DNA of 64,000 nt from Pseudomonadota bacterium. Lineage in GTDB: Bacteria; Pseudomonadota; Alphaproteobacteria; Dongiales; Dongiaceae. The stretch is from positions 3,029-67,028 of the forward strand of contig JBMONF010000029.1 of the NCBI GenBank assembly GCA_049323455.1. The letters run 5' to 3'. The notes beneath the pieces are model-generated. The model was not told the DNA's origin. It saw only the letters and a program-made list of their open reading frames with translations, and did not search any database. Shown here piece after piece: positions 1 to 64,000 of this stretch. Both the position numbers and the translations under genes were made by a program. Every line of letters starts with the position of its first letter. Positions within the stretch are counted from its first letter, which is position 1.

Positions 1-380
1 TTGCCGATCGCATCCAGTCGATCTGCGAGGGAATGGTGCTGGTCGGCCACAATATCGGCTTCGACATCGCCATGATCGAGCGCGAGATGAGCCTCATCGG
101 GCGCGACTGGCCGCGGCCGGTGGCGCTCGACACGCTCAATCTCTATGCCGCCCTGCGGCCCGAAGCGCAAAAGCTCGATCTGGAGGCGGTTGCGGCCGAT
201 CTCGGGGTCGAGGTGCGCGGCCGGCACACCGCGCTGGGCGACGCGCTCATGACAGCCGAGATCTTCCGGCGGATGATGCCCTCGCTCGCGGATGCGGGCG
301 TGTCCAACCTCGCCGGGGCGATCGCCTTCGGTCTCAGGCCCAAGGAGGTCGTGCGCCGCCAGCGCGCCGCCGGCTGGTGA
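1..380 (+). CDS. 3'-5' exonuclease (DnaQ/DEDDh-like) domain protein, C-terminal part; the 5' end lies outside the window
   Basis: The frame is open from the window edge. The translation ..ADRIQSICEGMVLVGHNIGFDIAMI...GRHTALGDALMTAEIF carries ExoII-like (LVGHNxxFD) and ExoIII-like (HxAxxDA) motifs. Stop TGA at 378-380. Confidence 0.75.
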   Translation, partial: ADRIQSICEGMVLVGHNIGFDIAMIEREMSLIGRDWPRPVALDTLNLYAALRPEAQKLDLEAVAADLGVEVRGRHTALGDALMTAEIFRRMMPSLADAGVSNLAGAIAFGLRPKEVVRRQRAAGW

Positions 381-450
381 CGGGAAGCCGGCCTCGCCGG
401 GCGGGCGCGAGCGGGGGAACCGGGCCGAGGGCGGGGGCACGAGGCAGGGG

Positions 451-1899
451 ATGGAGCGGGATCTGATCGAACGGGTCGATGTCTTTCCCTACCGCCATCG
501 CGTGGGCGAGGCGATGTCGAGCCCGGCCGTCACGGCGCCGCCCGATGCCACCTTGGCCCAGGCCGCGCAGATGATGAGCGCGCACGCGGTCAGCTCGGTC
601 CTGATCGTCGACGATCTCGGCCGGCTCGTCGGCATCGTCACGGAGCACGATCTGGTCCGGGCCGTGGCGGAGGGCGGCGCTGCGGCGCTCGAACCGCGTC
701 TCGACACGATCATGGCAGGGCCGGTGGCGACCGTGCCCGCCGACGCCTTCCTCTATTCGGCGCTGGCCCGCATGGCGCGCAGGCGCCTTCGCCAGCTGGC
801 CGTGCTCGATCCGGCGAGCGGCCGGCTGGTCGGCGTCATCAGCGCGGGCGCACTGCTCAAGGAGCGCGCCAACCAGGCGCTCATGCTGGGCGACGAGATC
901 GCGGAGGCCGGGAGCGGCGCCGACATGGCAGAGGTCCGCGCCCGGTTGCCGGCGCTGGCCCGGGCGCTCCTGGCCGAGAAGCTGTCGGCGCTCGACGCCG
1001 CCGCCGTCTTGAGCGCCGTGCTGCGCGACATGAGCGCGCGGGCGGCGGAGCTGGCGGCCGAGGCCATGCGCGCCGCGGGCAAGGGCGAGGCGCCTGCCGC
1101 CTGGTGCTATCTCGTGCTGGGCTCGGGCGGGCGCGGCGAGAGCCTGCTGGCGGCCGACCAGGACAACGCGCTCGTGCATGCGGGCCGCGAGAAGGAGGAC
1201 GACGCTTGGTTCGCCGAGCTGGGCCGGCGCGCCTCCGACACGCTCAACGAAGCCGGCATTCGCTATTGCCGGGGCAAGGTCATGGCGTCGGAGCCGAGCT
1301 GTCGGCACAGCCTGGTCGGCTGGCGCGCCCAGATCGAGCGCTGGGCCACCAATCCCGACGAGGGGGCGCTGCTGTCGGTCGACATCTTCTTCGATTTCGA
1401 GCCCGTCTTCGGCGACCGCGAGCTGGCCCGGCGCCTGCGCGACATGGCCCTGTCGACGGCCCGCCGGGCGCCGCTGCTGCTGGGACGGCTCGCCGGCCAG
1501 CTCGCGGAACGCGAGACGGTCTTGAACATCTTCGGCGGCTTCCGCACCGAGGCCGGGCGCATCGACCTCAAGCGCGGCGGGCTGCTGCAGCTCACCGCGG
1601 GCGCCCGCCTGCTGGCGCTCCGGCGCGGGGAGGCCGCGACCCAGACGCCGGCGCGGCTTGCGGCCGCCGCCAAGGCCGGCCTCCTCAACGAGAGCGATTT
1701 GGCCGGCCTGCTCGACGCGCAGGAGCTGATCCTGCGCGCCATCCTCGAGCAGCAGATCATCGATCTGGAGGCCGGGCGCGAGCCCTCGGCCAAGGTCGAG
1801 GTGAAGCGCTTCACGCGCTTCGAGCGCCGGCGCCTCAAGGAGGCGTTGCGGCTGGTCGACGTCATGGACCTGATCGTCCGGAACGCGATCGCGGTCTGA
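451..1899 (+). CDS. CBS-pair plus DUF294-type putative nucleotidyltransferase protein
   Basis: ATG at 451 (MERDLIERV...). There are two CBS-like units (AVSSVLIVDDLGRLVGIVTEHDLVRA; QLAVLDPASGRLVGVISAGALL), then the NTase motif GSGGRGESLLAADQDNALV and a C-terminal helical substrate-binding-like region. The 292-450 extension in the ORF track is Arg/Gly-rich noise. Confidence 0.75.
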   Translation: MERDLIERVDVFPYRHRVGEAMSSPAVTAPPDATLAQAAQMMSAHAVSSVLIVDDLGRLVGIVTEHDLVRAVAEGGAAALEPRLDTIMAGPVATVPADAFLYSALARMARRRLRQLAVLDPASGRLVGVISAGALLKERANQALMLGDEIAEAGSGADMAEVRARLPALARALLAEKLSALDAAAVLSAVLRDMSARAAELAAEAMRAAGKGEAPAAWCYLVLGSGGRGESLLAADQDNALVHAGREKEDDAWFAELGRRASDTLNEAGIRYCRGKVMASEPSCRHSLVGWRAQIERWATNPDEGALLSVDIFFDFEPVFGDRELARRLRDMALSTARRAPLLLGRLAGQLAERETVLNIFGGFRTEAGRIDLKRGGLLQLTAGARLLALRRGEAATQTPARLAAAAKAGLLNESDLAGLLDAQELILRAILEQQIIDLEAGREPSAKVEVKRFTRFERRRLKEALRLVDVMDLIVRNAIAV

Positions 1900-2042
1900 G
1901 ACGCCGGCAGTCGGCCTCTGCCTGCCCCGTGGCAAACGCCATCCATCCGGCCAGGCCCGAGCGCCCATCGACATGGCGGTTGGCCTCGAGGCCCGCTTTG
2001 CGATAAAAGGCGCCCGTCCAAAACCGAAGGAAACCGACCGCA

Positions 2043-3725
<1,683 letters not shown>

Positions 3726-3726
3726 A

Positions 3727-3816
3727 AACCAGAAGCCAGAAGTCAGAAACCAGAATCCGGAAGCCGGAGGAGCGGCGCATCAATGTGCAGCCGCGCCTTC
3801 TGGATTCTGGTTTCTG
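3727..3816. terminator. Heptamer-repeat hairpin in the convergent ettA/mlaC intergenic region (putative bidirectional terminator or REP-like element)
   Basis: Six tandem 7-mers (aaccaga agccaga agtcaga aaccaga atccgga agccgga) span 3727-3768. The arm 3744-3763 pairs with 3797-3816 (20 bp, one G-T position) around a 33-nt loop. Confidence 0.5.
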
Positions 3817-3819
3817 AGC

Positions 3820-4434
3820 TCAGCCTGCGCCGAGCTGATCCACCTTCTTGCGCAGGGCGTCGATGAGGCCGGAGATCTTGCCGCCCGAGTTCTGGATCAC
3901 CGAGGCGAACTCGGAACGGTGGGTCTCGCTCATGCTGATGCCCTCGACCTTGACGTCGAGGATCTTGTAGCTGTCGTCCTCCGCGCGCAGCACCCAGTCG
4001 AGCCGGGCGAGCTCGCCCGAGGGGCGCTTGATCTCGGTAAAGACGGTCTTCTGGTCGCCGTCGTCGCGCACCGACTTCACCACGAACTGCTCGCCCGCAT
4101 ATTGAGCGAAGCGCTGCGCGTAGTTCGCGACCAGGAACTCCTCGAACAGCTTCAGATATTCCTGCCGCTCCTCGGGCGTCGCCGTGCGCCAATAACGCCC
4201 GAGCACGGTCTTGCCGATGGCCGGCACGTCGAAATTGGCCAACAGAAGCGTGCGGAACCGGTGGGCGCGCTCGCTGCTCGAGAGATCGCTGCCCGTCAGG
4301 GTCTGGATCGCCTGATTGCCGAGGTTGCGAACGAATTCGACCGGATCGCCGGCCGCGGCGGCCGGCCGGCCCGCGAGGCCGGCGGCAAGCAGAGCGGCAG
4401 CGGCCGCGAGGACGGCGCGACGCGTGATCATCAC
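3820..4434 (-). CDS. mlaC: MlaC/Ttg2D-family periplasmic phospholipid-binding protein
   Basis: 204 aa with a signal peptide (RRAVLAAAAALLAAGLAG) and motifs typical of the toluene-tolerance Ttg2D family (FDVPAIGKTVLGRYWR..., YKILDVKVEGISM). The start is GTG 4434 or ATG 4431. It lies 15 nt downstream of mlaA. Confidence 0.7.
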   Translation of the reverse strand: MMITRRAVLAAAAALLAAGLAGRPAAAAGDPVEFVRNLGNQAIQTLTGSDLSSSERAHRFRTLLLANFDVPAIGKTVLGRYWRTATPEERQEYLKLFEEFLVANYAQRFAQYAGEQFVVKSVRDDGDQKTVFTEIKRPSGELARLDWVLRAEDDSYKILDVKVEGISMSETHRSEFASVIQNSGGKISGLIDALRKKVDQLGAG

Positions 4435-4449
4435 CTTGCTCGCGCCTCC

Positions 4450-5244
4450 CTACGGGGCCTCGGAGGTTTGCGGTTCGTCCTGCAGGAAATCGAGGACCGA
4501 CACTTCGTCCGCGGGTTCGCCGTTGCGGATCGCGTCATTGCGGTGCTGACGATAAAGGCTGCGCATCGTCGCGTAATAGTCAATCGCGCCCTTCTTGATC
4601 TCGTCAAGCGACTTCAGGTTGCGGGCGCGGGTATCGACGGCGTCGAGGCCGGCGCGCACATAGAGCAGACCGCCGAGGTCGTGGTCCGGCAGGATATAGG
4701 TGAGCGGGTCCATGAACATGTCGGCGACACGGCCGACGGCATCACGCGGATTGGAGGGGCCGAGGACCGGCAGCACCAGATAGGGACCTTCGGGCGAGCC
4801 CCAGACCGCCAGCGTCTGGCCGAAATCCTCGTCGTGATATCTGAGGCCCATCTCGCTCGCCACGTCGATCAGACCGGCGAGGCCCAGCGTGCTGTTGATG
4901 GCGAAGCGCGCCAGCGTGATGCCCGCGCGCTCGAACTCTCCCTGGAACATGTCGTTGCCGAAGATGACCGGCGTCTGGAGATTGTTGAGGGCGTTGCGGA
5001 TGCCGTCCTGCGCGAAATTCGGCAGCGCGATGTAGTACCAGCCGGCGAACGGCTTCATCACCAGCTCGTCGAGCGCGTCGTTCAAGCTGAAGAAATAACG
5101 GTTCATCGGCTCGAGCGGGTCGTTGCGCTCCTTATAAGCGGCGAGCTCTTCCGGGTCCGTCGGAACCTCGGCGCAGCCGCCAACGACCGTCAGCAGCGCC
5201 AGGCCGGTCGCCGCCACCACTGATTTCCACTCACCGCGCCGCAT
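4450..5244 (-). CDS. mlaA: MlaA/VacJ outer-membrane lipoprotein
   Basis: ATG at 5244 gives MRRGEWKSVVAATGLALLTVVGGC (lipobox). Conserved VacJ core: DPLEPMNR..F.FN...D....KP.A..Y......F...G..N...NL..P......D. The longer ORF-track start (5364) is unlikely. Confidence 0.8.
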   Translation of the reverse strand: MRRGEWKSVVAATGLALLTVVGGCAEVPTDPEELAAYKERNDPLEPMNRYFFSLNDALDELVMKPFAGWYYIALPNFAQDGIRNALNNLQTPVIFGNDMFQGEFERAGITLARFAINSTLGLAGLIDVASEMGLRYHDEDFGQTLAVWGSPEGPYLVLPVLGPSNPRDAVGRVADMFMDPLTYILPDHDLGGLLYVRAGLDAVDTRARNLKSLDEIKKGAIDYYATMRSLYRQHRNDAIRNGEPADEVSVLDFLQDEPQTSEAP

Positions 5245-5695
5245 GAACGCCGATCCCCTGACTTCCACGCCCAATTGCCGTTGCGGGTTACGCTCCGATC
5301 GATCGAGCGGCGAAGCACTCACACGCACGAGGGTGTTTCCCTCGATTATGCTCTTCCCTCGCACCGACCATCGCGGCGTCCCCCAAGCAAGGGTGGCATT
5401 TTTCCGTTAAAGCACTCTGTATAAACGGCCGTCGCGGGGCCCCAACCCCCGATACGACGGCCGCCTGTCTTTGTTTCGGTAACCATACTATGCCAAGCGA
5501 GATCGCCGGGCTAGGGCCATCCGTGCCTTTCCCAGCACGACTGTGGCGAAAATGCCTCAGTAGATTGTGACCCGCTTCACTTCCAGGGTCTCCGGCGGCG
5601 TTGCCCTCCCGGCATTACGCCTGGGCCGGCTTGCCCATCCCGGGTGACGCGCCCCCTTGGGCTAGCCCCTTGTGGCCACGGGGAACAGGGCGAAA

Positions 5696-6688
5696 TCAGG
5701 CAAGCGACTCGGCATGGTGGCAGGCGACCAGGCGCCCATCGAACGGGCGCGATTCGGGCCGCTCGCGGGCGCAGCGCTCCGTCGCATAGGGGCAGCGGCG
5801 ATGGAAGGCGCAGCCCGGCGGCGGGTCGAGCGGTGAGGGCAGCTCGCCCTTGATCGGCATCCGCACCTTGCGGTGGGCGGGATCCACCGTGGGCGTGCTC
5901 GCCAGGAGCGCCCGGGTATAAGGGTGGCGCGGGCGCTCGAAGATGGCGTCGCGCGCACCCTGCTCCACGGGGCGGCCCAGATACATCACCATGATCTCGT
6001 CGGCGATGTGCCGGACCACGCCCAGATCGTGCGAGATGAAGAGATAGGCCAGGTTGAACTCGGCCTGGAGATCCATCATCAGGTTCAGGACCTGGGCGCG
6101 GATCGAGACGTCGAGTGCCGAGACCGGCTCGTCGGCCACCACCAGCTTGGGCCGCAGCATGAGCGCGCGCGCGATCGCGATGCGCTGGCGCTGGCCGCCC
6201 GAGAACATGTGCGGATAGCGCGTATAGTGCTCGGGCCGGAGGCCCACCTTGGCCATCATCGCCTGCGCCGCCTCGCGCCGCGCCTTGGCGTCGAGCGCGG
6301 TGTTGATGACGAGCGGCTCCTCCAGGATGGTGCCCACCTGCTTGCGCGGGTTGAGCGAGGCGAAGGGGTTCTGGAACACCATCTGGACCACGGGCCTGAG
6401 CCGCTTGAGCTCGTCGGGACCGGCCTTCTCCACCGCCGTGCCGTCGATCAGGAGCTCGCCCGACGTCGGCCGCTCGATCATGGTCACCATGCGGGCGAGC
6501 GTGGACTTGCCGCAGCCCGATTCGCCGACAACCGCCAGCGTCCGCCCCCGCTCGACCGTGAAGCTCGCTCCGGCCACGGCCTTGAGGAGGCGGCCGCCGC
6601 GGAACAGGCCGCCGCCCACGACATAATCGCGCGTGATGTCCCTGGCCTCGACCAGGGCGGTGCCGGCGGCCCGTCGCGCCTCGCTCAT
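5696..6688 (-). CDS. dppF: Dipeptide ABC transporter ATP-binding protein DppF
   Basis: ATG at 6688 overlaps the dppD stop (ATGA). Walker [10 protein letters not shown], signature [15 protein letters not shown], and an oligopeptide-type C-terminal domain (HPYTRALL...C.F..RCP). Confidence 0.85.
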
Positions 6689-7662
6689 GCGCCGGCTCCA
6701 TCCGGCAGCGGGAAGTGGCAGCGCACGCGGCCCGCCGCGATGTCGCCTTCCAGACGCGGCATTTCGCGCACGCAGCGCTCCTGCGCATAGCGGCAGCGCG
6801 GATGAAACAGGCAGCCTTGCGGCCGGTCGTCGATGCCGGGCACGACGCCGGGAATGGTCGAAAGCCGGCTCTTGACGGCGCTGCGCTCGGGCAGCGCGTC
6901 GAGCAATGCCGCGGTATAGGGATGGCGCGGCCGGGCGAACAGGCGATCGACCGGCTGTTCCTCGACCTGCTGGCCGGCATACATGACCATGACCCGTCGG
7001 GCGGTCTCGGCCACCACGCCCATGTCGTGGGTGATGAGCACCAGCGCCATGCCGCGTTGGCGCTGCAGTTCGAGCAGGAGCTGCAGGATCTGGGCCTGGA
7101 TGGTGACGTCGAGCGCGGTGGTCGGCTCGTCGGCGATCAGGAGCCTGGGGTTGCAAGCGATCGCCATGGCGATCATGACGCGCTGGTTCATGCCGCCGGA
7201 GAGCTGATGGGGAAAGGCGGAGAGGCGGGTTTCGGGCGCCGGGATGCCGACTTGGCCCAGGAGCTCGATCGCGCGGCGCTGGCGCTCGGCGCGCGTCCCG
7301 CCCTCGTGCACCTTGAGCGTCTCCATGATCTGGAAGCCCACGGTGAAGCAGGGATTGAGGCTCGTGATCGGCTCCTGGAACACCATGGCGATGTCCTTGC
7401 CGACGATGCGCCGGCGCTGGGCCGGCGAGAGCGTCAACAGGTCGCGGCCGGCGAAGCTCATGCGCTCGGCCGTGACGCGGCCGGGCCAGGCGATCAGGCC
7501 CATGAGCGCCAGCATCGACACGCTCTTGCCCGAGCCCGATTCGCCGACGATGCCGAGCACCTCGCCTTCCTCGACCGTGAGATCGACGCCGTCCACGGCG
7601 CGAAAGGCCCCGCGGTGGGTCTGGAACGCGACGGCGAGGTTGCGGATCTCGAGGAGCGGCAT
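6685..7662 (-). CDS. dppD: Dipeptide ABC transporter ATP-binding protein DppD
   Basis: 325 aa. [13 protein letters not shown]..., Walker [10 protein letters not shown], signature [22 protein letters not shown] motif. Confidence 0.85.
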
Positions 7663-7711
7663 CTGAAACGACCCGGACCCTAACGCAATTTCGGTTTGAT
7701 TCGATGCACCT

Positions 7712-7809
7712 CCCCCTCACCCAGCTTCGGGTGAGGCTCGGCTCTTGCCTCGCCGACCCTTCGCAACCCTCTCCCCCGACAAGTTGGGGGAGAGGGAAGG
7801 GTGAGGGGG
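7712..7809. repeat. Nested C-run/G-run palindromic element (family 1) in the dppC-dppD intergenic spacer
   Basis: The terminal inverted repeat CCCCCTCACCC (7712-7722) / GGGTGAGGGGG (7799-7809) is a perfect 11 bp. The inner hairpin is CCCTCTCCCCC-gacaagtt-GGGGGAGAGGG. Related copies lie at 58314-58395 and 60149-60240. Confidence 0.6.
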
Positions 7810-7838
7810 TATGCCAATCTGCTCGCCATGAAGCTGCG

Positions 7839-8750
7839 TCAGCGCTTGAGCTTGGGGTCGAGCGCATCCCGGAGCCCGTCGCCCATCAGATTGAAGGCCA
7901 GCACGGTGACCAGGATGGCGAGGCCCGGAAAGGTCACGACCCACCAGGCGCTTTGCACGAATTCGCGCGCGTTGGCCAGCATGGTGCCCCACTCGGGCGT
8001 CGGCGGCTGGGCGCCCAAGCCCAGGAAGCCCAGTGCGGCCGCGTCGAGAATGGCGGAGGAGAAGTTCAGCGTCGCCAGCACGATCAGCGGCGCCAGGCAG
8101 TTGGGCAGCACCGTGATGAACATCAGGCGCAGGCGTCCCGCACCGGCGACGCGCGAGGCCGTCACATACTCCTTCGTGACCTCGGTGATGACGGACGCGC
8201 GCGCGACCCGGGTGAAGTGAGGCAGGTAGGTGATGGCGACCGCGATCATGGCGTTGGTCAGGCTCGGACCCAGGATCGCGACGATCACGATCGCGAGCAA
8301 CAGCGAGGGGATCGCCAGCATGATATCCATGAGCCGCATGACCAGCTCCTCGACGACGCCGCGGAAATAGCCGGCGAGGAGGCCGAGCAGGACACCGAGG
8401 CTGAGCGAAAGCGTGATGACGATGCAGCCGATCAGCAGCGAATAGCGGGCGCCGTGGATCAGCCGCGAGAGGATGTCGCGCCCGACGTCGTCGGTGCCCA
8501 GCAGAAACTCGGCCCGGCCTCCCTCCATCCAGGCCGGCGGAGCGAGGAAGGCGTCGCGATACTGCTCGATCGGCGAGTGCGGCGCCACGAGGTCGGCGAA
8601 CACCGCCATCAGGACCACCGCCACCACCACGACCAGGCCCACGAGCGCGCCCTTGTTCTCGCAGAAGGACAGCCACAGCGCCTTGGCCGGATGAAGCGGG
8701 CGGCGGCCGCCATCGGCGGTCAGGGTGCGTGGCTCGATGGCGGCGCTCAT
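7839..8750 (-). CDS. dppC: Dipeptide ABC transporter permease DppC
   Basis: 303 aa, multi-TM, BPD-transport signature (..YVTASRVAGAGRLRLMFITVLPN..). Sits between dppD and dppB. Confidence 0.85.
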   Translation of the reverse strand: MSAAIEPRTLTADGGRRPLHPAKALWLSFCENKGALVGLVVVVAVVLMAVFADLVAPHSPIEQYRDAFLAPPAWMEGGRAEFLLGTDDVGRDILSRLIHGARYSLLIGCIVITLSLSLGVLLGLLAGYFRGVVEELVMRLMDIMLAIPSLLLAIVIVAILGPSLTNAMIAVAITYLPHFTRVARASVITEVTKEYVTASRVAGAGRLRLMFITVLPNCLAPLIVLATLNFSSAILDAAALGFLGLGAQPPTPEWGTMLANAREFVQSAWWVVTFPGLAILVTVLAFNLMGDGLRDALDPKLKR

Positions 8751-8757
8751 GGCGTCA

Positions 8758-9765
8758 TCATGCGTGGCGGATGCGCGGGTTGATCAGCCCGTAGAGCAGG
8801 TCTACGGAGAGATTGACCAGCATGATGACGATGGCGACCAGCAGCACGCCCCCCTGAACGGACGGGTAGTCGCGCCGGCTGATGGAATCGACGAGCCACT
8901 TGCCGATGCCGGGCCAGGAGAAGATCGTCTCGGTCAGGATCGCGCCGGCCAGCAGCACGCCGGTCTGGAGCCCGATCACGGTCACGACCGGGATGAGGGC
9001 GTTGCGCAGCGCGTGGACCGCGACCACGCGCCGCGGCGAGAGGCCTTTGGCGCGGGCGGTCCGGATATAGTCCTCGCCCAGCACTTCGAGCATCGCGGAG
9101 CGCGTCATGCGCGCGATCACGGCGAGCGGAATGGTGCCGAGCACGATCGACGGCAGCACCAGATGGTGCAGCGCGTCGAGAAACGCCCCCTCCTGATCGG
9201 AGAGCAGGGTATCGATCAGCATGAAACGGGTGACCGGCGTGATGAAATAGACGAAATCGAGGCGCCCCGACACCGGCGTCCAGCCGAGATTGACGGAGAA
9301 CAAGATGATGAGAAGCAGTCCCCACCAGAAGATCGGCATCGAATAGCCGGTCAGCGACAGCGCCATGACGCTGTGATCGGCGAAGCGCCCCCGGCGGGTG
9401 CCGGCGAGAATGCCGACCGGCAAGCCGACGGCGACGGCGAACAGCATGGCGCAGATCGCCAGCTCCACGGTCGCCGGGAACAGCTGGAGGAACTCGGAGA
9501 GGACCGGCTTCTTCGTGACGAAGGACTTGCCGAGATCGCCTTGCAGCACGTCCCCGATATAGAGAACGTACTGTTCGAGCAGCGGCCGATCGAAGCCGAA
9601 CTGATGCATCAGGGCGGCATGGCGATCGGGATCGATCCCGCGCTCGCCCGCCATGATCTCGATCGGATCGCCCGGGATCAGCCGGATCATGGCGAAGGTC
9701 AGGAGCGTGACGCCGAAGAAGGTCGGAATCAGCCCCGCCAGTTTCGTGAGCAGAAATCGCAGCAT
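8758..9765 (-). CDS. dppB: Dipeptide ABC transporter permease DppB
   Basis: 335 aa. MLRFLLTKLAGLIPTFFGVTLLTFAMIRLIPGDP is a typical DppB/OppB N-terminus. EAA-like loop DYIRTARAKGLS. Confidence 0.85.
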   Translation of the reverse strand: MLRFLLTKLAGLIPTFFGVTLLTFAMIRLIPGDPIEIMAGERGIDPDRHAALMHQFGFDRPLLEQYVLYIGDVLQGDLGKSFVTKKPVLSEFLQLFPATVELAICAMLFAVAVGLPVGILAGTRRGRFADHSVMALSLTGYSMPIFWWGLLLIILFSVNLGWTPVSGRLDFVYFITPVTRFMLIDTLLSDQEGAFLDALHHLVLPSIVLGTIPLAVIARMTRSAMLEVLGEDYIRTARAKGLSPRRVVAVHALRNALIPVVTVIGLQTGVLLAGAILTETIFSWPGIGKWLVDSISRRDYPSVQGGVLLVAIVIMLVNLSVDLLYGLINPRIRHA

Positions 9766-9845
9766 CGCGAGAAGCGCAAAGGACGGGAGAGGTCCGCGGG
9801 GCGGACCTCTCCCGTCGCTCCGAGCCTATATCGTCCGCCGCCGGC

Positions 9846-11441
9846 TTACTGGATGTCCACCGTGTAGAACTGGTGGGTTCCCAGCGGGTCCATGATATAG
9901 CCGGTCACGTTCTTGCGCATCGGCATGTACACGACCGAGTGCGCGACCGTGACCCAGGGCGCCTCGTCCTTGAAGATCACCTGTGCCTGCTTGTAGAGCT
10001 CGGTGCGCTTGACGATGTCGGCGGTGCGCTTGGCTTCGGTGATCAGGTCGTCGAACGGCTTGTAGCACCAGCGCGCCCGGTTGCCGCCGCTCTTGGCCGC
10101 ATCACATCCCAGGAGCTGGTTGAGGAAGTTGTCCGGATCGCCGTTGTCGCCGGTCCAGCCCAGCAGCACGGTCTGATGCTCGCCCTTCTTCGAGCGGTCC
10201 AGATACTCGGCCCACTCGTAGGAGACGATCTTGGCCTTGACGCCGACCGCGGCCCAGTCGGCCTGGATCAGCTCCGCCATGCGCTGGGCGTTGGGGTTGT
10301 AAGGACGCTGGACCGGCATCGCCCAGATGTCGGTCTCGAAGCCGTCCTTGTACCCGGCCTGGGCCAAGAGCTCCTTCGCCTTGGCGGGGTCGTAAGCGTA
10401 GTCCTTCACGTCGTCGTTATAGGACCACATGGTGGGCGGGATCGGATTCTTGGCCGCCTGGCCCGCCCCCTGGAACACCGCGTCGAGAATCGCCTGCTTG
10501 TTGATGGCGTAGTTGAGCGCCTGACGGACCAGCTTGTTGTCGAAGGGCGTCTTCTCGGTGTTGAAGGCGAGATAGCCGACATTGAGCCCTTCCTGCTGCA
10601 TCACGGTGAGCGACGGATCGGCCTGCATCGCCTTGACGTCGGCCGGATTGGGATAGGGCATGATCTGGCATTCGCCGGCCTTCAGCTTGGCGTAGCGCAC
10701 GCTCGCATCCGGCGTGATGGCGAAGACGAGCTGGTCGATCTTGGCCTTGCCTTCCCAATAATCCGGATTTGCGGTGTAACGGATCGCCGCGTCCTTCTGG
10801 TAGTCGACCAGGATGAACGGGCCGGTGCCCGACGGGTTCTGGTCGAGCTCCTCGGGCTTGCCGGCCTTCATATAGGCGTCGGCCTGCTCCTTGGAGAAGA
10901 TCGAGGCGAAATCCATCGCGAGGTCGGCCAGGAACGGCGCTTCGGGCGCGTTGAGCGTGAAGCGCACCGTGTAATCGTCGAGCTTGTCGATGGATTTGAT
11001 GAGATCGGGCATGCCCATGCCCTCGAAGTACTCGTAGGTGCCGTTCGACACGGCGTGATACGGATGATCCTTCTTGAGCTGGCGCTCGAAGGAGAAGACC
11101 ACGTCGTCGGCGTTGAAGTCGCGCGTCGGCGTGAAGTCGGCCTTGTTGTGGAACTTCACGCCCTTGCGAAGATGGAAGGTGTAGACGAGCCCGTCGTCGG
11201 AAACATCCCAGCTCTCGGCGAGGCCCGGACGGATCTCGGTGGTGCCGAGCTTGAACTCGACCAGCCGGTTGAAGATGGTGCGCGACGAGGCGTCGAACGT
11301 CGTGCCGGCGGTGAAGAGCGCCGGGTTGAAGCCCTCCGGGCTGCCTTCCGAGCAATAGACCAGCGTCTTTGCTTCGGCCGCGGCCGTGAAGCCGGCGACG
11401 ATCGCCAGCGCCGCCACGGCAGCCATCAATTGACGTTTCAT
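9846..11441 (-). CDS. dppA: Periplasmic dipeptide-binding protein DppA
   Basis: ATG at 11441 gives MKRQLMAAVAALAIVAGFTAAAEA (signal peptide). The mature N-terminus KTLVYCSEGSPEGFNPALFTAGTTFDASS...LVEFKLGTTEI.PGLAESW closely parallels E. coli DppA as I recall it. Confidence 0.82.
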   Translation of the reverse strand: MKRQLMAAVAALAIVAGFTAAAEAKTLVYCSEGSPEGFNPALFTAGTTFDASSRTIFNRLVEFKLGTTEIRPGLAESWDVSDDGLVYTFHLRKGVKFHNKADFTPTRDFNADDVVFSFERQLKKDHPYHAVSNGTYEYFEGMGMPDLIKSIDKLDDYTVRFTLNAPEAPFLADLAMDFASIFSKEQADAYMKAGKPEELDQNPSGTGPFILVDYQKDAAIRYTANPDYWEGKAKIDQLVFAITPDASVRYAKLKAGECQIMPYPNPADVKAMQADPSLTVMQQEGLNVGYLAFNTEKTPFDNKLVRQALNYAINKQAILDAVFQGAGQAAKNPIPPTMWSYNDDVKDYAYDPAKAKELLAQAGYKDGFETDIWAMPVQRPYNPNAQRMAELIQADWAAVGVKAKIVSYEWAEYLDRSKKGEHQTVLLGWTGDNGDPDNFLNQLLGCDAAKSGGNRARWCYKPFDDLITEAKRTADIVKRTELYKQAQVIFKDEAPWVTVAHSVVYMPMRKNVTGYIMDPLGTHQFYTVDIQ

Positions 11442-11681
11442 TTTGTTAGACCTCCCCGAAAGTGAGTGCGGCGGCCGCTCCGAAGCACTGGTATCGGGCG
11501 ACCGCCTTGGCCGCGACCCTAGGCGTGCCGAAACGGGCTTGTCAATGCGCGCCGCCCGCATTGGTCGGTCAACCAACCGTGCGTTATTGCCTTGGGCGGG
11601 ATGACGCAAGAATCAGAAACCGCCTCGGTGCGATGCGGTAACAACTTGACCGACTTCGCTCTTTGGCTAAGGTGCCGCGCC

Positions 11682-12197
11682 ATGCGCGACGAACTTCCTG
11701 CGATCGAGGCGCCCTTCGTCGTCGAAGGGCTTGCGGTGCGGCCCGAATGGATCGACAGCAACGGGCATCTCAACATTGCCTACTATTTGAGAGCATTCGA
11801 CCTCGCCTTCGATCGCGTCTACGAGCGGCTCGGCTTCTCGCACGACATGATCGAGCGGCGGCGGGCTTCGACCTTCGCGGCCGAGATGCATCTGAGCTTC
11901 CGGCGCGAGCTGTTCGCGGGGCAGCCCTTGCGCATCACCACGCAACTCGTCGATTTCGACGCCAAGCGCTGCCATCTCATTCAGGCGATGTATCACGCGG
12001 AAGAGGGCTTCCTGGCCGCGACCGTGGAATGGCTTGTGCTCTATATCGACATGACCAAGCGCAAGGTGGCGGTCATGCCGGACGGATTGCAGCGCCACCT
12101 CGCGCGCGTGCTCGCGGCGCATCGCGAACTGCCGCTGCCGGGCGAGATCGGCCGGCGCATCGCGATCCCGAAGCCGAGGGCGGAGGGCGCGGCGTAG
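11682..12197 (+). CDS. Hotdog-fold acyl-CoA thioesterase (4HBT-like) family protein
   Basis: ATG at 11682. ~171 aa with V.PEWIDSNGHLNIAYYLRAFD... and a later hotdog-like strand pattern. The start is uncertain (the ORF track offers 11592). Confidence 0.55.
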   Translation: MRDELPAIEAPFVVEGLAVRPEWIDSNGHLNIAYYLRAFDLAFDRVYERLGFSHDMIERRRASTFAAEMHLSFRRELFAGQPLRITTQLVDFDAKRCHLIQAMYHAEEGFLAATVEWLVLYIDMTKRKVAVMPDGLQRHLARVLAAHRELPLPGEIGRRIAIPKPRAEGAA

Positions 12198-12225
12198 GGC
12201 AGATTTTCAACCATCGCGACGTTGC

Positions 12226-12287
12226 GCCTCATCCTTCGACGGGCTCAGGATGAGGCCCTCATGGTGAGCCTGTCGAACCATGAGGGC
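12226..12287. repeat. Twin perfect hairpins (family 2-related) in the convergent intergenic region
   Basis: GCCTCATCCT(12226-12235)/AGGATGAGGC(12247-12256) form a 10-bp stem. GCCCTCATGGT(12255-12265)/ACCATGAGGGC(12277-12287) form an 11-bp stem. The first stem is identical to the one at 60989/61026. Confidence 0.55.
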
Positions 12288-12310
12288 CGGCGGTCGCAAT
12301 GGCGCCGCGC

Positions 12311-13453
12311 TCAATCCTCGAGCAGATAGCCCTGGCGCGAGGCCAGCGGCACGGTGCCGACGATCTTGGCGACGCTGTCGCCGGGGCGCACCATCTTGTG
12401 CTGGCGGCGCGACAGGATCAGGCCGTCGGTGCCGGCATGGAGCGCCGTCCGCGCCTTGGTCCGGTCCTCGGCCAAGGGATCGAGGATCTCGGCGATCAGA
12501 TCGCCCTTCTTCACGCGCGCGCCGAGCGCCTGCTTGTAGGCGAGGATGCCCGCCACCGGCGTGCGCAGCACCTCGGTCGCATCGAGCCGCGTGCCCTCGC
12601 ACTGCGCCGCTGGCAGCGGCCCCGGATCGCCGGCGATCAGGCCGCGGCGCTGAAAGAAGCGGTAGAGCGCCCGCGCGTCCGCCTCGTTGATCTCGTCGGC
12701 CACCTCGGCTTGGCCGCGATATTCGATGGTGGCGCTCATGCAGGCCGGCGGCACGGGCGTCGCGGGCCCGACCGCCTGCGCGAGCTTGACCCAGGGCGTG
12801 CCGAAGGTTTCGTCGAAGGAATGGCCGCCCGAATCGTCGGACAGCATGGTCGCGCGACTGCCGATCTCGGCCGAGAGATCGGCCGCGTCGGGCCAATGCT
12901 GCGGCAGCATGTAGAGATGCATCAGCGCGTCGTCGTCGCAATGCAGGTCGAACACGAAGTCGGCATCGGCGGCGAGCCGCGCCAGCGCCACCCGCAGGCT
13001 CGCGAACTCGCTGCCGCCCGAGAGCTCGGCGACGATCTCGCGCAGGGCGGCGCGCACGATCTCGACATTGCGCGCGGCATCGGGGCCGAGCTTGGCCCTC
13101 ACGCGCGCGGGCAGGTCCTTGTAGAGGTCGGGCCAATTGCGGTTGAAATTGCCGCCGCCGGAGAGCTCGTGGCGGCCGAGCAGATAGCCGTTCGTGTTCT
13201 GGGCCAGCCCGACCGGGTTGGCGACCGGGACCAGGACGATCTCGCCCTTGATGGCGCCCTGAGCGTCGGCCGCGTCGAGCAGCCGGATCAGATGATGCGC
13301 CACCATCATGGCCGGCGTCTCGTCGGCATGGAGCGAGGCCTGGAGATAGGCCTTGGGCCTGGCGCCGGGCTGCCCGTAGCGGTGGACCAGAAGCCGGCGC
13401 GTGGTGCCGGGGCTGGGCGAGTTCAAGGCGATGCGCTCGACGGTCTTGGGCAT
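12311..13453 (-). CDS. Succinylglutamate desuccinylase/aspartoacylase (AstE/AspA, M14-like) family protein
   Basis: ATG at 13453 (MPKTVERIALNSPSPGTTRRLLVHRYG...). Zn-site-like YLQASLHADETPAMMV, and VLVPVANPVG. C-terminal lipoyl-like hammerhead (TPVAGILAYKQALGARVKKGDLIAEI). Confidence 0.7.
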   Translation of the reverse strand: MPKTVERIALNSPSPGTTRRLLVHRYGQPGARPKAYLQASLHADETPAMMVAHHLIRLLDAADAQGAIKGEIVLVPVANPVGLAQNTNGYLLGRHELSGGGNFNRNWPDLYKDLPARVRAKLGPDAARNVEIVRAALREIVAELSGGSEFASLRVALARLAADADFVFDLHCDDDALMHLYMLPQHWPDAADLSAEIGSRATMLSDDSGGHSFDETFGTPWVKLAQAVGPATPVPPACMSATIEYRGQAEVADEINEADARALYRFFQRRGLIAGDPGPLPAAQCEGTRLDATEVLRTPVAGILAYKQALGARVKKGDLIAEILDPLAEDRTKARTALHAGTDGLILSRRQHKMVRPGDSVAKIVGTVPLASRQGYLLED

Positions 13454-13555
13454 GGGTGGTGTCTCTCTTCGAGGCCGTGCGGCGAATGCCGCGACGAGAT
13501 GGATGGTCGTGGGCCTGAGAGGCCTGCGGGCGGCCATGCTATAGATTTTTTCGCC

Positions 13556-14230
13556 ATGGCCAAGCCCGCGCCCGACAGGAGTTTGCCGTTCACGATCGCC
13601 CTCGGCGCATTGATCGCATCGCTGCGCGAGCGGTTGCGGCTTGCGCGCGATCTTGCGCCCGAGGTCCGCGCGCGCTTTGACGGCGCGCTGTCGATGATGG
13701 CGCCCTTGGCACCGTCGATCGCCCCGAGGCGCGCCGCGGCCGGCGATCAGGCGCTGCCGGTGCTGGCGCTCTGGCTGCCGGCCTTGGCGGCGGCCCAGGT
13801 GGCAGCACCCGATCTCGCGCAGCCTCTGGCGAGCCTCGGGGCGGCACTGCGCTGGACGCAAAATCCGAACTATCGCCGAAGACCGCCGGCGCCCGATTTC
13901 CTCTGGCGCTATGCTTACGCGCAGTTTGCCGGACCACCGGCAGCACCGACGCTGGTCGAGACGGACGCGCTGGCCTTCGGCGTGCTGGTGCTGGCGCCGG
14001 GCACGCTCTATCCGGCGCACAGCCATCCGGCCGAGGAGATCTACCTGCCCCTGGCGCCGGCGCGCTGGAAGCGGGGAACGGAGGGATGGCGCGAACGCCC
14101 TGCGGGCGATCTGGTCCATCACCCGCCGCACCGACTTCATGCGACCGAGGCCGGGCGGGCGCCGCTGCTGGCGCTCTATCTCTGGCTGGGCGCGCTGGGC
14201 ATGCCGGCGCGGATCCGCGCCCAGCCCTGA
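13556..14230 (+). CDS. Cupin-fold protein, DMSP-lyase (DddL)-like family
   Basis: ATG at 13556. Cupin metal motif LYPAHSHPAEEIYLPLA followed by GDLVHHPPHRLHATEAG. The family assignment is from memory of the motif only. Confidence 0.45.
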   Translation: MAKPAPDRSLPFTIALGALIASLRERLRLARDLAPEVRARFDGALSMMAPLAPSIAPRRAAAGDQALPVLALWLPALAAAQVAAPDLAQPLASLGAALRWTQNPNYRRRPPAPDFLWRYAYAQFAGPPAAPTLVETDALAFGVLVLAPGTLYPAHSHPAEEIYLPLAPARWKRGTEGWRERPAGDLVHHPPHRLHATEAGRAPLLALYLWLGALGMPARIRAQP

Positions 14231-14267
14231 AGCTCGGGTCCGCGATCGTCCTTGCGCCGCGGAAGGT

Positions 14268-14297
14268 CTTGAACCGAGCGGTACGGTTGCCTAGCTA
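14268..14297 (+). promoter_or_regulatory. Possible RpoH (sigma-32)-type promoter upstream of the hsp20 cluster
   Basis: CTTGAA (14268-14273), a 16-nt spacer, then CCTAGCTA (14290-14297). It resembles CTTGAA-N16/17-CCCCATNT/CYTATNT. It would give a ~345-nt leader. Confidence 0.25.
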
Positions 14298-14640
14298 GTT
14301 TTTCGCGGGATGCCGGCATCGGGGTCCCGACAAGGGAATGGCGGGTCTGGCCTGTCAGGGCGGACCGCGGCTCGTATCGCTTCGGGAACGAAGGGTGTGT
14401 GCCACGTCGTTGCCTTCAATCGCCCGCCCTGACGTGGCGGGCGCGTATGCGAGACCTAGCCGCGATCCTTCGTCCCGGCTCGTCGCCTGGACCCTCCTCC
14501 CCTGTCGACCCTGCATTGTCCGGTTGCCCGCCATGACCGGGCCCGACGGCTTGGGCGCCGCCTGCCGAACATCGTTCAGAGGCCACCCGAGCCCTGTCCG
14601 TGCGAGGGCCCGGAAGCAGGAGAGGAACGAGGAGGTGAAC

Positions 14641-15081
14641 ATGCTATTGCCCTATTTCAGCCGCCTCGACTGGGATCCCTTCGTCGAGATGCGGCGCATG
14701 CAGAACGAGATGAACCGGCTTCTCGGTGAATTCGAAGCCGCGCCCGTGGCGACCGTATTCCCGCCCATCAACATCTGGGTGGGCGAGAACAGCGCCGTGG
14801 TGACGGCGGAATTGCCTGGCGTCTCCGAGAAGGACATCGACCTTTCGGTCCGCGAGGACACGCTCACCATCCAGGGCAAGCGCGAGCCCGAGACCTCCGA
14901 AGAAGAGGCGTCCTGGCATCGCCGGGAGCGCGTCTACGGCAATTTCTCGCGGGTCGTGGAGCTGCCCTTCCGGGTCGACCCCGACAAGGTCCAGGCGCGC
15001 TTCATGAACGGCATCCTCGAGGTCGAGCTGCAACGGCCCGACGCCGACAAGCCGAAGCGCATCAAGGTCACCGCTCACTGA
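14641..15081 (+). CDS. Small heat-shock protein (Hsp20/alpha-crystallin family), copy 1
   Basis: ATG at 14641 preceded by GAGGAGG. 146 aa. Alpha-crystallin core ...AVVTAELPGVSEKDIDLSVREDTLTIQGKRE...GNFSRVVELPF.VD..KV.A.F.NGILEVEL. Confidence 0.87.
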   Translation: MLLPYFSRLDWDPFVEMRRMQNEMNRLLGEFEAAPVATVFPPINIWVGENSAVVTAELPGVSEKDIDLSVREDTLTIQGKREPETSEEEASWHRRERVYGNFSRVVELPFRVDPDKVQARFMNGILEVELQRPDADKPKRIKVTAH

Positions 15082-15093
15082 GGAGGTTTCGCC

Positions 15094-15501
15094 ATGGCCA
15101 ATCAAGTCGCCACTACACGCAGCCGCGAGGTCGCCAAGCATTACGACGGCGGCGAGACAACGCGTGCGCGCGCGCTCTTTCGGCCGCGCGCGGACATTTA
15201 CGAGACCGAGGACAGCGTGATGGTGCTCGCCGAGATGCCCGGTGTGGGCCCCGACGACGTCGATATCACGCTCGAACGCGGCGTGCTCACCATCCGTGGC
15301 CGGGCGCCCGACGCCCCGCACGAAGGCTACCAGCGGGTGTACGCCGAATATGCCGAGGGCGACTACGAGCGGGCATTCACCGTCTCGGAGGACATCGATC
15401 GCGACAGCATCAAGGCGACGCACAAGAACGGTCTTCTGGTCCTCGAGCTGCCCAAGGCTCCGGCGGCCAAGTCGAAGAAGATCCAGGTCAGGGCCGCCTG
15501 A
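15094..15501 (+). CDS. Small heat-shock protein (Hsp20 family), copy 2
   Basis: 135 aa. ADIYETEDSVMVLAEMPGVGPDDVDITLERGVLTIRG... KATHKNGLLVLELPK. Begins 12 nt after copy 1. Confidence 0.87.
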   Translation: MANQVATTRSREVAKHYDGGETTRARALFRPRADIYETEDSVMVLAEMPGVGPDDVDITLERGVLTIRGRAPDAPHEGYQRVYAEYAEGDYERAFTVSEDIDRDSIKATHKNGLLVLELPKAPAAKSKKIQVRAA

Positions 15502-15524
15502 TTTCATACCAGGAGGTGCAAGCG

Positions 15525-16028
15525 ATGCAGATCAGAGATCTCATTCCGTGGAACCGAAGAGAGACGGGGATCGCTCCGGCGGCCCGGGACGAGCATCCGA
15601 TCGTCGGCCTGCAGCGAGAGATGAATCGGGTGTTCGACAGTTTCTGGAACCGCTTCGAGCGACCCCTCGGCGAGCTCGACGGGCGTTTCGGATTCGCGGC
15701 ACCGCGAGCCGACGTGGTCGAGACCGACAAGGCCGTCGAGGTCTCGGTGGAGCTCCCCGGCCTCGACGCCAAAGACGTCGAGGTCTCGCTGACCGACGAC
15801 GTCCTGACCATCAAGGGCGAAAAGAAGGCCGAGCGCGAGGAGAGCAACCGGGGCATCTATCTCTCCGAACGGACCTACGGCAGCTTCTATCGGACGATCG
15901 CGCTGCCGCCGGGGGTCGCGACCGACGAGGCCAAGGCGGAGTTCAAGAAGGGCGTGTTGACCATCAGCCTGCCCAAGACCGCCGAGGCGCAAGCGAAGGT
16001 CAAGAAGATCCCGGTCAAGAGCGCGTGA
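15525..16028 (+). CDS. Small heat-shock protein (Hsp20 family), copy 3
   Basis: ATG at 15525, 8 nt after AGGAGG (15511-15516). MQIRDLIPW...ADVVETDKAVEVSVELPGLDAKDVEVSLTDDVLTIKGEKK...SFYRTIALP..V....AKAEFKKGVLTISLPK. Confidence 0.87.
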   Translation: MQIRDLIPWNRRETGIAPAARDEHPIVGLQREMNRVFDSFWNRFERPLGELDGRFGFAAPRADVVETDKAVEVSVELPGLDAKDVEVSLTDDVLTIKGEKKAEREESNRGIYLSERTYGSFYRTIALPPGVATDEAKAEFKKGVLTISLPKTAEAQAKVKKIPVKSA

Positions 16029-16039
16029 GAGAGATCCGC

Positions 16040-16066
16040 GCCGGCAGCCTTCGACGGGCTGCCGGC
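16040..16066 (+). terminator. Stem-loop after the hsp20 cluster (terminator-like, no U-tract)
   Basis: GCCGGCAGCC-ttcgacg-GGCTGCCGGC, a perfect 10-bp stem 12 nt after the stop. No T-run follows. Confidence 0.35.
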
Positions 16067-16235
16067 CGGACTTGATGGAACCGTTGTCGGGCCCGGCGCT
16101 CCGGGTCTCCGCGTCCCGCCGGGGTCGGACGCCGCCGCGCTCGGGGTCACCCCGCCCGGCCCGAAACCGCGTCGTGAAGGCCGCGGAACACGCCTGTCTC
16201 CATTGCGGCCGCCCGCGTGCTATAAGCGGCTGATC

Positions 16236-18635
16236 ATGGCTTCGACCGGCGATTCCCTCCGTTCCGACACGTCCTCCGCGCCCGAGCTCCGGCCCGGCGG
16301 CGCCGCGGCCGTCTATCTCTCGGCTCTCAACGAGACGCAGCGCCAGGCGGTCGAGATATTGGACGGGCCGCTCCTGGTTCTGGCGGGAGCCGGTACCGGC
16401 AAGACGCGGGTGCTGACCACGCGGCTGGCCCATCTCCTGATGACGGGGCGCGCGCGGCCGCCCGAGCTTCTGGCCGTGACCTTCACCAACAAGGCGGCGC
16501 GCGAGATGAAGGACCGCGTCGCGGCCCTGATCGGCCGCGCGGTCGAGGGCTGGTGGCTCGGCACCTTCCACGCGCTGGCCGCGCGCATCCTGCGCCGCCA
16601 CGCCGAGATCGTCGGCCTCAAGCCCAACTTCACCATCCTCGACAGCGACGACCAGCACCGCCTGATGAAGCAGATCGTCCAGGCGGCCGACATCGACGAC
16701 AAGAAATGGCCCGCGCGCGCCGTGCTGCATCAGATCGAGCGCTGGAAGGATCGCGGGCTCGGGCCCGACAAGATCGGCCCGGCCGAGGCCGGCGATTTCG
16801 CGGGCGGCAGGGCCGAGGAGCTCTACCGAACCTACCAGGAGCGCTTGATCACGCTCAACGCCGCCGATTTCGGCGACCTGCTGCTGCACAACCTCACGAT
16901 CTTCCTGACGCGGCCCGAGATCCTGGAGGGCTATCAGCGCCAGTTCCGCTACATCCTGGTGGACGAGTATCAGGACACCAACGTCGCGCAATATCTCTGG
17001 CTGAGGCTGCTGGCACAGCGCCACCGCAACATCTGCTGTGTCGGCGACGACGACCAGTCGATCTATGGCTGGCGCGGGGCCGAGGTCGGCAACATCCTGC
17101 GCTTCGAGAGCGATTTCCCCGGCGCGCGGATCGTGCGGCTCGAGCGCAACTACCGCTCGACGCCGTCGATCCTGCGCGCCGCCTCGGGTCTCATCGCGCA
17201 CAACGAGGGCCGGCTCGGCAAGACGCTCTGGACCGAGGGCGAGCCGGGCGAGAAGGTCGTGCTCAGGGGCCTGTGGGACGGCGAGGCCGAGGCGCGCTTC
17301 GTCTCGGACGAGATCGAGGCCCTGGAGCGGCGCGGCGTGCCCCTGGGCCAGATCGCGATCCTGGTGCGCGCCGGCTATCAGACGCGCGAGTTCGAAGAGC
17401 GCTTCATCACGGTGGGCCTGCCCTATCGCGTGGTCGGCGGCCCGCGCTTCTACGAGCGCCAGGAGATCCGCGACGCGCTCGCCTATCTGCGGCTGGTCCA
17501 CCAGCCCGCCGACGATCTCGCCTTCGAGCGCGTCGTCAACCTGCCGCGCCGCGGCATCGGCGATGCGACGCTGCAGATCCTCCATCGCTATGCACGCGCC
17601 AACGAGCAGCCGCTGACCGAGGCGGCGATGCGCCTCGTCGTGACCGACGAGATCAAGCCTGCGGCCAAGCGCGCGCTCAGGACCTTCCTCGGGGACATCG
17701 ACCGTTGGCGCGGCTTCGCGCGCGACCTGCCGCACACGGAGCTGGCGCAGCGCCTGCTCGACGAATCGGGCTACACCGCGATGTGGCAGAACGACCGCTC
17801 GCCCGACGCGCCCGGCCGGCTCGAGAACCTCAAGGAGCTCGTCGTCGCCATGGGTGAGTTCGAGACCTTGGGCGGCTTCCTCGAGCATGTCAGCCTGGTC
17901 ATGGAGAACGCCGAGGGCGATCCCGGCGAGATGGCGAGCCTGATGACGCTGCACAGCGCCAAGGGGCTCGAGTTCGACTACGTCTTCCTGCCGGGCTGGG
18001 AGGAGGGCGTGTTTCCGCACCAGCGCGCGCTCGACGAGACCGGCCTGTCGGGCCTCGAGGAGGAGCGCCGGCTCGCCTATGTCGGCCTCACGCGGGCGAG
18101 GAAGCGCGCCTGGGTGTCCTACGCCGCCAACCGGCGCATCCACAATCTGTGGCAGAGCCTGATCCCCTCGCGCTTCGTCGACGAGCTGCCGGCCGACGCG
18201 ATCGAGCGGCGCGTCGACGCGGGGCTCTACGGCGCCGGCCGGGGCAGCGACGTGGAAGAGGAATGGCCGCGCGGCCTGGCCGAGCCCGGCGCCCGCGGCT
18301 TTGCGCGCGGCGGCTTCGGACAAGGCGGCTTCGGGCGGGGCGGCTTCGCCGGCAACGGGGCCCCGCGCGGCGCTGCCGCACGCCGGCCGTTCCGGCGCTT
18401 CGCCACGGAGGAGCGGCCGCCCAAGCTGATCGAGGCGGCGCCAGCCTCCTCCGACACGTCCTCGCACGCGCGTTCGGGCGGTGCCTTCGGCGTCGGCGAC
18501 CGCGTGTTCCATCTGAAGTTCGGCTATGGCCGCGTGCTCGCGGCCGAGGGCGACAAGCTCGAGATCGCGTTCGACAAGGCCGGCACCAAGCGCGTGATGG
18601 CGAGCTTCGTCCTGTCCGCCGACCAGGCGGAATAG
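16236..18635 (+). CDS. uvrD: ATP-dependent DNA helicase UvrD/PcrA (SF1)
   Basis: LNETQRQAVE...GPLLVLAGAGTGKTRVLT (motif I), VDEYQDTN, GDDDQSIYGWRGA, NYRS, MTLHSAKGLEF..VFL, and VGLTRA. C-terminal RGG-rich tail plus VFHLKFGYGRV (UvrD C-terminal Tudor-like). Confidence 0.9.
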   Translation: MASTGDSLRSDTSSAPELRPGGAAAVYLSALNETQRQAVEILDGPLLVLAGAGTGKTRVLTTRLAHLLMTGRARPPELLAVTFTNKAAREMKDRVAALIGRAVEGWWLGTFHALAARILRRHAEIVGLKPNFTILDSDDQHRLMKQIVQAADIDDKKWPARAVLHQIERWKDRGLGPDKIGPAEAGDFAGGRAEELYRTYQERLITLNAADFGDLLLHNLTIFLTRPEILEGYQRQFRYILVDEYQDTNVAQYLWLRLLAQRHRNICCVGDDDQSIYGWRGAEVGNILRFESDFPGARIVRLERNYRSTPSILRAASGLIAHNEGRLGKTLWTEGEPGEKVVLRGLWDGEAEARFVSDEIEALERRGVPLGQIAILVRAGYQTREFEERFITVGLPYRVVGGPRFYERQEIRDALAYLRLVHQPADDLAFERVVNLPRRGIGDATLQILHRYARANEQPLTEAAMRLVVTDEIKPAAKRALRTFLGDIDRWRGFARDLPHTELAQRLLDESGYTAMWQNDRSPDAPGRLENLKELVVAMGEFETLGGFLEHVSLVMENAEGDPGEMASLMTLHSAKGLEFDYVFLPGWEEGVFPHQRALDETGLSGLEEERRLAYVGLTRARKRAWVSYAANRRIHNLWQSLIPSRFVDELPADAIERRVDAGLYGAGRGSDVEEEWPRGLAEPGARGFARGGFGQGGFGRGGFAGNGAPRGAAARRPFRRFATEERPPKLIEAAPASSDTSSHARSGGAFGVGDRVFHLKFGYGRVLAAEGDKLEIAFDKAGTKRVMASFVLSADQAE

Positions 18636-18643
18636 CCTCCCCC

Positions 18644-19555
18644 GTGCCCCGCGGCAAAGCGAAGAAGGCGGCACAGCTCTGGCAGCTGCGCGCCGATCTG
18701 CCGGCGCGCGAGGCCGAGGCGATGGCGGCGCTGGAGACCATCCTGGAGGCCCATGCGCTGGCGGTGTCGCGCTTCGAGCGCGCCAAGGGCAGGCGCTGGC
18801 GCATCGAGGCGCTCTTCGAGAGGAGGCCGCTGCGCCGCGAGGCGGCGGCTTGGCTCGAGCTGGCGGGGCAGGGCGAACGGCCCTTCGAGATCGAGCCCGT
18901 GCCGTCGCGCAACTGGGTGGCGGAAAGCCGGGCGCGCCTGCCGGCGCTGAAGGTGGGGTGCTTCTTCATCCACGGCTCACATTGCGAAGAGCCCGTTCCG
19001 AGGGGCAAGCTCGGGCTCGAGATCGATGCCGGGCTCGCCTTCGGCACCGGCCGCCACGAGACCACGCGCCTCTGCCTCGAGCTGATCGGGCGGCTGGCCG
19101 CGCACCGGCCGCGCCGTCCGCTCGATCTGGGCTGCGGCACCGGCATCCTGGCGCTCGCCATGGCCCGGCTCTGGGACGTGACGGTGCTCGCGGCCGACAA
19201 CGATCCGCAGGCCGTGGCGGTGGCCAGGGAGAACGCCAGGCGCAACGGTCTCAAGGCGCGGGTGCGCGTGGTGAAGAGCGAGGGCTACCGCGCGGCGGCG
19301 CTGCGCCGCGCCGCGCCCTTCGATCTCGTCGTCGCCAACATTCTCGCCAATCCGCTGATCGAGATGGCGCCCGACCTGGTGCGGCATCTGGCGCCGGGCG
19401 GGCGCGCGATCCTGTCGGGGCTCATGACCGAGCAGGAGCGCGACGTGCTGACGCCCTACCTGGCGCAGGGCCTGCGCTGCGAGGCCCGCCTCAGGCGCGA
19501 CGACTGGTCGGCGCTGCTGCTGCGCAAGCCGGTGCGGCGAAGCGCGCGAGGATGA
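18644..19555 (+). CDS. prmA: Ribosomal protein L11 methyltransferase PrmA
   Basis: SAM motif LDLGCGTGILALAMA, NDPQAV..AREN...NG, and DLVVANILANPL. The start is ambiguous: GTG 18644 (8 nt after the uvrD stop) or ATG 18722. Confidence 0.8.
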   Translation: MPRGKAKKAAQLWQLRADLPAREAEAMAALETILEAHALAVSRFERAKGRRWRIEALFERRPLRREAAAWLELAGQGERPFEIEPVPSRNWVAESRARLPALKVGCFFIHGSHCEEPVPRGKLGLEIDAGLAFGTGRHETTRLCLELIGRLAAHRPRRPLDLGCGTGILALAMARLWDVTVLAADNDPQAVAVARENARRNGLKARVRVVKSEGYRAAALRRAAPFDLVVANILANPLIEMAPDLVRHLAPGGRAILSGLMTEQERDVLTPYLAQGLRCEARLRRDDWSALLLRKPVRRSARG

Positions 19556-19558
19556 GGC

Positions 19559-19957
19559 TCAGAGGTTGTCGGGATTGCCCGGCGTCACGGTCGCGGTGCC
19601 CATCACCTTGCCGTCCCGCAGCCACTGAATCTCGTTGCCCTTGCGGCCGAGCTGCCAGCAATTCTTGGCATTGTCGCCGCCGAGCTTGAGGCAGAGGGCG
19701 TTGTTCTCGACGGTCCAGCTGCCGGTATAGCCGTGCCCTTTCACGGTGCCATCGGGATGGTAGAAGTCCGTGAATGTCCCCCGCCGGGCGGTTGTGCCCG
19801 TCACCGTATTGCCGGCCAAAAGCGCTTGAATCTCCGACCCCATGAGGAGTTCGGGCGGCTCGGCAGGCGCGGCGAGGCTGATAGCCGGCCGACCGGCCAG
19901 CAACGTAGCAGCAGCGACCAGAAAAGCCGGAAGAAGAAGAAAAGGAATTCGCGTCAC
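19559..19957 (-). CDS. Small secreted hypothetical protein
   Basis: 132 aa. N-terminal signal peptide MTRIPFLLLPAFLVAAATLLAG. The mature part is Gly/Thr/Asn-rich with two Cys. No function recognised. Confidence 0.55.
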   Translation of the reverse strand: MTRIPFLLLPAFLVAAATLLAGRPAISLAAPAEPPELLMGSEIQALLAGNTVTGTTARRGTFTDFYHPDGTVKGHGYTGSWTVENNALCLKLGGDNAKNCWQLGRKGNEIQWLRDGKVMGTATVTPGNPDNL

Positions 19958-20181
19958 GGGCCGTTCCCCCTTGGCGTTCGGATTTATTGATTATTGCGGG
20001 CGGGCCCGGCTTGCCTGGCCGTATCGCCGACGCCGGAAAGCGGACCCCCGACACCCCGAAGGTTGGGCGAAATTTGAGGCAAAAAGAAGACGGCGGCCCC
20101 TCAAGGGCCGCCGCCTCGATTTGTCGACCGCTAAGTTCCGGCGGCGGCTCGCTTATCGCCGATGCCGGAGCGCCTCGCGAG

Positions 20182-20841
20182 TTACGCGGCGCGCGGCTTG
20201 GAATTGTGGTTCGCCGCCGGGCGCAGCGAGCGGACGGCCAGCTCTTCGGCCACCCAGTCGATATCGCCGCGAACGAAGCCGATGTCCGCCAGCATGTGGT
20301 TGTCGAGCTGGCTCAGCTCCTTGGCCGCCGCGCGATAGCGGCTCCACAGCCGGACCGAGGAGACTTCCGCCTCGGCGTCGGCCTTGGTCCAGGCCGGGGC
20401 TTCGCCCGAGAGGCTCCTCACCAGCGCCGGGATTTCGTCGCGCGTGAGCCCGATGTCGCGCAGCATCCGGTCGTCGAGCGCCATCAGGTTGTGATAGGCG
20501 CGGCGGCGGCGCGCCCAGCGCAGGACCGGGCGGACCAGCATGTCGCGAAGGAACGACCCGATCTCGGCCAGGACCGACCGCTCGACCGGCGCGTAGGCCT
20601 GCGCGGTGAGCTCCGCGATCGTCTCGACGTCGCCGCGGGTGAGGCCGACATCGGCGAGCATCCGCTCGTTCAGCAGCGCCAGCTCCTGCTGCACCTGGTG
20701 CTTGCGGGCGGCATGTCGCCAATGGGCGGCGAGCGCCCGGCCGAACGCGGCAATCCGCGCAAGACCATCGACAGAGGCGCTGGGAACCGGCATCGTCGCG
20801 CGGTCGGCCATCGCCTTTTCCATCTGGGTGAACCCGGTCAT
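20182..20841 (-). CDS. Protein composed of three tandem DUF1127 units
   Basis: Three repeats of the DUF1127 signature W..R.....EL..L.DRML.DIGL.R.DI: aa ~33-76 (LALLNERMLADVGLTRGDV), ~97-141 (LMALDDRMLRDIGLTRDEI) and ~160-198 (LSQLDNHMLADIGFVRGDI). The start is ambiguous (20841, 20823 or 20811). Confidence 0.7.
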   Translation of the reverse strand: MTGFTQMEKAMADRATMPVPSASVDGLARIAAFGRALAAHWRHAARKHQVQQELALLNERMLADVGLTRGDVETIAELTAQAYAPVERSVLAEIGSFLRDMLVRPVLRWARRRRAYHNLMALDDRMLRDIGLTRDEIPALVRSLSGEAPAWTKADAEAEVSSVRLWSRYRAAAKELSQLDNHMLADIGFVRGDIDWVAEELAVRSLRPAANHNSKPRAA

Positions 20842-21108
20842 TTTGAAGGATCCGATTGTCTATTGGTGAGCGGCATTGCCCACCGCTTATGCGAGCAAAA
20901 ATATAGGGAACATCGGGCCGTTGAGGCAGGGGTTTTGCTGCATTGCAGTAATGCGCTAAATGTATAGGTTGCCAAATTATTGACGAATTTTGCATATCAC
21001 GGAAGAGAGTGTGGTAATTTTATGTCGAGCTTGGAGCGCTGAGAACGGGCAGGAGAAGGCAGGGTGGATCAGCCTCTTTTAGGCGGCCGTTACGAGGGCG
21101 ACGAGGCC

Positions 21109-23127
21109 ATGGCTGTGCGCCTGAAATCGAGCGGCTCTCGGTTGGATATCAAGGCGTTGCGCCAACTCGTCGCAGGCGTGCTGGCAGCCCCTCGCGGCGA
21201 GCGTCCGCGCGAGTGGATGGCCCTCGTGGCGGCCGAGCGCGATGCCGCTTTGGAGGCGCAGCTGGAAGCGCTGCTGGCCGAAATGGCGGCAGAGCGCCCG
21301 GCCTCGGGCCCTTGCCGGGGAGCCGCCCAGGTCGAGCGTCTTGCTGCACTGCGAAATGAATTGGCGCGCCATCGTCTGGATGGCTTCCTGGTGCCGCGCG
21401 CCGACGAGTTCCAGGGCGAATATGTGCCGCCCCGGGCCGAGCGGCTGGCCTGGCTCACGGGCTTCACCGGGTCCGCCGGCCTCGCCGTCGTGCTGCGCGA
21501 TCGGGCCGCGATGTTCGTCGACGGCCGCTACACGTTGCAGGTCCGCGACGAGGTCGACGCGGCGCTCTACGAGTATCGCCATCTCTCCAATGAGCCGCCC
21601 GAACGCTGGCTGGCCGAGCATCTGGCCGCGGGTGCCCGGCTCGGCTACGACCCGTGGCTCCACACCGCCGACGGGCTGGCCGCGATCCGCGAAGCCGTCG
21701 AGCGCAAGGGGGCGGCTCTCGTCGCTTGCGAGCGCAATCCACTCGATGCGGTCTGGAGCGACCAGCCGCCGGCGCCGATGGCGCCCGTGGTGGCGCATCC
21801 GGTCCGCTTCGCCGGCCGCGAGGCCGCCGACAAGCGCGCCGCGGTCGGCCGCGAGCTGGAGGCGGCCGGGATCGACGCCGCCGTCATCAGCCAACCGGCA
21901 TCGCTCGCCTGGCTGCTGAATATCCGCGGCGCCGACGTGCCGCGCACGCCGCTGCCGCTGGGCTTTGCGCTCGTGCATCGCGACGGCTCGGTCGAGCTGT
22001 TCATCGAGCCCTTGAAGCTGGTGCCGGGCCTCGAGGCCCATCTCGGCAACGGCGTCTCGGTCTCGCCGCCCTCGGCCTTCGGCGCGGCGCTCGACCGGCT
22101 CGGCGCCGAGCGCCGGCGCGTGCTGGTGGATCGCGGCTCGGCGGCCTTGTGGATCCAGGAGCGGCTGAAGGCGGCCGGCGCCGGGACGGTCGCGGGCGAA
22201 GACCCTTGCCTGCTGCCCAAGGCTTGCAAAAACGAGGTCGAGCTCCAGGGGATGCGGGCCGCGCACGTCCGGGACGGCGTCGCGGTCGCGCGCTTTCTCG
22301 CCTGGCTTGCGAAGCATGCGCCGGCAGGCCGGGTGGACGAGCTTGAGGCGGCCGAGCGCCTGGCCGCGTTCCGCCGCGAGGGCGAGCTCTTCCGCGATTT
22401 CAGCTTCGACACGATCCCGGGCTCGGGGCCCAACGGCGCCATCGTGCATTACCATGCGAGCCCGCGCACCAACCGCAGGCTCCGGCCCGGCGAGCTGTTC
22501 CTGCTCGATTCGGGCGCGCAATATCTCGACGGCACCACCGACATCACGCGCACCGTCGCCATCGGCGCACCTGCGCCCGAGATGCGCGACCGCTTCACCC
22601 GCGTGCTCAAGGGCCATATCGCGCTGGGCTCGGCGCGTTTCCCCCGCGGCACCACCGGCAGCCAGCTCGACGTGCTGGCGCGCCGCGCGCTCTGGGACGT
22701 CGGCCTCGACTACGACCACGGCACGGGCCACGGGGTGGGCAGCTATCTCGCCGTGCACGAAGGGCCGCAGCGCATCTCGAAGCTGCCCAATCGCGTGCCG
22801 CTGCTGCCGGGCATGATCGTGTCGAACGAGCCCGGCTACTACAAGACCGGCGCTTACGGCATCCGCATCGAGAACCTGATCGTGGTGGTGCCCGCCGCGA
22901 CGACCGAGCCGCCGCGCGAAGGCGAATTGCCGATGCTGGGCTTCGAGACGATCACGCTGGCGCCGATCGATCTCGCGCTGGTCGAGCCCGCGCTCATGAC
23001 GCCGGCGGAGATCGCCTGGCTCGACGCCTATCACGCCCGTGTGCGCGAGACGCTGACGCCGCTCCTCGACCGCGAGACGGCCGCCTGGCTTGCCGGCGCG
23101 GCGCGGCCGGTGGGGGCTCTTTCCTAA
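21109..23127 (+). CDS. pepP: Xaa-Pro aminopeptidase (aminopeptidase P, M24B)
   Basis: Creatinase-like N domains (RLDGFLVPRADEFQGEYV...GFTGSAG) and the M24 catalytic motifs (DSGAQYLDGTTDITRT, HGTGHGVGSYLAVHEGP, SNEPGYY, IRIENL). An unusual ~75-90 aa N-terminal extension is present. The start is uncertain (GTG 21064 or ATG 21109). Confidence 0.85.
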   Translation: MAVRLKSSGSRLDIKALRQLVAGVLAAPRGERPREWMALVAAERDAALEAQLEALLAEMAAERPASGPCRGAAQVERLAALRNELARHRLDGFLVPRADEFQGEYVPPRAERLAWLTGFTGSAGLAVVLRDRAAMFVDGRYTLQVRDEVDAALYEYRHLSNEPPERWLAEHLAAGARLGYDPWLHTADGLAAIREAVERKGAALVACERNPLDAVWSDQPPAPMAPVVAHPVRFAGREAADKRAAVGRELEAAGIDAAVISQPASLAWLLNIRGADVPRTPLPLGFALVHRDGSVELFIEPLKLVPGLEAHLGNGVSVSPPSAFGAALDRLGAERRRVLVDRGSAALWIQERLKAAGAGTVAGEDPCLLPKACKNEVELQGMRAAHVRDGVAVARFLAWLAKHAPAGRVDELEAAERLAAFRREGELFRDFSFDTIPGSGPNGAIVHYHASPRTNRRLRPGELFLLDSGAQYLDGTTDITRTVAIGAPAPEMRDRFTRVLKGHIALGSARFPRGTTGSQLDVLARRALWDVGLDYDHGTGHGVGSYLAVHEGPQRISKLPNRVPLLPGMIVSNEPGYYKTGAYGIRIENLIVVVPAATTEPPREGELPMLGFETITLAPIDLALVEPALMTPAEIAWLDAYHARVRETLTPLLDRETAAWLAGAARPVGALS

Positions 23128-23130
23128 GTC

Positions 23131-23156
23131 ATTGCCGGGCTCGACCCGGCAATTCC
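23131..23156. repeat. Hairpin repeat immediately after the pepP stop (GTCATTGCCGGG...CCCGGCAAT type)
   Basis: TTGCCGGG-ctcga-CCCGGCAA is a perfect 8-bp stem. It resembles the GTCATCCCGG/CCGGGATGAC elements at 62359-62478 and 63014-63054. It may double as the pepP terminator. Confidence 0.4.
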
Positions 23157-23360
23157 GGAAAGGGCCTCATGGTGCAGATTTTTGGGGCAGATATTCCCGA
23201 TCGGTCCCCGAGTCGTTCCCGAACGGCGATCCAAGTCACGGCGAACAGGCAAAAACGCCACCGCAGCATGTGTCGGGAATCACGGCGGATTCGTGGTGCA
23301 ACCGGCGAACACGCTTGCGGACACATTTTCCCGCTTCCAGACTCGAAGCGCCAAAGTGAA

Positions 23361-23393
23361 AAGCGGCCCCGAGGCTGCAACTCGGGACCGCTT
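23361..23393 (-). terminator. Intrinsic-terminator-like hairpin, best read on the minus strand
   Basis: AAGCGGCCCCGAG / CTCGGGACCGCTT pair at 12 of 13 positions around a 7-nt loop. On the minus strand the stem is followed by TTTTCACTTT. Confidence 0.3.
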
Positions 23394-23530
23394 CGCTTTG
23401 AGTAGCTTTCTCCAGTTCCCCGGAGGCTACGGAATGGGGACAGCCGCGTGTGCGCGATTCACCCCCTGAGCGTAAAAAGCGTACGCGCGGCTGACTCCAC
23501 AGGTCAAGTGGGAACCATCTGACCACAAGA

Positions 23531-23547
23531 TTGACCTAGGAGGTCAA
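23531..23547 (+). promoter_or_regulatory. Perfect inverted repeat overlapping the Shine-Dalgarno of the DUF3892-like gene
   Basis: TTGACCT-AGG-AGGTCAA. The SD AGGAGG (23538-23543) lies in the loop and the 3' arm, with the ATG at 23549. A third AGGTCAA half-site is at 23501-23507. Confidence 0.35.
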
Positions 23548-23548
23548 A

Positions 23549-23818
23549 ATGGCCGACGTGTGGGTTCAGTGTATCAACAAGACGCCGCGCGACGACACTC
23601 ACCAAGGGATCACCTATCTTGGTGGTCCTGGCTGGAAGTGGACCCGGCAAGAGGTGATTGCCTCGATTAAGAACGGGTCCAACACCTTCTACACCTTCGT
23701 TGGGGGCAAGAGGGCTGACGTGAAGGTGCGTGAGACTGCGGATGGGCGCGAGTACGTCCAGACGCAAGCCGATGGGTACTGGAACGATAATCTTCTCGCG
23801 CTGCCGGAGTGCGTGTAA
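23549..23818 (+). CDS. DUF3892-like small protein
   Basis: 89 aa with a strong SD. The pattern ..INK....D.H.GITYLGG..W.W....VI.SI..G...FYT.VGG..A.V.V......Y.QT.ADG...DNLL.LP.C matches my recollection of DUF3892. G+C and codon usage are atypical for the window. Confidence 0.6.
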   Translation: MADVWVQCINKTPRDDTHQGITYLGGPGWKWTRQEVIASIKNGSNTFYTFVGGKRADVKVRETADGREYVQTQADGYWNDNLLALPECV

Positions 23819-23925
23819 GCGGCAGCTCTGGTGTTTAGAGGTGAGTGAACGGCGGGCAGCGACCGCGCTGCCCGCTTTGCCCGGCTTCCGTTCCCGTTGG
23901 CGAGACGCGGCCCCGGATAGGTGTT

Positions 23926-24975
23926 ATGACGGCGCGATTAAGACGACCCTTCATGGTCATTCAGGAGCGCACATACTCTGAGAAACATTGCTTTTACTGC
24001 GGTGCGCTCTTGCGAGGAAAGGCGACCAGAGAGCATGTGTTCCCGAGATGGCTTCAAGACAAATTCAACCTGCGGCACCAGACGATCCACCTGCTAAATG
24101 GAACGACGATCAGGTATGCCAACTTGACGGTGCCATGCTGCTCCCTATGCAACAACGTGCACTTAGCCAAATTGGAAAGGAAGGTGAAGCGCGTCCTTTT
24201 TGAAGAGCCTATTTGGGTGGCGCGCAGAGAAGCCGCGGACCTGTTCACATGGGCGATAAAGATTTTGCTCGGGGTTGTCTACCGGGAGCGATTTCTGCCG
24301 CGGGATCGGCGAACACATGGATCAGAAACCATCTTGCCAGACGAGCTGAGGAATGCCTTTGAGCTATCCCACTTCTTTGTCCAGCGGCTTCGAGCTCCGA
24401 TGGCCTTCTCTGCCATGGATCTAAAGCTGACGATTCCCGGTTCCATATTCGTATTCAATCTGCAGTCGCCGGACCATGTTGATGCTCAGTTTGATTTCCG
24501 TGACGATATTCTCAATCTCTGCGTGTTCATGAGGATGGGCACCAGAGGGCTTATCGCCGTCGCAGATGGAGGGGCATTGGAGGGAACGCTCGGGAGTACG
24601 ATTCGTCGTGATGCCCGAAGAAAGCTTCATCCACTTCAATTCGAAGAGATGGGGGCGAACTGCTTTTACAAGGCATCTTTGTTCAACCGATCCCCAGCGT
24701 ACATCATAGTCGAGGCGCCGAAGGGTTATCAGATCATTCAGGGGCCGATAGCCGGCATGTCCTCCAGGCCGATTTACGAGGATTGGGACGTGCAGGAATA
24801 TGCGAAGTTCCTTTCATTTTTCACGGGCATTCCGCTTGAGCACGTAAACCCTCAGCCCAATCGGGTGCGGACATGGATGAAGGACCCTGAGGGAAAGCCA
24901 CTGCGTCTGGACATTCGCAAGCATCCTTGGCGAGAGCCTCCTTTGCAATCCACTCAGCCTCTCCGCTCCGTCTAA
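23926..24975 (+). CDS. HNH (His-Me finger)-type nuclease N-terminal module fused to a ~270-aa uncharacterised domain
   Basis: ATG at 23926 follows AGGTG. The N-terminus is HCFYCG...TREHVFPRWL...LLNG...VPCCSLCNNVHLAKLE (CxxC..EH..N..CxxCN..H). The remainder has no motif I recognise. Low G+C with many A/T-ending codons. Alternative start at 23953. Confidence 0.55.
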   Translation: MTARLRRPFMVIQERTYSEKHCFYCGALLRGKATREHVFPRWLQDKFNLRHQTIHLLNGTTIRYANLTVPCCSLCNNVHLAKLERKVKRVLFEEPIWVARREAADLFTWAIKILLGVVYRERFLPRDRRTHGSETILPDELRNAFELSHFFVQRLRAPMAFSAMDLKLTIPGSIFVFNLQSPDHVDAQFDFRDDILNLCVFMRMGTRGLIAVADGGALEGTLGSTIRRDARRKLHPLQFEEMGANCFYKASLFNRSPAYIIVEAPKGYQIIQGPIAGMSSRPIYEDWDVQEYAKFLSFFTGIPLEHVNPQPNRVRTWMKDPEGKPLRLDIRKHPWREPPLQSTQPLRSV

Positions 24976-25041
24976 CCCTGCGCAGCGGTCTCCGTCACTG
25001 CGCGAGGCATGGAAAGATGAGCATGTGCTAGCGAGACCCAC

Positions 25042-28818
<3,777 letters not shown>

Positions 28819-29631
28819 TCAGAAGATGCTGCTGAGCCAGGAGCCTTCCTTGCGTTCCGGCCGCAGACCCTGGCCCGTCAGGAGCGCGTAGGAATCCTGA
28901 TACCATTCGCTGCCGGGGAAGTTGTAGCCGAGCACGGCGGCCGCGGTTTGGGCCTCGTCCTTGACGCCGAGCGCCAGATAGCACTCCACCAGCCGCGACA
29001 GCGCCTCCGGCACATGCGTCGTGGTCTGGTATTTCTCGATCACGGTGCGGAAGCGGTTGATCGCCGCGACCCACTGGCCGCGCGTCTCGTAATAGCGGCC
29101 GATCTCCATCTCCTTGCCGGCGAGGTGATCGCGGGTGAGATCGAGCTTGAGCGAGGCATCGCGCGCATAGTCGGTGTTGGGGAAGCGCGCCACCACTTCG
29201 GCCAGGGCCTGCAGCGCCAGCTCGGTGTTCTTCTGGTCGCGGCCCACATCGGTGATCTGCTCGTAGTAGGAGAGCGCCTTGAGGTAGTAGGCGTAGGGCG
29301 CGTTGCGATGGCCCGGATGCAGCTCGATGAAGCGATCGAGCGCGATGATCGCGTCGTCATACTCGTTGTTGACATAATGCGCATAGGCCGACATCAGCTC
29401 CGCCTGCACCGCCCAGGTCGAGTAGGGATGCTGGCGCTCGACCTCGTCGAACATCTTCGAGGCTTGCTGGAACTTGCCGGCCTGGATCAGGTCGTAGGCC
29501 TTGTTGTAGAGCACCTCGGGCGGCTGCTCCGGGATCTTGGGCTCTTCGGAGCTGCAGGCGCCAAGCGCCAGGCCCGCCGCGACGGCGAAGGCGGCCAACG
29601 CGGGCCGATGGCGGAAAAAGGGGATCGGCAT
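28819..29631 (-). CDS. bamD: Outer-membrane protein assembly factor BamD (ComL/YfiO)
   Basis: ATG at 29631 gives MPIPFFRHRPALAAFAVAAGLALGAC (lipobox). TPR-like body with YNKAYDLIQAGKF..A...F.......P.S.WA.QA.L...YA.Y... Confidence 0.85.
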   Translation of the reverse strand: MPIPFFRHRPALAAFAVAAGLALGACSSEEPKIPEQPPEVLYNKAYDLIQAGKFQQASKMFDEVERQHPYSTWAVQAELMSAYAHYVNNEYDDAIIALDRFIELHPGHRNAPYAYYLKALSYYEQITDVGRDQKNTELALQALAEVVARFPNTDYARDASLKLDLTRDHLAGKEMEIGRYYETRGQWVAAINRFRTVIEKYQTTTHVPEALSRLVECYLALGVKDEAQTAAAVLGYNFPGSEWYQDSYALLTGQGLRPERKEGSWLSSIF

Positions 29632-29766
29632 GAGCTTCGTAATGCGCCTCGACGGGTTCAAGCCGCTGGCATGTCTCACGGATTCCCGATCGTCGGGGCC
29701 GGCGGTCGCGCCGACTATAGGGCTCTCGCCGCAGGCTCTCAAGCGGTGCCCGAGGGGCCCGCGAAA

Positions 29767-30723
29767 TCAGGCGATGGCGCGAGCCTCGGCCGCAGCGCGC
29801 GCGGCCGGCTCTTCCGCTTCCTCGGGCAGGGTGACCCAGCTCCAGGCCTCCGCGTCGGCGAAGAGATGGACGAGGAGGCGGTGGTGCAGCTTGTGGCCGG
29901 AGCGCAGGCCTTCGAAGCGCGCGAGGAGAGGCGCGCCCGCGAGCGCCAAGTCGCCGATCACGTCCAGCGCCTTGTGGCGGGCCAGCTCGTTGGCATAACG
30001 CAGGCCGCCTTCGTTCAGCACCTTGCCGCCATCCACCACCACGGCGTTGTCGAGCGAGGCGCCCTGCGCCAGGCCGGCTGCCTTCAGCGCCTCGGCATCG
30101 GCGAGGAAGCCATAGGTCCGCGCGCGCGCCAGCTCGGCACGGAAGCTGTCGGGCGTGATGCGGCCGTGATAGCTCTGGCGCGACAGCGCGCAAGCGCCGT
30201 AGTCGACCTCGACCGAGATCGTGAAGCCGTCGTCGGGCAAGAGCGCCGCGCGGCGCGCGTCATCGCCGACGACAACCGGCTTGCGCACCGCGATGGCGCG
30301 GCGCGGCGCCGGCTGCAGCACGGTGCCGGCGCACTCGATCAGGAACAGGAAAGGCGCGGCGCTGCCGTCCATGATCGGCAGCTCGGGCGCGTCCACCGCG
30401 ATCTCGGCATTGTCGATGCCGCAGCCGACGAGGGCCGCCATCACGTGCTCGACGGTCGCGACCTGCGAGCCGGCGTCGTTGGCGAGCGCCGTGCAGAGCG
30501 GCAGGTCGCAGACATGGCGCCAGTCGGCCGGGATCGTCGCCGCGGCGCCCGTCAGATCGGTGCGGCGGAAGCGGATCCCGCTGCCGGCGGGGGCGGGATG
30601 GATCGCCATGCGAACGGGCCGGCCGCTATGCAGCCCGATGCCGGAGCAGGTGACGGTGTTGCGCAGCGTGCGCTGGCGGGCGACCGCGGTGGTGTCCGCA
30701 AGTCCGGCGGTGGAGTCGGGCAT
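29767..30723 (-). CDS. lpxC: UDP-3-O-acyl-N-acetylglucosamine deacetylase LpxC
   Basis: 318 aa. RQRTLRNTVTCSGIGLHSG..V.M.IHPA.AGSGI.F.R.D, VEHVMAAL.GCGIDN, and the HK.LD.IGDLAL.G motif. Confidence 0.92.
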   Translation of the reverse strand: MPDSTAGLADTTAVARQRTLRNTVTCSGIGLHSGRPVRMAIHPAPAGSGIRFRRTDLTGAAATIPADWRHVCDLPLCTALANDAGSQVATVEHVMAALVGCGIDNAEIAVDAPELPIMDGSAAPFLFLIECAGTVLQPAPRRAIAVRKPVVVGDDARRAALLPDDGFTISVEVDYGACALSRQSYHGRITPDSFRAELARARTYGFLADAEALKAAGLAQGASLDNAVVVDGGKVLNEGGLRYANELARHKALDVIGDLALAGAPLLARFEGLRSGHKLHHRLLVHLFADAEAWSWVTLPEEAEEPAARAAAEARAIA

Positions 30724-30908
30724 GGGAGTGGGACGTTCCCCTTCTTGATCGGTGCGATCGAGGAATCGGTCCCAGGCAGGGAATCGGCCACGGTCCCGAT
30801 TCGACCGTCAGCCTAGAGGAAGAAGGCTCCCGGGGGCCACCGAAAAGCTCGGCGGCACCCCGGGAAAAGCTGTGGCACCCGTGTCAGAAAGCCGTCAACA
30901 GCATGGCA

Positions 30909-32858
30909 TCAATTGGCCTGCCGGCGCAGGAAGGCCGGAATCTCGAAGAACTCCTCTTCCGCCCGCGTGGCGGCGATGCGGTCCTTCGGATCGAGGCCGG
31001 CCAGCCGGGGCTGCGTCTCGGACAGCGATGGCGCCGGCTGCGCCGCCGCGGGACGGGCCTGAGGCGCCGGTTGAGCCACGGGTTGAGACGCGGCTTGAGC
31101 CATGGGCGTCGTCGGTGCGGCCAAAGGTGCCGATGCGGCCATGCGCATGGCCGGTTCCTGCGGCCGTGCGGGCGCCGCGGCAGCCGGTGCCGGCATGGCC
31201 GGCTCGGCCTTGGGCGTTGCGCGCCCGAACAGCGTGGCGCCGCCGGTCACACGCGCGAACAGGTTGGCGCGACGCGGCGGCTCCGCGGGACGAGCCGCCG
31301 GCTGGGTTTGCGCCGGGGCCGGCGCCGCCATCGGGGCCATCGCCGGAGCCGTCGGCCGTGCCGCAGCAGAGGCCGATGCCCGCTCGACCGGAGCCGGTGC
31401 GATGAAAGGCCGCTCCTCGCTCGGGCGCGCCGCCGGTGCCGGCACCTGCATCGCCGGCGCGGGTGCCGGCTGGGCAGAGCGGGTCGCCGGCTGCCCGGGA
31501 CGGGCCGCCGGCTGGGCGGCCGTGGCAGTCAGGTCGAAGGCGAGCGACAGGCCCGCTTCGGCCTGCGGCTGCGCCGCCGGCATGGCCGGGGCCATCGGTG
31601 CGGCGGCGGGCATCGGGGCCGGCCTGGTCACGGGCTGAGCCATGGCTTGGGTTGCCGGCTGGGCCGACGCGCCCGAAGGCTCGATCGCCATGGCGAGCGC
31701 GCCCGCGGTGGCGGGCTGGGCGCCCATCACCGCCGGAGCCACGGCCGGCGCCGGCTCCACCGTCTCGCGCCGCTCGGCCCGCAGCATCGGCTGCGCCTCG
31801 ACCGGCTCGCGCGCGGGCGCGCTCACGACGCGCCCGCCCGTGGTGACGAGGCTGAGGCTGACCGGCTTCGGCGTGGCCTGCTGGCCGATCGCGGAATCGA
31901 TGCCGGTCGCCACCACCGAGATGCGGATGCGCCCGTTGAGGCTCTGATCGAAGGTCGAGCCGAAGATGATGTTGGCCTCGGGATCGACCTCCTCGCGGAT
32001 CCGGGTCGCGGCCTCGTCGACCTCGAACAGGGTCATGTCCGGCCCGCCGGTGATGTTGATGAGGACGCCGCGCGCGCCCTTCATCGACACGTCGTCGAGC
32101 AGCGGATTCGAGATGGCGGCCTCGGCGGCGGCCACGGAGCGGCCCTCGCCCTCGGCCTCGCCGGTGCCCATCATCGCCTTGCCCATCTCGGTCATGACCG
32201 AGCGGATGTCGGCGAAGTCGAGATTGATGAGACCGGGCATCACCATCAGGTCGGTGACGCCGCGCACGCCGGAATAGAGCACCTGGTCGGCCATGGCGAA
32301 GGCGTCGGCGAAAGTGGTCTTCTCGTTCGCCACGCGGAACAGGTTCTGGTTCGGGATGATGATGAGCGTGTCGACATACTGCTGCAGCTCCTGGATGCCG
32401 CTCTCGGCGAGCCGCATGCGGTGCAGGCCCTCGAAGTGGAAGGGCTTGGTCACGACGCCGACGGTCAGGATGCCGTGCTCGCGCGCGGCGCGGGCCACGA
32501 CGGGGGCGGCCCCGGTGCCCGTGCCCCCGCCCATGCCGGCGGTGATGAACACCATGTTGGAGCCTGCCAGCTCCTCGATCACGGTTTCGATCGATTCCTC
32601 GGCCGCCGCGCGGCCGATGTCGGGCCGCGAACCGGCGCCGAGCCCCTGCGTGATGCCGTGGCCGAGCTGGATGCGGCGCATGCACTGGGACTGCGCCAGC
32701 GCCTGCGCGTCGGTGTTGGCGACGACGAATTCGACCCCCTCGAGGTTCGAGCGGATCATGTTGCTGACGGCGTTGCCGCCGGCACCGCCCACGCCGATGA
32801 CGGTGATGCGCGGCTTGATCTCGTGCGGATTGTTCGGCAGAGACAGGTTCAAGGTCAT
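30909..32858 (-). CDS. ftsZ: Cell division GTPase FtsZ with a very long Ala/Pro-rich C-terminal linker
   Basis: 649 aa. The tubulin signature [23 protein letters not shown], and a globular core to ~aa 320. A ~300-aa low-complexity linker follows, then the conserved C-terminal peptide [16 protein letters not shown]. Confidence 0.95.
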
Positions 32859-32957
32859 TTACGGCCTCCATTCAGGACACGGGGTGTGTGTGTATGGCGC
32901 CGGTTGCTCCGGCGCCGGTTGTGCCGGGCGTTGCCAGGCGCCCGGTATGCGAAAGGC

Positions 32958-34223
32958 TCAGAAGTTCTCACGGAACCAGTGGCCCAGCCGGCCGATGAAG
33001 CCGGCGGGTTCCTCTTGCAGCGCGCCATGGCGGCGTTCGGAGCGCGGCAGGCGGTCGGCCGCCTGCTGCGCATAGACGAGCAATCCGGAACAGGTCGCGA
33101 AGGCGGGCCCACCGGTCGCCTCGGCGAGACCGGCGATGCGGATCGGGCGGCCCATGCGCACCTGCTTGTCGAGCACGGCCGCGGCCAGCTCGCGCAAGCC
33201 CGCGAGCTGCGAGGCGCCGCCCGTCAGCACCACGCGCCGGCCGGCGATCTTGTCGAAGCCGCTCTGCTCCAGGCGCTGGCGCACCAGCTCGAAGGTCTCC
33301 TCGAGGCGCGGCTGGATGATGCCGACCAGCATGGAGCGCGGGATGGTGTTGCCCTCGACCGCCTCCTCCTCGCCCACCAGCGGCACGTTGATCATCTCGC
33401 GCTCGTCCGACGGCGAGAGCATGCCGTTGCCGTAGAGGGTCTTGAGCCGCTCGGCGTGGGCCAGGGGCGTGGAAAGGCCGCGCGCGATGTCGTTGGTGAC
33501 GTGCGCGCCGCCCACCGGCACGATGTCGGTGAAGACCACGTTGCCGTCGAAGAAGACGGCGATGGTGGTGGTGCCGCCGCCCATGTCGATCACGGTCACG
33601 CCGAGATCGCGCTCGTCGTCCACCAGCGAGGCGAGGCCGGCGGCGTAGGGCGATACCACCAGCGCGCCGATCTCGAGATGGCAGCGCGCCACGCAGTTCG
33701 TCAGGTTGCGCACCGCGCCCGCCTGGGCGGTCACGATGTGCATATCGACCCCCAGACGCTCGCCGAACATGCCGCGCGGATCGCGGATGCCGCCGCTGCC
33801 GTCGATCGAGTAGCGGATCGGAATCGAATGGATCAGCCGGCGCTCGCCGTTGATGTCGAACACGCCGCCCTGCTCGAGCACGCGCCTCAGATCGCCGTCG
33901 CCGATCTCGTGGCCCGCGATCTGCACCTCGACGCCGACCGTCTGCGAGGCGGGATAGCCGCCGGACAGATTCACGACCACCTCGTGAATGGTCTCGCCCG
34001 CCATCTCCTCGGCGGCGTGCACCGCGCCCAGGATCGCCGCTTCGGCCTGCTCCATGTCGACGATGGCGCCGCCGCGCACGCCGCGCGACACTTGGTGGCC
34101 GATGCCGACGACGCGCGGCCGGCCATCCTCCTCGAGCCGCGCGATGAAGCAGCAGATCTTGCTGGTGCCGACGTCGAGCGCGGCTACCGTCCCGCTGCGC
34201 GATGCCATCCTCGGTTTTCTCAT
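32958..34223 (-). CDS. ftsA: Cell division protein FtsA
   Basis: Actin-like ATPase: VAALDVGTSKICCFIA, DMGGGTTTIAVF, and VVLTGGASQL.GL.ELA. The start is ATG 34223 or 34208. Confidence 0.9.
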   Translation of the reverse strand: MRKPRMASRSGTVAALDVGTSKICCFIARLEEDGRPRVVGIGHQVSRGVRGGAIVDMEQAEAAILGAVHAAEEMAGETIHEVVVNLSGGYPASQTVGVEVQIAGHEIGDGDLRRVLEQGGVFDINGERRLIHSIPIRYSIDGSGGIRDPRGMFGERLGVDMHIVTAQAGAVRNLTNCVARCHLEIGALVVSPYAAGLASLVDDERDLGVTVIDMGGGTTTIAVFFDGNVVFTDIVPVGGAHVTNDIARGLSTPLAHAERLKTLYGNGMLSPSDEREMINVPLVGEEEAVEGNTIPRSMLVGIIQPRLEETFELVRQRLEQSGFDKIAGRRVVLTGGASQLAGLRELAAAVLDKQVRMGRPIRIAGLAEATGGPAFATCSGLLVYAQQAADRLPRSERRHGALQEEPAGFIGRLGHWFRENF

Positions 34224-34290
34224 CCCCACGGCCTCTGTCTCCTGCTCCCCCGGGCCTCTTGTTGCGCGTGCCCGCCTGCTTGCGCGAACC

Positions 34291-35169
34291 TCATGTGTCG
34301 CTGCCCGGCCCCGTCGGCATGGCGGGAACGGCGGCGGGCGCCGCACCTGGCGCAAGCCGCACCACCGCCCGATCGGGCAGCCTGAGATCGATGCTGACGA
34401 GATCGCGCTTCAAGACGCCCTGCTCGCGCTCCATGCGCGCGAGCTCGAGCCAGGCCGAGGTCGGATCGGTCTCCGGCAGCTTGACGTCGATCCCGTTGTC
34501 GAAGCGCAGGTTCCAGCGCCGGTCGCCGACCCAGACGGCTGCGCGCACGCGCGCCTTGAGCTCCGGTTCCAGGCCCAGCATGGCGACGAGGTCGGCCGCG
34601 TGCTGCGGCGCGTTGTCGCCGACCAGCACCAGGAGCCGATCGAAGCGACCCGGATCGGCGGCGATCGTCTCGCCCTCGCGATCGACCAGATAGAACTTGC
34701 CGTCGCGCTGCCACAGCGCGAAGGGCTCGAACTCCTCCAGGCTCAGCGTCAGCGTGCCGTCGAAGCCGCGCCGGACGCTGGCGGTCTTGACCCAAGGCAG
34801 GGCCCGAAGTCGCGCGCGGATGGCGTCGGGATCGAGCGCCAGAAGGGCCGCGCCCTTGGTGGCGCCGACGGCGGCCACGATCTGCTCGACCGGCGTCTCG
34901 CGCCGGCCCTCCACCATCACGCGCTCGAGCCGCAATCCCACATCGGCCGAAAGCGCCAGCAGCCCGTCGCCCAACGCGGCTTGCTGGCGGGCCACCCACC
35001 GGGAGGGCCAGAACGACCACAGGCCGCCGGCGATGAGGGCGGCCCCCAGCGCCGCCACGCCCCAGCGCATCAGGCGCTGCCGGCGCAGGTTGCGCGGATC
35101 GCGGCGCGCTCGCGTCCTCGCGCGCGTCGGCGTAGGCCGCGGGCGGGCGGCGGGATTCAGCCGTCGCAT
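34291..35169 (-). CDS. ftsQ: Cell division protein FtsQ
   Basis: ATG at 35169. Basic N-terminus, a single TM ([16 protein letters not shown]), then POTRA ([21 protein letters not shown]...[22 protein letters not shown]) and the FtsQ beta domain. Overlaps the ddl 3' end by 13 nt. Confidence 0.85.
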
Positions 35170-36074
35170 TGCGCGTTCTCCACCATCCAACGCACCAGCG
35201 CCCCGAACGAAATGCCGACATGCTTGGCCTGCTCCGGCACCAGCGAGAGTGGCGTCATGCCGGGCTGGGTGTTGACCTCGAGCAGATAGAGCCGGTTGGG
35301 GCCGTCGCCTTGCGTGTCGTCGTAACGGAAGTCGGCGCGCGACACGCCGCGGCAGCCGAGCGCCCGGTGCGCCATCAGTGCGCGCTCCATGGCGGCGGCA
35401 TAGACCTCCGGCGGCACCGGGGCCGGCACCAGATGCTGGGTCATGCCGTCGGAATATTTGGCCTCGTAATCGTAGAATCCGGTCTTGGGCCTGAGCTCGG
35501 TCACGGCCAGCGGTCCGTCGCCCATCACCGCCACCGTCAGCTCGCGGCCGGCGATGTAGCGTTCGACGAGCGCCGCCGCGCCATAAGGCCACTGGGTCGC
35601 GAGCGGCGGCAGGTTGTCGCCCGGGCGCACGATGCGCACGCCCACGCTCGAGCCCTCGTTGGCCGGCTTCATCACGTAGGGGCGCGGCATCGGATCGCCT
35701 TGCGCGAATTCCTCGCGCGCCACCAGCCTGCCCTCGGGGCAGGGGATGCCGGCGGCGGCGAAGACGCGCTTGGCCATCGGCTTGTCCATGGCCAGCGCCG
35801 AAGCCAGCAGGCCCGAATGGGTGTAGGGGATGCCCATCAAATTGAGCACGCCCTGGATGCAGCCATCCTCGCCCCAGCGCCCATGCAGCGCGTTGAAGAC
35901 GACGTCCGGTCGCGGATCGAGGGCGCGGATCAGCGCCGCCACGTCGCGCCCCGTATCGATCTCGGTCACCTCGAAGCCCTCGGCCTCGAGCGCATCGGCG
36001 CAGGCGCGCCCGCTCACGAGCGACACCTCGCGCTCGGCCGACGCTCCGCCCATGAGAACGGCGACCCGGGTCAT
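35157..36074 (-). CDS. ddl: D-alanine--D-alanine ligase
   Basis: ATG at 36074 overlaps the murB stop (ATGA). 305 aa. [32 protein letters not shown]...GIPYT.SG, ATP-grasp EGSSVGV, and [13 protein letters not shown]. Confidence 0.92.
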
Positions 36075-37026
36075 GGCCTTGCCTCCCGGCCGTGCGCGGC
36101 CGGCAGCCCGATACGCCGGATCTCCCATTCCAGCGTTACGCCGGTCTTCTCCTTGACGCGCCGGCGCACCTCCTCGCCGAGCGCCTCGATGTCGGCGGCG
36201 GTGGCGCTGCCGGTGTTGATGAGGAAGTTGCAGTGGCGCTCCGACACCTGCGCGCCGCCGATGCGCAAGCCGCGGCACCCGGCCTCGTCGATGAGCTGCC
36301 AAGCCTTGCGACCCTTGGCTTCGGGCCCGGTCGGATTGGCGAAGGTGCTGCCGCCGGTGCGGGTGCGGATCGGCTGGCTTTCCTCGCGCGCCTTCTGGAT
36401 CTCGGCCATGCGCGCATGGATGGCCCCGGGCTCGTCCCGGCGGCCCTGCAGCAGGGCTTGCGTGAAGATCCAGTCCTCGGGGCAGCCGCAATGGCGGTAG
36501 GAAAAGCCGAAATCGTCGTGGCTCAGGCGGTGCAGGCGGCCCTGGCCGTCGAGCGCCTCGCCCTCCAGCACCACGTCGGTCATCTCGCGGTGATAGGCGC
36601 CGCCGTTCATGCGCAAGGCGCCGCCGATGGTGCCGGGGATGCCGGAAAGGAACTCGAGCCCGGCGAGGCCGGCGTCGCGCGCGGCGATGGCGACATTGAG
36701 ATCGAGCGCCGCGGCGCCGGCGCGGATGCGCTCGCCTTCGACCGCGATGCGCGCGAACTCGCGGCCGAGCCGGATCACCACGCCCGGCACGCCGCCGTCG
36801 CGCACCAGGAGGTTCGATCCCACGCCGATCACGGTCACGGGCATGCCCGCGGGCTTGGCCGCCAGGAAGGCGGCGAGATCGTCGCGGTCGGCCGGGCGGA
36901 ACATGAACTCGGCCGGGCCGCCGACCCGGAACCAGGTGATGCCGGCGAGCGGCGCGTCGGCCGTCAGACGGCCGCGCACGGGCGGCAGGCCGGCCAGGTG
37001 ATCGACGGGGCGCTTCGTGGCCGCCA

Positions 37027-37030
<4 letters not shown>
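36071..37030 (-). CDS. murB: UDP-N-acetylenolpyruvoylglucosamine reductase MurB
   Basis: ATG at 37030 overlaps the murC stop (ATGA). FAD-binding [31 protein letters not shown], and C-terminal GSTF.NP....A..LID..G.RG...GGA.VSE.H.NF.IN. Confidence 0.92.
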
Positions 37031-38456
<1,426 letters not shown>

Positions 38457-38460
<4 letters not shown>

Positions 38461-39584
38461 GCGGCCCTCCTGCCGGCACCCTGCGGCGCCAAGACCTCGG
38501 CGAGATCGGCCAGCCGCTCGGCCGCGTCGGGGCGCCCGAGTGCGCGGGCTTTCGCCGCGGCGGCGGCGAGCGCCTCCGGATTGTCGAGCAGCGCCTCGAG
38601 CCGGCCGGCCAGCGCCTCTGCTGTGAATTCGGCTTCGGCCATGACCCAGGCGGCACCTGCCGCGGCCATGGCGCGGGCGTTGGCGGTCTGATGGTCGTCG
38701 GCAGCGAAGCGATAGGGCACCAGGATCGAGGGCCGGCCCGCGGCCTGGAGCTCGGCCACGGTCGAGGCGCCGGAGCGCGCGACGACGAGATGGAGCCGCT
38801 TCAACCGCTCCGCCATGTCGGCGAAGAAGGGCTCGAGTTCGGCCGTGAAGCCCAACCGCGCGTAAGTCGCGCGCACGGCCTCGATGTCCTCGGGCCGGCA
38901 TTGCTGGGCGAGCTTGAGGCGGGCGCGCTCGGCAGGCTGCAGGCGCTCGATCGCCGCCGGCACGATTTGCGAGAAGATGCGCGCGCCCTGGCTGCCGCCG
39001 ATGACGAGAAGCGCGAGCGGCTGGCCGGCTTGCGGCGCCATGTAAGGCGCGTCGTGCAGCGCCGCGATCGCCGGGCGCACCGGGTTGCCCGTGACGACCG
39101 CGCGCGCCTCGGCGCCCTTCGGCAGTCCCGCGACGCGATCGAAGCAGGTGGCGATGCGGGCGGCGCGCGGGGACAGCAGGCGGTTGGCGCGGCCCATCAC
39201 GGCATTCTGCTCGTGCAGCAGCACCGGGATGCGGGCGTGCGCGGCCGCCAGCACGGTCGGCACCGAGGCGTAACCGCCGAAGCCGACGGCGAGCGCCGGT
39301 GCTGCCGCCTTCACGATGCGCCGCGCCTCGAGATAGCCCAGCGCCAGGCGGGCGAGCCCGCCGAGCCGGTCGGCCATGCGCCGGCCCGCCAGAGCCGCGG
39401 CCGAGATGCGCTTGAGCTCGACCTCGGGCAGGCGGTCGCCGAAGCCCTGGCCGCGCCGGTCCGTGACGAGCATGACGCGCCGGCCGCGCTTGACGAGGGC
39501 CGCCGCCAGCGCCTCGGCCGGGAACATGTGGCCGCCGGTGCCGCCGGCCGCGAGCAGGATGGGGTTCGAGGTCGCGGCGCTCAC
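38457..39584 (-). CDS. murG: Undecaprenyldiphospho-muramoylpentapeptide beta-N-acetylglucosaminyltransferase MurG
   Basis: GTG at 39584 overlaps the ftsW stop (GTGA), with SD GGGAGAGG upstream. [23 protein letters not shown], and ..RSGASTVAE....G.P.ILVP...A.DDHQ..NA. Confidence 0.9.
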
Positions 39585-40701
39585 GATTCCTCTCCCAATC
39601 CGACGCGCCGGCGCGTGAGCGCCAGCAGCATGCCGACCGAAAGCGCGCAGGCCAGCAGCGAAGAACCGCCATAGCTGATGAAGGGCAGCGTCATGCCCTT
39701 GGTCGGGATCAGGTGCAAGGTCGAGGCCATGTTGATCATGGCCTGGAGCCCGAAGGTCACGAGCAGGCCGGCGGCGGCCAGCAGGATGAAAAGGTTGTGC
39801 TCCTGCAGCAGCCGGGCGATGCCGCGCGCCAGCACGAAGGCGAACAGCGCCACGATGAACAGGCAGACGATGGTGCCCAGCTCCTCGCCCACCACCGCGA
39901 AGACGAAGTCGGCATGAGCGTCGGGAAGGGTCATCTTGACCGTGCCCTCGCCGGGCCCCTGGCCGAACAAGCCACCATTGCGGAAGGCGTCGAGCGCGCG
40001 GTCCACCTGATAGCTGTCGCCCGCGGCGGGATCGAGGAAGCTGTCGACGCGCTCGGTCACGTGCGGGAAGGCGAAGTAGGCGCCGAGGAGCGCCAGGATT
40101 CCGGCCAGCATCAGAATGCCCACCCACATCAGCGGCAGGCCCGCCAGGAAGAACTGCGCGAACCAGGTGGCGCTCACCACCACCGTCATGCCGAGGTCGG
40201 GTTGCGACATCAGCATGCCGACCACGATCAGATAGAGCGCGATGGAAACGAGGTTGCCGGGGATGCGCTCCGGCCCGTGCTGGGCCGAGAACATCCAGGC
40301 CGCGACCACGGCGAAGCAGGGCTTCACGAACTCCGAGGGCTGCAGCGAGAAACCGGGCAGATCGAGCCAGCGCGTGGCGCCCTTGATCTCCTGGCCCACG
40401 AAGAGGGTGAGGACCGTGAGGGTCAGGAAGACGAGGAACCCGAGCGCGGACAGCCGCCGGATCCAGCGCGGGCTCAGGAGCGAGACGCCGACCAGGATCG
40501 CAATCGCGACCGGCAGAAGCGCGAACTGATGCTTCGCCAGGGTGAAGCTGTCGAGCCGGATGCGGGTGGCGACGGCCGGGCTGGCGGCGACGCTCATCAT
40601 CATGCCGATGGCGATGAGCAGCCCGACCGCGGCCAGCGTCCAGCGATCGACCGTCCACCACCAGCGGCCGAGGATGCTGCGATCGGTGCGGGCGAAGGTC
40701 G

Positions 40702-40705
<4 letters not shown>
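39581..40705 (-). CDS. ftsW: SEDS-family peptidoglycan glycosyltransferase FtsW
   Basis: ATG at 40705 overlaps the murD stop (ATGA). 374 aa, ~10 TM. QPSEF.K......AAW, PD.GM, D..F.V.GEELG, and LP.KG.TLPF.SYGGSS. Confidence 0.9.
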
Positions 40706-42111
<1,406 letters not shown>

Positions 42112-42121
42112 CGGCGCCCCC

Positions 42122-43210
42122 TCATCGCAGCTTCAGTGTGGAGAGCCCGACCAGCGCCAGGATCGAGGCAATGATCCAGAAGCGGATCACGATGGTGGGC
42201 TCGGCCCAGCCCTTCTTCTCGAAGTGATGGTGCAGCGGCGCCATGCGGAAGACGCGCTTGCCGGTGAGCTTGAAGGACACGACCTGCACGATGACCGAGG
42301 CGGTTTCGAGCACGAACAAGCCGCCGACGATGGCGAGCACCAGCTCTTGCTTGATCACCACGCTGACCGCGCCGAGCGCGCCGCCCATCGAGAGCGAGCC
42401 GGTGTCGCCCATGAACACCATGGCCGGCGGGGCGTTGAACCAGAGGAATCCCAAGCTGGCGCCGACCAGTGCGGCGCAGAACACGGCCAGCTCGCCCGAG
42501 CCCGCGACGAAATGGAGTTGGAGGTAATTGGCGAAAACGGCATTGCCGACGAGATAGGCGATGAGCGCGAAGCATCCCGAGGCGATCATCACCGGCACGA
42601 TGGCAAGCCCGTCGAGCCCGTCCGTCAGGTTGACGGCGTTCGATGCCCCGACCATCACGAATACGGCGAAGGGGACGAACAGCCAGCCGAGCTGGATCAG
42701 GATGTCCTTGAAGAAGGGCACGGTCAGGCCGGTCGAAAGCGGCTGCGGCGTGAGCCGCATGACGGCCACGGCCGCGATCGTGCCGACCGCGATCTGGGCC
42801 AGAAGCTTCAAGCGGCCCGGCAGGCCTCTGCTGCCGCGCTTGGTGAGCTTCAGATAGTCGTCGCCGAAACCGACCAGGCCGAAACCGACAGTGACGAACA
42901 GCACGACCCAGACATAGCCGTTGGCGAGATTGGCCCAGAGCAGCGTGGAGATGGCGACGGCCAGCAGAATCAGCACGCCACCCATGGTGGGCGTGCCCTT
43001 CTTGGTGAGCAGGTGCGATTCCGGCCCATCGGTGCGGATCGGCTGGCCCAAGGGCTGCTTGCTCTTGAGCCAGGCGATCACCCGCGGTCCCAGCACGAAG
43101 CTGACCACGAGCGCCGTCATCACTGCGCCGCCGCTGCGGAAAGTGAGGTAGCGGAACAGATTGAAGATCGCGATCTCGTCGGCGAGCGGCGCGAGCAGGT
43201 TGTAAAGCAT
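42122..43210 (-). CDS. mraY: Phospho-N-acetylmuramoyl-pentapeptide transferase MraY
   Basis: 362 aa. MLYNLL...[34 protein letters not shown], and PLHHHFE..GW.E..IV.RFWI. Confidence 0.95.
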
Positions 43211-43225
43211 CGCCTGATCCCCGCC

Positions 43226-44686
43226 TCAGTTGCCGTTGGCCGCGCGCGGCAGGGGCGCCGGTTCGCCCATGGCCTTGATCGCGTCGACGATCGGTCCCAT
43301 GCGCGTGCCGAGCGATCCCTTGACCAGCACCACGTCGCCGGGCCTGAGCGCTGCCAGCACGGCGGGGATCATCTCGGCGCTGGCCTCGTGGTGAGCGGCG
43401 CGCAGGCTCGCGGGCAGGGCCGCGTCCAGGTTCGCCATGAGCGGGCCGACGGTGAAGACGAGATCGGCCTTGGCCTCGATCAGATCGGGTGCCAAGCCGG
43501 CATGGAGCGCCGGCCCTTGCGCGCCCAGTTCGCGCATGTCGCCCAGCACGGCGATGCGCCGGCCGCCGTTCCTGGGGCTGGTCCGGGCCAGCACGCCGAA
43601 GGCGGCGCGCATGGCGGCGGGGCTCGCGTTGTAGCTCTCGTCGATCAGCTCGACGCTGCCGCCCCCGCGCTGGGCCGGCAGCGCCACGGTGGTGCGCGCC
43701 CCCCGGCCCTTGGGCGGCGTGACACGGGCGAAGGCGGCCGCGGCCTCGCCGACATCCGCCCCCACGGCCTTCACGGCTGCCAGCACGGCCAAGCTGTTCA
43801 TGACCCAGTGCAGGCCGGGCGCGCCGAGGCAATAGTCGAAGCGCTCGCCCTCGATCGAGGCGCTGACGGCGCTCGAGGTGGCGTAGAGCGAGCAGTCGAG
43901 GAGCCGCGCGGCCGCTGCTGCATGCCGGCCGAAGCCGAGGATGCGGGTCAGGCCCCGCCGGCGCGCATGGGCGGCCAGCCGCTCGAACTGCGAATTGTCG
44001 CGGTTGAGGATCGCGATACCATCGGCGTCCATGCCCTCGAAGATCTCCGCCTTGGCGTCGGCAACCGCCTCGAGCGAGGCGAAGAACTCCATGTGCGCGG
44101 GCTCGATCGCGGTGATGATCGCGACGTGCGGGCGCGCCAGGCGCGACAAGGGCCCCAGCTCGCCCGCATGGTTCATGCCGAGCTCGAACACGCCATAGAC
44201 CGTGCCGGGCGGCATGCGTGCCAGCGTCAGCGGCACGCCCCACTGGTTGTTGAAGCTGCCGACCGAGGCGAAGGTGGCGGCCTGGATGCCCAGCACGGTC
44301 TTGAGCGCTTCCTTGGTGCCGGTCTTGCCGACGCTGCCGGTGACGCCGATGCGTTTGGCACCCGAGCGTTCGCGCGCGGCGATGCCGAGGCGCTCCAGCC
44401 CCTGGAGCGTGTCGGCCACCATCAGGAGCGGCGCGTCGGCCGCCAGGCCCTCGGGCCGGCGATGGGCGAGTGTCGCCGCCGCGCCTTTGGCGAGCGCCGC
44501 GGCGATATAGTCGTGCCCGTCGAACTGCGGCCCCTTGAGCGCCACGAACAGGTCGCCCGCCTCGATCGTGCGGCTGTCGATCGACACGCCGGCCGCGGTC
44601 CAGCCGGCATCGCCCTGGAGCGCGCCGCTGGTCGCAGCGGCCGCCTCGGCCGCACGCCACAGCACGGGCTTCGGCACGCCGCTCAT
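43226..44686 (-). CDS. murF: UDP-N-acetylmuramoyl-tripeptide--D-alanyl-D-alanine ligase MurF
   Basis: ATG at 44686 overlaps the murE stop (ATGA). DSR.I..GDLFVAL.G..FDGH.Y...A, the P-loop VTGSVGKTGTKE, DESYNA.P.SM, and GDM.ELG. Confidence 0.9.
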   Translation of the reverse strand: MSGVPKPVLWRAAEAAAATSGALQGDAGWTAAGVSIDSRTIEAGDLFVALKGPQFDGHDYIAAALAKGAAATLAHRRPEGLAADAPLLMVADTLQGLERLGIAARERSGAKRIGVTGSVGKTGTKEALKTVLGIQAATFASVGSFNNQWGVPLTLARMPPGTVYGVFELGMNHAGELGPLSRLARPHVAIITAIEPAHMEFFASLEAVADAKAEIFEGMDADGIAILNRDNSQFERLAAHARRRGLTRILGFGRHAAAAARLLDCSLYATSSAVSASIEGERFDYCLGAPGLHWVMNSLAVLAAVKAVGADVGEAAAAFARVTPPKGRGARTTVALPAQRGGGSVELIDESYNASPAAMRAAFGVLARTSPRNGGRRIAVLGDMRELGAQGPALHAGLAPDLIEAKADLVFTVGPLMANLDAALPASLRAAHHEASAEMIPAVLAALRPGDVVLVKGSLGTRMGPIVDAIKAMGEPAPLPRAANGN

Positions 44687-46161
44687 GCCGCACCTCCCGA
44701 GGGCCGCGCACCCAGTTCCGCCACCGCGTCCCGCGCCACCTCGGCATCGTCGAAAGGATAGGTCACGCCCGCGACGATCTGGCCCGTCTCGTGGCCCTTG
44801 CCCGCGATCACCAGGAGATCGTCGGCCTTAAGCCCGGCGATGGCGGCGCGGATCGCCTCGCGCCGGTCGCCGATTTCCCGCGCGCGGCGGCAGGCGGCCA
44901 GGATCTCGGCGCGGATCGCGGCCGGATCCTCGCTGCGCGGGTTGTCGTCCGTGACGATGACCTGATCGGCCAGCTCTTCGGCGATGCGGCCCATCTCGGG
45001 CCGCTTGGCGCGATCGCGGTCGCCGCCGCAGCCGAACACCACCACCAGCCGACCGGTTGCCAGCGGCCTAAGCTCGGTCAGGATGGTCTTGAGCGCTTCG
45101 GGTTTGTGCGAGTAGTCGACGAAGATCGGCGCGCCCGCGGGATGGCGCGCGACCAGCTCGATGCGCCCGCGCACGCCGCTCACGCGGGCGAGCTCGGCGG
45201 CCGCGCGCGAGGGGCTGGCGCCGCAGGCGATCGCCAGGCCCAGTGCGGCCAGCGCGTTGTGCGCTTGGAAGGCGCCCGCCACCGGGAAGAGCAGCTCCAT
45301 CGGCTGGCCGAATACCGAAAGAGCGAGGCGCTGGCCTTCGGCTTCGGATACGCGCGAGCGCAAGGTCAGCTCCTTGCCGGCGGCGCCATAGGCGATGACG
45401 GCGATGCCGCGGCGCCGGCAGATCTCCGCCAACGGCTCGAAATGATCGCTGTCGGCATTGAGCACGGCCGTGCCGCTCGCGGGCAGCAGCGTTTCGAACA
45501 GCCGCGCCTTGGCGCGGAAATAGCGCTCCATCGTGCCGTGATAGTCGAGATGCTCGTGGGTAAGGTTGGTGAAGGCCGCGGCCTTGAGCCGGACGCCGTC
45601 GAGCCGGAACTGATCGATCCCGTGACTCGACGCCTCCATGACGAGGTGATCGATGCCGTCCTGCGCCAGCTCGGCCAGGATGCGATGCAGCTCGATCGGA
45701 TCGGGCGTGGTCAAGGCACCGTCGCGGTCGTGTCCTGGCGCCACGATGCCGAGCGTGCCGAGACTGCCGGCGCGCAAGCCCATGAGCGTCCAGAGTTGGC
45801 GGGTGAAGTGAGCGACCGAGGTCTTGCCGCTGGTGCCCGTGACGGCCGCGATCTCCTTCGGCTGCCGGCGATAGAAGCGCGCCGCCATGAACGCCAGGCG
45901 CCGGCGCGGATTGTCGTCGAAGATGACGGGCGTGCGGCCGATGCTGGCGGGCAGCTCCGTGTCGTAGGGCGCCAGGATCGCGGCGGCACCCCGGGCCAGC
46001 GCGTCGGCGATGAAGGTGCGGCCGTCGGCGCGCGTGCCCGGCAGGGCCGCGAACAGGAAGCCCGGCTCGACGCGGCGCGAATCGGCACTCAAGCCCTTGA
46101 TCTCGATTTCCGCCGCCGTCACGTCCGCCTTCCGTTCCTCCAGTAGCTCTCTGAGCCGCAC
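44683..46161 (-). CDS. murE: UDP-N-acetylmuramoyl-L-alanyl-D-glutamate--2,6-diaminopimelate ligase MurE
   Basis: GTG at 46161. I.GLSADSRRVEPGFLFAALPG...DG..F, the P-loop VTGTSGKTS, EASSHG.DQ.R, and FGCGGDRD..KRP.MG, with a DNPR motif consistent with meso-DAP specificity. Confidence 0.9.
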   Translation of the reverse strand: MRLRELLEERKADVTAAEIEIKGLSADSRRVEPGFLFAALPGTRADGRTFIADALARGAAAILAPYDTELPASIGRTPVIFDDNPRRRLAFMAARFYRRQPKEIAAVTGTSGKTSVAHFTRQLWTLMGLRAGSLGTLGIVAPGHDRDGALTTPDPIELHRILAELAQDGIDHLVMEASSHGIDQFRLDGVRLKAAAFTNLTHEHLDYHGTMERYFRAKARLFETLLPASGTAVLNADSDHFEPLAEICRRRGIAVIAYGAAGKELTLRSRVSEAEGQRLALSVFGQPMELLFPVAGAFQAHNALAALGLAIACGASPSRAAAELARVSGVRGRIELVARHPAGAPIFVDYSHKPEALKTILTELRPLATGRLVVVFGCGGDRDRAKRPEMGRIAEELADQVIVTDDNPRSEDPAAIRAEILAACRRAREIGDRREAIRAAIAGLKADDLLVIAGKGHETGQIVAGVTYPFDDAEVARDAVAELGARPSGGAA

Positions 46162-46177
46162 TTGGCTCTTCTCCGTC

Positions 46178-47905
46178 CTATTCGGTGCCGCGCGCCGCGA
46201 CCAGCAGCGCGTTGTCGTCGGACGGCGCCTGTTGCTGCGGCTCGATGCCGAGCAGCGGCGCCATGCGTTGCACGATGCGCCCGACTGCCGGGGCCGCGAC
46301 CCAGCCGCCGGTGGCGTAGCCGGAGGACTGCGCGTTCGGCTTGGGATCGTCGATCATCGCCAGCACCACGTAGCGGGGCGCGTTGATCGGGAAGGCCCCC
46401 ACGAAGGAAGCCATGCGCGCATCGGCGACATAGCCGCGGCTGCCGAGCTTGTCGGCCGTGCCGGTCTTGCCGCCGACGAGATAGCCGGGCACGTCGGCCT
46501 TCTTGCCGGTGCCGCGCTCGACCACCAGGCGCATGAGCTTGCGGATCTCGACCGAGGTTTCGGGCTTGATCACGCGATCGCCGTCGGCGACCTGATCGGC
46601 GTTGCGCTTGATGAGCGTGGCCGGCCGCATGATGCCGCCATTGACCAGCGCCGCGATCCCCGCCGCCAGATGCAACGGGCTCACCGCGATGCCATGACCG
46701 TAAGCGATGGTCATGGTGTTGATCGGTCGCCATTCGCTCGGGAACATCGGCAGGCCGGTTTCCGGCAGCTCGATCGACGCGCGGCGCAGCATGCCGACGC
46801 TGTCGAGGAAGCGCTTCTGCCGCTCGGTGCCCATGCGCTCGGCGATCAGGGCGGCGCCGATGTTGGAGGAATACATGATGACTTCCGACACCGTGAGCGG
46901 CCGGTTCTCGGGGTGATAGTCGGAGATGGTGAACCCCCCGATGCGCAGCGGCCGGCTCGCGTCCACGCTGTCGTCGATCCCGATCGCGCCGGAATCGAGC
47001 GCCGCCGCCACGTCGAACATTTTGAAGGTCGAGCCCATCTCGTAGATGCCGAGCGTGGCCCGGTTGAAACGCTGGTCCGGCGACGCCGTGCCGGCTTCGC
47101 GCGGATCGAAATCCGGCAGCGACACCATCGCCAGCACTTCGCCGGTATCGACATCGAGCACCAGCCCGGCGCCGCCGATGGCCGAGAAATCGTCGATTGC
47201 CCGCCTGATCTCGTCGCGCAGGATGTTCTGGATCCGCACGTCGAGCGAAAGCTGCACCGGCTGGCCGCTCTTCAGCACGTCGTCGAACGATTCCTCGATG
47301 CCGGCGAGGCCCTTGTTGTCGATGTCGGTGAAGCCGACGACATGCGCCGTCAGCGCGCCTTGCGGATAGACGCGCCGCTCCTCGCGCTGGAAATAGAGAC
47401 CGGGAATGCCGAGCCGGTTCACCGCATATTGCTGGCGCGGCGTGAGGTCGCGCTTGATCCAGACGAAGCGGCTCTGGGCACCGAGCTTGGCGGCGATCTC
47501 GGCCTGGCTCAGGTCGGGCAGCACGCCCACCAGCTTCTGCGCGGTCCCGGCCGGGTCGCTCACCTGCTGAGGATCGGCGTAGAGCGAGGCGGTGGGGAGG
47601 CTGGTGGCGAGCAACACGCCGTTGCGGTCGAGGACGTCGGCGCGCTGGACGCCGAGGTCCTTGGTGGGCAGCGCAGCGATGTCGCGCTCGCCGCCGGCGT
47701 CCCACACGCCGACCTCGAGCAGCCTGAGCGCGATGGCGAGGAAGGCGACGAGAAACAGGCCGCCGCCCAGGAGCAGGCGCGTATGGCCCGTCTCGAGCGC
47801 GCGCTTGCGCTCGCCATCGAGCTCGAGCAGGTCCTCGAAGCGCGGCGGCCGGGGGTCGGCAAGCTGCGGCCCGCAAGGATGGCGCGACGGGCGCGGCATC
47901 TTCAT
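46178..47905 (-). CDS. ftsI: Peptidoglycan D,D-transpeptidase FtsI (PBP3)
   Basis: ATG at 47905 overlaps the ftsL stop (ATGA). TM anchor, a dimerisation domain, and the transpeptidase motifs STFK (GSTFKMF), SSN (YSSNIG) and KTG (GGKTGTA). Confidence 0.9.
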   Translation of the reverse strand: MKMPRPSRHPCGPQLADPRPPRFEDLLELDGERKRALETGHTRLLLGGGLFLVAFLAIALRLLEVGVWDAGGERDIAALPTKDLGVQRADVLDRNGVLLATSLPTASLYADPQQVSDPAGTAQKLVGVLPDLSQAEIAAKLGAQSRFVWIKRDLTPRQQYAVNRLGIPGLYFQREERRVYPQGALTAHVVGFTDIDNKGLAGIEESFDDVLKSGQPVQLSLDVRIQNILRDEIRRAIDDFSAIGGAGLVLDVDTGEVLAMVSLPDFDPREAGTASPDQRFNRATLGIYEMGSTFKMFDVAAALDSGAIGIDDSVDASRPLRIGGFTISDYHPENRPLTVSEVIMYSSNIGAALIAERMGTERQKRFLDSVGMLRRASIELPETGLPMFPSEWRPINTMTIAYGHGIAVSPLHLAAGIAALVNGGIMRPATLIKRNADQVADGDRVIKPETSVEIRKLMRLVVERGTGKKADVPGYLVGGKTGTADKLGSRGYVADARMASFVGAFPINAPRYVVLAMIDDPKPNAQSSGYATGGWVAAPAVGRIVQRMAPLLGIEPQQQAPSDDNALLVAARGTE

Positions 47906-48516
47906 GGCTGGCCCTCCGCGATGCTGGCCGCGATCAGGGCACCCAACGGATCGTCGCCACCGGGGGCCTGGATCATCGGCGTCGCGGGCGCGCCAGCCGG
48001 CGGCGCCTCGTCGCCGTCGGCGAGATCGGCTGGAACCGCGTCGAACGACGCCAGATCGGCCGTGGTCAGGCTCACGGGCGTCAGGCCTGTCGGGGCGGCG
48101 CCGGCGCTGTCGCCCGATGCGGGGTCGAACGCAAGCGCATCGGCTGCGGCCAGATCGATTGTCGCGGGATTGGCGGCGGCCGCGAGGCCAGCCGGGGTCG
48201 GCAGGGCCGGATCGAAACGAGGCGCCGGCACGGCCACGTCGAGCCTGGCGGGGAGGGCAGCGAAGTTCTGCATCTGTCTGGCCGCGACCGGCGCCAGGCC
48301 CAGATAGCGGCGATTGAGATCCGAGAGCCGGCCGGGCTCGTTGAGATAGCTCCACTCGGCCTTGAGCACGCGGATCTGCTCCTGCGCGCGCTGGATATCC
48401 CGGTTGGTCCGGCCGAGTTGGTGCTCGAGCTCCTGCACGGCGAACTTGATCTGGAACATGCAGAAGCCGGCGGCCAGAACGACGATGAGCCAGATCGGCA
48501 GCGACAGGCGGTTCAT
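47902..48516 (-). CDS. ftsL: FtsL-like cell division protein (alphaproteobacterial type) with an Ala/Pro/Asp-rich C-terminal tail
   Basis: ATG at 48516 shares 1 nt with the rsmH stop. Single TM (LPIWLIVVLAAGFCMF), then a coiled-coil (QELEHQLGRTNRDIQRAQEQIRVLKAEWSYLN.P.RL). Its position between rsmH and ftsI is the canonical ftsL slot. Confidence 0.65.
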   Translation of the reverse strand: MNRLSLPIWLIVVLAAGFCMFQIKFAVQELEHQLGRTNRDIQRAQEQIRVLKAEWSYLNEPGRLSDLNRRYLGLAPVAARQMQNFAALPARLDVAVPAPRFDPALPTPAGLAAAANPATIDLAAADALAFDPASGDSAGAAPTGLTPVSLTTADLASFDAVPADLADGDEAPPAGAPATPMIQAPGGDDPLGALIAASIAEGQP

Positions 48517-49517
48517 CACCGGACCTCCTGCTCGCCCGCTGCGGCCGGCTCCCAAGCGGGAGCCGCGGTCCGCTCGGCCGCGCGCAGGCGCGCCGAACGG
48601 GCGCGCGGATTGCGGGCGGTCTCGGCCGCCTCGGGCTTGACCACCTCGGGGGCCAGGATGCGGAAGCTGGGCTCGCGCAGGCGTCCCGCGGCTTCGGGCA
48701 TATGGCGCGAGGCGCGGGGCGTGCGGCCGGCCCGCTCGCGGAAGAACCGCTTCACTTCGCGGTCCTCCAACGAGTGGAAGGAGACGACGGCGAGCCGGCC
48801 GCCCGCCTTGAGGAGCGCTTCAGCCGAGACGAGGCCGCGGCGAAGCTCGCCCAGCTCGTCGTTCACGGCGATGCGCAAGGCTTGAAACGTGCGCGTGGCG
48901 GGATCGATGCCATCGTGCGAGCGCGCGCCCGCGGCGCGCCGGACGATTTCGGCCAGCGCCAGCGTGCGGGTGATGGGCGCCTGCCGGCGCGCCGTCACGA
49001 TGGCCTGCGCGATTGAGCGCGCACGGCGTTCCTCGCCATAGCGGAAGATGAGATCGGCCAACTCGCTCTCCGGCATGGTGTTGACGAGATCGGCGGCGGT
49101 TGGGCCGCCGCCCCCCATGCGCATGTCGAGCGGCCCGTCGAAGCGGAAGGAGAAGCCGCGCTCGGGCCGGTCGAGCTGCATCGAGGAGACGCCAAGATCG
49201 AACGCAATGCCGTCGGCCCGCCTCAGCCCTTTGGCGGCGAGCAGATCGCGCATCTCGCCGAAGCGGCCCTCGACGGCGTGCAAGCGGCCGGGGAAGTCGC
49301 GGGCCAGCGCCTGCGCAATGGCGATCGCGTCGGGGTCGCGGTCGATCGCCCAGACGGTGCATCGGGCGGCGGCCAGAAGGGCCCGCGTATAGCCGCCGGC
49401 GCCGAAGGTGCCGTCGACATAGATGCCGCCGTCCTTGGGGGCGAGCGCGACCAGCACCGCATCCAGCAGGACGGGAACGTGACCGCCGCGCGCCGTTTCG
49501 CGAGAGGGGGCGCTCAT
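48516..49517 (-). CDS. rsmH: 16S rRNA (cytosine1402-N4)-methyltransferase RsmH (MraW)
   Basis: ATG at 49517 overlaps the mraZ stop (ATGA). HVPVLL.....[16 protein letters not shown]....L, DGI.FDLGVSS.QLD...RGFSF, and [10 protein letters not shown]. Confidence 0.92.
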
Positions 49518-49978
49518 GAGCCGCTCCCGCTGTGGCCGGCGCGCAAGGTGCGGCCCTTTTCGAGCGCGCGCTTGCGCGCCTCCGCCTTGTGGCGATCGAG
49601 GGCGCCAGGCTCCCAGATCTCGAAATGCTGGCCGCGGCCGACGAAGGCCGCCGTCTCCGTGATGCCGGCATGCTGCGCCAGGATTTCGGGCAGCATGATG
49701 CGCCCTTCGCCGTCGAAAGCGAGCTGCTTGGCGTCCGAAAACAGCGTCAGCGCCAGATCGTCGTGCTCGTCGGAAAAGAGATCGACGTTGGCAAGCTTGG
49801 CGTTGATGTCGGCCATCCAATCCATGCCGGCGCACTGAACCGCCGGAAACTTGAAGGAGGGCAGGGCCACGATGCCGTGAAAACTCTGTCCGGCGAGCGC
49901 AGCGCGAAAGGGCGCCGGGACCGAGACGCGGCCCTTGCGATCGACTTTGTTCACGAAGGTGTCGATGAACAGCGCCAT
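49514..49978 (-). CDS. mraZ: Division/cell-wall cluster transcriptional regulator MraZ
   Basis: 154 aa. [25 protein letters not shown]..., with the second SpoVT/AbrB-like half containing [10 protein letters not shown]. First gene of the dcw cluster. Confidence 0.92.
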
Positions 49979-50060
49979 CGGCCTTCCGCCTCTTGCCCCC
50001 TCCTGGCCGGCCGCGCGTGGCCGGAAGCCCCGATCTCAAAGGGCTCTGCGGGCGCCGCAT

Positions 50061-50120
50061 GGGCGCGCGACCGCCGGTTATGGGATAACATGGGATAATA
50101 TGGGCGTCAATGGGATTGGG
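50061..50120. promoter_or_regulatory. Phased TGGG(A/C) direct-repeat array (candidate MraZ operator) overlapping a candidate mraZ promoter
   Basis: TGGGA/TGGGC boxes at 50081, 50091, 50101 and 50111 have an exact 10-bp period. Further in-phase boxes are at 50061 and 50116-50120. On the mraZ (minus) strand, TTGACG (50110-50105), N17, then TATCCC (50087-50082) sits 100-140 bp upstream of the mraZ ATG. Confidence 0.45.
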
Positions 50121-50325
50121 TAGTAAAAATCTGGATTTTCGAGGCATTTACGGGCCGTTAACCATGCTTTGCCGGGACCTCGCAAGCAGATCCGCCGATC
50201 GAGGAACATATTCCTTGCTAACCATTGCGGCAGAATTTTGTTCTTTATTTGTTCCAAAGGCGATTACTTGGGGCATCCCCGCAAAAGCCGCGTCGTGAAG
50301 ACGTCGCTCCGCGATGGGAGAAAGA

Positions 50326-50743
50326 GGCGCCAGACGGCCGGTAAGCCGGGTTCTGTTCCGCCGGGTCTCCCCGACGGCGATGGCCATTCATCTGGGACGT
50401 CCGTTACCGGACGCCTCGCGCGACCGACCCGGGCGGCGGTCCGAAAACCGACCCAGCTTATGATTTTACATGGAAAATCAAAAGCCTGCCGCCCCTACTT
50501 GGTCTTGCTCCCGGTGGGGTTTGCCCTGCCACGACCGTTACCGGCCGCGCGGTGCGCTCTTACCGCACCTTTTCACCCTTACCCACCCCGCATGCGCGGA
50601 ATCGGCGGTATCTTTTCTGTGGCACTGTCCCTGGGGTCGCCCCCGCCGGGCGTTACCCGGCACCGTGTCTCCGTGGAGTCCGGACTTTCCTCCCCCGGCG
50701 GCGGTGACGCCGGCCGAAGGCAGCCATCTGGCCGTCTGGCGTC
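50326..50743 (-). ncRNA. rnpB: RNase P RNA (bacterial type A)
   Basis: The reverse complement contains the universally conserved GGAGGAAAGUCCGG (P4 5' strand, + coords 50680-50695), GGUAACGCC, GUGCCACAGAAA, GGUAAGGGUGAAA.GGUGCGGUAAGAGCGCACC, AGCAAGACCAAGUAGGGG and ACAGAACCCGGCUUA (P4 3' strand, 50342-50356). The P1 helix pairs 50730-50741 with 50328-50339. Confidence 0.88.
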
Positions 50744-50746
50744 GCA

Positions 50747-50775
50747 GAGGTAAGCATCCTGAGGCCCTGCGTCAA
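50747..50775 (-). promoter_or_regulatory. Candidate sigma-70-type promoter for rnpB
   Basis: On the minus strand: TTGACG (50775-50770), N17, then TACCTC (50752-50747). The predicted start at ~50740-50743 coincides with the 5' end of P1. Confidence 0.3.
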
Positions 50776-50846
50776 TCGAAGAGGTTGCCGATCGAAGGGC
50801 TTAGCAGGGGCGAGCGCGCCCGAGCACGGGCGCGGCCGGTCGGCTC

Positions 50847-51569
50847 TCAGCCGATCTGATCCAGCAGATCGGCGAGAAGCCCGGCCGTCTGGGCGTCGGG
50901 CTCGCCATCCAGGCGGGCCGGCCGAAAGTGGCGCTGGAAGGCGGTCAGCACCAAACGGGTCGGCTCATCGAGCACGCCGCTTGCCGGAACCGCGTAGCCG
51001 AAGCGCCCCAACGCTTCCTGCAACTCCTTGATCGACCATTGTTTTCCGGCGGCTTCAGGCCGTGGCCACAGGCCGATCCCGGCACGCGCGAGCCGGGCCC
51101 AATCGAACCGCTCGCCCGGATCCTGCTTGCGCGCCGGCGCCACGTCGGAGTGGCCCAGCACCCGGCAGGCCGGTATGGGGTGGCGGGCCAGTACCTCGCG
51201 GGCCAGCGTTTCGAGCGCGGCCATCTGCGGCTCAGGGAAGGGGCGGTAGCCGAATTCGTGGCCGGGATTGGCGAGCTCGATGCCGATGGAGCGGGCATTG
51301 ACGTCGCGCGCCCCCGCCCAACAGCTGACGCCCGCATGCCAGGCCCGCCGCTCCTCGGGCACCAGCCGCCAAACCTGCCCGCTCTCCTCGATCAGGTAAT
51401 GCGCGCTGACCTTGGCCTTGGGATCGCACAGCCGGTCGAGCGCGGCGGCGGCGCTTCGCATCCCCGTGTAGTGGAGAAGGAGGATATCGACCGGCTGGCC
51501 CACCGGCCGGGAATCGTGATTGGGCGAAGGACGCTCCCGCATCGCCATCGATCTTCGCGTCTTCGTCAT
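50847..51569 (-). CDS. N-acetylmuramoyl-L-alanine amidase (AmpD/AmiD-like, amidase_2) with a C-terminal peptidoglycan-binding domain
   Basis: ATG at 51569. ILLHYTGM......L.......VSAHYLI...G.VW.LV.E..RAWHAG.S.W, IGIEL.N.GH, and GHSD.AP.RK.DPG. The C-terminus (ELQ.AL..FGY....SG.LD..T..V..AFQRHFRP) is PG_binding_1-like. Confidence 0.8.
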   Translation of the reverse strand: MTKTRRSMAMRERPSPNHDSRPVGQPVDILLLHYTGMRSAAAALDRLCDPKAKVSAHYLIEESGQVWRLVPEERRAWHAGVSCWAGARDVNARSIGIELANPGHEFGYRPFPEPQMAALETLAREVLARHPIPACRVLGHSDVAPARKQDPGERFDWARLARAGIGLWPRPEAAGKQWSIKELQEALGRFGYAVPASGVLDEPTRLVLTAFQRHFRPARLDGEPDAQTAGLLADLLDQIG

Positions 51570-52447
51570 CAGAGCCCGCCCTTGGTCGAGGGCTCGACCA
51601 CCGCCGGCCGCCGGATCACGCAGATGCCGACGCCTAGCAGCGTCGCCGCCCCGCCCACCGCCATCGGCCAGGTCAGCGGTTCGTTCAGGAACAGGATGCC
51701 GGAGAGGACGCCGAACAGCGGCACCAGCAGCGTGAAAGGCATGACCTGATTGACGGGGAAACGTCGCATCATCCGGTACCAGATGCCGTAGCCGACCAGC
51801 GTCACCAGGATCGCCTGAAATCCGATCACCGCCCAGAGGCCCCCGTCGCGCCAGGGCACGGTCCCGAGCGGGTTTCCCTCGGTCAGGAAGGCGACAATCA
51901 GAAGTTGAGGAAAAGCCAAGGCGGCGATCCAGCCGTTCAGGCCCAGCACGTCCACGGATTCGCCCAGCCGCTTGATCTGAATATTGGCGAAGGCCCACAC
52001 ACAGGCGGCGGCGACGACGAGCCCCAGGGGCCCGAGTCCGCCCTCGAAACGCGGCTCGCCCGCGATCAGCGCCACGCCGGCGAACGCGATCGCCATGCCG
52101 GCCGTTCGCCGCCAGCCGATCTTGTCCTTGAAGAACACCGCGGCGAGCAGGGCGGCGAACGGCACCTGAAGCTGAATCGCAATCGCGGCCGTGGCGGCGT
52201 CGATATGCTTCAGGCCCGTGAACATCAAACTGAAGTGCAGCAGGCCCAGCGTCGCCGACAGCGCCAAGAGCCCGCGCCAGCGCGGCGGGCGCTTGATGAA
52301 AGGCAGCAGCAGCAGCGCCACCACCAGGAAGCGCAGCGCCACGAAGGTGAAAGGCGGCATCAGCGCCAGGCCCCATTTCACCACCACGAAATTGAAACCC
52401 CAGATCAGCATGACGGCCAGGATTCCCGCCAGATCGAGCGGAGTCAT
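51569..52447 (-). CDS. EamA/DMT-family transporter
   Basis: ATG at 52447 follows GGAGG. ~292 aa, 10 predicted TM in two EamA halves (WGFNFVVVKWGL...; ...LNEPLTW.M..GG...L.GV). Confidence 0.75.
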   Translation of the reverse strand: MTPLDLAGILAVMLIWGFNFVVVKWGLALMPPFTFVALRFLVVALLLLPFIKRPPRWRGLLALSATLGLLHFSLMFTGLKHIDAATAAIAIQLQVPFAALLAAVFFKDKIGWRRTAGMAIAFAGVALIAGEPRFEGGLGPLGLVVAAACVWAFANIQIKRLGESVDVLGLNGWIAALAFPQLLIVAFLTEGNPLGTVPWRDGGLWAVIGFQAILVTLVGYGIWYRMMRRFPVNQVMPFTLLVPLFGVLSGILFLNEPLTWPMAVGGAATLLGVGICVIRRPAVVEPSTKGGL

Positions 52448-52549
52448 GACCGCCTCCAACGGGATGTCTGCGACACCTTGCAACCGTGGCTGCCGCCGTA
52501 GGCGCGCGGCTTCGTGGCAGCGACCGATATCACGCCGCCAACCCGGTCA

Positions 52550-53320
52550 TCAGGCAAGGCTGCGCTCCTTGGCGATTTGATCGTAGGCCGCGTTGATGCG
52601 CGCCATTTTCTGCGTGGCGAGATCGACGAACTCCTTCGGCATGCCCTTCGCGATCAGCCGGTCGGGGTGGGTCTCGCGGATGAGCCGGCGCCAGGCCGAC
52701 TTGATCTCGGCATCGCTTGCCGCGCGCGTCACGCCCAGGATCGCATAGGGATCGGATTCGCTCGGTCCCAGATGCAACTGGCGAATGCGCTCGAAGTCGG
52801 TCTCGGCGAAACCGAAGATATGGGCAACGCGCTTGAGAAAGGTCTCCTCTTCGCCGCTGACCTTGCCATCGGCCTTGGCGATGTGGAACAGGCCGTCGAT
52901 CAGCTCTTCCAGCACTTTCGACCGACGCGGGAACATCCGGGCGATCTGGCGGGCATAAGGCTCGAAGCCGTGGGCGTCCCTGCGCGCCTGGTCGAACAGC
53001 CGGCCGACATATTTCAGCTCGTCGGGCGGGACCTGGAACACCTCCCGGAAGGCGGTGATCTCCTCGCGGGTGACGCGGCCGTCGGCCTTGGCCATCTTGG
53101 CTCCCAGCACGATGACGGCGATGGTGAAGGCGATCTGGCGCGTAGCGGCACGCTCGTCGCTCGGACCGGGCTCCTCCGCGCCCGTCACGCGGTCCTGCTC
53201 GAGATTGGCCTCGCGCAGCATGTCGACGGCATGGCCGGCGACCGCGCCCAGGAGCGCGCCGAACGGCCCGCCGAGCGCGAAACCGGCGGCCCCACCGAGG
53301 ATCTTGCCCCAGATGCTCAT
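52550..53320 (-). CDS. djlA: Co-chaperone DjlA (TM + TerB-like + J domain)
   Basis: 256 aa. Gly-rich N-terminal TM MSIWGKILGGAAGFALGGPFGALLG, a TerB-like middle (AKADG.V...E), and a C-terminal J domain DPYAILGV...SDAEIK.AWRRL.RETHPD. Confidence 0.8.
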   Translation of the reverse strand: MSIWGKILGGAAGFALGGPFGALLGAVAGHAVDMLREANLEQDRVTGAEEPGPSDERAATRQIAFTIAVIVLGAKMAKADGRVTREEITAFREVFQVPPDELKYVGRLFDQARRDAHGFEPYARQIARMFPRRSKVLEELIDGLFHIAKADGKVSGEEETFLKRVAHIFGFAETDFERIRQLHLGPSESDPYAILGVTRAASDAEIKSAWRRLIRETHPDRLIAKGMPKEFVDLATQKMARINAAYDQIAKERSLA

Positions 53321-53742
53321 CGATTTGCGGCTATCGGTTGATCGGGAAAGACGCGAGGGAGACGCCCGCTGCGCGAAAAATCCAAGGCTGCCAGTTTAGC
53401 CAACTCGGCCGGCCGGAGCCAGAGCGGGCGGCGCGAAAGCGATGCGATCGGGGTTGGCGGCGCTCCTCGCGCTTGGTGCGAAGGGGAACGCGGTGCGACA
53501 ATGGCGCCTCGCCGTCAGGGCAGGGCGGCCGTGGGGGAAACGAAGCCGGGACGTAAGTCAAGGATGAAGCGGTCCAAGCCTCGAGCGACGGCGACCGGGC
53601 GGGCGATAGCGCGCGACCGTGCCGGCGATCTCGTCGGCGCCGAGCCCGACCTTCGCCGGGCGATGGCCGCCAATCCCGACGCCGCTGCGGTCACCGAGCT
53701 CGACCTTGCAACCGGCGCCGGTGCTGCGGCACGAGAACGGGC

Positions 53743-56184
53743 ATGAGAGCGGAAGGCGAGGCGCAAGAGCACCGGCCCGGGCGCGAGCGGTCCCAGCGCG
53801 AGCAGGAGCTGCGCGCGCGGCTGGAGCGCGATCCCGGCGACGCCGAGGCGCTCAACGAGCTGGGCGTGGCCTGCTTCGAGGCCGGGCGGCGACGCGAGGC
53901 GGCCGATCTGTTCGAGCGCGCCATGGCGCTGGATCCGCGCGATGCCGTCTTCCGCTGCAATCTCGGCAATGCGCTGGCCGTCACGGGGCGCCCCGAGGCG
54001 GCCATCGCTCACTATCGCAAGGCGATCCTTGCCGATCCGCGGCTGGCGCAGGCGCATTTCCTGCTCGGCAACGCGCTGCGCGATCTCGGCCGCGACGAGG
54101 AGGCGGCGGCGGCTTACGGCCTCGCCATCGGCCTCGATCCGCGTCTGGCGGCAGCCGAGCGCCAGCTCGCCGCCGTCTGCCGCCGCCTCGGCCGCAAGGA
54201 GGCGGCCATCGCCGCCTATCGGCGCGCGCTCGCGATCGAGCCCGACCGTCCGACGATCCGTTTCAATCTCGGCAATTTGCTGCGCGAGCAAGGCAGCCTG
54301 GAAGAGGCCGCCGCCTGCTATCGCGAAGCCCTGCGCCTGCAGCCCGGCCTTGCCGCCGCGGCCTGCAACCTCGGCCAGGTGCTCGAGGCGCAAGGGCGGC
54401 TGGACGAGGCCGAGATGCACTATCGCCGTGCGCTCGCCGCCGACGGCCGCCTCGTCGAGGCAGCCCGTAATCTCGCCGGCCTGCTCGAACGTCGGGGAAA
54501 GAACAAGGCAGCGATCGGAGCCTACGAGGCGCTGACAGCGCTGGCGGCCGACGACGCCGGGGCGTGGACCGCGCTGGGGCGCCTCCGGCAGCGCGATCGC
54601 CAGCCGATACCGGCGCTGGCCGCCTTCCGCCGCGCCCTCGATCTGGCGCCGACCGATGTGCGCACGCTGGTGGCGCTGATGCCCACGCTCGTCGCGCTCG
54701 ACCGGCCCGACGAGGCGATCGCGGCAGGCAAGCGCGCGCTGGCACTGGCACCCGGGCACGGGCCGGCCGCGGTAGGGCTCTTGGGTGTGCTGCAATCGGC
54801 CTGCCGCTGGCAGGAGGCCGCATCCCTGGCCGCGCTGGTGGACCGCCTCACCGACGCGGCGCTGATCGAAGGTGCTGTGCCGGATCAGACGCCCGGCGAC
54901 TTCCTCGCCCATTCGACGGACGGGGCCAAGCTGCGCCGGATCGCGGCCGCCTGGAGCCGGGCCGCGGCGGCGCGGGTGGCTCATGCGATGCTGCGCCGTC
55001 GTGCGCTCGACCGCGATCCCGAGCGCCGGCTTCGCGTGGCCTATCTTTCGGCCGACGCCCATGACCGTGCCGCCGGCCCTCTGCTGCGCGCGCTGTTTCG
55101 CCAGCACGACCGCCGGCGCGTCGAGGTCTTCGGCTTCCTGCGCGGGTTCGAGAGCGATAGCGACGAGCGCGCGGGAATCGCGGCCGACGCCGACCGTTTC
55201 GTCGATCTGAGCGACCTCCGGCCCGAGATCGCGGCGCAGCGCATCGCCGACGAGGCCGTCGACATTCTGGTGGATCTCGACGGCCACGGGGCGACGGGCG
55301 CGATGGAGATCCTGGCGCTGCGGCCGGCGGCGCTGCAGGTGGCATGGCCGGGCTTTCCCGGCACGACCGGCGCCGATTATGTCGACTACGTCCTCGCCGA
55401 CGCCGTGACGGCGCCGGCGGCCGACGCGGCGCTGTGGCGCGAGGCGATCTGCCGCCTGCCGCATGGCCATCGGCCGCTCGCCGGCGAGCCGACCGTGGCC
55501 GAACAGCCTGCCTCGCGCGCCGGGGCCGGGTTGCCGGAGGACGCGCCGGTGCTGGCCTGCTTCAACGACAGCGACAAGATCGAGCCGGCGATGTTCCGGC
55601 TCTGGATGGAGCTGCTGGGGGCCTTGCCCGGCGCCGTGCTGTGGCTGTTGTCGGGCGGCGGGCCGATGGAGGCGGAGTTGAAGCGCCAGGCCGCGGCGCG
55701 GGGCGTCGCACCCGAGCGCCTGCATTTCGCCCCGGTCGCGGCAAGCCCTGAGCATCGGCGGCGTCTGATGCTGGCCGACCTCGTGCTCGATACCCATCCC
55801 TGCAACGGCCCCGCCGCAACCGGCGATGCGCTCTCTGTCGGGGTCCCGGTGGTGACGCTGCGCGGCAACCATTGCGCCAGCCGCATGTCGGCGAGCCTGC
55901 TCGAAGGTGTCGGCGTGCCGGAGCTGATCGCCGCCGATCTCGAAGGCTATCGTCGCATCGTGCTGCGCTATGCGCGGGATGAGGTGGCGCTGGCCGGGCT
56001 CAAGGACCGGCTGCGCGCGGCGAGAAAGACCGCGCCGCTGTTCGACCTTGCCCGCTTTGCCCGCACGCTCGAGCGCGCCTACCGGGCGATGTGGCGGGCC
56101 CATCTCGCCGGCCGCGCGCCCGAGGCGCTCGACATCGCCGAGGAGGGCGCTTCAGCGGGCGGGCCCGGGGCGATAGCCGGGTGA
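53743..56184 (+). CDS. TPR-repeat protein fused to a GT41 (O-GlcNAc transferase/SPINDLY-like) glycosyltransferase domain
   Basis: ~9 TPR units (..A...Y..AL...P..A.A..NLGN.L...G...EA...Y..AL...P), then the C-terminal pattern FNDSDKI.P..F..WM.LL...P.AVLWLL.....E..L...A...GV...RL.FAP......H..R...AD..LDT.P.NG..T..DAL..GVPVVTL.G. Confidence 0.8.
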   Translation: MRAEGEAQEHRPGRERSQREQELRARLERDPGDAEALNELGVACFEAGRRREAADLFERAMALDPRDAVFRCNLGNALAVTGRPEAAIAHYRKAILADPRLAQAHFLLGNALRDLGRDEEAAAAYGLAIGLDPRLAAAERQLAAVCRRLGRKEAAIAAYRRALAIEPDRPTIRFNLGNLLREQGSLEEAAACYREALRLQPGLAAAACNLGQVLEAQGRLDEAEMHYRRALAADGRLVEAARNLAGLLERRGKNKAAIGAYEALTALAADDAGAWTALGRLRQRDRQPIPALAAFRRALDLAPTDVRTLVALMPTLVALDRPDEAIAAGKRALALAPGHGPAAVGLLGVLQSACRWQEAASLAALVDRLTDAALIEGAVPDQTPGDFLAHSTDGAKLRRIAAAWSRAAAARVAHAMLRRRALDRDPERRLRVAYLSADAHDRAAGPLLRALFRQHDRRRVEVFGFLRGFESDSDERAGIAADADRFVDLSDLRPEIAAQRIADEAVDILVDLDGHGATGAMEILALRPAALQVAWPGFPGTTGADYVDYVLADAVTAPAADAALWREAICRLPHGHRPLAGEPTVAEQPASRAGAGLPEDAPVLACFNDSDKIEPAMFRLWMELLGALPGAVLWLLSGGGPMEAELKRQAAARGVAPERLHFAPVAASPEHRRRLMLADLVLDTHPCNGPAATGDALSVGVPVVTLRGNHCASRMSASLLEGVGVPELIAADLEGYRRIVLRYARDEVALAGLKDRLRAARKTAPLFDLARFARTLERAYRAMWRAHLAGRAPEALDIAEEGASAGGPGAIAG

Positions 56185-56361
56185 AGAGCGCGGGCTGGGG
56201 CGCGTCGGCGCGAAGCCGAGGCGCCGCGCCGGCCGCGGCTCGGGCATATTTCTGAAAAAGTAACCTCAATTCTTTCTTAACCGCCGCTGTTGTGAAGTCC
56301 GTCTTGCGAGGGTGCGCGAAACGCGACCCCATGGGGCTCGGCACAGAGGGACACCGGAACG

Positions 56362-57036
56362 ATGAGCGACATCGAGCAACTGCAGCGGCGCGTCGAAGCG
56401 GCGGAGCGTCGCTTCGGCATGATGGGCGAGCAGCAGGGCAAGTACAGCGCCCGCCTGATTCAGCTGATGGACCGCATCGAGCAGCGCGCCGCCGAGCGCG
56501 AGCGCGAGCTCGATCGCCACATCGGCGAGATGCAGCGCCTGAAGCGCGACCACGAGCAGGTCAAGACGATGCTGCACGCGCTCCTGGCGGCGATCGAGGC
56601 CGGCGGCGGCGACGCGCTGATGGCGGCGCTGCACGAGATGGATCGCAAGGCCAGCGCGCTCGTGGGCGAAAGCCCCGCAGCCGAGATGTCGGCGGCGCAA
56701 GCGGCTGCGATGCTGGCACCGGCCGAGAAGACCGTGGCTGCCGGCGAGATGTTCCAGGGCCATTTCGAGGACGTCACGCCCGAGACGCTGGCGGCCGAGG
56801 AAGCGGCGGAGAACGAAGCCGCGGCGGAGGATCGGGTGGCGACGGATGTGCAGGCCGGGACGGGCGACACCGAAGCGGGCGGCGCGCCATCGGCCTCGCC
56901 GGTCGCCCATATCATTCAGCGCATCGGCCAGATGACGCGCGATCTGGCGGATCAGCCCCAGGCCGCGGCGCCGGCGTTGGCAGCCCGCCCGCAGGTCCGC
57001 CACGTCCAGGTGACGCTGCATCGGGCGGCGTCCTAA
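56362..57036 (+). CDS. Coiled-coil hypothetical protein
   Basis: 224 aa. The N-terminal ~100 aa is heptad-rich and charged (QLQRRVEAAERRF...RIEQRAAERERELDRHIGEMQRLKRDHEQVK). The C-terminal half is acidic and Ala-rich. A good terminator follows. Confidence 0.5.
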   Translation: MSDIEQLQRRVEAAERRFGMMGEQQGKYSARLIQLMDRIEQRAAERERELDRHIGEMQRLKRDHEQVKTMLHALLAAIEAGGGDALMAALHEMDRKASALVGESPAAEMSAAQAAAMLAPAEKTVAAGEMFQGHFEDVTPETLAAEEAAENEAAAEDRVATDVQAGTGDTEAGGAPSASPVAHIIQRIGQMTRDLADQPQAAAPALAARPQVRHVQVTLHRAAS

Positions 57037-57063
57037 CTCCCTTACGTCCGGCAGAGAGGGCTC

Positions 57064-57111
57064 GAGGGGGTCGGCTGCCGAGCCGGCCCCCTCCTTGTTC
57101 CGGCTCTTTTT
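57064..57111 (+). terminator. Rho-independent terminator
   Basis: GAGGGGGTCGGCT-gccg-AGCCGGCCCCCTC (13-bp stem, one G-U) is followed by a T-rich stretch ending CTCTTTTT. Confidence 0.55.
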
Positions 57112-57305
57112 CCGGTCGCCCATTGCCCGTCATCGAGCTTCCCGCTGGCATTGGAGAGTGCATCCGCTAGACTCCCTGGAACCTGGGGAGCGGCTGCCGG
57201 ACGGCCGATCCGGGATTCTGCGCCGGGTTGGCGGGGTGGCCCGGCGCAGCTAAAGGATCCATGCTGGCCTTCACCGGCATGGCGTGGGATGCAAGACGGG
57301 GGCTC

Positions 57306-58202
57306 ATGGCTGAGAATTCATCGAGACCGATCGCGGCCGATCGGATGGGAGTCGGTCGCCCGGACCAGACGGCGATCCGGCCGGGTTCGGAGCAGCACAA
57401 GCAGCTCTTCTGCCGCATGCTGCTGGATACGCACGATCCCTACCGGCCGGCGGTGATCCCCTGGCCCAAGCTGGATGACGCCGCCTTCGCGCGCCTCACG
57501 GGCCTGCCGGTCTGGAACATGGCGGTCAGGGTCGAGGGCACGGCCGCGATGGCGGTCGGGACCTATGCGGGAACCCTGCGCGATCCGCTGCTGCGCGAGG
57601 CGGTGACGCTCGACGCCAGAGAGGAGGCCCGGCACAAGGAGGTGCTGAGCTGTCTGATCGCCTTTTACGGGATCGCGCTCGAGCCCGAGCCGGACTATCC
57701 CAAGCCCGCCGATCCGGAGCTGGCTTTCCTGCGGACCGGCTATGGCGAATGCCTGGACAGCTTCTTCGCCTTCGGGCTGTTCGAGATCGCGCGGCGCTCC
57801 GGCTTCTTTCCGAGCGAGCTGGTCGAGACCTTCGAGCCGGTGATCCAGGAGGAGTGTCGGCATATCCTGTTCTTCGTGAACTGGCTGGCCTGGCATCGCC
57901 GTCAGCTTCCCTGGCCTCGGCGTGTCCTGTTCGACCTGCGCTGCGCGCTCGTGTTCTTGGGCCGCGTCAAGGAGCGCATCAAGACCGCCAAGGGCGTCGG
58001 CGGCCAGAAGAACTTCACCGCCACCAGCAGCAAGGCGATCCAGACCGACCTCAAGCCGCGCGATCTTTTCGAGCTCTGCCTCGCCGAGAACGACCGCCGC
58101 ATGGCGCGCTACGACGCACGCCTGACCCGCCCGCGCCTCGTGCCGGCGCTGGTGAAGATCGCGCTCAAATTCATGCCGGCGCGAGGGGCAGCCACCGCAT
58201 AG
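57306..58202 (+). CDS. Ferritin-like di-iron carboxylate family protein (function unknown)
   Basis: Two EXXH motifs spaced as in di-iron four-helix-bundle enzymes (REEARHKEVL; QEECRHILFF), plus intervening acidic residues (GYGECLDSFF). The start is uncertain (57306 ATG; other in-frame candidates upstream). Confidence 0.5.
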   Translation: MAENSSRPIAADRMGVGRPDQTAIRPGSEQHKQLFCRMLLDTHDPYRPAVIPWPKLDDAAFARLTGLPVWNMAVRVEGTAAMAVGTYAGTLRDPLLREAVTLDAREEARHKEVLSCLIAFYGIALEPEPDYPKPADPELAFLRTGYGECLDSFFAFGLFEIARRSGFFPSELVETFEPVIQEECRHILFFVNWLAWHRRQLPWPRRVLFDLRCALVFLGRVKERIKTAKGVGGQKNFTATSSKAIQTDLKPRDLFELCLAENDRRMARYDARLTRPRLVPALVKIALKFMPARGAATA

Positions 58203-58313
58203 GCGCTGACGCCCGCCGCTGCCTTCGTTAAACTCGCGTCCTTTCGGGCAGCCTAGCCGGGACAACCGGCACCGTGGCGCCGAGTATTCGGGGTTGGATG
58301 CCGAGGCTTCCTA

Positions 58314-58395
58314 CCCCCTCATCCGCGTCGGGGCTTCGCCCCTCCTTTTCCTCTCCCCTCCCGAAATCGGGAGGGGAGAGATGTAGGTGAGGGGG
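58314..58395. repeat. Nested palindromic element (family 1) in the oxoprolinase leader
   Basis: Terminal CCCCCTCA (58314-58321) / TGAGGGGG (58388-58395). The inner hairpin CTCTCCCCTCCCG-aaat-CGGGAGGGGAGAG (58351-58380) has a perfect 13-bp stem. A small GGGGC-ttc-GCCCC hairpin is also present. Confidence 0.55.
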
Positions 58396-58450
58396 AGGGC
58401 GCCGCGGGGCTCATCGTTGAACACGACTATTCATCGGGCGGGAGAAAAAC

Positions 58451-61400
58451 ATGGCGGATGGCGGAGCCGGCGGGGCGCGCTGGCAGTTCTGGATCGATCG
58501 CGGCGGCACCTTCACCGATATCGTCGCGCGTCGGCCCGACGGCCGCCTGATCACGCACAAGCTCTTGTCCGAGAACCCCGAGCGCTATCGCGACGCCGCG
58601 ATCCAGGGCATCCGCGAACTCCTGGGCTTAGGCGCCGGCGAGCCGATCCCGGCCGACGCCATCGCCGCCGTCAAGATGGGCACCACGGTCGGCACCAATG
58701 CGCTTCTGGAGCGCAAGGGCGACCGGACGCTCCTGGTCGTGACCAAGGGCTTCGCCGACGCGCTCCGGATCGGCTACCAGAACCGCCCCGACATCTTCGC
58801 CCGCCATATCGAGCTGCCCGAGCTGCTCTATGAGCGCGTGCTCGAGGTCGAGGAGCGCGTCACCGCCGAGGGCGAGGTGCTGGTGCCGCTCGATCTCGCC
58901 CGCGCACGGGCCGGGCTCGAGGCCGCCTATGCCGACGGCATCCGTGCCGTGGCGATCCTGCTGATGCACGGCTATCGCCACATCGCGCACGAGCGCGAGC
59001 TGGCCGAGGTCGCCGAGGCCGCGGGCTTCACGCAAGTCTCGGTCAGCCATCGGGTGAGCCCGCTCATGAAGCTCGTGGGCCGCGGCGACACCACGGTGGT
59101 GGACGCCTATCTCTCGCCGCTGCTCCGCCGCTATATCGACCAAGTGGCCTCGGAGCTCGGCGGCGCGCGGCTCATGTTCATGCAGTCGAACGGCGGCCTC
59201 ACCGACGCGAAGCTGTTCCAGGGCAAGGATTGCATCCTGTCGGGGCCGGCCGGCGGGATCGTCGGCGCGGTCGAGACCTCGCGCCAAGCGGGCTTCGACC
59301 ACATCATCGGCTTCGACATGGGCGGCACCTCGACCGACGTGTCGCACTATGCGGGCGAATACGAGCGCGCCTTCGAGACGCTGGTGGCGGGCGTGCGCAT
59401 GCGCGCCCCCATGATGCAGATCCACACGGTCGCGGCCGGCGGCGGCTCGATCCTCTTCTTCGACGGCGCGCGGCTCCGCGTCGGGCCGGAGTCGGCCGGT
59501 GCGGATCCCGGTCCCGCCTGCTACCGGCGCGGCGGGCCGCTCACCGTCACCGACTGCAACGTGATGCTGGGCAAGCTGCAGCCCGACTTCTTCCCGCGCA
59601 TCTTCGGGCCCGAGGGCGACCAGCCGCTCGATGCCGAGGTGGTGCGGTGGAAGTTCGCCGAGATGGCGGAGCGCATCGCCGATGCGACCGGCAATCGCCG
59701 CACGCCCGAGGAAGTGGCCGAGGGCTTCCTCACCATCGCGGTCGAGAACATGGCCAACGCCATCAAGGAGATCTCGATCCAGCGCGGCTACGACGTGACG
59801 CGCTACACGCTCTGCTGCTTCGGCGGCGCCGGCGGCCAGCATGCCTGCCTCGTCGCCGACGCGCTCGGCATGACGCGCATCTTCGTCCACCCCATGGCGG
59901 GCGTGCTCTCGGCCTACGGCATGGGGCTCGCGGACGTGCGCACCATGCGCGAGGCGGCGGTCGAGGCGAAGCTCGATGCGGCCGCGGTGGCCGAGGCGCT
60001 CGATCGGCTCGCGGGCCTCGAGGCCGACGCGCGCGCCGAGATGCACGCGCAAGGCCTCGCCGACGCGGCGCTGACGGCGGTCCGGCGCGTCCATCTTCGC
60101 TACGAGGGCACCGACGCGCCGCTGATCGTGACGCTGCCGGAGAGCGTTCCACCCCCACCCCAACCCTCCCCCGTCAAGGGGGAGGGGGAAGAATTTTCAT
60201 CCCCTCCCTCCTTGAGGGGGAGGGTGAGGGAGGGGGGTGATGCATCAGCCGCGCTCATCGCCGAGATCGTCGCGCGCTTCGAGGGGGCGCACCGCCAGCG
60301 CTACGGCTTCATCGTGCCCGGCAAGGGTCACATCTTGGAGGCGGTGTCGGTCGAGGTGATCGGCAAGACCGAGAGCGTCGAAGACCTGGCCATCGAGCCG
60401 GCGGCGCTCCAGGCGGCCCCACGGCCCCGCGCGCGCGTCCTCATGCGCGCCGCCGGCCTCGCGCACGACACGCCGCTCTATGATCGCGCCGATCTCAAGC
60501 CCGGCGACCGCGTGACCGGCCCCGCCATCATCGTCGAGCCGACCGGCACCAACGCGATCGAGCCCGGCTGGGAGGCGCGGCTGACCCCGCGCGGCCATCT
60601 GGTGCTGGAGCGCGTCGTGGCCTTGAAGCGCACCGCCGCGGTCGGCACCGAGGTCGATCCGGTCATGCTCGAGGTCTTCAACAACCTCTTCATGTCGATC
60701 GCCGAACAGATGGGCTCGACGCTCGAGAAGACCAGCTACTCGGTCAACATCAAGGAGCGGCTCGACTTCTCCTGCGCCATCTTCGACGCGCAAGGCCAGC
60801 TCATCGCCAACGCGCCGCACATGCCGGTGCATCTGGGCTCGATGGGCGAGAGCATCCGCACCGTGATCCGCAGCCGCGCGGGCCGGATGCAGCCGGGCGA
60901 CGTCTATGTGTTGAACGCGCCCTATAACGGCGGCACGCACCTGCCCGACGTGACGGTGATCACGCCGGTGTTCGAGCGGGAAGCGGACGCCTCATCCTTC
61001 GAGACGCCCCTTTCAGGGGCTCCTCAGGATGAGGCGAACTCAAAGAGCCGGCCTCACCCTGAGGAGGCGCCGCAGGCGCCGTCTCGAAGGGCGAGGCCGG
61101 AAGAAAACCGCGTCCTCTTCTATGTCGCGAGCCGCGGGCATCACGCCGACATCGGCGGCATCACGCCGGGCTCCATGCCGCCCGACAGCAAGACGGTCGA
61201 GGAGGAGGGCGTCCTCATCGACGATTTCACCCTGGTCGATCGCGGCCGCTTCCGCGAGGCGGAGCTGCGGGCGCTCCTGGCCTCGGGGCCCTATCCCGCG
61301 CGCAACCCCGACCAGAACGTGGCCGACCTCAGGGCGCAGATCGCGGCCAACGAGAAGGGCGTGCAGGAGCTCCGGCGCATGGTGGCCCAGTACGGGCTCG

Positions 61401-62326
61401 ACGTGGTCTGGGCCTATATGGGGCACGTCCAGGACAACGCCGAGGAGCAGGTGCGCCGCGTCATCTCGGTGCTGAAGGACGGCAGCTTCACCTATCCGCT
61501 CGACGACGGCAGCAAGATCGCGGTCTCGATCAAGATCGACCATGCCAACCGGTCGGCGCGGATCGACTTCAGCGGCACGAGCCCGCAGGTCGCGACCAAC
61601 TTCAACGCGCCCGCGGCCGTGTGCAAGGCCGCGGTGCTCTACGTCTTCCGCACGCTGGTCGACGACGACATCCCGATGAACGAGGGCTGCCTCAAGCCGC
61701 TCGAGGTGATCATCCCCGAGGGCTCGATGCTGAACCCGCGCTACCCGGCCGCGGTGGTGGCGGGCAATGTCGAGACCTCGCAATACGTGACCGACGCGCT
61801 CTACGGCGCGCTCGGCGTGATGGGGGCCGCGCAGGGCACGATGAACAACTTCACCTTCGGCAATGCGCGCTACCAGTATTACGAGACCATCTGCGGCGGC
61901 TCGGGCGCTGGCCCCGATTTCGACGGCACCGACGCGGTCCACACCCACATGACCAACTCGCGCCTGACCGACCCCGAGGTGCTGGAGTGGCGCTTCCCGG
62001 TGCTGGTCGAGAGCTTCGCCATCCGGCGCGGCTCGGGCGGCAAGGGGCGGCACCGCGGCGGCGACGGCGTCGTGCGCCGCATCCGCTTCCGCGAGGCCAT
62101 GACGGCCGCGATCCTCTCGGGCCATCGCAAGGTGCCGCCCTATGGCATGGCGGGCGGCGAGCCGGGGGCGGTCGGGAAGAACTACGTGATCCGCGCCGAC
62201 GGCACGCGCGTCGAGCTCGGCTCGACCGACAGGATCGAGATGAACCCGGGCGACCTCTTCGTGATCGAGACGCCGGGCGGCGGCGGCTACGGCAAAGCGG
62301 CGGAGGCGAAGAGGGCGGCGGAGTAG
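58451..62326 (+). CDS. 5-oxoprolinase (ATP-hydrolysing), fused hydantoinase A/B (HyuA-HyuB) type, carrying two in-frame repeat-derived insertions
   Basis: 1291 aa. The N-terminus [14 protein letters not shown] is the hydantoinase_A pattern, followed by [10 protein letters not shown]. The hydantoinase_B half contains [58 protein letters not shown], and ETICGG.GAG. The ORF is intact across both insertions. Confidence 0.88.
60149..60240. repeat. Family 1 C-run/G-run palindromic element inserted in frame within the oxoprolinase CDS
   Basis: CCCTCCCCC-gtcaa-GGGGGAGGG (60164-60186, perfect 9-bp stem). A second, imperfect hairpin CCCCTCCCTCC-ttga-GGGGGAGGG follows, then a terminal GGGTGAGGGAGGGGGG. 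It translates as ..[30 protein letters not shown].. Confidence 0.55.
60989..61097. repeat. Family 2 long imperfect palindrome inserted in frame within the oxoprolinase CDS
   Basis: GCCTCATCCTTCGAGACG (left end) pairs with CGTCTCGAAGGGCGAGGC (right end). Inner arms: CTCCTCAGGATGAGGC / GCCTCACCCTGAGGAG. It shares the exact 10-bp stem GCCTCATCCT/AGGATGAGGC with 12226-12256. It translates as ..[37 protein letters not shown].. Confidence 0.55.
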
Positions 62327-62358
62327 GAAATAGCCTTCTCCCGTTGCGGTCACTTGCC

Positions 62359-62478
62359 GTCATCCCGGAACGGCGAAGCCGTTATCCGGGGTCCATGCCG
62401 AGGTCAGCGCGCTGCTGCGAGCGTTTTCCGGAGGCATGGATCCCGGATCTCGGCGCGTCGCGCCTCGTCCGGGATGAC
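62359..62478. repeat. Family 3 ~120-bp palindromic element (GTCATCCCGG ... CCGGGATGAC)
   Basis: The left arm GTCATCCCGGAACGGCGAAGCCGTTATCCGGGGTCCATGCC pairs with the right arm GGCATGGATCCCGGATCTCGGCGCGTCGCGCCTCGTCCGGGATGAC. The termini are perfect 10-bp inverted repeats. It lies between the convergent oxoprolinase and cupin genes. Confidence 0.55.
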
Positions 62479-62492
62479 CGGCTGGGCGCCGG

Positions 62493-62921
62493 TCACTTAT
62501 CGAACACCGTCAGCTTCGCGCCCTCGGGCGCCACGATGATCGCGATGAGCTTGGCGGGCTCGGTCTGGCTCGCGTTCTCGCTGACGAGATGCCGGGAGCC
62601 GGGCGGCTCGAAGAAGCTCTCGCCGGCGCGATAGACGCGCGCCTCGCCGCCGCTCACCTGCGAGCGGATGGCGCCCTCGATCACATAGGCCATGACCGAG
62701 CCCGCATGGTGATGGGCCGCCGACTTGCCGCCGGGGCCGTATTCGACCAGCACCGCGGTGAGGCGGTTGCCGGGCAGGTTGGGCAGCGCCTCGCTCATGA
62801 CGGGCGTGATCTTCGCCTCTCCGCCGGTGACCGTGCCGGCGAGCAGGTCTGGCGCCACGGCGAGCAGGAGGCCGCCCGCGAAGGCGAGGGCGAGGGGAAG
62901 TCGGGAGAGAAGAATCTTCAT
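62493..62921 (-). CDS. Secreted cupin-domain protein
   Basis: ATG at 62921 gives MKILLSRLPLALAFAGGLLLAVA (signal peptide). Cupin motifs: G.SAAHHHAGSVMAYVIEG and GESFFEPPGSRHLVSEN. The longer ORF-track N-terminus (to 63056) is translation of a repeat element. Confidence 0.65.
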   Translation of the reverse strand: MKILLSRLPLALAFAGGLLLAVAPDLLAGTVTGGEAKITPVMSEALPNLPGNRLTAVLVEYGPGGKSAAHHHAGSVMAYVIEGAIRSQVSGGEARVYRAGESFFEPPGSRHLVSENASQTEPAKLIAIIVAPEGAKLTVFDK

Positions 62922-63013
62922 GGAGCTTGCCTCTGACACATCATTGAGTCGCCCCCGCGAAGGCGGGGGCCCATGAACACGGACTGAGCCACTCTGTCCA
63001 CGACGGTGGTCTT

Positions 63014-63054
63014 GGATCCCGGGCCTGCGCGCTTCGCGCTCCGCCCGGGATGAC
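63014..63054. repeat. Family 3 half-element
   Basis: GGATCCCGGGCCTGCGCGCTTCGCGCTCCGCCCGGGATGAC is similar to the right arm of 62359-62478. The perfect hairpin GCCCCCGC-gaag-GCGGGGGC lies nearby at 62951-62970. Confidence 0.4.
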
Positions 63055-63090
63055 AATGAAGAGTTAGAACCAGCGGCGATCTCGTCGGCT

Positions 63091-63546
63091 TCACCCGTTC
63101 CGGCCCGCGACCTCCGGCACCGAGCGGAAGGAGATCGCGAGCCGGTTCCAACCGTTGATCGTCACGATCACCATCGTCAGGTCGACCAGCTCCCGGTCGG
63201 AGAACTGGCGGCGCGCTTCTTCGTAGACCGCGTCGGGGACGTGGCCGTCGGCCACGAGCGTCACGGCTTCGGTCCAGGCCAGCGCCGCACGCTCGCGGTC
63301 GCTGTAGAGCGGCGTCTCGCGCCAGGCATCGAGCAAATAGAGCCGCTCCTCGGTCTCGCCCTCCTTGCGGGCGTCGCGCGTGTGCATCGCGATGCAGAAG
63401 GCGCAGCCATTGATCTGCGAGGCGCGGGTCTTCACCAGCTCCTGCAGCGAGGGCTCGATGCTGCATGTGTCGATATAGCCCTGGAGGCCCAGCATCGCCT
63501 TGTAGGCGCCGGGTGCGACCGCCGAGGGGCTCAGTCTCGCTTCCAT
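63091..63546 (-). CDS. Carboxymuconolactone decarboxylase / AhpD-like alkylhydroperoxidase family protein
   Basis: ATG at 63546 follows GGAAGGA. 151 aa. The characteristic ..LVKTRASQINGCAFCIAMHTRDARKEGETEERLYLLDAWRE...Y.DRERAALAWTEA.T (CxxC in the AhpD fold). Confidence 0.75.
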   Translation of the reverse strand: MEARLSPSAVAPGAYKAMLGLQGYIDTCSIEPSLQELVKTRASQINGCAFCIAMHTRDARKEGETEERLYLLDAWRETPLYSDRERAALAWTEAVTLVADGHVPDAVYEEARRQFSDRELVDLTMVIVTINGWNRLAISFRSVPEVAGRNG

Positions 63547-63703
63547 CTGCGTTGTTCCTTCCGGTGCTCTCGCCTTGGTCTTCGCGCGTCGGGTTCGCGC
63601 GGCGTCGATCGCGGATTCGGCGCTTGCCGTGCCGCGACGCGGCAAGTGATATTCCCGCATTGGCCCATTCGACAGGGCCAAGAACGGAAAATCCGACTAG
63701 GCC

Positions 63704-64000
63704 ATGGCCGAGCGCGAAAACGGCTTGAATTTCAGAACCCTGCGTCTCGACCGGCGGAGCGCAGCACCGCTCTACCGCCAGCTCTACGAGCGCATCCGCC
63801 AAGCGATCCTGACAGGCAATTTGGCGCCGGGGGCGCGACTGCCCTCCACGCGCAGCCTGGCAAGCCAGCTCGCCACCGCGCGCGGCACGGTCGAACTCGC
63901 CTATGCCATGCTCGCGAGCGAAGGCTATGTCGAAGGCCGCTCGGCCGCCGGCACGGTGGTGGCGCCGACGCTCGATACAAAGCGCCCGCCGCCGCGCGGC
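63704..64000 (+). CDS. GntR/MocR-family transcriptional regulator, N-terminal wHTH part; the 3' end lies outside the window
   Basis: ATG at 63704, open to the window end. ...APLYRQLYERIRQAILTGNLAPGARLPSTRSLASQLATARGTVELAYAMLASEGYVEGRSAAGTVV is a canonical GntR wHTH. The continuation after the HTH suggests a MocR/PdxR-type long protein. Divergent from the AhpD-like gene. Confidence 0.7.
   Translation, partial: MAERENGLNFRTLRLDRRSAAPLYRQLYERIRQAILTGNLAPGARLPSTRSLASQLATARGTVELAYAMLASEGYVEGRSAAGTVVAPTLDTKRPPPRG

Follow-up and report, generated by a model that had tools for sequence, protein, structure and literature searches.

Within the window, by which we mean the whole 64-kb stretch of DNA that was analysed, the convergent genes pepP and ligA are separated by a segment of ~1.9 kb (pepP stop at 23127, ligA stop at 25042), here called the islet. 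It contains two plus-strand open reading frames, ORF1 and ORF2, both present in the ORF list as initially annotated, together with several structured DNA elements. The features of the locus are as follows.

21064..23127, plus strand: pepP, an M24 Xaa-Pro aminopeptidase gene forming the left flank (Pfam Peptidase_M24, Creatinase_N, Creatinase_N_2 and Peptidase_M24_C)
23118..25040, no strand: the inserted or replaced segment (islet) between pepP and ligA, delimited by homology break points and the lowest GC content of the window
23131..23153, no strand: perfect palindrome with a 9-bp stem (ATTGCCGGG CTCGA CCCGGCAAT) directly 3' of the pepP stop, from repeat scan and fold
23355..23548, plus strand: conserved, highly structured leader of ~190 nt upstream of ORF1, from DNA conservation and fold
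23549..23818, plus strand: ORF1, a stand-alone DUF3892 protein of 89 aa (PF13031, E 1.9e-17; phrog_8224, E 1.4e-12)
23851..23876, plus strand: GC-rich terminator-like hairpin between ORF1 and ORF2, with a 10-11 bp stem and a 4-nt loop followed by UUUG, from inverted repeat I15 and fold
23926..24975, plus strand: ORF2, an HNH-plus-unknown-domain protein of 349 aa, from homologues and an AF2 model
23977..24210, plus strand: predicted zinc-finger HNH (beta-beta-alpha-metal) nuclease domain, ORF2 residues ~18-95, from the conserved motif, HNH_5 and 4h9d
24211..24930, plus strand: helical linker and uncharacterised alpha/beta C-terminal domain, ORF2 residues ~96-335, from conservation, with no database match
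25042..27150, minus strand: ligA, an NAD-dependent DNA ligase gene of 702 aa forming the right flank, from Pfam domains

The segment between pepP and ligA

The initial annotation had singled out this segment for its low GC content, and it is the strongest low-GC outlier of the window. In 300-nt windows, GC content is 52-58% for 23500-25000 versus 67-75% on either side. The bin 24001-25000, with 54.3% GC, ranks lowest of the 64 one-kb bins and falls ~5 SD under the mean (other bins: mean 0.695, SD 0.029). The earlier figure of ~50% needs a minor correction, as the GC content lies nearer 53-58%. The codon usage of both ORFs proved to be foreign as well, with GC3 values of 0.74 (ORF1) and 0.63 (ORF2) versus 0.875 in pepP and 0.93 in ligA.

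Comparison of the junction in close relatives, which had been suggested as a check, revealed an empty site. In L168 and L169, whose LigA is 95% identical to that of the window (itself identical to P0241, 702 aa), only a 183-bp spacer separates ligA and pepP. Nucleotide homology between the window and these two loci ends at 23117 and restarts at 25041. The spacer has no detectable similarity to the islet, the residual homology being at shuffle level. Together, the empty site in the closest relatives, the foreign base composition and the codon usage support the earlier view that the islet is a horizontally acquired insert.

Two more distant relatives hold other cargo between the same genes. L170 (LigA 89% identical) carries LysR+MFS, while Hypericibacter adhaerens (LigA 80% identical) carries an IS110 transposase. 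Judged from this varied cargo, the convergent ligA-pepP junction is an insertion hot spot. With four different states among relatives whose LigA is 80-100% identical, it offers a clean natural example of such a site at a convergent-gene junction.

In agreement with the initial annotation, all searches for mobility determinants came back empty. There is no integrase or transposase ORF within the islet and no tRNA across the whole 64-kb window, and the direct or inverted repeats found around the islet are at chance level, none of them being convincing. No GTTRRRY core of an integron attC site was seen at the cassette ends when judged by eye, no promoter is recognisable on the plus strand of the islet, and the islet DNA has no match among plasmids. 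The palindrome at 23131..23153 occurs once in the window (shuffles with a match, 0/100) and folds at -16.9 kcal/mol (z -2.3). In L083, a 26-nt copy, 96% identical, is located downstream of the closest DUF3892 homologue, at a distance of ~630 bp. The palindrome is a candidate terminator, REP-like element or unit boundary.

The two genes of the islet

ORF1 had been tentatively linked to DUF3892, and the profile search bears this out. PF13031 matches above its gathering threshold (63.9 bits, cutoff 22.3) and over the whole domain, with residues 6-86 covering profile positions 2-71 of 71. Of its 148 homologues, the nearest share 78-81% identity. The sole PADLOC match, at 0.056, is at chance level, and phages gave one weak match. 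The neighbours of ORF1 relatives include restriction-modification, toxin-antitoxin, caspase-like, Schlafen/AlbA_2, E1-like and LexA-like S24 genes. In the literature, the DUF3892 fold is predicted to be a sensor of RNA or ribosomes in conflict systems, and in other such systems it is fused to effectors.

The leader of ORF1 lies inside a block (23359-23817) with 72% DNA identity to the DUF3892 gene of L083 and its upstream region, and it also aligns with L178/L179. It folds with an MFE of -92.4 kcal/mol over 197 nt (z = -5.96), and none of 200 shuffles is equally stable. The consensus of three sequences has 46 pairs, nine of them with compensatory changes, and its indels are not multiples of 3. 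The leader has no match in Rfam and is absent from more distant DUF3892 genes, the upstream DNA being unrelated in L177, L180 and L196. A 17-nt word of the leader recurs in four viral contigs; these are chance matches, with no DUF3892 downstream in any of them. The leader could be a new cis-regulatory RNA for a DUF3892 conflict-system protein.

Downstream of ORF1, the hairpin at 23851..23876 has a counterpart in L083, the closest homologue, where a canonical hairpin with a U-run stands at the same position after the DUF3892 gene. In the islet, a simple terminator scan did not call the hairpin because its T-run is short, and the weak U-tract means that read-through into ORF2 is possible.

The likeliest start of ORF2 is the ATG at 23926, which is backed by the family alignment and by an independent 349-aa gene call (P0526). 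There are 120 homologues of 330-350 aa. The public record of ORF2 has only 263 aa, starting from a GTG at V87 and leaving out the HNH motif. The family is partly hidden in public annotation, because the NCBI/RefSeq calls encountered start inside the gene and lose the nuclease motif. If ORF2 is a functional solitary nuclease, such start-codon miscalls would conceal the nuclease domain of the family in at least two public records. We found no mention of the accession numbers of family members in the literature searched.

The initial annotation had read an HNH/His-Me finger at the start of ORF2, and the homologues argue for the same assignment. Among 44 homologues, C25, E36, H37, N58, C72, C75 and N76 are invariant, C22 is present in at least 90%, and H79 of ORF2 is the majority residue. 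The ORF2 of the window has kept all family-invariant residues. As a sequence motif, the catalytic E36-H37, the structural N58, the metal-binding N76 and the two CxxC knuckles are those of the HNH/His-Me finger. HNH_5 (PF14279) matches 22 of the 44 relatives, weakly, at E<=0.01 (best 8.2e-6). The window ORF2 itself has no HNH_5 match at E<=1 (gathering score 27.5 bits) and is below every Pfam HNH threshold. The relationship to HNH_5 is real but sub-threshold, and for this reason we keep ORF2 out of the Pfam family. A profile of ORF2 aligns the CxxC and PxCxxCN motifs, and with them both zinc knuckles, to the HNH endonuclease of PDB 4h9d (E 0.08). In PHROGs, the only matches are phrog_10503 (function unknown) and a weak HNH match on the N-terminus. 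The AF2 model of ORF2 (pLDDT 90, pTM 0.89) has short strands at 34-37, 53-55, 61-63 and 68-71 followed by a helix at 73-92 in the N-terminal part, with pLDDT >90. A Foldseek search of the PDB with this model returned no HNH structure.

Behind the HNH domain, W109, K112, D214, G216, Q238 and E241 are invariant and D193, R203, H235 and P236 near-invariant. The C-terminal domain has no match in Pfam, NCBIfam or PADLOC, and ORF2 has no named-family match among PDB sequences. Foldseek gave no match with E<0.1 for the full-length model (PDB, BFVD) or for the C-terminal domain alone (PDB), the best E being 0.27-0.38 in the PDB and 0.11 in BFVD. This part of ORF2 is as unrecognisable as first described, and the proposed structural check found no fold with a known role for it; its size is ~250-255 aa rather than 270. 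TBP was hit repeatedly, with TM<=0.22 and probability <=0.15, values at which we take these matches as noise. As no fold matched, any role of the domain is something that we purely infer.

In the best 150 of the 503 clusters into which the family falls at 50% identity, the C-terminal domain always stands behind an HNH and is never shuffled onto other effectors; the sole variants there have a wHTH or a longer extension at the N-terminus. Some proteins appeared to consist of the C-terminal domain only. Their first residue is V or L, located just behind the HNH, which identifies them as truncated gene calls. As judged from these clusters, the family is a rare one with a fixed HNH-plus-C-terminal-domain architecture.

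Two independent genes and the mobility of the ORF2 family

ORF1 and ORF2 are adjacent on the same strand, with a gap of 107 nt, in a foreign islet. The initial annotation read them as typical of a phage-defence, abortive-infection or toxin/immunity module. In a module of this kind, the HNH protein would be the effector, with DUF3892 serving as its sensor or antidote. The predicted sensor role and the effector fusions described for DUF3892 in the literature are consistent with such a module, and so are three related Streptomyces loci in which the two families lie no more than 6 kb apart. Comparative data argue against it. At none of 165 ORF2-family loci did a DUF3892 gene adjoin the nuclease gene, as searched with an HMM from relatives at least 55% identical, which could miss very divergent copies. 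Conversely, an ORF2-type nuclease was found near close DUF3892 relatives in none of five distinct contexts. Outside this genome the two families thus essentially never co-occur, the exception being the Streptomyces loci. Here, DUF3892 lies 5-6 kb downstream of the HNH gene and adjoins a ThiF/E1-like gene instead.

The two halves of the islet also have different nearest DNA relatives. Positions 23359-23817 are 72% identical to L083, which has no ORF2-type nuclease gene, while 23957-24935 are 73% identical to L085, which has no DUF3892 gene. ORF1, its leader and its own terminator-like hairpin form one unit, whose nearest relative lies in another context, without ORF2. The hairpin stands between the two genes, and the closest DUF3892 gene likewise has its own canonical terminator; both features speak indirectly against a shared transcript. 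In line with the initial annotation, no named system was recognised (ORF2 has no match in PADLOC-DB v2 at E<=1). Since ORF1 and ORF2 are not a conserved pair, the islet does not seem to be the two-gene defence system that it resembles, and the lack of co-occurrence leaves the module reading largely refuted at the level of sequence comparison. Their adjacency inside a foreign islet is no evidence of a system, although it could reflect a local functional link invisible to comparative data.

The ORF2 family is conserved across phyla. It has no match in INPHARED (50,697 phage genomes) and two full-length matches in IMG/VR (2.9 million viral contigs), and its members are not in introns or inteins. 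On plasmids there are 15 matches, ten of them on conjugative plasmids. The AT shift seen in the islet is general. Among 57 loci, the family gene is poorer in GC than the flanking DNA in 53 (Wilcoxon p 1.8e-10), and the median difference is -7.7 points. L022 and L050 (84% nucleotide identity) share only the stretch 7880-8971, and L003 and L073 have the gene alone in common. The unit of mobility is the single gene with ~100 bp of flank. Transposition was considered for two copies in one MAG (L022/L023) and rejected; they are 99.8% identical over 12 kb and represent an assembly or strain duplicate.

All-against-all clustering of neighbours revealed no conserved neighbour of the family. Within two genes on either side at 37 diverse loci, there are three integrases, two resolvases, two methyltransferases, a few PADLOC matches and many housekeeping genes, and many loci lie between ordinary housekeeping genes. 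Streptomyces copies are beside DUF3800 and a DUF3892 / DUF6791-ThiF / DUF6527 cluster, and on plasmids the neighbours include IS elements, an HTH-PIN pair and DUF3883.

What ORF2 may be, and its likeness to known systems

We favour, as probable though far from certain, the reading that the islet consists of two accessory cassettes, each of one gene and mobile on its own, which came together as a mosaic in the ligA-pepP hot spot of a Hypericibacter/Dongiaceae-like alphaproteobacterium, with ORF2 as a solitary accessory or defence nuclease and no two-gene system. That the islet is an insertion and that its genes are independent stands on much firmer ground than a defence-type role of ORF2, which we infer rather than prove. 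ORF1 would be an independent DUF3892 protein, probably with its own RNA-level regulation. Most likely, ORF2 belongs to the accessory or defence gene pool as a stand-alone nuclease and is, by its motif, a putative zinc-stabilised beta-beta-alpha-metal DNA endonuclease. Zinc would be held by the CxxC...CxxC motif and the catalytic metal by E36 and N76, with H37 as the presumed general base and N58 in a presumed structural role. These roles presume an analogy with T4 endonuclease VII-type HNH enzymes. The C-terminal domain may select or gate the substrate of the HNH nuclease, and ORF2 would most plausibly act partner-free, in the manner of a type IV restriction enzyme or of a nuclease of abortive infection.

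A more specific proposal, which we offer tentatively, is that ORF2 is an unrecognised single-gene immune or exclusion nuclease. Here, the C-terminal domain would sense a feature of invading DNA (modification, structure or a replication intermediate) and license HNH cleavage; its fold would be one without a solved or viral-predicted counterpart. As a separate possibility, the leader of ORF1 could serve as a new regulatory RNA in cis. Should ORF2 prove to be a working solitary nuclease, the bacterial conflict-gene catalogue would gain a compact system of one gene together with a new protein domain.

It is rather unlikely that ORF2 is instead a selfish gene, a homing-like or self-mobilising HNH endonuclease of the free-standing type, which would spread by cutting DNA and entering the break through copying or insertion, without benefiting its host. 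The mobility of the gene alone, its AT-shifted composition everywhere and the lack of a recombinase in its company would suit such an element, as would an intergenic site between conserved genes. Its 84%-identical relatives, however, lie in unrelated contexts with no single cognate site, and the phage genomes searched lack the family, which is also very scarce in IMG/VR and does not occur in introns or inteins. In addition, the different cargo at the ligA-pepP junction of relatives shows that the site, and not the ORF2 gene, attracts insertions.

The chances are poor that the islet is inert cargo, with both genes functionless hitch-hikers heading for decay. It has no mobility gene, no partner and no recognisable plus-strand promoter, and some relatives of ORF2 are frameshifted or split (L006, L031 and L036). 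Against this, both ORFs are intact, ORF2 with every family-invariant residue; the pairing of the ORF1 leader is kept through compensatory changes, and the ORF2 family persists across phyla.

Less probable still is a plasmid- or ICE-linked role in DNA processing (establishment after transfer, an SOS/damage function or anti-defence), of which chromosomal copies would be leftovers. The share of conjugative plasmids among the plasmid matches points in this direction, and imuA-imuB-dnaE2, dinB, Y-family polymerase or SRAP genes occur within a few kb on Agrobacterium, Rhizobium, Bradyrhizobium and Lactiplantibacillus plasmids. The contexts on rhizobial plasmids are related to one another and therefore count as one or two events. 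Moreover, plasmid or ICE genes are lacking in the vicinity of most loci, and 1.53 Mb of DNA flanking 164 loci, chromosomal or metagenomic, holds no homologue of ImuA, ImuB, DnaE2, DinB or a Y-family polymerase. A general link between the family and translesion polymerases was rejected on this count (0/164), despite the rhizobial and Lactiplantibacillus cases. Finally, given the comparisons set out above, the two-gene module is highly improbable.

Returning to the favoured reading of two independent cassettes, each gene can be set beside known systems. ORF1 is a clear DUF3892 protein, a family described from conflict operons (CapH/CapP-regulated operons and Min-Wnt-DUF3892 fusions), and its relatives keep the conflict-gene company that the literature describes for such operons. 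Unlike these, ORF1 stands alone, without an HTH/peptidase regulator or a fused effector, and has a structured leader upstream that is seen in three sequences only.

ORF2 shares motif order and invariant residues with zinc-finger HNH nucleases (HNH_5; His-Me groups 1 and 8; 4h9d; T4 endonuclease VII-type CxxC...(D/E)H...N...CxxCN). In the His-Me finger classification (Jablonska et al. 2017, PMC5714182), group 8 (HNH_5 only) is bacterial, without viral members, a distribution that the ORF2 family resembles. ORF2 differs from HNH_5-type nucleases in a family-specific LLNGT insert between E36-H37 and C72, and its N-terminal HNH is welded to a 250-aa domain outside all HNH family descriptions.

Free-standing HNH homing endonuclease genes of the phage T4 mobA-E type lie in intergenic DNA between conserved genes. 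As an AT-shifted single-gene unit in such a position, ORF2 resembles them. It differs in having no cognate site, the flanks being unrelated between 84%-identical copies, and in its absence from phage genomes, both of which speak against filing it with homing endonuclease genes.

McrA and ScoMcrA are solitary modification-dependent (type IV) HNH restriction enzymes, which work without a partner and have an added recognition domain. Genes of the McrA type are sporadic and horizontally mobile, on chromosomes and plasmids. Neither domain nor fold searches matched a modified-base reader (SRA, SBD or other) in the C-terminal domain of ORF2. The ORF2 family similarly consists of mobile single genes with an extra domain, on both chromosomes and plasmids. 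McrA has a known reader domain and its HNH at the C-terminus, an order that is reversed in ORF2.

The islet and the ligA-pepP junction

The initial annotation had described the DNA between pepP and ligA as a low-GC, horizontally acquired islet of two ORFs. The ORF calls and the base composition agree with this description. The features are as follows:

23549-23818, + strand: ORF1, small DUF3892 protein gene, 89 aa
23926-24975, + strand: ORF2, HNH-type nuclease gene, 349 aa
stop at 23127: pepP, left flank, M24 Xaa-Pro aminopeptidase by Pfam
stop at 25042, - strand: ligA, right flank, NAD-dependent DNA ligase by Pfam

Over 23500-25000 the GC content is 52-58%, against 67-75% on either side. Bin 24001-25000, at 54.3%, ranks last among the 64 one-kb bins in the window and lies ∼5 SD under the mean, with mean and SD taken from the other bins. 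GC3 is 0.74 for ORF1 and 0.63 for ORF2, compared with 0.875 for pepP and 0.93 for ligA. As had also been stated, searches found no integrase or transposase ORF within the segment, no tRNA anywhere in the window and no convincing repeat flanking the islet.

LigA homologues place the source organism near Hypericibacter/Dongiaceae. On two contigs with 95% identical LigA (L168/L169, 8110-8292), the convergent ligA and pepP are only 183 bp apart. A LysR regulator and an MFS transporter occupy the junction in a relative with 89% LigA identity (L170, 8104-11201), and an IS110 transposase does so in Hypericibacter adhaerens (80%; L172, 8170-9490). Among relatives with LigA 80-100% identical, the junction is thus found in four states: empty, LysR plus MFS, IS110, and the DUF3892 plus HNH islet. 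Aligned with the empty-site relative, the window loses nucleotide homology at 23117 and regains it at 25041, and the 183-bp spacer of this relative shows no similarity to the islet above shuffle level. The homology break, the unrelated spacer and the differing cargo together indicate that 23118-25040 is an insertion or replacement. They also mark the junction as a recurrent landing site and, judged from genome comparison, a well-documented insertion hot spot. The foreign origin of the islet is borne out by its atypical GC and GC3 and by the empty site in relatives.

Next to pepP in L170 lies an 87-bp duplicate of the 3' end of ligA (78% identical), a hint of recombination at the ligA end as the route of integration. 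A perfect palindrome with a 9-bp stem, unique in the window, directly follows the pepP stop (23131-23153). A 96% identical 26-nt copy lies ∼630 bp downstream of the closest DUF3892 homologue (L083, 6024-6049). Possible roles for the palindrome are terminator, REP-like element and cassette boundary. GC shows another, smaller dip just upstream of pepP (20800-21100; 51% over 300 nt), where pepP and a YjiS-like gene probably share a divergent promoter region, as they do in relatives. The mechanical ORF of ligA (25042-28317, - strand) reaches 1091 aa, whereas the real LigA has 702 aa, because the high-GC frame remains open upstream; recN, on the same strand, overlaps this extension.

The DUF3892 gene and its leader

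ORF1 is a DUF3892 gene (PF13031, E 1.9e-17), as initially proposed, and has 148 homologues, the closest being 78-81% identical. DUF3892 is uncharacterised in the literature and has been tied to conflict systems. It occurs in CapH/CapP-regulated operons and in fusions with Min-Wnt effectors, and its fold is similar to dsRNA-binding domains and ribosome hibernation factors. Uma2 is among the neighbours of a close ORF1 relative. A type IIG restriction-modification gene, a toxin-antitoxin pair, a caspase-like peptidase and an integrase also surround a close relative, and a Schlafen/AlbA_2 ATPase lies beside another. These neighbours fit the published link with conflict systems, as do a LexA-like S24 peptidase gene in one subgroup and, in Streptomyces, the DUF6791-ThiF E1-like and DUF6527 genes. 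At loci L196-L198, the S24 peptidase gene lies ∼140-220 bp upstream of the DUF3892 gene in divergent orientation. This suggests damage-responsive control of that subgroup, parallel to the published CapH/CapP association.

A stretch of ∼190 nt preceding ORF1 (23355-23548) accompanies the gene in three distinct sequences. With a minimum free energy of -92.4 kcal/mol, this leader is far more stable than its shuffles (z -5.96). The consensus of the three sequences contains 46 pairs, nine of them with compensatory changes, and the indels in the alignment do not fit coding. The leader matched nothing in Rfam and is not present upstream of the more distant DUF3892 genes examined. Taken together, the stable fold, the compensatory pairs, the non-coding indels and the absence from distant genes make it a candidate clade-specific cis-regulatory RNA, based on three sequences.

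The ORF2 protein family

The family alignment favours a start of ORF2 at the ATG at 23926 (349 aa), and exactly this gene call, made independently, exists in the protein collection. The NCBI record of the contig starts ORF2 at an internal GTG (V87, 263 aa), so that residues 1-86 (window 23926-24183), and with them the HNH motif, are lost. The RefSeq call of a Pseudomonas lurida homologue is shortened likewise (239 instead of 338 aa), which leaves two or more public records of the family without the nuclease domain.

C25, E36, H37, N58, C72, C75 and N76 are invariant in 44 homologues, at least 90% of which also keep C22. The predicted N-terminus thereby shows the CxxC...(D/E)H...N...CxxCN pattern of zinc-finger HNH nucleases, with residue roles that we take to be analogous to those in T4 endonuclease VII. 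The ORF2 protein itself matched no Pfam model; HNH_5 was matched at E<=0.01 by half of the relatives (22/44), and in a comparison of the family profile with the HNH endonuclease 4h9d both zinc knuckles align (E 0.08). The HNH opening and the unrecognised domain behind it, both claimed at the outset, thus hold. The remaining ∼255 residues are conserved, with W109, K112, D214, G216, Q238 and E241 invariant, and have no match in Pfam, NCBIfam or PADLOC. Both AlphaFold models score high confidence, with pLDDT 90 for full-length ORF2 and 89.9 for the C-terminal part. Foldseek searches with the full-length model (PDB, BFVD) and the C-terminal part (PDB) returned nothing at E <0.1. Recurring TBP matches were regarded as noise (TM <= 0.22). 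The C-terminal domain is new-looking, and the HNH nuclease family is rare and unnamed.

A full scan for this domain yielded 503 clusters at 50% identity in 1.84 billion representatives. In the best 150 of these clusters, it spans residues ∼100-340 of proteins 330-350 aa long in nearly all cases, and the only variants carry an extra N-terminal wHTH or a longer N-terminal extension. Apparent domain-only proteins were truncated gene calls. Hosts include Alpha-, Beta- and Gammaproteobacteria, Acidobacteriota, Actinomycetota, Bacillota, Bacteroidota and others. The family was absent from 50,697 phage genomes, and IMG/VR held two full-length members in 2.9 million contigs. Fifteen plasmids, ten of them conjugative, carry a member, always annotated as hypothetical.

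On several conjugative plasmids (Agrobacterium/Rhizobium plasmids L174, L202 and L204, plus L203 and L175), the member lies beside an HTH-PIN pair and an imuA-imuB-dnaE2 cassette, or near dinB, a Y-family polymerase or SRAP. A general link to translesion polymerases was rejected, as queries with ImuA, ImuB, DnaE2, DinB and Y-family polymerases found it at 0/164 chromosomal or metagenomic loci.

Association of the two genes and proposed function

While the foreign islet, the DUF3892 protein and the HNH protein with its unrecognised domain stood, the central point of the initial annotation, a two-gene module, did not. We compared 165 loci with ORF2 relatives, of which 82 came from species-representative genomes and exact look-ups, 80 from metagenomes and a few from further exact look-ups; 144 of the 165 include at least 500 bp of upstream sequence. 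A DUF3892 HMM built from relatives at least 55% identical detected copies at just three Streptomyces loci, which are related to one another; there they lie 5-6 kb downstream and adjoin an E1-like gene, not the HNH gene. All-against-all clustering of neighbouring ORFs revealed no common neighbour family outside this Streptomyces group, and the two genes on either side of ORF2 relatives at 37 diverse loci are heterogeneous (housekeeping, mobile, few defence-type). Conversely, no ORF2 homologue occurs in five distinct contexts of close ORF1 relatives.

The islet DNA itself is a mosaic, in which 23359-23817 shares 72% identity with the Dongiaceae locus L083 and 23957-24935 matches a separate contig, L085, at 73% identity. 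A 10-11-bp GC stem followed by UUUG lies between ORF1 and ORF2, and a canonical terminator follows the closest DUF3892 gene. Co-localisation within 8 kb arose twice independently (the window and the Streptomyces island) in ∼108 non-redundant contexts, which suggests a shared preference for one type of variable region rather than joint action. On this genomic evidence, ORF1 and ORF2 do not form a conserved pair. In the Streptomyces loci (L036, 2239-9098; also L030 and L078), the HNH-family gene is followed by DUF3800, two unknowns, DUF3892, DUF6791-ThiF (E1-like) and DUF6527, an arrangement that looks like a ubiquitin-like conflict island.

Fairly close copies of the ORF2 family have the gene and ∼100 bp in common and nothing more, and at 53 of the 57 non-redundant loci compared the gene has a lower GC content than the DNA on either side (median difference -7.7 points, p 1.8e-10). 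At the sequence level, the gene encodes a protein of constant two-part architecture with an intact, conserved HNH active site, and it moves without companions. ORF2 would be a stand-alone metal-dependent DNA endonuclease in the accessory gene pool of its host, with a C-terminal domain that may select or gate the substrate. Most plausibly it is a solitary nuclease of restriction-like or abortive-infection type; a selfish endonuclease gene or a plasmid-linked DNA-processing factor is less plausible. What stands is a rare HNH nuclease variant, a stand-alone DUF3892 gene with a structured leader, and an insertion hot spot at the junction.
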